From: a virus | Taxonomy: Duplodnaviria; Heunggongvirae; Uroviricota; Caudoviricetes | Strand: one strand, 5' to 3' | Virus record (IMG/VR): IMGVR_UViG_648276671_000007 | Location: 1-21,537 of that record | Length of the DNA stretch: 21,537 nt | Shown: positions 1 to 21,537 of the stretch, in pieces | Layout of the letters: every line of letters begins with the position of its first letter | Numbering within the stretch: position 1 is the stretch's first letter | Made by a program: the position numbers and the translations under genes | The notes under the pieces: model-generated | Databases searched by the model: none | Told to the model about the DNA's origin: nothing | Seen by the model: the letters and a program-made list of their open reading frames with translations, nothing else

Positions 1-160
1 CCCTGCGGGCCTTGCTCGCCCTGAGGACCGGTGTCACCTTTGGGACCTGTTTCACCCTGCGGGCCACGCTCACCCTGTGGACCCGTGTCGCCTTTGGGAC
101 CTGTTTCACCCTGCGGGCCTTGCTCGCCCTGAGGCCCCGTGTCGCCTTTGGGACCCGGTG
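1..160 (-). repeat. Tandem DNA repeat of about 54 bp encoding the collagen-like Gly-X-Y triplets of the fibre protein
   Basis: Near-identical 54-nt units are visible directly (for example ...ctttgggacctgtttcaccctgcgggcc... recurring); minus-strand translation is [14 protein letters not shown](Q/R)GPQ repeated. Confidence 0.8.
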
Positions 161-767
161 TTTTTGCTATCTCTTTCGCTTCTTCCAGCGCTATCTTCGC
201 ACCAGATTCATGCAACTCTGCATCTTTTGCAGCCTGTTCAGCACGCTCTGCATCCTGTGAAACCGAGAATACAATTTGTTCCACGTACTTTTTATCTTCG
301 GCAACCGCATCAGCGTTCTGCTGTATCTTACCCGCCAGTACCAGGCAGTCGTCCTTTATCTGCTGTGCATCAGCAACGTGTTGCCTGGCCTGTTGCTCGC
401 TTCCCGCTGCCGCTTCAGCGCTCTGCTGCGCCTGCGCCACCATTTCCTCAAATCGCTTAACAACATCCGGTTTCAGATCGCCTTCATCGAGGGCAGTCAG
501 AAAGTCATTCAGCGTTCCGGGTTGTGAGTCTTCGTAAACCGAAATATCTCCGACACAATATTCCCTTTGAATACACGACCGAAGATAAACGTCATATCTT
601 CCGTTCTGCGCCTCAAAAGCATATTCTCCTGTCGCCCCTGTCACTACTGTAGCCACCGTACTCATGACAACTGCAGATGTATTCTGTCGGGCTTTCAGAA
701 TAATATGGTATCCGGACATGGGGAGTCCCGCGCCATCAATCAGCGCACCTGATATTAATACCGACAC
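1..767 (-). CDS. Side tail fibre protein, lambda Stf-like N-terminus followed by collagen-like Gly-X-Y repeats; partial, 3' end lies beyond the left edge of the window
   Basis: Manual minus-strand translation gives an open frame from a GTG at 765-767 (AGGU 7 nt upstream) to position 3, with an internal ATG at 717-719. N-terminus ...[29 protein letters not shown]...[14 protein letters not shown]... matches the remembered lambda Stf N-terminus (MAVKISGVLKDG...IQLKARRNS...[14 protein letters not shown]). Downstream are [19 protein letters not shown] repeats. Absent from the ORF track because no stop codon lies inside the window. Confidence 0.75.
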
Positions 768-791
768 TTTTATTACCTGATCCAGAAAACA

Positions 792-1880
792 TTAACCAAA
801 ATAATTGACGCCTTTTTTCTTGCCACTGGCTTTCCCCTTTGCAGAAATATCCGTGGCCAGCGACAAATTCAGCGTAAACCCCTGCCCCGGTGCCAGTGAA
901 AACGCCACCGACTCAGCCTGCCAGTAATGATCCTCACGCACACCAAATCCCTGCGTGATAAAACGCATTTCCGCCCCTGCTTTCAGCAGGGCCGGTCTGC
1001 AGGGCAGCGTTATCGTCATCTGGCGTCCGGCTTTCTGCACACGTTTAACCTTCGACTCTGCACAGTGTTTTGCCGTGCCCTGGTCAGGCTGGGTAAACGG
1101 ATGTCGTTTGTCTGTGGATTCAACATCCACTTTAACTTCACGCGTGCGTCCGTCACGGGCATCAAAATACCGGACACCCACTTTCCCGCTCTTTTTGTCC
1201 CCTTTTGCACCACCCGCAGCGCCCTGCCGCTCACCTTCACGATAATCCCAGTCTGATACCATTCCCGGCGTAATGGTTATCTCAGGTGCATTTCTGCCCC
1301 CTGCGCTCTGCGATGCCCCATATTCCAGAAACAACCAGTATCCACTGGTCGGTTTACTGGTGGCACCGTACATGCCCGCAATGCGGGACAGGAGGGCCGC
1401 ATCAGATTCTGACGACTGCATCACCCACGGAATATGAATATCTGCCAGCGCCGGTGAAACCCGCGCCACCAGATTATTTTCAGTGGCGATGGTTTTCACC
1501 AGATCGCCCAGCGTGATATCGCTGAAGTCCCGGGTTTTCAGAGCCGTAACATCTGCACCATGCCTGGACGCATTCATGGGGGCGGCTGTGGCATAAATGG
1601 TGATCCGGCGGGGAGGACCACCGCTTGCCACCTGGCAGACAGTAAAGCTGCCTTTATTGACCAGATTTCCGTTGAATCCCAGCCCCAGCGTTAACACCGA
1701 GCCTTTCGGTGGCAATGCCAGCGTCTCGCTGAACAGCGTTATCATCAGTTCATCGGATCGTTTTGTGGCGGCACCATTATCGGTATAACGCAGTTCAGCC
1801 AGCCCCCGCTTTATGGCCTTCGTGATATCCTCACCTTCCGCTGTCAGGCTGAAATCCGGCTGATATTCATTCAGTCCCAT
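792..1880 (-). CDS. D: P2 gpD-like tail protein
   Basis: 362-aa ORF; position at the end of the tail cluster after U and X, and similarity in pattern to remembered P2 gpD. Overlaps the upstream X gene by 10 nt. Confidence 0.8.
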   Translation of the reverse strand: MGLNEYQPDFSLTAEGEDITKAIKRGLAELRYTDNGAATKRSDELMITLFSETLALPPKGSVLTLGLGFNGNLVNKGSFTVCQVASGGPPRRITIYATAAPMNASRHGADVTALKTRDFSDITLGDLVKTIATENNLVARVSPALADIHIPWVMQSSESDAALLSRIAGMYGATSKPTSGYWLFLEYGASQSAGGRNAPEITITPGMVSDWDYREGERQGAAGGAKGDKKSGKVGVRYFDARDGRTREVKVDVESTDKRHPFTQPDQGTAKHCAESKVKRVQKAGRQMTITLPCRPALLKAGAEMRFITQGFGVREDHYWQAESVAFSLAPGQGFTLNLSLATDISAKGKASGKKKGVNYFG

Positions 1881-2089
1881 AACTGAAACGTCTCCTTTTC
1901 CTCCGGTTCATATGTCCAGTCCGGCAACACGATTTCCACGCCTGCCGGATAGACCGGGCCACGGTCAGCCAGCCCGGGATTGGCTTCCAGTACCGCCGCC
2001 AGTGACTGGTTAAGTCCGGCGCTGCCATAGTGTCTCTGACAGATGTCATCCAGCATATCGCCGTCAGTGGTCCGCCAGTTTTTCGCCAT
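1871..2089 (-). CDS. X: P2 gpX-like tail protein X (LysM-like)
   Basis: 72 aa; MAKNWRTTDGDMLDDICQRHYG...LEANPGLA...LPD resembles P2 gpX (MKTFALQGDTLDAICVRYYG...LAANPGLA). The U-X-D order matches R-type pyocin and P2-like tail clusters. Confidence 0.8.
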   Translation of the reverse strand: MAKNWRTTDGDMLDDICQRHYGSAGLNQSLAAVLEANPGLADRGPVYPAGVEIVLPDWTYEPEEKETFQLWD

Positions 2090-2558
2090 AGTATTTCAGC
2101 TCCAGTGTGAACGTTTTATTCTTCGGCGCACCGCCGGGAAGAAAGGACGTGGTGTTATCTGAATAGGCGGTCGCCACGAAATACCCCATCACATCACCAG
2201 TGCTCGAGACCAGAAGGTGCGGGGCCGGATTGTCATCCACCATCTGAACCAGTGAATTAAGGGCATCCATTCCCACACCGTCACGAAATCCTGCATGTAC
2301 CATACCGTCAAGGCTTATCGTTCTGGCGCTCTTGCCGGTATACTGCAGCAGGTCGTTCTTTCCGATAAGCTGCTGTTCGTCCCATCGCCATTCCATGGTG
2401 CGCTTCATGGCGTTATAGGCTGCCGTATCAATACTGAATTCAAACTCACCAAACGACAGCATGACGCGGGAAGCCACCTCCGTTAATGAGCCCACTGCGT
2501 CCCATGCTTCGCGCTCAAGCCGGTTTACGCCCCAGCCCAGTAAATCCACCATCTTCAC
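2064..2558 (-). CDS. U: P2 gpU-like tail protein
   Basis: 164 aa; sits between tape measure and X; C-terminal motif TFTLELKYYGE resembles the gpU family; ATGA overlap with the tape-measure stop. Confidence 0.7.
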   Translation of the reverse strand: MKMVDLLGWGVNRLEREAWDAVGSLTEVASRVMLSFGEFEFSIDTAAYNAMKRTMEWRWDEQQLIGKNDLLQYTGKSARTISLDGMVHAGFRDGVGMDALNSLVQMVDDNPAPHLLVSSTGDVMGYFVATAYSDNTTSFLPGGAPKNKTFTLELKYYGEKLADH

Positions 2559-4207
2559 CCCCAGGATTCATAACCATCAGTCATACGGGAACGCTGGCCA
2601 AAATTAATATCCCCCAGATTTTTCGTTACCCTGTCTGCCAGTTGTCCGGCATCCTCGCCGGGCTTCTGAGTGATGTTAAATTCCGCCCGTATCTGATATG
2701 TGGGTTTTACTTCCACCTGGCTGATACTGCCTGGTGTATACTGAAGAGCTGAGAGGGGATCCGAATTACCCTGCCCCGGATCTGCTGCATGAAGTCCATC
2801 AATGTAGGTGCGGGATTTCTCTTTTATCGCCTTAAAATCAGGTTCTTCTTTCGGCCCCAGCATAGGGTCGAGAAATGCATCAAACTTTTTATCGTCATGA
2901 TTCCAGGGGAGATAACTGCGCGTGTCTTTATAAGCCTGTACAACCTGTTTCGTCAGGTCCGGATTTTGCCTGAGCAGTTCATCAAACCATTCTCCCTGGC
3001 CGTTTTTCTGCGCCACCGCTCTCGCCAGCTCCGGTGACCCCATTTTTGCCAGATATTCCAGTACCTCTCGCCGGTCCTCTCGCGGACCATCTGCCAGCCC
3101 CCACTCAATGGCTTTCTGCGTTATTCCGGCAAGAACTTTTCCGAATTTCCACATCCATGCGATCATGTCGATCAGCGCCGGCAGGGCATCATCGCGGATA
3201 AATGCCCGGATTTTTTCCAGTCCACCATCCTTAAACCAGGCCGCAAGGTCATCCGTCACCTGTTGAATATGGGGTCCGAGCTCCTTCCCCAGTTGCCCGC
3301 TGATTTCATCAATGGAAGAGCTCAGAACATTACGGAGATTTGACAGCGCCATATGTCCCTGAACCGCGCCATCAGCCCCGGCCTTTGTCACCAGGTTATA
3401 GCGTTTTTGTTCGCTGATAAGCTCCCGGTAAGTTTTTCCTGACAGACGCATCCAGGTCAGAATTTTATTGGCTTCTCCACCAAACAGTGCATCTGCCATC
3501 CCCGCCGCCTGCTGCTCATCCTTTACCTGCAGTAAGCGATCAAACAAAAATTCGACCTGCTCCTGGTTGTTTTTTCCGGCCATTACACCCGCTTTCAGCC
3601 CCAGTTTGCCGAAAACATCCTGAATAGCCCCTTTATCTGATGCGCCATTGTCATCATCAAAAACCTTGTTCCGGTACTCCTCAAACAAATCACCAAAGTT
3701 TTCGCCGTTCAGCCCCATCTGTCGGCCCAGTGAATCCCACGCCACGTAGGTTTCATAGTCCACCCCGTAGCTCCGCGCTATCCCTGCCCGCTCTGCCGTT
3801 TCCGAATTCCGGTTCAGTACCGCGCTGGCACCTGCTGCCAGCATCATCCCGGAACCAACCGAAAGCCCGAGCCCGGTTTTAAGAACAGTCCCGGTCCGTC
3901 CTTTCCAGCGAGCCAGGCGCTCTGCCCGTTCAAGCTGGCGATTAAACCGCTCCTGCTCAGTTGCAGCATCATTGATTTTCCGCTTCAGCTTTTCATACCG
4001 CTTTCGCAGATCGGTAATATCCTGCCCGGCCAGCACGCCAGCCTGAATTTTTCGTTTCAGTACGTCCTGCTGACGCGTCAGGCGTGCCACTTCCCGTGTC
4101 GCACCAGCCAGACCTCGCTTCAGTCCCTCTGTCGATTTTTTCCACGACGGGTCAATGGTGCCACCGATCCGGATATTCGCTCTGAGCTTATCGCCGACCG
4201 TTGCCAT
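2555..4207 (-). CDS. T: Tail tape measure protein (550 aa)
   Basis: Long ORF directly downstream of the E/E' chaperone pair; Ala/Gly/Leu-rich central region typical of tape measure proteins; start overlaps the end of the predicted E' extension. Confidence 0.8.
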   Translation of the reverse strand: MATVGDKLRANIRIGGTIDPSWKKSTEGLKRGLAGATREVARLTRQQDVLKRKIQAGVLAGQDITDLRKRYEKLKRKINDAATEQERFNRQLERAERLARWKGRTGTVLKTGLGLSVGSGMMLAAGASAVLNRNSETAERAGIARSYGVDYETYVAWDSLGRQMGLNGENFGDLFEEYRNKVFDDDNGASDKGAIQDVFGKLGLKAGVMAGKNNQEQVEFLFDRLLQVKDEQQAAGMADALFGGEANKILTWMRLSGKTYRELISEQKRYNLVTKAGADGAVQGHMALSNLRNVLSSSIDEISGQLGKELGPHIQQVTDDLAAWFKDGGLEKIRAFIRDDALPALIDMIAWMWKFGKVLAGITQKAIEWGLADGPREDRREVLEYLAKMGSPELARAVAQKNGQGEWFDELLRQNPDLTKQVVQAYKDTRSYLPWNHDDKKFDAFLDPMLGPKEEPDFKAIKEKSRTYIDGLHAADPGQGNSDPLSALQYTPGSISQVEVKPTYQIRAEFNITQKPGEDAGQLADRVTKNLGDINFGQRSRMTDGYESWG

Positions 4208-4627
4208 AACACTGCTTCCTCTCTTCCGCCTCTGCCAGCATCATTGTCACAAAATCCTCATACGGCAGTGTCATCACATCTCCGGGTGACCACCCGAACC
4301 ATACTCCGGCACGCCGTATCGCCATCAGGATGTTTTCTTCTTCCGCCGGACCGGCGGCAGCAAAAAAACATTAAACTGCCGCTCCAGGGCCAGGTAATCA
4401 CACGCTTCCATGTTCATCATATCCGCCGCGTCCATCCCGCACAGACCGGCAATCATATCCAGATCGGCCTCAGCTTCCGGTTTGGTACTCCGCCGATGCA
4501 ACAGACGATCGCGGACGGTAGGCGCTCGCATGGTAACGTGCGTGATCGTCTGTCCTGATGCGGCGACATACGGCACGGATAACACAATTTCCACGCTGCT
4601 GGCAGGAACGCTGTTTTTTTCCGACAT
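4188..4627 (-). CDS. Predicted E+E' fusion product made by a -1 programmed frameshift at the slippery site 4361-4367
   Basis: mRNA reads AAU GUU UUU UUG CUG; heptamer U_UUU_UUG at 4367..4361. The -1 frame is open from the heptamer for about 56 codons (AAAGPAEEENILMAIRRAGVWFGW...NGRR) to a UAA at 4188-4190, overlapping the tape-measure start. Same topology as the P2 E/E' and lambda G/GT frameshifts. Confidence 0.6.
4325..4627 (-). CDS. E: P2 gpE-like tail assembly chaperone (zero-frame product)
   Basis: About 100 aa between tube and tape measure; ends ...NVFLLPPVRRKKKTS; contains the U_UUU_UUG slippery heptamer near its 3' end. Start preferred at ATG 4625-4627 (GGAG 6 nt upstream) rather than ATG 4631-4633. 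Confidence 0.7.
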   Translation of the reverse strand: MSEKNSVPASSVEIVLSVPYVAASGQTITHVTMRAPTVRDRLLHRRSTKPEAEADLDMIAGLCGMDAADMMNMEACDYLALERQFNVFLLPPVRRKKKTS

Positions 4628-4637
4628 AAGCATCTCC

Positions 4638-4667
4638 TTTAAAAAAGAAAAGGCGGCCAGAGCCGCC
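4638..4667 (-). terminator. Intrinsic terminator-like hairpin plus U-tract between the tube gene and the E chaperone gene
   Basis: Minus-strand sequence AGGCGGC-TCTG-GCCGCCT followed by TTTCTTTTTTAAA; lies between the tube stop (4688) and the E start. Confidence 0.55.
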
Positions 4668-4687
4668 TGAATGACAGGATCCCCGGA

Positions 4688-5206
4688 TTAAACCCGGATG
4701 ATTTTTTTCAGATCCGCCAGAACATTAACGCCGTTAATACGACGTACAAATTCCTCCGGAATAATGCAGATGGTTTCCACACCGTCGACAGTCTGACGGT
4801 AATAACTCAGCGACATTTCCACCGTCACCGAAGCCTCAGCCTGTGACGTTGCCGGGCGCGCATCCGGCGTGATACTGGTGATCATCCCCTGCAGGATTTC
4901 CACCTGTCCGCTGGTCGCATTCCCCACCTGATAACCCTGGCGGACAACAATCTCCGGCGAATAAAGTCCGGCCTGTAATCCCAGCAGCGTCAGCATGGCA
5001 ACATCGTAGCCATAAATTTTAAACGAGCAGGTCAGCGCTTCCATACCGTCATCCACTGCCACTGGTGCATCCATTGCGCCGGTTTTGATATCCACTGTCG
5101 TGATATTAATGGCAGGCGGCGTGTATTCATGCGCCCCCTGAAGACGGATCCCGCCAGGAAGAAATAACGCCCATGCGCGCAACAGTTTTTTTTCACCCGT
5201 AATCAT
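4688..5206 (-). CDS. FII: Contractile-tail tube protein (P2 gpFII-like)
   Basis: 172 aa immediately downstream of the sheath gene with ATGA overlap; size and position as for P2 FII. Confidence 0.8.
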   Translation of the reverse strand: MITGEKKLLRAWALFLPGGIRLQGAHEYTPPAINITTVDIKTGAMDAPVAVDDGMEALTCSFKIYGYDVAMLTLLGLQAGLYSPEIVVRQGYQVGNATSGQVEILQGMITSITPDARPATSQAEASVTVEMSLSYYRQTVDGVETICIIPEEFVRRINGVNVLADLKKIIRV

Positions 5207-6678
5207 ACCGTCAGTTCCTCCAGCGCCAGTTTATTGTTAATCATTGCCCGCAGTGTCAGGCGCTCCAGTGGTGACTTCGGCCCAAAGTCATAATCGATAT
5301 ACAACTGCCCTGCCGCCAGGGTTTCTGCTGTATTCAGTTCATCATTCAGCCAGGCGCTGCCACCGTGGATCGCACCCAGATTTTTAAGCTGACGCATATA
5401 GGCATTAATGCTGCCAAGAATGTCGTCTGCCACATCCCGATCAAGCGGGCGATCGACATAAGGCAACATGGCCTCCTGGATACTGTCCTCAATCACATCT
5501 GCAGTGCGACGTACCGACTCAAAGCGCCACTGACTGTGGGATGAGCACAGACGGTTACCCCAGTGTTTAAAACCGTCATGGCGAATAATGGTGGAGATGT
5601 TTTCCATGTTCAGCAGGTTTGCCGTGCAGTTCTGCTCCCCGAGAATAAACGTATCCACCTGCTCCAGACCGGTGATATTCATCACGTCCTGGTTTGATTT
5701 GGACCACCACCACCCTTTTTCATAATCAATACGGGCACGCAGCCCGGCAGCACGAGCCGAATATGGACGAAATACCGTTTGCCCGCTGTCATCCGTCACT
5801 GACACGCGCGGACGCAGCAGCTCCACACGCCCGCCAAATGACGCGCGCCGCTGAACCACATCCTGCGACGTTGACATTGAGGGCGAGTCAATATAGGCCA
5901 CAGCACGCAACTTCGCGGCATACGTTTCCAGCGCCTTTGCCACGCCATCATCCTCACTGTACCCCGTGGCAATGAGGATGCGCGGTTGATAGCCTGTCAC
6001 GCCCTTACTTTCTGTCAGCGCCTCCATGGCCTGAATCACCGCCGCACGCTGTTCGCCCTCTTTCGCCTTTGTTTTACTTTCTGCGCGCACCACAATCACC
6101 AGCGCACCAGTCTGGTCAAAAATATCACGCAGGGCCGGGTATAATGTTCCGGCGGTGCCCAGTTTCCCTGCCTGAGTAATGGCCCCTGCCACCACCACCG
6201 GTGTATTGACCGGGAACGCCTCATCTTCTCCGCCGGATAACGTCAGGCTGAACGGCGACACCACTTTATTTTCAGCGCCTCCTGCATTCAGAGTGCTGAC
6301 CGCCGCCGTCACAGGCGAATCCCCCAGCGCATTCACCACTTCAGTCACACGGTCAGCCGTGGCGTTAATCTGGCTGTGTTCGTCCGTCCCCAGCGTTATC
6401 GTCAGGGTTGTGCCTTTCAGCGATGCCGCTGTCTGCGCGTTTTGTTCTGTGGCAGCCACGGCAACAACCGAAATCTTATTACCGACCCGACCTTCCTGTT
6501 TCGCCGTGAAATCCAGCGCCGTTCCCAGCAGCCAGGAGCCGGCTGTGCCGGAAGCGCACACGCCACCAGAGGCGTATGGCGCTGTCCCCACCAGGCCAAT
6601 CACTGCCGTGGAGATGGTCTGCACGGCAACCGTGCCTGTCGTCAGTTCAATGGTTTCAACACCATGTAGTCCGGACAT
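5203..6678 (-). CDS. FI: Contractile-tail sheath protein (P2 gpFI-like)
   Basis: Start chosen at ATG 6676-6678 (MSGLHGVETIELTTGTVAVQTISTAVIGLVGTA), with GGGAGA SD upstream; matches the P2 FI N-terminus ([34 protein letters not shown]) and C-terminus (LYIDYDFGPKSPLERLTLR versus LYIDYDYTPVPPLENLTLR). The 541-aa ORF in the track carries an unsupported 50-aa N-terminal extension. Confidence 0.9.
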   Translation of the reverse strand: MSGLHGVETIELTTGTVAVQTISTAVIGLVGTAPYASGGVCASGTAGSWLLGTALDFTAKQEGRVGNKISVVAVAATEQNAQTAASLKGTTLTITLGTDEHSQINATADRVTEVVNALGDSPVTAAVSTLNAGGAENKVVSPFSLTLSGGEDEAFPVNTPVVVAGAITQAGKLGTAGTLYPALRDIFDQTGALVIVVRAESKTKAKEGEQRAAVIQAMEALTESKGVTGYQPRILIATGYSEDDGVAKALETYAAKLRAVAYIDSPSMSTSQDVVQRRASFGGRVELLRPRVSVTDDSGQTVFRPYSARAAGLRARIDYEKGWWWSKSNQDVMNITGLEQVDTFILGEQNCTANLLNMENISTIIRHDGFKHWGNRLCSSHSQWRFESVRRTADVIEDSIQEAMLPYVDRPLDRDVADDILGSINAYMRQLKNLGAIHGGSAWLNDELNTAETLAAGQLYIDYDFGPKSPLERLTLRAMINNKLALEELTV

Positions 6679-6691
6679 ACATTTCTCCCAT

Positions 6692-6714
6692 AAAAAAACC
6701 GCCCTTAAGGCGGT
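6692..6714 (-). terminator. Intrinsic terminator-like hairpin plus U-tract between tfa and the sheath gene
   Basis: Minus strand ACCGCC-TTAAG-GGCGGT followed by TTTTTTT, in the 55-bp gap between the tfa stop (6734) and the sheath start (6678). Confidence 0.55.
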
Positions 6715-6733
6715 CTGTTGATTAACTTCTTTT

Positions 6734-7264
6734 TCAGGTGTTCTGTGGAGGTGCTGGCCACTCAATGGCGTTATAAGACGATTCATCAGTAACCTGACTG
6801 AAATCAAGCGATTTAAGTGCCCTGGCATAAAGCAGCCATGCCTTCAATTGTTCTTTGTCATCATCACTGATAATTTCAAGAATCAATTCAGCCTTCCAGT
6901 CAGAAGTGATATCTGCAGCACGGGAATACAACCAACGTCGATGCTCTTCTGCTTTCTGCTGATAATTGACAGACTTAGGCACAATCTTTCCATCAATATA
7001 CAACCAGTTTCCATCAATTGACATCTCTGCAGGAACTGCACTGACTGCAACTTCAGCCACACTCGCGTTAACAGGAAACAAGGAGGAAACATCCTGACTA
7101 AAACTGATAATTACATTACTGTTGTCATAAACGACTTTAACCGTATCAGGAGAAAATAATTTCTGACATTCATACCAGTCCTGTCCGTCTTCAGACATAA
7201 GGTAAGATGCATTTACGAGCATGTTTTCTGGTGTGTAAGGTTTAAAACTCTTAATATTCAGCAT
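6734..7264 (-). CDS. Tail fibre assembly protein (Tfa / P2 gpG-like), copy 2
   Basis: 176 aa; ...YTPENM...SEDGQDWYE...PDTVKVVYDNSNVI...IEWPAPP resembles P2 gpG ([30 protein letters not shown]...EWPEMP). Confidence 0.8.
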   Translation of the reverse strand: MLNIKSFKPYTPENMLVNASYLMSEDGQDWYECQKLFSPDTVKVVYDNSNVIISFSQDVSSLFPVNASVAEVAVSAVPAEMSIDGNWLYIDGKIVPKSVNYQQKAEEHRRWLYSRAADITSDWKAELILEIISDDDKEQLKAWLLYARALKSLDFSQVTDESSYNAIEWPAPPQNT

Positions 7265-7281
7265 ATTTTACCTTTTGATAT

Positions 7282-7812
7282 TTAATGTGAATTCTCAGGA
7301 TCACAAGGCCATTTAATACTATCAAATGACGATTTATCATGAATGTGATTAAAATCAATATTCTTTAAATTTCTGATGTACATCCGCCATAATTTCAGCA
7401 TTTCTTTTTCCCCATTATTAATTATTCCCAGAAGTAAATCTGTTTTCTTGTCGGATATTTCCCGTTCAGCAATCGCCGTAAGACGTGCTCGTTCCGACTC
7501 AGCCAGCAGTCTGTAATCAACAGGAACCGGCAGTACTTCACCGTCTTTATAATACCAGCGCGCCTCTATACAAAAGCCATCCGGTAGTTCATCCACTTCC
7601 ACAATGGTGAAACCTGCCGGATAAAGCCGGGATACGTCTTCCGCCATTGAATAAATAACACCGGTTTCAGGATGCGTGCACAGCTTGTATTTCTTCGCGA
7701 ATTTATCCAGTGATTCATAAAAATCCTGCCCGTCTTCACTACGGAAATACTGAACACCTTCACCATAAGGCATGTTTTCCGGGTAATAACGCGTGACATT
7801 TCTGAGTTCCAT
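7282..7812 (-). CDS. Tail fibre assembly protein (Tfa-like), copy 1
   Basis: Paralogous to the neighbouring tfa (YYPENMPYG...SEDGQDFYE...IKWPCDP). Start preferred at the internal Met (MELRNVTRYYPENM) at 7812 rather than the ORF-track start at 7848. Confidence 0.75.
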   Translation of the reverse strand: MELRNVTRYYPENMPYGEGVQYFRSEDGQDFYESLDKFAKKYKLCTHPETGVIYSMAEDVSRLYPAGFTIVEVDELPDGFCIEARWYYKDGEVLPVPVDYRLLAESERARLTAIAEREISDKKTDLLLGIINNGEKEMLKLWRMYIRNLKNIDFNHIHDKSSFDSIKWPCDPENSH

Positions 7813-7826
7813 TATTTTTGCCTTAA

Positions 7827-16582: not shown

Positions 16583-18143
16583 CGCCTTTTTCTCCCGTTG
16601 TCTGTCGGATCTGCTGCTGAAACGTGTCCTTTATCCAGATGGGGCGCGGAAGACCCGCGGCCTGTCGCTCCTGACTTTCACGCAGTTGCTGGCGGAAAAT
16701 CTCCTGATAGTCATCGCCCATCAGGGCCAGCTCCTTCTCGTACGTGCTCAGGCCACCTTCAATACGCATCACCGCTTCCTGTACTTCCTTGAGACCATCA
16801 ATCGCCATGCGACCGGCACCAATCCACTCGGCACGGCACCATCCGGAACGGGCCTCCCAGAATGAGAAACGGGATTTCGGCGGGCGGATCACACCGCGAA
16901 TAAGGGCTTCCTCCAGCCAGCAGGCAAACATCTGTGATGCCAGTCGGCTGGCCACAAATTTTCGTTTGCCCATAAAATACCGCCACGACTCATTGGCGGA
17001 TGCCCTGGCACTGGAATAACTGACCTGTGAATAATCACGGGAAAGCTGTTCATAGGACACGCCCAGTCCGGCTGCGATGTAGCGTAACAGCGCTTTTTCC
17101 AGTTCAGAGAACCCATTATCCGCATTCTGCGCTGTCTGCAGATTCAGTGAATCCCCCGGATAAAGGTGTGGAATACGGACCCCGCCCAGCTTTACCGTAT
17201 TGGTGGCGTAATAACGCGCGTAGCCTTTCATGATGGTGTTCAGGGGATTTTTACCGCCATCTCCCACCCCGGCGATATATTCAAATGCTTTTTCCGAATC
17301 CAGTGTGGATTCAATCGTCGCGGCATACATTGCGCGCACCACCGCCGACTGCAGTTGCGTGGCCTGCAGTGTGTCGAGCATCTTGAGGCGCTCCATGACA
17401 GAATAAAACTGGTTGGCCCCGCGCGTCTGTCCGTCCTCCTGCGGCTGAAACACATGGATCATGCCCGGTCGCCCGGAGGGCAGCGTCGCCGCAATCCGCG
17501 TCCAGTTGCTGACACCGTAACCGGGCCAGTCATCTTCCTGAACATGGTAAGCCAGCGCTTTTCCGTACCGGTTGATTTCCACCCCGGCACGCATAAAACG
17601 ATCGCCAGTACCATAACCGGGTGTACTGACACGTTTCGGGCTGATGGTCTTGAATTTCGTCCGGAATAATGACGTGGACTCTGCATCCCAAACGGGCTGG
17701 ACAAAAACTTCACCGTTAAACGTATGAACGCCCACCCCTTCACGAATGAATTCGGTAAACGAACGACGCCCTTCCACATCCATCGTGCCAAACACCGGAT
17801 CGCAGAATTCCATCCACGCCGCCTCAACATCTTCAATAAAGGCATGTGAATCGGCTTCCGACATTCCCAGCCAGCGCCAGTTGGGCCGGTAACTCAGACG
17901 AAACATGTGTCCGACGATATGGTCTTTATGAATTTCCACCGCATTTGCGGCAATACCATTATTGCGGACCAGATCATCCGCACGGGCGTTACCCAGTTGA
18001 ATGGAAGGCAGTAGCGCCACATCGGCACTTTCCGGCGCGGGCAGCCATTCCGCAAGTTGCCCGCCAAATCCGGTACCACCTCCGGAATATCCCATACTCT
18101 GCCGCAGTGGCTGACCGTGCAGATCCACCAGTTCCCCGTTCAC
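16572..18143 (-). CDS. B: Portal protein, lambda gpB-like
   Basis: 523 aa; ...GGGTGFGGQL...ALLPSIQLGNARADDLVRNNGIAANAV...LRYIAAGLGVSYEQLSRDYSQVSYSSARASANESW...GRMAIDGLKEVQEAVM matches lambda gpB. Confidence 0.95.
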   Translation of the reverse strand: MNGELVDLHGQPLRQSMGYSGGGTGFGGQLAEWLPAPESADVALLPSIQLGNARADDLVRNNGIAANAVEIHKDHIVGHMFRLSYRPNWRWLGMSEADSHAFIEDVEAAWMEFCDPVFGTMDVEGRRSFTEFIREGVGVHTFNGEVFVQPVWDAESTSLFRTKFKTISPKRVSTPGYGTGDRFMRAGVEINRYGKALAYHVQEDDWPGYGVSNWTRIAATLPSGRPGMIHVFQPQEDGQTRGANQFYSVMERLKMLDTLQATQLQSAVVRAMYAATIESTLDSEKAFEYIAGVGDGGKNPLNTIMKGYARYYATNTVKLGGVRIPHLYPGDSLNLQTAQNADNGFSELEKALLRYIAAGLGVSYEQLSRDYSQVSYSSARASANESWRYFMGKRKFVASRLASQMFACWLEEALIRGVIRPPKSRFSFWEARSGWCRAEWIGAGRMAIDGLKEVQEAVMRIEGGLSTYEKELALMGDDYQEIFRQQLRESQERQAAGLPRPIWIKDTFQQQIRQTTGEKGDAS

Positions 18144-18349
18144 AACCCCACTCCTGCCGGGCCGCGACGCCGTCCGGATACGCCCAGCGCACTTTCCAGC
18201 TCGTCAATATACTGACGCAGTTCGCCAATCGTCGCCCGCGAATACTGAACCTGACGCCCGTCCTTGCTGACGGAAACCACAGCACGTCCGATCATCAGTT
18301 CATGTAATGCCCGGCGGGCATCACAAAGCATTTCATGCGTATAAACCAT
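18140..18349 (-). CDS. W: Head-tail joining protein, lambda gpW-like
   Basis: 69 aa; ...ARRALHELMIGRAVVSVSKDGRQVQYSRATIGELRQYIDELE...RRRGPAG matches lambda gpW ([27 protein letters not shown]...RRRGPAG). Confidence 0.9.
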   Translation of the reverse strand: MVYTHEMLCDARRALHELMIGRAVVSVSKDGRQVQYSRATIGELRQYIDELESALGVSGRRRGPAGVGL

Positions 18350-18352
18350 CTT

Positions 18353-20269
18353 TTATCCTCCACTCAGTGCAGCCGCGATTTCTTCCAGACTCATCTCATC
18401 GTCGTCCTGCTCATCTCTTCTGGCACGGGCCAGTGCTTCAAGATCAAGCTGCCACCGCTGAACTGAAATACGCAGGGCAGCATAGGCATATACCAGGCAG
18501 TCGAGGGCTTCGTTGCGTCGCCCTTTTTTATCCCACAGCAGTTTCACCCTGCCATTAACCACCTTCTCCACCAGTTCTTCCGCCACAATCTGACGCGCCT
18601 CTTCTTCCGAAAAAATGTCGGGATTATCCGGAAAACGGAAGGTATACGGGGCGGCTTCACTGGCAGAGGCCACCGGCAGGGCAAAACGGGCATACAGCAT
18701 TTCCTTGACGGTATCGGAGCCCACCTCACACAAAAACACACCACGCTGGTTGCGCTTTTTGGGCATGGTGATCACCGGCTTGCCGTACACCGATGCTCCT
18801 TTTATGGGAAGCACAAAAAAAGTGCCGTGTTTTCTGGAACGCTGATACACAATGTCCTGGTCAATACCGCCGGTATCCCAGCAGACGCGGGAAATGGAAA
18901 TTTCAGTACCGTCAGCATGGCTGTATTTTTTCCGGATCACCGCATCAACACGTTTAAGGGTGTCCTCGTCTTCCGGTCGCCCCATGATAATTTGCTTATC
19001 AATCAGAAAGGCTTCTTCGCCTGGAGCCCAGCCCCACACATAAATTTCATAGCGATCTTTCTGGGAGTCGATCCCGGCAGTCAGGTAAACCACCCGCAGG
19101 GGAACCTGCGCGCCATAGTGGCAGACTTTTTCCAGCAACAACTCAAAGCTCAGTTTTTCTGCCACGGCCTCTTCATAGGGCTCCCCGAGCGTGGTGTTAA
19201 TGAATGTCTTGACGCCGTTCGGATCCTTTAGTGCATCCAGCCAGTCATAAACAATCTGCACCCAGGTGGTGAACGGACTGTACGCTGTCCACACGTGGTA
19301 CGTGATTGAGCGCGGTGGCGGCATCTCCTCATCACCGGCGCTGTAAAATGCCAGGCCGTCGCGCGTCCACATCCCGGTATTGTCACAAATCCAGCGTCCG
19401 TCGGTCTGGTCAAGTTCCGACTGGCGGATCACACAGCCATTATGTTCACACAGGTAATACACCGTTTCCGGTTTACCCTTCTCCCATTTCAGGCCAGACG
19501 GCGTCGCATCATCACCAAACTTCAGATACTGAGCCTCCCCGCAATGAGGGCAAGGGACATAAAACCGCATGAAATGCGCAGATTCATTCGCGGCTTTCTC
19601 AATCTGACAGGAACCTTTGATTTTTGGCGTTGAGCCGCGTATGGATTTAGGCCATACCGAACCTTCGATACGTTTATCACCAAGCAGCGTCGGCGAACCT
19701 TCTTTTTCCACATCCGGTTCAAACGAGGAGAGTTCGTCATAGCAGACCACATCCACAGATTTTTCACGGTAGTTTTTAGCAGCGGCACCGCCCAGGCACC
19801 AGAAACCCACACCGGAGGAAAAACGCTTCAGGGTGAGTGTATTATCGCGGTGTTTTCTGCCCAGCCATGGAGACAACGCTTTAAGGCAGGGGACATCCCG
19901 CAATGTTGCTTCCACATGTGCTTTCATAAAATCTTCAGCTGCAGAATCTGTCGGCTGAAAAAGCAGACTGTTACGGGATTTATGCTCAATAAAATACCCG
20001 ACCACGCCCAGCAGCATTTTGGTATAACCCACGCGCGCTGATTTAATCAGATTAACAGTGCGGATCCGGTCATTACCCATGCTGTTCATGATGGCAACCT
20101 GAAACGGCAGGGTCTTCCACTCTCCATCACCGTATGACGACTCTTTAGGCAGATAATAATTTTGATCAGCCCATTCAACCGGCGTCACCGGCAATGCCCT
20201 TATCAGTGGCTGCAATGCGGCTGTGACGGCGATCATCATATTATTCAGTTGTAGTTCGGATATATTCAT
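18353..20269 (-). CDS. A: Terminase large subunit, lambda gpA-like
   Basis: Start preferred at the internal MNISELQL... (ATG ending at 20269), matching lambda A MNISNSQVN...; long collinear similarity (TPVEWADQNYYLPKESSYGDGEWKTLPFQ..., RVGYTKMLLGV..., DKRIEGSVWPKSIRGSTPK..., CPHCGEAQYLKFGD...). Overlaps the 3' end of Nu1 by about 29 nt, as in lambda. Confidence 0.95.
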   Translation of the reverse strand: MNISELQLNNMMIAVTAALQPLIRALPVTPVEWADQNYYLPKESSYGDGEWKTLPFQVAIMNSMGNDRIRTVNLIKSARVGYTKMLLGVVGYFIEHKSRNSLLFQPTDSAAEDFMKAHVEATLRDVPCLKALSPWLGRKHRDNTLTLKRFSSGVGFWCLGGAAAKNYREKSVDVVCYDELSSFEPDVEKEGSPTLLGDKRIEGSVWPKSIRGSTPKIKGSCQIEKAANESAHFMRFYVPCPHCGEAQYLKFGDDATPSGLKWEKGKPETVYYLCEHNGCVIRQSELDQTDGRWICDNTGMWTRDGLAFYSAGDEEMPPPRSITYHVWTAYSPFTTWVQIVYDWLDALKDPNGVKTFINTTLGEPYEEAVAEKLSFELLLEKVCHYGAQVPLRVVYLTAGIDSQKDRYEIYVWGWAPGEEAFLIDKQIIMGRPEDEDTLKRVDAVIRKKYSHADGTEISISRVCWDTGGIDQDIVYQRSRKHGTFFVLPIKGASVYGKPVITMPKKRNQRGVFLCEVGSDTVKEMLYARFALPVASASEAAPYTFRFPDNPDIFSEEEARQIVAEELVEKVVNGRVKLLWDKKGRRNEALDCLVYAYAALRISVQRWQLDLEALARARRDEQDDDEMSLEEIAAALSGG

Positions 20270-20747
20270 TGAGTAACTCCGGCAATTTATCCCCTGTCCG
20301 CGCACACTGATTCGCTCCCTTTGCGATAAGGGTTTTCAGATAATCAATATGACGCGGCGTTAAATCCGGGAACTGTCGCTGCATGGATAAAGGAATGGAA
20401 TCAAGCGTACTGGACAACGCCATTGCCAGTTTGCTGAGAGCGAAAACGCAGAACGCTGAATCGATGAGCTTACCTTCGGTTACCTGATTTTTAAGTTTTT
20501 GAGCTACGGCCTGTTCTTCCGTCAGTTCAGCTCTGGCCCGGAGTAATCTTTCCTCCAGATCGCTCCCGTCATCAGGTGCTCTCTGATTGTGTTGCCGTCG
20601 CTCGCGATCGATTTCCAGTACGGTTTTAACGTCATAAAAAACTTCCCTCCCCCGACGCTCAACAGGAGGAACGCCCCATTTATCAAATGCCTGAACGGAT
20701 ATACCGATGGAGGAGGCCATATCGCTTTTATTCAATAAACAGGCCAT
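20241..20747 (-). CDS. nu1: Terminase small subunit, lambda gpNu1-like
   Basis: Start preferred at ATG 20745-20747 (MACLLNKSDMASSIGISVQAFDKWG..., like lambda Nu1 MEVNKKQLADIFGASIRTIQNWQ) with GGAGAGGAG directly upstream. The ORF-track start at 20786 is a TTG. Confidence 0.85.
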   Translation of the reverse strand: MACLLNKSDMASSIGISVQAFDKWGVPPVERRGREVFYDVKTVLEIDRERRQHNQRAPDDGSDLEERLLRARAELTEEQAVAQKLKNQVTEGKLIDSAFCVFALSKLAMALSSTLDSIPLSMQRQFPDLTPRHIDYLKTLIAKGANQCARTGDKLPELLNEYIRTTTE

Positions 20748-20779
20748 CTCCTCTCCATAAGCCATCGATAAAAAGTGAT

Positions 20780-20990
20780 ACAACAACCTTGTATTTTTAC
20801 TAAACCATTTGATTTAATTAATGTTTTTAGCATCAACCACATCAAAAAGCATCATCAGGTTGTTGTATTTATTTCTCTTTCTTCTTAATTATCAATGAGG
20901 TACGACAAACAATTAAACAACAACCCCCCCTCAAAAAATCTCATAAATAGCGCGTTTTTGCGCGTCTACAGACCCCCGGTGTTTCAGATT
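20780..20990 (-). other. Putative cos region (cosN/cosB-like) upstream of Nu1
   Basis: Minus strand reads ...ACACCGGGGGTCTGTAGACGCGCAAAAACGCGCTATTTATGAGATTTTTTGAGGGGGGG..., resembling the lambda cos junction ...ACGGGGCGGCGACCTCGCGGGTTTTCGCTATTTATGAAAATTTTCC.... A 10-bp inverted repeat ACAACAACCT (20780-20789) / AGGTTGTTGT (20858-20867) lies between it and the Nu1 start, where lambda has Nu1-binding R sites. Confidence 0.5.
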
Positions 20991-21245
20991 CCGGAAAGGA
21001 CCCGTGAAAATGATAACAATTATCAATTGAAGTAAAGCCCGGCTTCTTCCACCATCGCACCGGACAGGCGACCATGAAGGGACAACTCCGTGCTTTGTTT
21101 ACGCAGCAAGTCCTGGTGTGTATCGTTTTTGATTATTCCCGCACACTCGCGCAGAAGGTGTTCCCGTCAGGCTACGGTCTCTGTTAATGGGGGAATACGG
21201 CGACAATACGGCGCACAGAAATAAATCAGGAAAGGACAACCGATT

Positions 21246-21509
21246 TTATGTGATCACCCAGCTCTTTCCGTCCGCCCCGGTCTGTACCAGCGTTACGCTG
21301 CTTTCTGTGACCGTGGATGACGGCAGTCCTTCGCTTTCACCTTTTGGGGTGATGAGCACATTGTTGCTCGCTGGCTCTATCGTGATGGTTCCCGCATTGT
21401 TCGCCACTATCTGCACCGTATTACCGGTGCTGATTGCCGCATCCGGAATAATCACCCTTCCGCCACGGGAGCCAGCAGGAAAAGTAAACATATGAAGAGA
21501 CATCTTCAT
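21246..21509 (-). CDS. Hypothetical small protein upstream of cos (unknown function; coding status uncertain)
   Basis: 88-codon ORF in the late-operon orientation with no recognised homologue and a weak SD. A competing plus-strand pair (21074..21187 and 21187..21495) overlaps it, so which strand codes is unresolved. Confidence 0.25.
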   Translation of the reverse strand: MKMSLHMFTFPAGSRGGRVIIPDAAISTGNTVQIVANNAGTITIEPASNNVLITPKGESEGLPSSTVTESSVTLVQTGADGKSWVIT

Positions 21510-21537
21510 CACTCAGTGTCACCGTTCCGTCATCCCC

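Follow-up and report, generated by a model that had tools for sequence, protein, structure and literature searches.

A collagen-shafted PfN fibre gene directly after gpD in a contractile-tail prophage of Escherichia coli: a probable accessory lateral tail fibre

The canonical genes of a P2-type tail cluster end with D, and a further reading frame directly after it, whose product starts like the side tail fibre Stf of phage lambda and runs into collagen-like repeats, raises the question whether it encodes a second fibre of the same virion, a recombinational module or something foreign to the phage. The stretch of 21,537 nucleotides analyzed here (hereafter the window) is the late region of an E. 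coli prophage with a mosaic of head and tail; all its genes lie on the minus strand and the fibre gene is the last-but-one late gene. The head module (13633-20786, with terminase, W, portal, C, D and E) shows about 75% DNA identity to phage 21 and lambda-like phages. One of its genes, encoding a 492-aa S49 protease/scaffold protein (15104-16582), contains a 138-nucleotide tandem repeat (15229-15599, minus strand; 2.7 copies, 83% identity) that specifies a thrice-repeated segment of about 46 residues (…GREQLAQALAEQPGMTVEQAKTLLAAAPVA…) in this C/Nu3-like protein. The tail module (792-13222) begins with connector genes and then follows the P2 order of V, W, J, I, an H-type fibre, two tfa genes, sheath, tube, chaperone, tape measure, U, X and D; with both sheath and tube present the tail is of the contractile type by its genes. 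Two of the mechanically derived frames in this module are over-extended upstream, namely those for the sheath (5203-6828, 541 aa) and gpV (10942-11859, 305 aa, TTG start), whose annotated homologues have 491 and 207 aa respectively.

A first fibre set is already encoded in this cluster, as an earlier reading made from the sequence alone (hereafter the sequence-only reading) had held. It comprises a gpH-type fibre of 418 aa right after gpI (7827-9083, minus strand) with a PF12571 tail-collar N-domain, followed by tandem Caudo_TAP tail-fibre-assembly genes that serve it, on the same strand (7282-7848, 188 aa, and 6734-7264, 176 aa; PF02413, E = 2.5e-15 and 5.4e-25). The gene after gpD has neither PF12571 nor the position after gpI. 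A comparison of the two N-termini, which had been suggested as a way of telling which one carries the baseplate attachment domain, detected no similarity, with PF12571 on the H-type fibre and PF08400 on the new one. In the related phage Chris1 an invertible fibre segment and a DNA invertase are found where this tail has its two tfa genes (6734-7848), and the second tfa may be a relic of an invertible fibre switch. A further observation concerns the PHROG 295 profile (794 positions), which is matched by the new fibre's N-terminal region (window 767-222) at positions 1-182 and by the H-type tail-collar N-domain (9083-8613) at positions 169-319; since the two match at successive profile positions, some phage fibres appear to carry both anchor domains in tandem.

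The upstream neighbour gpD (baseplate hub or 'late control protein D'; 792-1880, minus strand, 362 aa; phrog_52, E = 2.7e-93, with a weak match to PF05954), whose E. coli homologue is annotated 'late control protein', ends with a TAA at 794-792. It is separated by a spacer of 24 nucleotides (768-791), bearing a Shine-Dalgarno-like AGG(T) motif 8 nucleotides before the start, from a GTG codon at 767-765 on the minus strand. The frame opened by this codon runs free of stops for 255 codons and 2 nucleotides to position 1, the left edge of the window, and window 1-767 contains the 5' third of the gene. The sequence-only reading, which gave no strand, had correctly placed the start of an Stf-like gene 24 nucleotides past the gpD stop, and it had also chosen the GTG. 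An ATG occupies exactly this codon position in the 13 relatives inspected, including lambda stf, L56 of phiP27, tail3 of Rac-SA53 and a RefSeq-annotated E. coli homologue, and the protein aligns with lambda Stf from residue 1; on these grounds the GTG is likely to be the true start, apparently arisen by one substitution of G for A in a start codon that is otherwise conserved. The accompanying expectation that callers based on ATG would truncate or miss the gene fared less well, as an ATG-only start costs only 16 residues, the relatives use ATG, and both the source annotation and PGAP called the gene. Open reading frames on the plus strand at 12-537 mirror the GC-rich repeat and are not genes. 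Because a scan of the spacer found no promoter- or terminator-like site between gpD and the fibre gene, the latter should be transcribed with the tail operon, as its continuation. A conserved recombination junction upstream of the fibre start was considered and rejected, as the spacers found after gpD and after tfa are unrelated.

The first 94 residues (486-767, minus strand) constitute a PfN/StfN anchor or 'collar' domain, a predicted six-stranded beta-sandwich with a short helix. Pfam family PF08400 (phage_tail_N) matches aa 1-134 (366-767, minus strand) over its whole profile (positions 1-134 of 134; E = 4.8e-55) with 185.7 bits against a gathering cutoff of 26.6. The match begins at residue 1, and nearly all of the best 150 of 482 representatives (E <= 0.001) match from residues 1-4. 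The N-domain is 46% identical to residues 1-94 of lambda Stf, whose structure is solved (PDB 9E7M/9MGH; E = 2e-17, profile E = 6.5e-44), and the 14-residue Stf motif at aa 77-90 (nucleotides 539-498) is identical in the two proteins, which upholds the Stf-like N-terminus of the sequence-only reading. An AlphaFold model built on a 46-sequence alignment (pLDDT 88) predicts the six strands and helix of the solved lambda StfN domain, followed by a long helix from aa 100; a single-sequence model of aa 1-150 was unusable (pLDDT 52), and the alignment-based one was used in its place. The following alpha-helical segment of about 110 residues (aa 95-204; 156-485, minus strand), so modelled by AlphaFold2, is the equivalent of the 'PCoil' of the EPcl proteins and probably forms a trimeric coiled coil, since experiments on EPclA showed its PCoil to be trimeric. 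Sequence conservation with relatives stops at about aa 150-160. From aa 205 to 255 plus 2 nucleotides (1-155, minus strand) a collagen-like Gly-X-Y shaft of 17 triplets with a DNA period of 54 nucleotides (18 aa) continues to the window edge, and Pfam assigns aa 204-254 to the Collagen family (PF01391, E = 1.5e-8). The long collagen-like repeats announced earlier are thus visible in the window only in part, as these 17 triplets.

Position 1 of the window is the last base before a scaffold gap of 906 N, which falls in the collagen repeat of E. coli TA280 (GCA_000176655.2, GL884362.1; L002:11881-12786) and splits the gene into two separately annotated partial CDSs, the second of which is named 'BclA protein, partial' in the source annotation. 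An extension leftward, as had been proposed for recovering the full gene and any downstream tfa, does find the gene continuing past the gap, with 21 more uninterrupted triplets, a C-terminal domain of about 150 aa and a stop; the intact frame across the gap in TA280 is putative. The next gene is not a Caudo_TAP (PF02413) tfa but encodes a 197-aa DUF4376 protein (phrog_1141, "tail fiber protein"), and it is followed by a stem-loop and T run typical of a terminator. Collagen (E = 2.6e-10) is the only Pfam family found in the part beyond the gap; the C-terminal domain has no match in Pfam, PHROG, PDB or phage records, its homologues being E. coli collagen-like fragments only. The closest complete homologue, from strain VTB97432v (L001), has 726 aa, of which 372 are Gly-X-Y (about 124 triplets), and ends in the same C-terminal domain. 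In TA280 the terminator is followed by an ORF6N gene and then by the host genes zinT-msrPQ, 97-98.6% identical to E. coli chromosomes. Between terminator and zinT (L002:14311-15700) a 62-aa open reading frame and the ORF6N-domain gene lie on the opposite strand, and the prophage ends at about L002:15.5-15.7 kb, where the similarity to E. coli chromosomes starts. In VTB97432v (L001:8952-10614) the fibre gene is succeeded by genes for DUF4376, DUF1353 and a truncated second DUF4376, and then by tRNA-Ser, so that carriers differ in the accessory genes that lie downstream of the fibre. Most relatives in the databases are 'partial' CDSs at contig ends, some of them misnamed 'shikimate transporter', 'M14 carboxypeptidase N/E family protein' or 'BclA protein'; the coil and collagen repeats thus routinely break assemblies.

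Of 5426 complete E. coli genomes, 75 covered at least 80% of a probe for the junction of gpD and fibre gene, and 74 did so for a probe of gpD only; in E. coli, prophages with this gpD have, essentially without exception, the fibre gene immediately behind it. The gene is therefore not the oddity for which it had been taken, and PGAP routinely gives it the name 'prophage tail fiber N-terminal domain-containing protein'. Among the 80 closest N-domain relatives in IMG/VR, 27 follow gpD, 50 follow an H-like fibre and tfa in phiP27-like, Rac-like or D-W-J-I-H-ordered clusters, and 2 follow a lambda tfa; by cluster type 77 of the 80 are baseplate-bearing or contractile and 2 are lambda-like. Sheath and tube genes are annotated in phiP27, and rac50 of Rac-SA53 is a sheath gene (phrog_205, E = 2e-54). 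This PfN subfamily is typical of prophages with contractile tails, among them Rac of E. coli K-12, and the premise that the Stf N-domain belongs to the siphovirus tail tip proved too narrow, as it also occurs in podoviruses of the phi24B/933W type and, remotely, at a myovirus neck (XM1). The two lambda-like IMG/VR contigs (L007:10001- and L013:10001-; J, lom, stf region, tfa) have a second PfN gene, 84-85% identical, 47 nucleotides after tfa, and would represent siphovirus-type prophages with two PfN genes in tandem, with both contigs ending within the gene. The nearest isolated phages of this tail type, Hafnia yong2 and Citrobacter Chris1 (gpD 48-51% identical, tail proteins 40-63% identical to those of the window), are devoid of the fibre gene, which marks the fibre as accessory rather than as an essential part of the tail. 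The phage collection contained no isolated and imaged phage of the present family, the best gpD identity being 51%, and literature searches yielded none either.

The anchor and the distal part of the fibre have had different evolutionary histories. Over codons 1-134, dN/dS is 0.08-0.15 in comparisons with gpD-context relatives (dS 0.4-0.55) and with phiP27 and Rac (dS about 1), with a single outlier (L034) at 0.28; across all these comparisons dS spans 0.4-1.1. Such low ratios over a long divergence indicate an anchor domain under purifying selection and not a decaying remnant. Past aa 150-160 the gpD-context relatives, which range from 405 to 1046 aa, display at least six unrelated shafts and C-termini, none of them collagen in IMG/VR, and the collagen with its orphan C-terminus is one cassette among many. 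These architectures were taken from the IMG/VR loci; the protein homologues of the N-domain, all of at most 235 aa and mostly 'partial', served for alignment only. The label of host-range cassette offered by the sequence-only reading consequently fits the distal part beyond about aa 150-160, but not the anchor domain. Its other proposal, a second fibre set, is the best reading of the conserved junction, the low dN/dS, the uninterrupted operon and the presence of the same extra fibre in phiP27 and Rac-SA53.

Three other explanations of the gene have to be weighed against this. The least probable, and indeed close to being discarded altogether, is that window 1-767 holds the 5' end of a neighbouring element that is unrelated to the prophage and abuts it, a case which the sequence-only reading had named as its own possible refutation. 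The fibre gene does lie at the very end of the prophage, near the host junction, but no integrase, att site or host gene intervenes between gpD and the fibre gene, and the same junction is found at two chromosomal sites, tRNA-Ser/hya in VTB97432v versus zinT in TA280, and recurs in the genomes and the 27 viral contigs enumerated above. The fibre gene therefore travels with the prophage. Hardly more credible is a collagen-like surface protein of the BclA/Scl type serving the host cell as an adhesin. Bacterial collagen-like adhesins exist, a bacterial role was left open by Ghosh et al. (PMC3368898), and the downstream half is called 'BclA protein' in TA280; however, this name is based on the Gly-X-Y repeats only, no signal peptide or wall anchor was noticed when the translated sequence was inspected by eye, the N-terminus is the anchor domain of a fibre solved in the lambda virion, and the gene has its place in a late tail operon, with the fibre-associated DUF4376 gene after it.

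Somewhat less remote, though still improbable, is that the phage's own virion makes no use of the gene, which would instead be recombinational cargo, whether a reservoir module, a leftover of exchange or a fibre that co-resident lambdoid phages receive in trans. Experiments have measured how the stf/tfa region recombines between lambda and the prophages Rac and Qin, and it does so readily (PMC3945230), the PfN subfamily also occurs after lambda tfa, the virion scaffolds of its carriers share only fibre modules, and the gene is missing from the isolated phages whose tails are most closely related to this one. On the other side, the junction with gpD is fixed in the viral contigs as well as in all 74-75 E. 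coli genomes that have this gpD, the gene is co-oriented at a distance of 24 nucleotides from D with no terminator between them, and a dN/dS of about 0.1 over the dS range covered speaks for long-term selection on the anchor domain in the gpD context. We accordingly retain an accessory fibre of the prophage's own virion as the preferred reading.

Comparison with characterized fibres places the protein among the PF08400 family and the EPcl-type collagen fibres, whose relatives are already annotated in RefSeq. With lambda Stf it shares the homologous 94-aa N-terminus with its identical motif, the same start, a helical stalk next to the anchor that would be trimeric here too, and a gene position at the end of the late operon with a small accessory gene after it. 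The differences are equally clear: the shaft is collagen here as opposed to an Ala/Ser-rich coil with a gp37-like distal domain in lambda, the C-terminal domains are unrelated, the downstream gene is DUF4376 and not a Caudo_TAP Tfa, and the beta4-beta5 loop that putatively makes the contact, located by eye on the alignment and the strands of the model, appears different. In the Ur-lambda tail tip the gpV/gpM junction is encircled by a collar of 12 StfN copies, contributed by four trimeric fibres, and is contacted by them through this loop (PMC12617516), whereas a contractile tail leaves that docking site unexposed. The match to lambda Stf extends over aa 1-93 only, and the C-terminus and the downstream partner gene are different; the protein is neither an orthologue of lambda Stf beyond its first 94-134 or so residues nor a gpH-type fibre.

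The EPcl proteins of EHEC prophages (EPclA-D; Ghosh et al. 2012, PMC3368898) have the same order of PfN, PCoil, collagen and C-terminal globular domain and the same GP(Q/K)G(E/D)(Q/T) triplet pattern. EPclA PfN-PCoil-Col is trimeric and dumbbell-shaped, about 55-60 nm long, with its collagen melting at 42 °C and its coil at about 50 °C, while PfN on its own is monomeric (PMC3368898). Neither the PfC domain (PF06820) nor a Pf2 repeat between two Col domains, the marks of types A and B, is found in the present fibre, which fits EPclD, a type that is by definition set apart by its 'other C-terminus'. As in the present protein, the C-terminus of EPclD has no relation to PfC and the Col domains can be very long (322 aa in Stx2-86 gp21 as compared with 372 aa in the VTB97432v homologue). 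The EPcl genes described so far, however, belong to podo- or siphovirus-type Stx and lambdoid prophages, whereas the present one follows gpD of a contractile tail. Closer in setting are L56 of phiP27 and StfR of Rac (tail3 of Rac-SA53), with 77% identical PfN domains, each being a second fibre in a contractile-tail prophage that also has an H-like fibre and Tfa, with DUF4376 next; unlike the present gene they come directly after H-tfa in a Mu-like order and not after gpD, they do not have a collagen shaft, and the other virion proteins are unrelated at the BLAST level. The lateral fibre gp61 of the Stx podovirus phi24B resembles the present fibre in its N-terminal beta-sandwich, coiled coil from about residue 100, collagen-like shaft and small C-terminal globular domain, six trimers being present in phi24B. 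It differs in its docking, for which the short tail of phi24B has a dedicated adaptor, gp62 (bioRxiv 10.64898/2026.04.10.717836, preprint).

Where on the particle the fibre would be held is a separate question, on which we found no literature dealing with PfN fibres on P2- or Mu-type tails or their place on such virions. We tentatively favour the neck over the baseplate or distal tail, with a confidence somewhat short of even, because the lambda-type collar site is blocked by the sheath and because the nearest myovirus folds are neck fibres. Of these, gp40 of the Vibrio myophage XM1 (PDB 7KJK) is bound, as six trimers, to gp4 and gp5 of the neck (PMC10457771), and gp82N of A-1(L) binds the neck gp5 pentadecamer (PMC10966104); the modelled anchor and coil resemble both in combining an Ig-like N-domain with a coil, which here would likewise be trimeric. 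XM1 gp40 is a remote homologue (24-25% identity; PF08400 at 18.6 bits, below the gathering score) with a distal tailspike beta-helix and a gene far from the tail cluster, and its neck position has been demonstrated, whereas that of the present fibre is a conjecture. If the latter is a neck fibre, the connector genes (11549-13222, minus strand; Hc1 at 12815-13222, Neck1/tail completion at 12112-12834 and phrog_1072 at 11549-12115, all from PHROG matches) would be candidates for its docking partners. Docking at the baseplate or distal tail, which we hold to be rather doubtful, would agree well with the gene's place inside the tail/baseplate operon, with the PfN genes that come straight after gpI, H fibre and tfa in phiP27, Rac and the L062 type, with the location of homologous or similar domains near the tail tip in lambda and Bxb1, and with the fact that the neck-fibre genes of XM1 and A-1(L), unlike this one, are far from tail genes. 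It is weakened by the geometry of the lambda-type collar, which wraps the tube/Dit junction, a place that sheath and wedges cover in a contractile tail, and by fold searches that returned no StfN-like domain on solved myovirus baseplates. Nor does any extra adaptor gene set the StfN-bearing clusters apart from yong2 and Chris1. A search for such a specific adaptor was negative, as every tail and neck protein of the window has a homologue in these two StfN-less phages. A docking partner shared among the window, phiP27 and Rac was likewise rejected, what they have in common being only the distal part of the H fibre and Tfa, which we judged to be ordinary exchange of fibre modules.

Members of this PfN subfamily (75-90% identical) thus occur on scaffolds that share no other BLAST-detectable structural protein except fibre modules. 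One specific docking partner for the whole subfamily is hard to reconcile with this fact and with the two occurrences after a lambda tfa. A possible generalization, which we put forward with more doubt than conviction, is that in temperate E. coli phages with contractile tails (the lambda-head/P2-tail family, phiP27 and the Rac type) PfN serves as a neck collar from which long neck fibres extend as exchangeable binders of the primary receptor.

Taken together, we propose that window 1-767 probably encodes the beginning of an accessory lateral tail fibre with the architecture PfN-PCoil-Col-Cterm, which would provide the phage with a second receptor-binding set with an exchangeable distal end, besides the gpH-type baseplate fibre. 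From homology and gene position we infer the following course of its assembly and action. Three chains would trimerize through the helical segment and the collagen helix, and the N-terminal beta-sandwiches (aa 1-94) would clamp onto a ring of virion proteins and so anchor the fibre. The collagen triple helix would act as a thin, heat-stable spacer holding the C-terminal domain far from the particle, and this domain of 150 aa, for which a receptor-binding role is suggested by its position only, would make the first contact with a receptor on the host surface, with the DUF4376 product either assisting its folding or forming part of the tip. The anchor would stay with the phage lineage, while the distal part would be swapped by recombination and thereby change the host range.

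For annotation nothing new is needed, as this is a lateral fibre of the PF08400/EPcl type that PGAP names routinely. Its repeats nevertheless illustrate how short-read assemblies that break in them yield 'partial' CDSs and misleading names, as happened with this window too. The interest of the locus lies in the anchor. Solved cases of PfN docking are limited to a siphovirus, a podovirus and, through a remote homologue, the neck of a myovirus, while most close relatives of the present domain are in contractile-tail prophages, and the way in which PfN docks on P2- and Mu-type tails bears on the engineering of host range by fibre swapping. Should the proposed neck collar be correct, these phages would carry a collagen rope of perhaps 100 nm at the neck, and a single anchor would dock on ring-shaped proteins of three unrelated scaffolds, which would make PfN a near-universal 'plug' across podo-, sipho- and myoviruses.

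Follow-up and report, generated by a model that had tools for sequence, protein, structure and literature searches.

Electron micrographs of Vibrio phage Valp1 show a myovirus whose head measures 60 nm and whose contractile tail measures 90 nm (PMC11054321). The virion genes of this phage are arranged as Nu1-A-W-B-C-D-E-x-Hc1-Ne1-terminator-V...D. The HAP1-like phages have only the V and F tail operons in common with P2 (PMC2771037), and for the Wolbachia phage WO head and connector/baseplate modules have been described (PMC9203015). The design of a lambda-type head with a contractile tail is already known from other phages. Here, a stretch of 21,537 nucleotides from the IMG/VR virus record IMGVR_UViG_648276671_000007 was analysed (the window). 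It very probably carries the late operon with the morphogenesis genes of a temperate lambdoid Escherichia coli phage that builds a myovirus. The block is a tidy example of module shuffling and not a new type of machine.

Gene content and order

A first-pass annotation had proposed that lambda-like head and cos packaging genes run into a P2/R-pyocin-like contractile tail. This proposal was borne out by profile, pairwise and structure evidence, as were the gene content, order and coordinates; all 25 genes of the virion block were located on the minus strand (Table 1).

Table 1. Features of the virion block and its flanks, with window positions and the evidence for each assignment.
Feature	Position	Strand	Evidence
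lambda-type cos region	20929–21028	-	alignment to joined lambda right and left ends
Nu1, terminase small subunit	20244–20750	-	Pfam Phage_Nu1 E=9e-22; 36% identity to lambda Nu1
A, terminase large subunit, gpA type	18356–20269	-	Pfam GpA_ATPase and GpA_nuclease; 64% identity to lambda A
W, head-tail adaptor (Ad1)	18143–18349	-	Pfam gpW; PHROG 75; PDB 1hyw E=3e-13
B, portal protein	16575–18095	-	Pfam Phage_portal_2; lambda portal 8k38 E=6e-210
C, S49 prohead protease with C-terminal scaffold-like repeat region	15107–16582	-	Pfam Peptidase_S49; 55% identity to lambda C
D, head decoration protein	14733–15065	-	Pfam HDPD; phage 21 SHP 1td3 E=6e-49; lambda gpD
E, major capsid protein	13636–14661	-	Pfam Phage_cap_E; lambda gpE 7vi9 E=2e-126
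FI, DNA-packaging chaperone	13220–13582	-	Pfam Packaging_FI; PHROG 92
FII, head closure/head-tail joining (Hc1)	12818–13219	-	Pfam Phage_attach; PHROG 82; NCBIfam tail_join_FII; PDB 1k0h
gpZ-family neck protein (Neck1/tail completion), 240 aa	12115–12834	-	PHROG 27 E=6.5e-26
Tail terminator (collar), PA0615 family, 188 aa	11552–12115	-	profile and AF2 fold
V, baseplate spike	10945–11565	-	NCBIfam phage_P2_V; PDB P2 gpV 3qr8 E=1e-10; 4s37
W, gp25-like sheath initiator	10555–10908	-	Pfam GPW_gp25; PA0617 E=1e-14
J, baseplate wedge	9666–10577	-	Pfam Baseplate_J; PA0618 E=6e-54
I, baseplate wedge	9083–9670	-	Pfam Tail_P2_I; PA0619 E=3e-16
H, tail fibre, tail-collar N-terminus	7830–9083	-	Pfam Phage_tail_fib
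Two tandem tail fibre assembly (tfa) genes	7285–7812, 6737–7264	-	Pfam Caudo_TAP, both
Tail sheath, 491 aa	5206–6678	-	Pfam sheath domains; PA0622 E=2e-52; 63% identity to yong2
Tail tube	4691–5206	-	Pfam Phage_tube; PA0623 E=1e-11
E and E+E' tail assembly chaperones	4188–4627	-	Pfam Phage_TAC_7; reading frames and slippery site
T, tape measure protein, 550 aa	2558–4207	-	PHROG 3654 and tape-measure PHROGs
U, pyocin 'ripcord' homologue	2067–2552	-	Pfam Phage_P2_GpU; PA0626 E=9e-12
X, pyocin 'glue' homologue	1874–2089	-	Pfam Phage_tail_X; PA0627 E=1.6e-7
D, baseplate hub	795–1880	-	PHROG 52; pyocin R2 hub 6u5h_C E=7e-16; Pfam Phage_GPD below cutoff only
Second tail fibre, lambda Stf-type, N-terminal part, collagen-like repeats	3–767	-	Pfam phage_tail_N E=5e-55 and Collagen

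The nine head genes Nu1-A-W-B-C-D-E-FI-FII belonged to lambda families and stood in the order of the lambda head operon. All nine scored above the Pfam cutoff, and eight had 35–64% amino acid identity to their lambda counterparts (FII 35%, the others 36–64%), while FI was recognized by profile only. Direct structure matches on the head side comprised phage 21 SHP, gpW and gpFII in addition to the lambda portal B and gpE. A 138-nt tandem repeat was present in C at 15229–15599.

Upstream of Nu1, a cosQ-like GGGTCCTTTCCGG (20991–21003) and a conserved flanking CGCTATTTATGA (approximately 20941–20952, after the predicted cosN-equivalent) were kept at lambda spacing, and 12-nt cohesive ends of the lambda type may be formed here. 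The exact lambda cosN was looked for in the window and was absent. The predicted equivalent, at approximately 20962–20974, differs from lambda at most positions, and the cut site is therefore only predicted. The cos element was also kept where contigs carried another Nu1 or terminase; Nu1 itself was variable among relatives (38–97% identity).

On the tail side, the series V-W-J-I-H-tfa-tfa-sheath-tube-E/E'-T-U-X-D matched P2 at 23–47% identity. The P2 gene order that had been claimed for these genes holds for the homologues from V to D with the exception of X, which lies between U and D as in R-pyocins; from V to D the order is exactly that of R2 pyocin PA0616–PA0628. The protein-level comparison with lambda and P2 returned lambda-family proteins for the head, and homologues of sheath, tube and baseplate proteins for the tail. 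As claimed, the non-contractile tail genes of lambda (gpU, V, G/GT, H, M, L, K, I and J) had no match in the window. The C-terminal part of H was 40% identical to P2 H and also matched the Mu S and PhiTE fibres. The two tfa copies, 37% identical to each other, lie in a low-GC stretch (GC 0.41–0.43). A P2-style -1 slippery T TTT TTG at approximately 4361–4368 is predicted from the reading frames to give E+E', with the E stop at 4328 and the end of E' at approximately 4188, overlapping the start of T. The tape measure protein shared 40–42% identity with the protein at the same position in yong2 and Chris1.

The block extends beyond its proposed left limit at 792. The Stf-type fibre gene starts at approximately 767 and exits the window leftward; in STEC409 it is complete (667 aa) and followed by a DUF4376 protein. 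Intrinsic-terminator-like hairpins were observed 3' of E, of the second tfa gene and of the tube gene, so that a single uninterrupted transcript is an assumption.

Complete virion or tailocin

FI lacks a stop codon and reads in frame into FII, a fusion found in this window only. The fusion could impair head completion, and this copy may therefore be defective. As a possible sign of decay it would suit a tail that had been domesticated as an R-pyocin-like tailocin beside a decaying head remnant, with no complete virion being made, and the collinearity of the terminator-to-D block with R2 pyocin PA0615–PA0628 points the same way. We nevertheless consider a tailocin very unlikely. The tail block is not headless, as a complete head, packaging and neck set lies directly upstream in the same orientation, and no lysis or regulatory cassette separates the head and tail blocks. 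Compared with relatives, every gene of the head, neck and tail was full length. The neck proteins W, FII and Z-like, which are dispensable for a tailocin, were conserved at 84–99% across most relatives, and the syntenic Valp1 produces complete myovirus particles.

The genomic setting of the relatives also argues for a phage. The window itself holds no early genes, but its close relatives are integrated as prophages and encode a tyrosine integrase, Q and early genes of the lambdoid type. In both STEC711 and STEC409 the module is located downstream of Q, stx2k and lysis genes, and the STEC409 element, with integrase, Q, lysis genes and stx2k, resembles an intact lambdoid prophage.

Neck proteins at the head-tail junction

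Between the capsid and tail genes a canonical four-protein neck was complete, consisting of PHROG 75 (Ad1), PHROG 82 (Hc1), PHROG 27 (Neck1) and a terminator. Lambda-type head completion and tail completion proteins had been expected at the junction, which had also been named as the place to look for adaptor novelty. The first expectation held in part: a Z-like protein does follow FII, but the next open reading frame is a terminator of the PA0615 type.

The 240-aa protein appears to be a member of the gpZ family, its kinship being only remote. It falls into PHROG 27, which also contains lambda gpZ, and 6 of 52 homologues touched Pfam Minor_tail_Z, yet direct comparison with lambda Z gave no BLAST or hhalign signal. 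Its AF2 model (pLDDT 85) had no match among solved folds and weak matches in BFVD to minor tail and HK97 gp10-like proteins.

For the 188-aa protein (PHROG 1072), a profile of 74 homologues matched the R2 pyocin collar PA0615 over the full length (E=5.7e-32). The best Foldseek matches of its AF2 model (pLDDT 90.8) were the pyocin collar, the Mu terminator, T5 p142 and lambda gpU. A lambda-type tail completion protein was ruled out for this reading frame; as a PA0615-family terminator it belongs to the tail side. Lambda gpU and P2 gpR/gpS were looked for in the window and were absent. P2 R, S and L fall into PHROGs 65, 26 and 71, and the window's proteins into 1072, 27 and 75.

The junction might be suspected of encoding an adaptor of a new kind that evolved to join a lambda head to a P2 tail, since neither the 240-aa nor the 188-aa protein matched Pfam or NCBIfam and the 240-aa model resembled no solved fold. 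Such novelty is highly improbable. Both proteins belong to existing PHROGs, the 188-aa protein is homologous to a solved pyocin collar, and the neck is the usual set of adaptor, head closure, Neck1 and terminator. WO, Valp1, yong2 and Chris1 all have this pair in front of a tail of the same kind. Because this neck set is already known (only partly in WO), the junction offers no adaptor novelty.

Prevalence and mosaic origin

The neck (junction) genes were found in 78 of 5,426 complete E. coli genomes, Stx2k-converting prophages among them. Of these 78, 28 covered 80% or more of the window, at 92–94% identity. The junction was also found in 34 IMG/VR contigs, and an independent contig, 99.4% identical to the window, runs from the capsid through the tail. 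Across the junction the genes abut or overlap and the GC content is even. That the window is an assembly chimera, as the first-pass annotation had allowed, or a chance juxtaposition of the head region of a lambda-like prophage with a P2-like prophage or tailocin, is refuted beyond practical doubt because the junction recurs in independent closed genomes, and Valp1 has the same gene order, although the closest model phages differ between the two halves and none of the deposited phage genomes matches the whole window at the DNA level.

The module is instead a true mosaic with crossovers inside FI and FII. IMG/VR contigs with a 94% identical capsid protein carry the lambda-type series FII-Z-U-V-G-H in place of the contractile tail genes, and such lambda-tailed contigs shared 88–94% nucleotide identity with the window over 20187–13464. 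The switch was located at approximately 13196 in L071. Conversely, L026 has a Chris1-like head, but its Z-like, terminator and tail proteins were 91–98% identical to those of the window, with the crossover at approximately 12900. The combination arose when lambdoid phages exchanged modules in the ordinary way, the crossovers falling in the neck segment of FI and FII.

Proposed assembly

For a myovirus built from this operon, we propose that the head would be made and filled in the lambda way, with a shell of portal B, S49 protease/scaffold C, capsid protein E and decoration protein D. The Nu1/A terminase, aided by FI, would cut at the lambda-type cos, and the portal would be closed by W and then FII. 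The tail would be built separately in the R-pyocin/P2 way. Its baseplate would consist of the V spike, the D hub, U, X and the wedge proteins W, J and I, and its H fibres would be folded with the help of the tfa chaperones. T, the tape measure, would act together with the E/E' chaperones to set the length of a short tube, which would be wrapped by the sheath and capped by the PA0615-type terminator; the gpZ-family protein would finish the tail end. The FII-capped head would then presumably dock onto the terminator. Since the terminator keeps the gpU-like core fold that is bound by FII-type proteins in lambda, it is plausible that a lambda-type head can use such a tail. Expression would probably be driven from a Q-dependent late transcript.

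Comparison with known systems

The head order Nu1-A-W-B-C-D-E-FI-FII is the same in lambda and phage 21, and the window is approximately 75% identical to phage 21 at the nucleotide level. The cosQ-like element is conserved relative to lambda, whereas the cosN-equivalent has diverged. The C protein of the window carries extra 46-aa repeats compared with lambda and phage 21, and the lambda tail genes U, V, G, T, H, M, L, K, I and J are missing.

Homologues of every gene of the P2 tail operons V-W-J-I-H-G and FI-FII-E-E'-T-U-D were present, in the same order within each operon, and both P2 and the window have a -1 frameshift chaperone (E/E'). In P2, however, X follows L in the head/lysis operon. 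In place of P2 R, S and L the window has the PA0615-type terminator, the gpZ-family protein and gpW/FII, and the P2 head genes Q, P, O, N, M and L had no match in the window. Unlike in P2, the block is located downstream of a lambdoid Q gene in the window's relatives.

The R2 pyocin (PA0615–PA0628; PDB 6u5b, 6u5f, 6u5h, 6u5j and 6u5k) has the same order from collar to hub: collar/terminator, spike, sheath initiator, two wedges, fibre, chaperone, sheath, tube, chaperone, tape measure, ripcord (U), glue (X) and hub. Nine of its components matched the window by sequence or profile, with direct matches to the chains of PA0617, PA0618, PA0619, PA0622, PA0623, PA0626, PA0627 and the hub. The sequences are distant, and the sheath of the window is approximately 100 aa longer (491 versus 386 aa). 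The R2 pyocin has no head, neck or packaging genes, whereas the window has a full lambda-type head as well as W, FII and the gpZ-family protein before the tail block.

Among deposited phages, Hafnia phage yong2 and Citrobacter phage Chris1 come closest to the window in neck and tail, with 32% identity for FII, 40–42% for the Z-like protein, 50–53% for the terminator and 61–63% for the sheath. They carry the FII, Z-like and PA0615-like set and the tail on another head, in which the large terminase is 25% identical and one long open reading frame (annotated as a Clp-type protease) replaces the separate C, D and E. Their tail order also differs (V-sheath-tube-E-T-U-X-D-W-J-I-H).

Wolbachia phage WO, arranged as A-W-B-C-D-E-x-Z-terminator-V-PAAR-W-J-I, shares the head-neck-baseplate order of the window, with 25–44% identity where detectable. 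Its neck consists of gpW, a Z-like and a PA0615-like protein (PHROG 1072), with a small open reading frame at the FII position. A PAAR gene follows V, the tail module is located elsewhere in the genome, and WO also has a eukaryotic association module.

Among known hybrid phages, the same head-neck-tail layout was found in Valp1, which carries the same four neck proteins (gpW, FII, Z-like and PA0615-like) before the same kind of tail. The likeness extends over the whole virion module, which begins with the small terminase and ends with the D hub; the HAP1-like telomere phages (VP882, PhiHAP-1 and VHML) were grouped with Valp1 in this respect. Identity to Valp1 was only 27–53%, and after V there are a PAAR gene and one additional gene in Valp1. 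Assignment of the window as HAP1-like (Hapunavirus-type) was rejected: the virion synteny is shared, but Valp1 has a protelomerase and ParAB and persists as a linear plasmid prophage, whereas the relatives of the window are integrated lambdoid prophages.

Head and packaging genes

The window encodes a lambda-type head joined to a P2/R-pyocin-type contractile tail. This pairing, claimed in the first-pass annotation, was confirmed by Pfam, NCBIfam and PHROG assignments, by identities to lambda and P2 proteins and by PDB matches. The credible genes were located on the minus strand only, tightly packed or overlapping, and extended from approximately position 20750 to the left window edge. They were mapped from the protein annotation of a prophage in Escherichia coli STEC711 that is 92.9% identical to the window. 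All 25 annotated proteins were found, collinear and full length, with amino acid identities of 70–99%. Plus-strand ORFs antisense to well-supported genes were taken as spurious, and neither the Rfam nor the tRNA scan of the window gave a hit.

Nine head proteins scored above the curated Pfam cut-offs: Nu1 (Phage_Nu1), A (GpA_ATPase and GpA_nuclease), W (gpW), B (Phage_portal_2), C (Peptidase_S49), D (HDPD), E (Phage_cap_E), FI (Packaging_FI) and FII (Phage_attach). Their identity to the lambda proteins was 36% (Nu1), 64% (A), 50% (W), 62% (B), 55% (C), 54% (D), 59% (E) and 35% (FII), while the relationship of FI to lambda was seen by profile only. A PDB sequence search with all head proteins as one concatenated query matched the lambda portal B (E = 6e-210), lambda gpE (E = 2e-126) and the phage 21 decoration protein SHP (E = 6e-49), and also gpW and gpFII. 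At the DNA level, a match of approximately 75% to phage 21 and related lambdoid phages stopped at the end of E. The C-terminal, scaffold-like part of protease C contained a tandem repeat (138 nt, 2.7 copies, 83% matches). The STEC711 protease has one repeat unit more (538 versus 492 aa), so that the repeat copy number differs among relatives.

Upstream of Nu1, the window aligned across the lambda end joint, where the right end meets the left. Conserved there, with nearly the spacing of lambda, were the cosQ motif GGGTCCTTTCCGG and, immediately within the left end, CGCTATTTATGA; the 12 bases at the position of cosN differed from lambda. Since lambda cosN (GGGCGGCGACCT, up to two mismatches allowed) did not occur in the window, the cos call rests on the conservation of the flanks. 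Cos-type packaging is well supported by these alignments, and the exact cohesive ends are predicted positions only, at approximately 20962–20974. A cosQ/cosN-like element of approximately 80 nt was 84–90% conserved between the window and two relative contigs (L026 and L052), and it was kept in contigs whose Nu1 region was unrelated at the DNA level. One carrier, L026, has a large terminase just 26% identical to that of the window. This suggests a common cutting-site region with differing small-subunit specificity across contigs.

Positions of features and sequence breakpoints in the window
Feature	Position (nt)	Strand	Remark
88-aa ORF	21249–21512	minus	Upstream of the cos region; no Pfam match
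cosQ/cosN-like element	20929–21028		L026, 1889–1962; L052, 1511–1591
DNA match to phage 21 and related phages	~20537 down to 13633
DNA match to same-head contigs	20187 down to ~13464		Ends inside FI
Repeat in protease C	15229–15599
Hairpin after D (decoration)	14685–14709	minus	No T-run
Hairpin after E	13609–13629	minus	T-run
FI end, fused to FII	13215–13235	minus
Switch to lambda-type tail in L071	~13196		FI/FII boundary
Start of L026 similarity	~12900		Within 3′ end of FII
240-aa gpZ-family protein	12115–12834	minus
188-aa terminator	11552–12115	minus
V	10945–11565	minus
Low-GC segment	6500–8000		GC 0.41–0.43; distal fibre H and two tandem tfa genes
Hairpin after second tfa gene	6696–6716	minus	T-run
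Hairpin after tube gene	4651–4668	minus	T-run
Stf-type fibre gene	3–767	minus	Runs off the left end

Contractile tail genes

Pfam, NCBIfam and PHROG assignments identified a P2 V spike, a gp25-like W, J, I, the tail-collar fibre H, two tail-fibre assembly (tfa) proteins, a 491-aa sheath, a tube, an E-type chaperone, a 550-aa tape measure, U, X and D. A slippery site (T TTT TTG) in the 3′ part of E leads into a −1 frame ending just beyond the start of T, which reproduces the E/E′ frameshift arrangement of P2. The identity of the tail proteins to those of P2 was 23–47%. Among PDB sequences, the tail proteins matched P2 gpV and a series of R2 pyocin proteins, namely PA0618 (E = 6e-54), PA0622 (E = 2e-52), PA0619, PA0617, PA0626, PA0623, PA0627 and the hub chain of 6u5h. 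The pyocin locus-tag numbers ascend in the same order as the window genes, and X lies between U and D in both, whereas X follows L in P2. The label "P2/R-pyocin-like" is accurate, and the gene order follows that of the pyocin exactly.

The two tandem tfa genes were 37% identical to each other, and the STEC409 prophage has one tfa gene only. Among close relatives, H was 48–98% and the tfa genes were 28–82% identical. The distal part of H and the tfa genes form a hypervariable host-range cassette. Downstream of the hub gene D lay another tail fibre gene, which is of the lambda Stf type; it combined a phage_tail_N domain (Pfam, E = 5e-55) with collagen-like Gly-X-Y repeats, and its DNA matched fibre genes of phiP27 and Rac-SA53. 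In STEC409 this fibre is complete (667 aa) and is followed by a DUF4376 protein. The window V protein has a His-rich end (…NGHNHRGD…), which we take to resemble the apex of P2 gpV. No PAAR gene followed V in the window, while Wolbachia phage WO and Vibrio phage Valp1 both have one.

Neck proteins at the head–tail junction

The two ORFs between FII and V had no Pfam or NCBIfam match. The 188-aa protein fell in PHROG 1072 ("unknown function"), and tblastn related it to Hafnia phage yong2, Citrobacter phage Chris1, Valp1, many WO phages and some E. coli prophage-derived records. A single-sequence PDB search gave one weak match, to the collar protein PA0615 of pyocin R2, and a profile of 74 family members matched PA0615 over the full length (E = 5.7e-32). 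The AlphaFold model was confident (pLDDT 90.8) and matched, in descending order, the pyocin collar, the phage Mu terminator, cyanophage A-1(L) gp7, T5 p142, lambda gpU and the P2 gpR-like structure 2gjv. The full-length profile match and these structural matches identify the 188-aa protein as the tail terminator and part of the tail module. Collinearity with the pyocin begins at this protein, which corresponds to PA0615. A scan of a species-representative genome collection seeded with the terminator protein gave no confirmed match.

The 240-aa protein belonged to PHROG 27 ("tail completion or Neck1", E = 6.5e-26), which also takes in lambda gpZ (E = 3e-69), a WO protein annotated as gpZ and the yong2 counterpart. 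The Pfam family Minor_tail_Z was reached by 6 of 52 homologues. Direct comparison with lambda Z gave no match, and hhalign detected no signal between the family and the single lambda gpZ sequence. The model was confident (pLDDT 85). Foldseek found no significant match to it in the PDB, and its modest matches were to predicted minor tail and HK97 gp10-like proteins only; a PDB profile search with the family returned only spurious matches to designed repeat proteins. Because neither lambda Z nor a solved structure was matched directly, "Z-like", the name it had been given on first reading, holds as a remote family assignment through PHROG 27 and not as direct similarity to lambda Z.

Together with gpW (PHROG 75, adaptor) and FII (PHROG 82, head closure), the 240-aa Neck1 protein and the 188-aa terminator complete an ordinary adaptor/head-closure/Neck1/terminator set. 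Lambda gpU and P2 L, R and S were absent from the window, and the equivalent neck roles in P2 are held by other PHROGs. The adaptor novelty sought at this junction was not borne out, as both ORFs resolved into known families. With these assignments, two "hypothetical proteins" that dozens of E. coli genomes encode receive names and likely roles, one as a gpZ-family neck protein and the other as a PA0615-type terminator.

In the assembly scheme that we propose, heads would be assembled and packaged in the lambda manner and sealed by W and FII. Tails would be built on a P2/pyocin-type baseplate, have their length set by a short tape measure and be closed off by the PA0615-type terminator and the gpZ-family protein; heads and tails would then be joined via FII and the terminator. 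We infer this contact. It is plausible because the terminator has a core fold in common with gpU, by structural comparison, and because gpFII and gpU lie next to each other in the lambda connector. Expression is likely by read-through from a single late promoter, given the Q gene upstream in relatives. Four GC-rich hairpins resembling intrinsic terminators lie between the genes; they may be attenuators or mRNA stabilisers within the late transcript.

Recurrence of the module in E. coli genomes

An assembly chimera, in which two loci were joined artificially, was excluded: the head–tail junction recurs in complete E. coli genomes, and a contig of another assembly was 99.4% identical from D (decoration) through the tail chaperone. 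At least 80% of the window was covered by 28 complete E. coli genomes. Both junction genes were present in 78 of 5,426 such genomes and the FI/FII joint in 75, and the terminator was 94–98% identical in 27 IMG/VR contigs.

In the window, FI has lost its stop codon and is fused in frame to FII (…GLAEKNGV-MMFDNL…) because of a private change from GAAAAAATCCGGGAGTGATG to GAAAAAAACGGGGTGATG, consisting of one substitution and two single-base deletions beside an A-run. In all 16 relatives examined, FI ends with …GLAEKIRE and a stop codon. None of the 75 complete genomes matched the window exactly across the joint, and the junction 37-mer had no match in the species-representative genome collection. 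Either a genuine private lesion or miscalled bases in a homopolymer region could account for the fusion; if it is genuine, this prophage copy may be impaired.

The virion modules of the STEC711 and STEC409 prophages, both Stx2k-converting, were near-identical to that of the window. In both, a lambdoid Q gene, stx2k and a lysis cassette precede the module, and the Stf-type fibre comes after it. An integrase adjoining dusA then follows in STEC409; the STEC711 prophage adjoins a truncated ompW. This context matches a published group of Stx2k prophages, the description of which does not mention tail genes or tail type. In Stx2k-converting prophages, the tail specified by the morphogenesis region is therefore contractile and R-pyocin-like, which bears on host range and receptor use.

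Exchange of head and tail modules

Contig L026 combined the same tail with another head. Its Z-like, terminator and tail proteins were 91–98% identical to those of the window; its large terminase, portal and FII were 26%, 23% and 41% identical, respectively, and no homologue of C, D, E or FI was found in it. The L026 head region resembled Chris1 (74–75% nucleotide identity). Approximately 20 contigs combined the same head (D 90–93%, E 94% identical) with another tail. In the three aligned at the DNA level, nucleotide identity to the window was 88–94% as far as FI. The same-head contigs then run into lambda-type FII, Z, U, V, G and H (42–61% identical to lambda). The tail of one contig, L071, was almost identical to that of lambda (89–93%), and three same-head contigs run into a second, divergent contractile-tail module. 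One 94% identical capsid module occurs on lambda-type siphovirus tails, on the R-pyocin-like contractile tail and on the second contractile tail. D and E were present at ≥90% nucleotide identity in 105 complete E. coli genomes, compared with 78 carrying the neck of the window. Nu1 varied independently among relatives (38–97%).

These comparisons indicate that the head core, which extends from A to the end of the first third of FI, recombines with three or more tail modules. The mosaic is classical lambdoid modular exchange, here across the siphovirus/myovirus divide. The distal part of FI and FII differed by the type of tail downstream. Tentatively, and with somewhat less than even confidence, we propose that the segment from the C-terminal half of FI through FII, inherited with the tail, determines which tail terminator is matched to which head. 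If so, the E. coli prophage set would be a natural experiment on the rules of head–tail joining across tail morphotypes, with contractile-tailed Stx2k-converting phages as a by-product. The joints mapped in FI and FII indicate that E. coli lambdoid prophages swap whole heads or tails, even non-contractile for contractile ones. These joints and the contractile tail of the Stx2k-type prophages are the main interest of the window.

Comparison with known phages

A literature search for a lambda-like head paired with a P2-like tail found no paper under those phrases. Both this pairing and lambdoid module exchange are already known, so that no new principle is involved. Phages yong2 and Chris1 have the neck and tail in common with the window, in rearranged order and with a different head. 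WO carries gpA-W-B-C-D-E, a gpZ-family protein and the same terminator family, followed by V-PAAR-W-J-I; its head, connector/baseplate and tail modules have been described against lambda, P2, T4 and Mu (PMC9203015). Valp1 carries a protelomerase, as do HAP1-like phages, which have been noted to share with P2 only the V and F tail operons (PMC2771037). In electron micrographs, Valp1 has a head of 60 nm and a contractile tail of 90 nm (PMC11054321). Judged by this tail and by the 550-aa tape measure, the window would be expected to specify a tail of approximately 80–90 nm. The Valp1 module is complete and in the same order: small and large terminase, W, portal, protease, decoration protein, capsid, a small ORF, Hc1, Neck1 and the PHROG 1072 protein, followed by V (with an extra gene and PAAR), W, J, I, fibre, sheath, tube, chaperones, tape measure, U, X and D.

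Follow-up and report, generated by a model that had tools for sequence, protein, structure and literature searches.

A P2-type -1 frameshift very probably joins the E and E' frames in the contractile tail module of a prophage

Does the small gene between the tail tube and tape-measure genes of this element encode one protein or two? The question concerns the minus strand of the window, by which we mean the whole stretch of DNA that was analysed (21,537 nucleotides; IMG/VR virus record IMGVR_UViG_648276671_000007). A preliminary description of this stretch had proposed that an E-like chaperone gene is decoded in part by -1 frameshifting at a U UUU UUG heptamer. Our analysis leads to a similar view: the locus very probably encodes a P2-type pair of tail assembly chaperones, E and E+E', within a contractile tail module, with the longer member made by -1 programmed ribosomal frameshifting.

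The identification of the gene as an E-like chaperone gene held up. Gene E (4325..4627, minus strand) encodes 100 aa followed by TGA at 4327..4325. Its product matches the Pfam family PF10109, Phage_TAC_7, with an E-value of 2.2e-13 and 50.5 bits (cutoff 25) over profile positions 2-78 of 79, and its PHROG match is phrog_166, a tail protein. PF10109 is described as comprising 'tail assembly chaperone proteins E, 41 or 14'. The mechanical ORF begins at ATG 4633, but the likely start of E is ATG 4627; the sequence GGAG at 4637..4634 lies 6 nt 5' of ATG 4627 and 0 nt 5' of ATG 4633, and E homologues begin MSEKNS. In E. coli relatives, the PGAP annotation of E is a 303-nt 'phage tail assembly protein'.

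The surrounding genes agree with this assignment. Directly upstream of E is an FII-like tail tube gene (4688..5206, minus strand; PF04985 Phage_tube, E-value 6.5e-24). Downstream is the tape-measure gene T (2555..4207, minus strand; 550 aa from ATG 4207), which matches phrog_3654 with an E-value of 4e-209, has weaker matches to tape-measure PHROGs as well, sits between E/E' and gpU, and is named 'phage tail tape measure protein' by PGAP in one relative (L002). On the minus strand, the genes run in the order sheath (5203-6828), tube (4688-5206), E (4325-4627), T (2555-4207), U (2064-2558) and D (792-1880). The module order of sheath, tube, E, T, U, X and D is as in the P2 FETUD operon, and the annotations of both P2 and the E. 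coli relatives show it too. The tail module adjoins a lambda-type head module, not a P2 head, and the ORFs of the tail and head modules are all intact.

We examined the reading frames at the end of E, where the minus strand reads ...CAG TTT AAT GTT TTT TTG CTG CCG CCG GTC CGG CGG AAG AAG AAA ACA TCC TGA. The heptamer is present at the position claimed for it (4361..4367, minus strand). Its E-frame codons are TTT (4366..4364) and TTG (4363..4361), with T4367 before them, which places T_TTT_TTG (U_UUU_UUG) in the X_XXY_YYZ register as the proposed -1 slip site. Between TTG and the stop of E there are 11 sense codons, so that the earlier count of twelve codons before the stop fits (TTG and 11 sense codons, then TGA). 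The codon following a -1 slip would be GCT (4361..4359). Directly 5' of the heptamer, the -1 frame contains a TAA (4371..4373, minus strand), which sets the 5' limit for a shift into E'. Because the frame is closed by this TAA and open only from 4370, the shift must fall within 4370..4328, and T_TTT_TTG is the sole canonical slippery site in that interval. By itself, TTTTTTG occurs about as often as chance predicts, with 4 matches in the window versus 4.87 expected from shuffles, and the support for the site comes from comparison with relatives. Among the 20 in-frame X_XXY_YYZ heptamers in the 23 minus-strand ORFs, the longest -1 extension belongs to T_TTT_TTG at 4367..4361, and the -1 frame is open for at least 57 codons at only 4.8% of codon positions in these ORFs.

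The extension E' (4188..4361, minus strand) has 57 codons, read in the -1 frame (AAAGPAEEENILMAIRRAGVWFGWSPGDVMTLPYEDFVTMMLAEAEERKQCYGNGRR), and ends with a TAA at 4190..4188. It had been estimated at about 56 codons, with a stop just within the tape-measure gene; we count 57 sense codons, and the stop does lie there, 20 nt inside the 550-aa ORF that begins at ATG 4207. E' overlaps the end of E as well as the start of T. The predicted E+E' protein has 146 aa, made up of the first 89 aa of E (ATG 4627 to the Leu codon TTG, inclusive) and the 57 aa of E'. Two other assignments of this region were ruled out. E' is not an N-terminal extension of T, since its frame differs from that of T and ends at 4188. 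A +1-frame ORF at 4258..4401 was seen only in a database variant, P0003, and substitutions follow the -1 frame.

The pattern of substitutions shows that E' is protein-coding, with purifying selection acting on its -1 frame. In the part of E' that follows the E stop (4324..4191), variable sites among 26 distinct relatives number 8, 9 and 25 at the first, second and third -1-frame codon positions, and for codons 14-29 (4322..4275) the numbers are 1, 2 and 13. The heptamer is invariant in these 26 relatives, while elsewhere in E 58 of 86 third positions vary. Heptamer and extension are also kept at 55% amino acid identity, in the Trabulsiella/IMG-VR relative L034/L040; there, no other 21-nt stretch is as well conserved as the shift site, with 20 of 21 positions identical versus 57% overall. 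The extension is thus conserved, whereas a lack of conservation in related phages had been named as an outcome that would refute the frameshift. The lineage is known to us only as a prophage, present in 74 of 5,426 complete E. coli genomes. A megablast of the E-T region against deposited phages found nothing, a search for homologues of the E protein returned close relatives only, and a scan of genome contigs returned a single locus, in Trabulsiella guamensis.

The window's E' gave no match in Pfam even at E <= 10, PF06528 (Phage_P2_GpE) included, and nothing in NCBIfam; a PDB sequence search with E' gave chance-level matches only, and Rfam yielded no family over 3900-4900. Among 1.84 billion representative proteins there were only 9 matches to E', which fits with E' seldom being recognised as an independent ORF but adds little. 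In phages PhiKM and KP12, tblastn located E' in a second frame, and the PhiKM E'-like sequence has a sub-threshold match to PF06528 (E-value 0.007, 16.2 bits, cutoff 23). An alignment of the extension to P2 E' had been proposed as a check, and homology is apparent at the profile level: hhalign matched an alignment of 10 E' sequences (P2 excluded) to P2 E' with a probability of 94.8% and an E-value of 5.2e-8 over 36 columns, and aligned an F-x-W-x-P-S-E-L motif between the two. The alignment of E+E' with P2 is collinear, and the junctions are aligned.

In interpreting these data, it is important to consider that the arrangement might have arisen by chance, or might be a remnant in a decaying prophage, such that the heptamer and the open -1 frame lack any function. 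The chance frequency of the bare heptamer would fit such an explanation, as would an element known only as a prophage, with no close isolated phage in the phage collection that was searched; given the codon-position pattern in the -1 frame, a heptamer that does not vary, an E' homologous to that of P2, and tail and head ORFs that are all intact, we consider it extremely unlikely. A more specific concern is that E' might be a separate small gene, expressed without a frameshift. An ATG in the -1 frame (4323..4325, minus strand) overlaps the E stop in the sequence TGATG (4327..4323), and is a candidate start, by reinitiation, of a free 45-aa E' peptide. However, this codon is ATG in only 8 of the 26 distinct relatives, ACG or ACA in the other 18, and CTG in L040, yet the 1/2/13 pattern at codons 14-29 applies across the whole set. 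In 18 of the 26 relatives, there is no ATG, GTG or TTG before E' codon 29, so the conserved E' peptide is reachable there only from E, and no start of E' is conserved. There is also no well-spaced Shine-Dalgarno sequence before ATG 4325, and the scarcity of E' matches among the representative proteins counts against a separate gene. In favor of one are the overlap of ATG and stop, which is a common arrangement for translational coupling, the 45-aa hypothetical protein that PGAP calls here in E. coli relatives, and the presence of a few such short ORFs in protein databases. On balance, we find it very unlikely indeed that E' is expressed in this way instead of by frameshifting, although independent initiation of E' could take place alongside frameshifting in this sequence.

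The fusion of E and E' might also be generated before translation, if RNA polymerase adds one U on the T7 run (4368..4362) in some mRNAs. The product of such transcriptional slippage would carry Phe in place of Leu where the two parts meet (...NVFFAAAG...). E. coli RNA polymerase does not usually slip efficiently on runs shorter than about 9, which counts against this explanation. The window and its 26 close relatives do carry T7, not just T6, and the database cluster P0003 reads one T shorter, so the run length differs between database sequences. However, L034/L040 and P2 have only T6 (GCTTTTTTG, GGTTTTTTG) and keep the arrangement; the conserved unit is therefore the heptamer, and not the longer run. 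In distant relatives, moreover, the E' domain lies in a shifted frame behind the classic, non-homopolymeric heptamers G_GGA_AAG (used by some distant E' relatives, L042-L050) and G_GGT_TTT, which point to slippage by the ribosome. We therefore regard transcriptional slippage as very unlikely.

Two elements near the site are possible stimulators of ribosomal frameshifting. The minimum-free-energy fold contains a GC-rich hairpin, CCGCCG-GUC-CGGCGG (4343..4357, minus strand), which begins 3 nt 3' of the heptamer, has a stem of 6 bp, and belongs to an 83-nt stretch whose fold has a z of -2.44. A stem of 5-6 bp is kept in L034, L031 and L029, with altered loops, but because the stem lies in the dual-coding overlap this conservation is not independent evidence. 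The other element is a Shine-Dalgarno-like GGAG (4382..4385, minus strand), 14 nt 5' of the heptamer, which is invariant in the 26 relatives and lies at the same distance in L040; as it also encodes Leu-Glu, its conservation may come from coding alone. In dnaX-type -1 frameshifting, the site is flanked on its 5' side by a Shine-Dalgarno-like element, about 10-14 nt away, and on its 3' side by a stable hairpin at a distance of about 5-9 nt. Here, GGAG is 14 nt upstream, the 6-bp GC hairpin starts only 3 nt downstream, and both are within coding or dual-coding sequence. Upstream Shine-Dalgarno-like and downstream hairpin stimulators have been reported to be absent from P2. A more elaborate proposal would have two forms of E' in this sequence and in the minority of relatives with ATG 4325 overlapping the E stop, namely E+E' by frameshifting and a free 45-aa E' by termination-reinitiation, as a second control of chaperone stoichiometry; separately, the hairpin and GGAG could act as dnaX-like stimulators. 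We consider this proposal speculative and unlikely.

Under the interpretation that we favor, -1 ribosomal frameshifting, most ribosomes would read gene E (4627..4325) to its TGA and produce the 100-aa chaperone. A minority would slip back by one base, with tRNA-Phe on UUU (4366..4364) and tRNA-Leu on UUG (4363..4361), and the slipped tRNAs would re-pair on U_UU and U_UU. Translation would then proceed through GCU at 4361 and 56 further codons to the UAA at 4190..4188, inside the start of T. The resulting 146-aa E+E' protein would have the N-terminus of E and a different C-terminal domain, and the predicted junction peptide is ...QFNVFLAAAGPAEEENILMAIR, with Leu at the junction (NVFLAAAG). If lambda gpG/gpGT is a guide, the part common to both products would bind the tape-measure protein, the E' domain would be expected to recruit the tube protein, and a fixed ratio of the two products would support tail assembly. 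What the sequences show is the site, the frames, the selection on E' in the -1 frame, the absence of a conserved E' start, and the homology with P2 E and E'; we infer from the arrangement that the slip occurs, how efficient it is and what the two products do.

It is important to emphasize that the frameshift prediction correctly identifies a phage device that is already well known, and does not represent a new mechanism; the understanding of frameshifting or of tail assembly is unchanged. The main value is in annotation. In E. coli relatives, PGAP labels E' as a separate hypothetical protein and not as the frameshift extension of a chaperone, and PF06528 misses this branch of E'. A joined E+E' coding sequence would improve calls of prophage completeness and extend the E' family by a divergent branch.

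Several known systems can be compared with this locus. In lambda, a -1 slip near the end of the chaperone gene yields a minor longer product, gpGT, in addition to gpG, and the ratio of products is needed for tail assembly (PMC5009743). The same logic applies here, with the chaperone gene just upstream of the tape-measure gene, but the likeness to lambda is in arrangement and presumed role only; Pfam searches with E gave only PF10109, and no sequence similarity to gpG/gpGT was detected. The lambda heptamer is G_GGA_AAG, versus T_TTT_TTG here, and the lambda tail is non-contractile, in contrast to the contractile tail module here. A T7G site, as in the window, was predicted for orf27/orf27.1 of Smp131 (PMC3931495), a true P2-like phage with a Stenotrophomonas host, which we liken to our element by its description only. 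The closest deposited phages are Hafnia phage yong2 and Citrobacter phage Chris1, with about 40% amino acid identity in E and T. They keep the gene order seen here, along with homologous E, E' and T and a -1-frame E', but read GTT TTT ATG where the window reads GTT TTT TTG, and thus lack a canonical X_XXY_YYZ heptamer. Since E' stays in the -1 frame nonetheless, the heptamer is not an absolute requirement in the family at large.

With P2 itself, there are clear differences. Identity in E+E' is about 21%, pairwise BLASTP is not significant (E-value 0.84), and the window's E' is not recognised by the P2 GpE family PF06528. After the site, E continues for 11 sense codons here versus 6 in P2, E' overlaps T by 20 nt versus 8 nt, and the T run is T7 versus T6. 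The tape measure, at 550 aa, is much shorter than that of P2 (815 aa, as calculated from the coordinates of T in P2), and the head module is of the lambda type in place of the P2 head. However, P2 shifts at TTTTTTG to make a 91-aa E and a 142-aa E+E' (PMC3091744), and the heptamer here matches the annotated P2 -1 site exactly, in register as well as in sequence, and likewise lies close to the 3' end of E, in line with the E/E'-type arrangement that had been proposed. The E proteins belong to the same Pfam family, PF10109, and in both, E is flanked by the tube gene (FII) on one side and the tape-measure gene (T) on the other. In P2, too, E' overlaps both of its neighbors, E at its end and T at its start (PMC3091744, PMC3931495), and the sizes of the two products are similar, at 100 and 146 aa here and 91 and 142 aa in P2.

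The mechanically called open reading frame of gene E, the gpE-like tail assembly chaperone gene, runs on the minus strand from ATG 4633 to TGA 4327..4325. The true gene is probably 4627..4325, encoding 100 aa, because a GGAG at 4637..4634 lies 0 nt from ATG 4633 but 6 nt 5' of ATG 4627, homologues begin with MSEKNS, and NCBI's pipeline PGAP annotates a 303-nt counterpart in E. coli relatives. Matches to Pfam PF10109 ('tail assembly chaperone proteins E, 41 or 14', E 2.2e-13) and to phrog_166, together with the P2-type tail context, uphold the preliminary description of an E-like chaperone. Close to the 3' end of E comes the codon series AAT GTT TTT TTG CTG, which confirms that the proposed slip site, T_TTT_TTG at 4367..4361 (T4367, TTT 4366-4364, TTG 4363-4361), is in the X_XXY_YYZ register; eleven sense codons and a stop follow in the E frame. 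The −1-frame extension, E' (AAAGPAEEENILMAIRRAGVWFGWSPGDVMTLPYEDFVTMMLAEAEERKQCYGNGRR), is open for 57 codons from GCT at 4361 to TAA 4190..4188, and ends, as had been stated, inside the start of the tape-measure gene, 20 nt within that open reading frame (ATG 4207, 550 aa). Because a TAA at 4373..4371 closes the −1 frame 5' of the heptamer, any shift into E' is confined to 4370..4328, and the heptamer lies at the extreme start of this stretch.

The bare heptamer occurs in the window at an unremarkable frequency (4 observed, 4.87 expected). However, among 20 in-frame X_XXY_YYZ heptamers in 23 minus-strand open reading frames, that of E has the longest −1 extension, and in these same frames a −1 frame that stays open this long (at least 57 codons) is available at just 4.8% of codon positions. 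A heptamer in this position and frame is thus modestly unlikely to arise by chance; frameshifting draws its main support from genomic context and sequence comparison. A separate in-frame heptamer, A_AAG_GGG at 840 (minus strand), 13 codons before the stop of the gpD-like gene and with a −1 frame open for 32 codons, is probably a chance occurrence.

We compared the E–E' region among 26 distinct aligned sequences. In E 5' of the heptamer, variable sites are distributed 17/8/58 by E-frame codon position. Past the E stop, at 4324..4191, they are distributed 8/9/25 by −1-frame codon position, which marks this stretch as protein-coding in the −1 frame; for E' codons 14–29 (4322..4275) the counts are 1/2/13. 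The heptamer is identical in 26/26 sequences, and its flanking stretch, 4372..4341, varies only at 4360 and 4348. A more distant relative, L034/L040 (from IMG/VR and Trabulsiella guamensis; 55% aa identity in E), retains TTTTTTG preceded by C, giving a T6 run, and keeps a 55-codon E', with CTG at the position of the window's ATG 4325. In its alignment with the window, no other 21-nt stretch of the whole region is conserved as well as the shift site (20/21, where the region as a whole gives 57%).

These data bear on three other explanations. That the heptamer and −1 frame have no function is contradicted by the substitution pattern in that frame. Independent initiation of E' at ATG 4325..4323, which overlaps the E stop, is likewise contradicted as a conserved mechanism: the ATG is present in 8 of the 26 sequences, replaced by ACG or ACA in the other 18, and in these 18 the −1 frame offers no ATG, GTG or TTG ahead of codon 29. 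The strongly conserved E' peptide AIRRAGxWFGWSPGD is therefore translatable there only by ribosomes coming from E. In the window's own sequence, ATG 4325 could add a free E' peptide. Transcriptional slippage on the T7 run would yield this fusion too, with Phe as the junction residue, but it is disfavoured, given that P2 and L040 have just T6 and that distant relatives carry mixed heptamers.

The explanation that best fits, and that we hold with high though not complete confidence, is −1 programmed ribosomal frameshifting on U_UUU_UUG, by which a 146-aa E+E' would be made beside the 100-aa E. The frameshift put forward in the preliminary description is thus supported by the 8/9/25 and 1/2/13 patterns, the invariant heptamer and the match to P2 in heptamer and register. 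By analogy with lambda gpG/gpGT (PMC5009743), tape-measure binding would fall to the part common to E and E+E', and recruitment of the tube protein to E'. Two candidate stimulators on the minus strand are a GC hairpin, CCGCCG-GUC-CGGCGG (4357..4343), 3 nt downstream of the heptamer, whose stem is retained with changed loops in diverged relatives, and a GGAG (4385..4382), 14 nt upstream. Both are possible, but we give them little weight, because they lie within coding or dual-coding sequence, the hairpin is nearer the slip site than classical stimulators, and stimulatory structures are reported absent in P2-like phages (PMC3091744).

The genes around E form a P2-type contractile tail module. 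Sheath (5203-6828), FII-family tube (4688-5206), tape-measure (2555-4207) and gpD-like (792-1880) genes lie on the minus strand, with gpU at 2064-2558 and a gpX-like open reading frame (1871-2089) assigned by position, whose counterpart in E. coli relatives L001 and L002 is annotated 'tail protein X'. Upstream, beyond the tail genes, are baseplate and fibre genes and then a lambda-type head module. The element is a mosaic that combines a P2-type contractile tail and baseplate (792-10908) with a lambda-type packaging/head module (13633-20786; Nu1, gpA terminase, lambda-family portal, S49 protease, capsid protein E). The mechanical sheath call is 541 aa and overlaps the tail-fibre-assembly gene upstream; since the annotated length in E. 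coli relatives is 491 aa, translation probably starts some 50 codons inside the called frame. Downstream of the tail fibre gene (7827-9083) come two successive tail-fibre-assembly genes (6734-7264 and 7282-7848, minus strand), each matching Pfam Caudo_TAP. An intrinsic-terminator-like hairpin (AGGCGGC-TCTG-GCCGCCT, then TTTCTTTTTT; 4641..4668, minus strand) separates the tube gene from E; its sequence is not conserved in the Trabulsiella relative, and it might lower chaperone and tape-measure transcription relative to sheath and tube.

Prophage copies occur in 74 of 5,426 complete E. coli genomes at 80–99% DNA identity (the top identity among the matches listed is 95.4%), and the element is also present in IMG/VR contigs. 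No close isolated phage is present among the phage collection, and deposited phages gave no DNA-level match; the nearest, Citrobacter phage Chris1 and Hafnia phage yong2, share ~40% aa identity. In L001 (3974-4111) and L002 (3971-4108), PGAP does not join E' to the tail assembly protein through a frameshift but calls it a free-standing 45-aa 'hypothetical protein' (WP_156841731.1) starting at ATG 4325..4323, so annotation of the prophage lineage carrying E/E' calls for correction. An E variant, protein cluster P0003 (122 aa, 25 member sequences, E. coli), reads on in the +1 frame after ..NVF, as though the T7 run lacked one T; either a sequencing error in the homopolymer or a true difference in the length of the slippery run could explain this.

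The frameshift arrangement is of an already well-known kind. The P2 record splits the E+E' CDS in two at the G of GGT TTT TTG and labels the junction '-1 translational frameshift', and heptamer and register are identical to the window's. The predicted fusion aligns collinearly with P2 E+E', with coinciding junctions (..VFL|AAAG.. and ..GFL|VAEL..). Pairwise BLASTP between the fusions was not significant and no Pfam model matched the window's E', but a profile made from ten E' relatives, with P2 left out, matched P2 E' (94.8% probability, E 5.2e-8) across the F-x-W-x-P-S-E-L core. In relatives at ~40% identity (yong2, Chris1, L051-L063), a conserved −1-frame E' follows GTT TTT ATG in place of the window's GTT TTT TTG; this site has no canonical X_XXY_YYZ heptamer, and a single tRNA slipping on U_UUU may be the route there, or the shift may come about in another way. 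The E' domain also stands behind G_GGT_TTT in Vibrio phage Valp1, behind the lambda heptamer G_GGA_AAG in IMG/VR loci L042-L050, and in the −1 frame without a canonical heptamer in vB_EcoM-569R10, while in the BcepMu-like Escherichia phage PhiKM and Klebsiella phage KP12 an E'-like domain (..LLARWFRFQPGEIDAL..) is shifted by +1, not −1, from the frame of the E homologue. Because the domain recurs behind other recoding sites, the conserved unit is the domain pair joined by recoding at a variable site, in line with published accounts (PMC5009743; PMC3091744, citing Xu et al. 2004).

What the first reader, a model, noticed from the sequence alone, without database searches (positions are those of the whole stretch)
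6734..7812. Two tandem, same-orientation tail fibre assembly paralogues downstream of the H fibre gene
Both ORFs have the Tfa signature (YxPENM, SEDGQDW/FYE, terminal I(E/K)WP). The H protein has a P2-like C-terminal tip. Only one chaperone is normally needed per fibre, so the second may be a relic of fibre-cassette exchange or may serve the Stf-like fibre encoded at the left end. The same orientation argues against a Gin/Cin-type invertible segment.
Basis: partly seen in the sequence, partly recalled or inferred. Interest (0 to 1): 0.4.

Follow-up and report, generated by a model that had tools for sequence, protein, structure and literature searches.

The report
Two tandem tail-fibre chaperone genes
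An E. coli prophage carries two intact, same-strand tail-fibre chaperone genes after its fibre gene: the first is the fibre's matched partner, and the second belongs to a rare lineage found only in this second position and kept by selection, with an unknown role.

Summary
Minus-strand ORFs 7282-7812 (Tfa1) and 6734-7264 (Tfa2) are both intact 176-aa members of the Tfa family (PF02413, like Mu U and P2 G). They are 37% identical. They lie 17 nt apart, each has a ribosome-binding site, and they close the fibre operon just before an intrinsic terminator and the sheath gene.

No invertase gene, crossover site or inverted repeat is present.

Tfa1 is the cognate chaperone. Its fibre-binding N-domain is 95-97% identical wherever the fibre tip is at least 79% like this one. 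That includes prophages and a phage (Rac-SA53) that carry a single Tfa.

Tfa2 is not a pseudogene. dN/dS is 0.20 against a second tandem lineage and about 0.1 against a third, and the predicted fold is confident and Mu-U-like. Every relative at least 65% identical sits second, behind another Tfa, once behind an unrelated tip.

Among 123 other loci with Tfa2 relatives, same-strand tandems occur only in this lineage.

Tfa2 is not tied to the Stf-like fibre. That fibre has its own DUF4376 chaperone, and single-Tfa relatives have the same fibre and chaperone.

Best reading: a heritable two-Tfa module with a maintained accessory chaperone. A hitch-hiking relic of cassette exchange remains a serious rival. 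Interest is modest.

The parts
7827..9083 (-). Tail fibre gene H (418 aa). It has a conserved baseplate-attachment N-terminus and shaft, and a hypervariable receptor-binding tip encoded at about 7827-8220.
   Evidence: PF12571 at aa 4-148. phrog_6859/454. The tip matches 9cuy_c and the shaft matches Mu S. The tip region is only 66-86% identical to the nearest relative, while the flanks are 98-100% identical.
7282..7812 (-). Tfa1, the cognate tail-fibre assembly protein (176 aa). The N-domain (aa 1 to about 100) is matched to the H tip. The C-domain (7282 to about 7527) is a low-GC, swapped module ending in IKWP.
   Evidence: PF02413. 5YVQ_B match at E 1e-11. The N-domain is 95-97% identical in every locus whose tip is at least 79% like H. 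It is 74% identical to the single Tfa of Rac-SA53. C-domain GC is 0.36.
7265..7281 (-). 17-nt spacer between tfa1 and tfa2 carrying an AAAGG ribosome-binding site 7-8 nt before the tfa2 ATG.
   Evidence: Read from the sequence.
6734..7264 (-). Tfa2, a second intact tail-fibre assembly protein (176 aa). It belongs to a clade seen only in second position.
   Evidence: PF02413 at 88.5 bits. 5YVQ_B match at E 7e-21. AF2 pLDDT 91.8, with Foldseek 5yvq_B TM 0.82. dN/dS 0.20 and 0.08-0.14. Context survey.
6689..6716 (-). Intrinsic terminator (GACCGCC-TTAA-GGGCGGT followed by a T-run) that closes the fibre operon after tfa2.
   Evidence: Terminator scan and the sequence itself.
5203..6678 (-). Tail sheath gene, the start of the next operon (context). 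The longest ORF, to 6828, overlaps tfa2 and is an artefact. The true start is at 6678, behind a GGGAG ribosome-binding site.
   Evidence: PF04984/PF17482. Relatives are annotated at 491 aa.
1..767 (-). 5' part of a second, lambda-Stf-like fibre gene (phage_tail_N plus collagen repeats). It runs off the window at a scaffold gap (context).
   Evidence: PF08400 at E 5e-55 and PF01391. N-run in the source scaffold. The gene continues and is followed by a DUF4376 chaperone in L009.

Best explanation
The region is the end of a P2-type fibre operon (gpW-J-I-H-tfa1-tfa2-terminator) in a prophage of E. coli TA280.

Tfa1 is the specific chaperone of the H fibre. Its variable N-terminal domain caps and holds the C-terminal tip of the H trimer. 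Its helical C-domain brings three chains together so that folding starts at the C-terminus, as in Mu.

Tfa2 is a complete, co-transcribed second Tfa from a separate lineage. It is inherited together with the C-domain of the upstream Tfa as a 'two-Tfa module'. New tip plus N-domain cassettes recombine into this module.

I commit to Tfa2 being a functional accessory protein rather than debris. The H tip is the only tip in this phage with the ...QxxINGxW ending that Tfa-type chaperones accompany. Tfa2 therefore most likely acts on the H tip through features that do not depend on the tip's variable surface, as a back-up or broad-specificity chaperone or as a tip cap.

Shown: gene integrity, operon layout, Tfa1-tip co-variation, purifying selection on Tfa2, its second-position-only distribution, absence of an inversion system, and independence from Stf.

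Inferred: that Tfa2 binds H, and what that binding achieves.
For: - Both ORFs are full-length PF02413, and both are homologous to Mu U, 5YVQ_B.
- The Tfa2 model has pLDDT 91.8, an N-domain superposing on 5yvq_B (TM 0.82, rmsd 2.0) and a C-terminal helical hairpin.
- The layout is compact: RBS, 17-nt spacer, and a terminator only after tfa2.
- Tfa1 N-domain is 95-97% identical in every locus whose tip is at least 79% like H, including the single-Tfa loci E10 and A10. Its closest phage match is the single Tfa of Rac-SA53, at 74% over the whole protein.
- Tfa2 against the STEC309-type copy shows 34 synonymous and 32 non-synonymous changes, dN/dS 0.20, Fisher p 2e-9. The STEC309-type copy against the L024-type copy (the latter 65% aa-identical to Tfa2) gives dN/dS 0.08, p 6e-24.
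- All relatives at least 65% identical are second-position genes. These are the W/STEC005/L033 type, the STEC309/L115 type and the L024-26 type. In the last, the upstream tip and Tfa are unrelated.
- First-position relatives reach only 55-60% N-domain identity.
- Between the two E. coli lineages the block from Tfa1 C-domain to Tfa2 N-domain is the most diverged part (75-81% nt) and sits between conserved flanks. This implies recombination among tandem-bearing phages.
- Both genes are intact in all 10 complete E. coli genomes that have the pair. Variants are seen on more than 100 contigs each.
- Literature: the Tfa N-domain binds the tip, and TfaMu stays on the virion (PMC9608196, PMC10579305).
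Against: - Prophages with the same backbone and tip class carry only the Tfa1-type gene (A10; also E10 and Rac-SA53). Tfa2 is therefore dispensable for assembling this tip, if those prophages are viable.
- The Tfa2 N-domain does not co-vary with the H tip. One residue changes against STEC005 although the tip differs by 15%, and it stays 72% identical behind an unrelated tip. There is thus no positive evidence that it binds H.
- One genome (CP101983) has tfa2 frameshifted.
- Purifying selection could partly predate the move to second position.
- No binding or expression data exist.
Confidence: 0.45

Rival explanations
1. Tfa2 is a hitch-hiking relic. An ancestral fibre tip and its chaperone Tfa2 were resident. 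A new tip plus Tfa1 cassette was then recombined in upstream, orphaning Tfa2. Later exchanges cross over in the H shaft and in the first Tfa gene (or in the last ~45 nt of tfa2). Tfa2 is therefore simply carried along without a present function.
For: - Cassette exchange is visible. Against a single-Tfa relative, homology is lost at about 8100 in H and resumes only in the last ~45 nt of tfa2.
- The Tfa2 N-domain class ('YECQK') normally follows other tips, such as ...GIIVQDTGSNSADNIGGIYYRQVQYCINGTW.
- Same-tip prophages do without it.
- One frameshifted copy exists.
- The stretch from the Tfa1 C-domain through Tfa2 has lower GC (0.36-0.44) than the backbone (0.53-0.57), suggesting foreign origin.
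Against: - dN/dS is 0.08-0.20, with no stop or frameshift across lineages whose dS runs from about 0.4 to saturation.
- Three diverged versions all sit in second position, and no first-position copy above 60% N-domain identity was found in any collection searched.
- The gene keeps its own RBS and lies inside the operon.
- Both genes are intact in 10 of 10 complete genomes.
Confidence: 0.33
2. Tfa2 is an alternative tip-bound partner. Tfa proteins of this family can stay on the mature fibre, so Tfa1 and Tfa2 would compete for the H tip. This would give two kinds of fibre tip, and two receptor specificities, from one lysate without DNA inversion.
For: - TfaMu remains on the virion and is proposed to contact the receptor.
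- Both genes are co-transcribed.
- The two C-domains in each tandem pair are unusually dissimilar, 30-41% against about 50-60% among single Tfas. This could keep the two proteins from mixing in one trimer.
Against: There is no evidence of binding. The Tfa2 N-domain does not track the tip. Same-tip phages lack it.
Confidence: 0.1
3. Tfa2 is the chaperone, or a co-chaperone, of the Stf-like second fibre encoded after gpD.
For: - In the L024-26 lineage the Tfa2-like gene lies about 40 nt upstream of an Stf-like gene.
- Hybrid chaperones with a Tfa2-like N-domain (48-55% identity) fused to DUF4376 follow Stf-like fibres in lambdoid prophages.
Against: - In the source genome the Stf-like gene is followed, with overlapping stop and start, by its own DUF4376 chaperone.
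- Its tip (...TANGTTLFQRIR) lacks the QxxINGxW ending.
- Single-Tfa relatives A10 and BMH-17-0027 keep Stf plus DUF4376 without Tfa2.
- The L024 Stf has a different, enzyme-like C-terminus.
- Chaperones of this family lie downstream of their fibre.
Confidence: 0.06
4. The pair is part of a Gin/Cin/Hin/Pin-type invertible host-range segment, or a recent remnant of one.
For: About half of the loci with Tfa2 relatives in IMG/VR do carry convergent Tfa pairs typical of invertible segments.
Against: - The two genes are on the same strand.
- No inverted repeat of 22 nt or more lies nearby, and the crossover-site core has 0 hits.
- No resolvase or invertase domain appears among called genes for 10 kb on either side in the source contig.
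- No tip fragment lies between or after the Tfa genes.
Confidence: 0.01

Closest known systems
Phage Mu tail fibre S with its assembly protein U (TfaMu; PDB 5YVQ), and P2 H/G
   Same: Both ORFs are homologues of Mu U (E 7e-21 and 1e-11). They share its architecture of a variable tip-binding N-domain and a conserved helical C-domain. The gene order W-J-I-H-tfa-terminator-sheath-tube is that of P2.
   Different: Mu and P2 express one Tfa per fibre form. Mu's second copy (U') is inverted and used alternately through Gin. Here two diverged Tfas sit on the same strand and are co-expressed from one operon, with no inversion machinery.
Escherichia phage Rac-SA53, and E. coli prophages of strains A10 and E10 (single-Tfa carriers of the same tip)
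   Same: The fibre tip is 86-90% identical. The Tfa is 74% identical overall in Rac-SA53, and its N-domain is 95-97% identical in A10 and E10.
   Different: They carry only the Tfa1-type gene and no Tfa2.
Tandem pairs in E. coli STEC005/STEC309-type prophages and the metagenomic L024-26 lineage
   Same: They share the tfaX-tfa2 same-strand arrangement. Tfa2 identity is 99%, 85% and 65% respectively.
   Different: The STEC309 type has a diverged Tfa1 C-domain and Tfa2 N-domain. The L024-26 type has an unrelated tip and first Tfa, and an Stf-like gene directly downstream instead of a sheath gene.
T4 gp57A plus gp38 (two chaperones for the long tail fibre) and T2 gp38 (a chaperone that stays on as adhesin)
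   Same: This is a precedent for more than one helper per fibre, and for a helper that remains at the tip (PMC9608196).
   Different: Those proteins are unrelated to each other and to PF02413. Here the two helpers are paralogues.
Shigella phage SfIV 'additional tail fiber assembly protein' (ORF-22)
   Same: It is a second annotated Tfa next to the first, and it has been proposed to affect host range (PMC3851460).
   Different: In SfIV the second gene is convergent and abuts an IS element, as expected for the remnant of an invertible segment. It is not a same-strand tandem.

Membership tests
Caudovirales tail fibre assembly protein (PF02413; Mu U / P2 G / lambda Tfa) | Profile match above the curated threshold | tested here: met
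   Tfa2 scores 88.5 bits and Tfa1 57.5 bits against a cut-off of 22.1. Both match phrog_136 over its full length.
Caudovirales tail fibre assembly protein (PF02413; Mu U / P2 G / lambda Tfa) | Two-domain architecture: an N-terminal beta-sandwich tip-binding domain and a C-terminal helical domain | tested here: met
   The Tfa2 AF2 model has pLDDT 91.8, strands to about aa 96, then helices at 101-128 and 134-151. Its N-domain matches 5yvq_B with TM 0.82. Tfa1 was tested by sequence alignment to 5YVQ_B only.
Caudovirales tail fibre assembly protein (PF02413; Mu U / P2 G / lambda Tfa) | Encoded immediately downstream of, and co-varying with, the fibre tip it serves | tested here: inconclusive
   Met for Tfa1: it starts 15 nt after H, and its N-domain is 95-97% identical wherever the tip matches. 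Not met for Tfa2: it follows another Tfa and does not co-vary with the tip.
Caudovirales tail fibre assembly protein (PF02413; Mu U / P2 G / lambda Tfa) | Binds the fibre C-terminus and is required for trimer assembly | not testable with these tools
   This needs co-expression or complex prediction. Only monomer prediction was available.
Gin/Cin/Hin/Pin invertible host-range segment | Serine invertase gene adjacent to the fibre region | tested here: not met
   No resolvase or invertase Pfam family appears among called genes in the 21-kb source locus. The window otherwise encodes head and tail genes.
Gin/Cin/Hin/Pin invertible host-range segment | Inverted crossover sites flanking alternative, oppositely oriented tip plus tfa cassettes | tested here: not met
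   No inverted repeat of 22 nt or more lies near the region. The AAACCNNGGTTT core has 0 hits with one mismatch allowed. Both Tfa genes are on the same strand, and there is no second tip fragment.
P2-type tail fibre operon | Gene order W-J-I-H-G ended by a terminator, followed by the sheath/tube operon and E, T, U, X, D | tested here: met
   Pfam families GPW_gp25, Baseplate_J, Tail_P2_I, Phage_tail_fib, Caudo_TAP, sheath, tube, TAC_7, GpU, tail_X and late control D occur in that order. The terminator lies at 6696-6716. The difference is two G-like genes, and the head genes are lambda-like.
T4-type two-chaperone system (gp57A + gp38) | Homology to gp57A or gp38 | tested here: not met
   Both ORFs hit only Tfa-type families and Mu U.

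The most novel reading that the evidence does not exclude
Tfa2 and its relatives form a dedicated 'second-position' Tfa lineage. It would recognise the invariant C-terminal motif of this tip family (...QxxINGxW) rather than the variable surface. It would then act as a generalist helper or cap that lets the phage accept newly recombined tips. Alternatively it would stay on the fibre as an alternative adhesin, giving two specificities without DNA inversion. Either way it would be a previously unrecognised functional class within the Tfa family and a mechanism that promotes fibre-cassette exchange.
Probability: 0.2. Interest if true: 0.6.

Novelty: new variant of a known kind. Interest (0 to 1): 0.35.

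Why it matters
Tail-fibre chaperones limit how freely receptor-binding tips can be swapped, both in nature and in engineered phages and tailocins. A swapped tip normally needs its matching chaperone. A second, tip-independent Tfa that is stably inherited next to the exchangeable cassette would, if functional, be either a natural aid to host-range evolution or a simple way to display two tip states. It could also be a useful part for retargeting phages. If it is only a passenger, the locus still gives a clear map of where fibre cassettes recombine: in the H shaft, in the middle of the first tfa gene, and in the last ~45 nt of tfa2. It also shows that the N- and C-domains of Tfa proteins are shuffled independently.

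Tried and rejected
- **Inversion system.** I searched for inverted repeats in 6400-9400 and in the whole window, and for the conserved invertase crossover core. Nothing was found.
- **Stf link.** blastn hits of tfa2 to 'DUF4376' genes suggested a connection. They turned out to be hybrid chaperones with a Tfa-like N-domain (48-55% identical) fused to DUF4376, in lambdoid prophages. The DUF4376 proteins of this phage lineage show no similarity to Tfa2. Single-Tfa relatives keep Stf plus DUF4376.
- **First-position close relatives.** I looked for a close Tfa2 relative directly behind a fibre, to identify its cognate tip. GTDB representative genomes gave at most 45% identity. The 5.8-billion-protein search gave single-context relatives of at most 53%. 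IMG/VR and metagenome scans gave none above 52% outside the tandem lineages.
- **L025-type tandem.** It was not found in complete E. coli genomes, so its host and wider context remain unknown.
- **SfIV.** Its 'additional tail fiber assembly protein' is a convergent remnant next to an IS element, not a tandem.
- **Within-lineage dN/dS.** There were too few substitutions to be informative.
- **Literature.** Searches for descriptions of tandem Tfa genes found none in the held library. This is weak negative evidence only.

Full report
**What is there**

All genes of the window lie on the minus strand. They form a lambda-like head module followed by a P2-type tail module:
- gpW (10552-10908)
- gpJ (9663-10577)
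- gpI (9080-9670)
- fibre H (7827-9083)
- two Tfa genes
- a terminator
- sheath (5203-6678)
- tube (4688-5206)
- gpE-like (4325-4633)
- tape measure (2555-4207)
- gpU, gpX and gpD (792-1880)
- the 5' part of a lambda-Stf-like fibre (1-767)

The two ORFs of the finding are Tfa1 (7282-7812) and Tfa2 (6734-7264), each 176 aa. Both are full-length PF02413 proteins (88.5 and 57.5 bits against a cut-off of 22.1). They are 37% identical to each other. Both are homologous to Mu U in PDB 5YVQ (E 7e-21 and 1e-11).

**Operon anatomy**

Read 5' to 3' on the minus strand:
- H ends in TAA.
- Tfa1 starts 15 nt later, behind AAGG.
- Tfa1 ends in TAA.
- A 17-nt spacer carries AAAGG.
- Tfa2 follows and ends in TGA.
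- A GC-rich hairpin with a T-run lies at 6716-6689.
- The sheath gene then starts behind GGGAG.

There is no terminator between H and tfa2. Both Tfa genes should therefore be co-transcribed with H, in the position that gene G holds in P2.

**No inversion system**

No inverted repeat of 22 nt or more lies near the region. The AAACCNNGGTTT core of hix/gix/cix sites is absent even with one mismatch allowed. The source contig is scaffold GL884362.1 of E. coli TA280. It shows no recombinase domain among called genes for 10 kb on either side. There is no second tip fragment.

**Which chaperone belongs to the fibre**

In this family the variable N-terminal domain binds the fibre tip, and the conserved C-terminal helices mediate oligomerisation. 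TfaMu also stays on the virion (PMC9608196, PMC10579305).

I paired every Tfa in 140 fetched places with the last 80 aa of the ORF upstream. Every fibre whose tip is 79-90% identical to the H tip is followed by a Tfa whose N-domain is 95-97% identical to Tfa1 and about 32% identical to Tfa2. This set includes prophages with a single Tfa (E10 and A10). Phage Rac-SA53 has a tip 86% identical and a single Tfa 74% identical. A backbone relative with a different tip carries a phiP27-type Tfa instead. Tfa1 is therefore the cognate chaperone. Its C-domain, by contrast, is freely exchanged (dS 0.8-1.2 against 0.24-0.5 for the N-domain).

**What Tfa2 is**

Tfa2 is not a pseudogene. Its AF2 model has mean pLDDT 91.8. 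The N-domain superposes on TfaMu (TM 0.82, rmsd 2.0 over 104 columns) and is followed by a two-helix C-domain.

| Comparison | Result |
|---|---|
| Tfa2 vs STEC309-type copy (85% aa) | 34 synonymous and 32 non-synonymous changes; dN/dS 0.20; Fisher p 2e-9 |
| STEC309-type copy vs the L024-type copy (itself 65% aa-identical to Tfa2) | dN/dS 0.08; Fisher p 6e-24 |
| Tfa2 vs L024-type copy, C-domain only | dN/dS 0.14; dS saturated over the whole gene |

The distribution is the striking part. Every protein at least 65% identical to Tfa2 lies in second position behind another Tfa:
- The window/STEC005/IMG-VR L033 type.
- The STEC309/L115 type.
- A metagenomic type, L024-26. Here the upstream tip (...IRLRPIQYLINGNWITASYL) and the first Tfa are unrelated to those of the window, and an Stf-like gene follows directly.

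First-position relatives reach only 55-60% N-domain identity, and they follow a range of other tips. Among 80 IMG/VR, 32 metagenome and 11 GTDB loci holding Tfa2 relatives, same-strand adjacent Tfa pairs occur only in the Tfa2 lineage. About 40 of those loci have the convergent pairs typical of invertible segments.

In complete E. coli genomes the pair is present and intact in 10 of 5426, and tfa2 never occurs alone. Protein variants are recorded on more than 100 contigs each. One genome carries a frameshifted tfa2.

**Mosaic structure**

Against STEC005, the sheath gene and tfa2 are 98-100% identical and tfa1 is 93-98% identical. The stretch 7740-8220, covering the H tip and the first codons of tfa1, is only 66-86% identical.

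Against STEC309, the most diverged block runs from the Tfa1 C-domain to the Tfa2 N-domain (75-81%). It lies between better conserved flanks. This pattern is expected if tandem-bearing phages recombine with one another.

Against a single-Tfa relative, homology breaks at about 8100 in H and resumes in the last ~45 nt of tfa2. Those positions mark the cassette junctions.

GC falls from 0.53-0.57 in the backbone to 0.36 in the Tfa1 C-domain and 0.38 in the Tfa2 N-domain. Within each tandem pair the two C-domains are only 30-41% identical, compared with about 50-60% among single Tfas.

**The Stf idea**

The window's left end is a scaffold gap inside the collagen repeats of the Stf-like gene. Beyond the gap the gene continues. 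It is followed, with overlapping stop and start, by its own DUF4376 protein. Its tip lacks the QxxINGxW ending. Single-Tfa relatives of the same phage keep Stf plus DUF4376. Tfa2 is therefore not tied to Stf.

The blastn similarity of tfa2 to some 'DUF4376' genes comes from hybrid chaperones. These have a Tfa-like N-domain (48-55% identical to Tfa2) fused to a DUF4376 C-domain, and they occur in lambdoid prophages.

**Interpretation**

Tfa1 as the cognate chaperone is well supported.

For Tfa2, four things argue for a maintained function: purifying selection, a conserved second position across three lineages with different first Tfas and tips, co-transcription, and evidence of recombination among tandem modules. 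Three things keep the relic reading alive: the existence of same-tip phages without it, the lack of co-variation with the tip, and one frameshifted copy.

I put about 0.45 on a functional accessory Tfa acting on the H fibre. The mechanism is inferred: tip-sequence-independent help or capping. The other readings get:
- about 0.33 on a hitch-hiking relic
- about 0.1 on an alternative tip-bound adhesin
- about 0.06 on service to Stf
- about 0.01 on an inversion remnant

**Novelty**

Both proteins are ordinary members of a well-known family, and genome pipelines already annotate them as such. What appears undescribed in the library I could search is a stable, same-strand two-Tfa module whose second member forms its own lineage. 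I rate this a new variant of a known kind, of modest interest unless a function is shown.

Noticed in passing
window 1-767 (minus strand); L009 11114-14027: A second, lambda-Stf-like fibre gene (phage_tail_N plus collagen GXY repeats) follows gpD. The window ends at an assembly gap (N-run) inside the collagen repeats. Beyond the gap the gene continues and is followed by its own DUF4376 chaperone, and then by host genes (zinT, msrPQ-like, hiuH, a two-component system).
   Followed up: yes
L007 3555-4220 and L008 3544-4218 (E. coli lambdoid prophages): Hybrid chaperones carry a Tfa-type N-domain (48-55% identical to the Tfa2 N-domain) fused to a DUF4376 C-domain. They lie downstream of Stf-like fibres. 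The tip-binding and oligomerisation modules of fibre chaperones are evidently shuffled across families.
   Followed up: partly
window 7740-8220: The H tip plus the first ~25 codons of tfa1 are a divergence hot-spot. They are 66-86% identical to the closest E. coli relative, while flanks on both sides are 98-100% identical. This is consistent with recombination or diversifying selection at the receptor-binding tip.
   Followed up: partly
window 7225-7450: GC drops sharply to 26-28% across the Tfa1 C-domain, the spacer and the start of tfa2. The backbone is 53-57% GC. This suggests that the block was imported from a lower-GC donor.
   Followed up: partly
window 5203-6828 and 7282-7848: Two longest-ORF artefacts. 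The sheath ORF extends 150 nt upstream over the terminator and into tfa2 (true start 6678). The tfa1 ORF extends 36 nt into H (true start 7812). The source annotation (EGI41079.1, 188 aa) and the gene caller used the long forms.
   Followed up: yes
L024 909-2735: The Stf-like protein downstream of the Tfa2-like gene in the metagenomic lineage has the usual phage_tail_N attachment domain. Its C-terminal part is long, non-fibrous and enzyme-like, and has no Pfam match. It may be a depolymerase-type receptor-binding domain.
   Followed up: no
L027 (E. coli CP101983) 3178-5536: In this relative tfa2 is frameshifted (128-aa and 65-aa pieces), and no gene was called where H should be. The fibre region of this prophage copy appears to be decaying.
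   Followed up: partly
window 2555-4207: The 550-aa protein in the tape-measure position is annotated 'hypothetical' in relatives. It matches only phrog_3654 (unknown function) strongly, with weak tape-measure hits.
   Followed up: no
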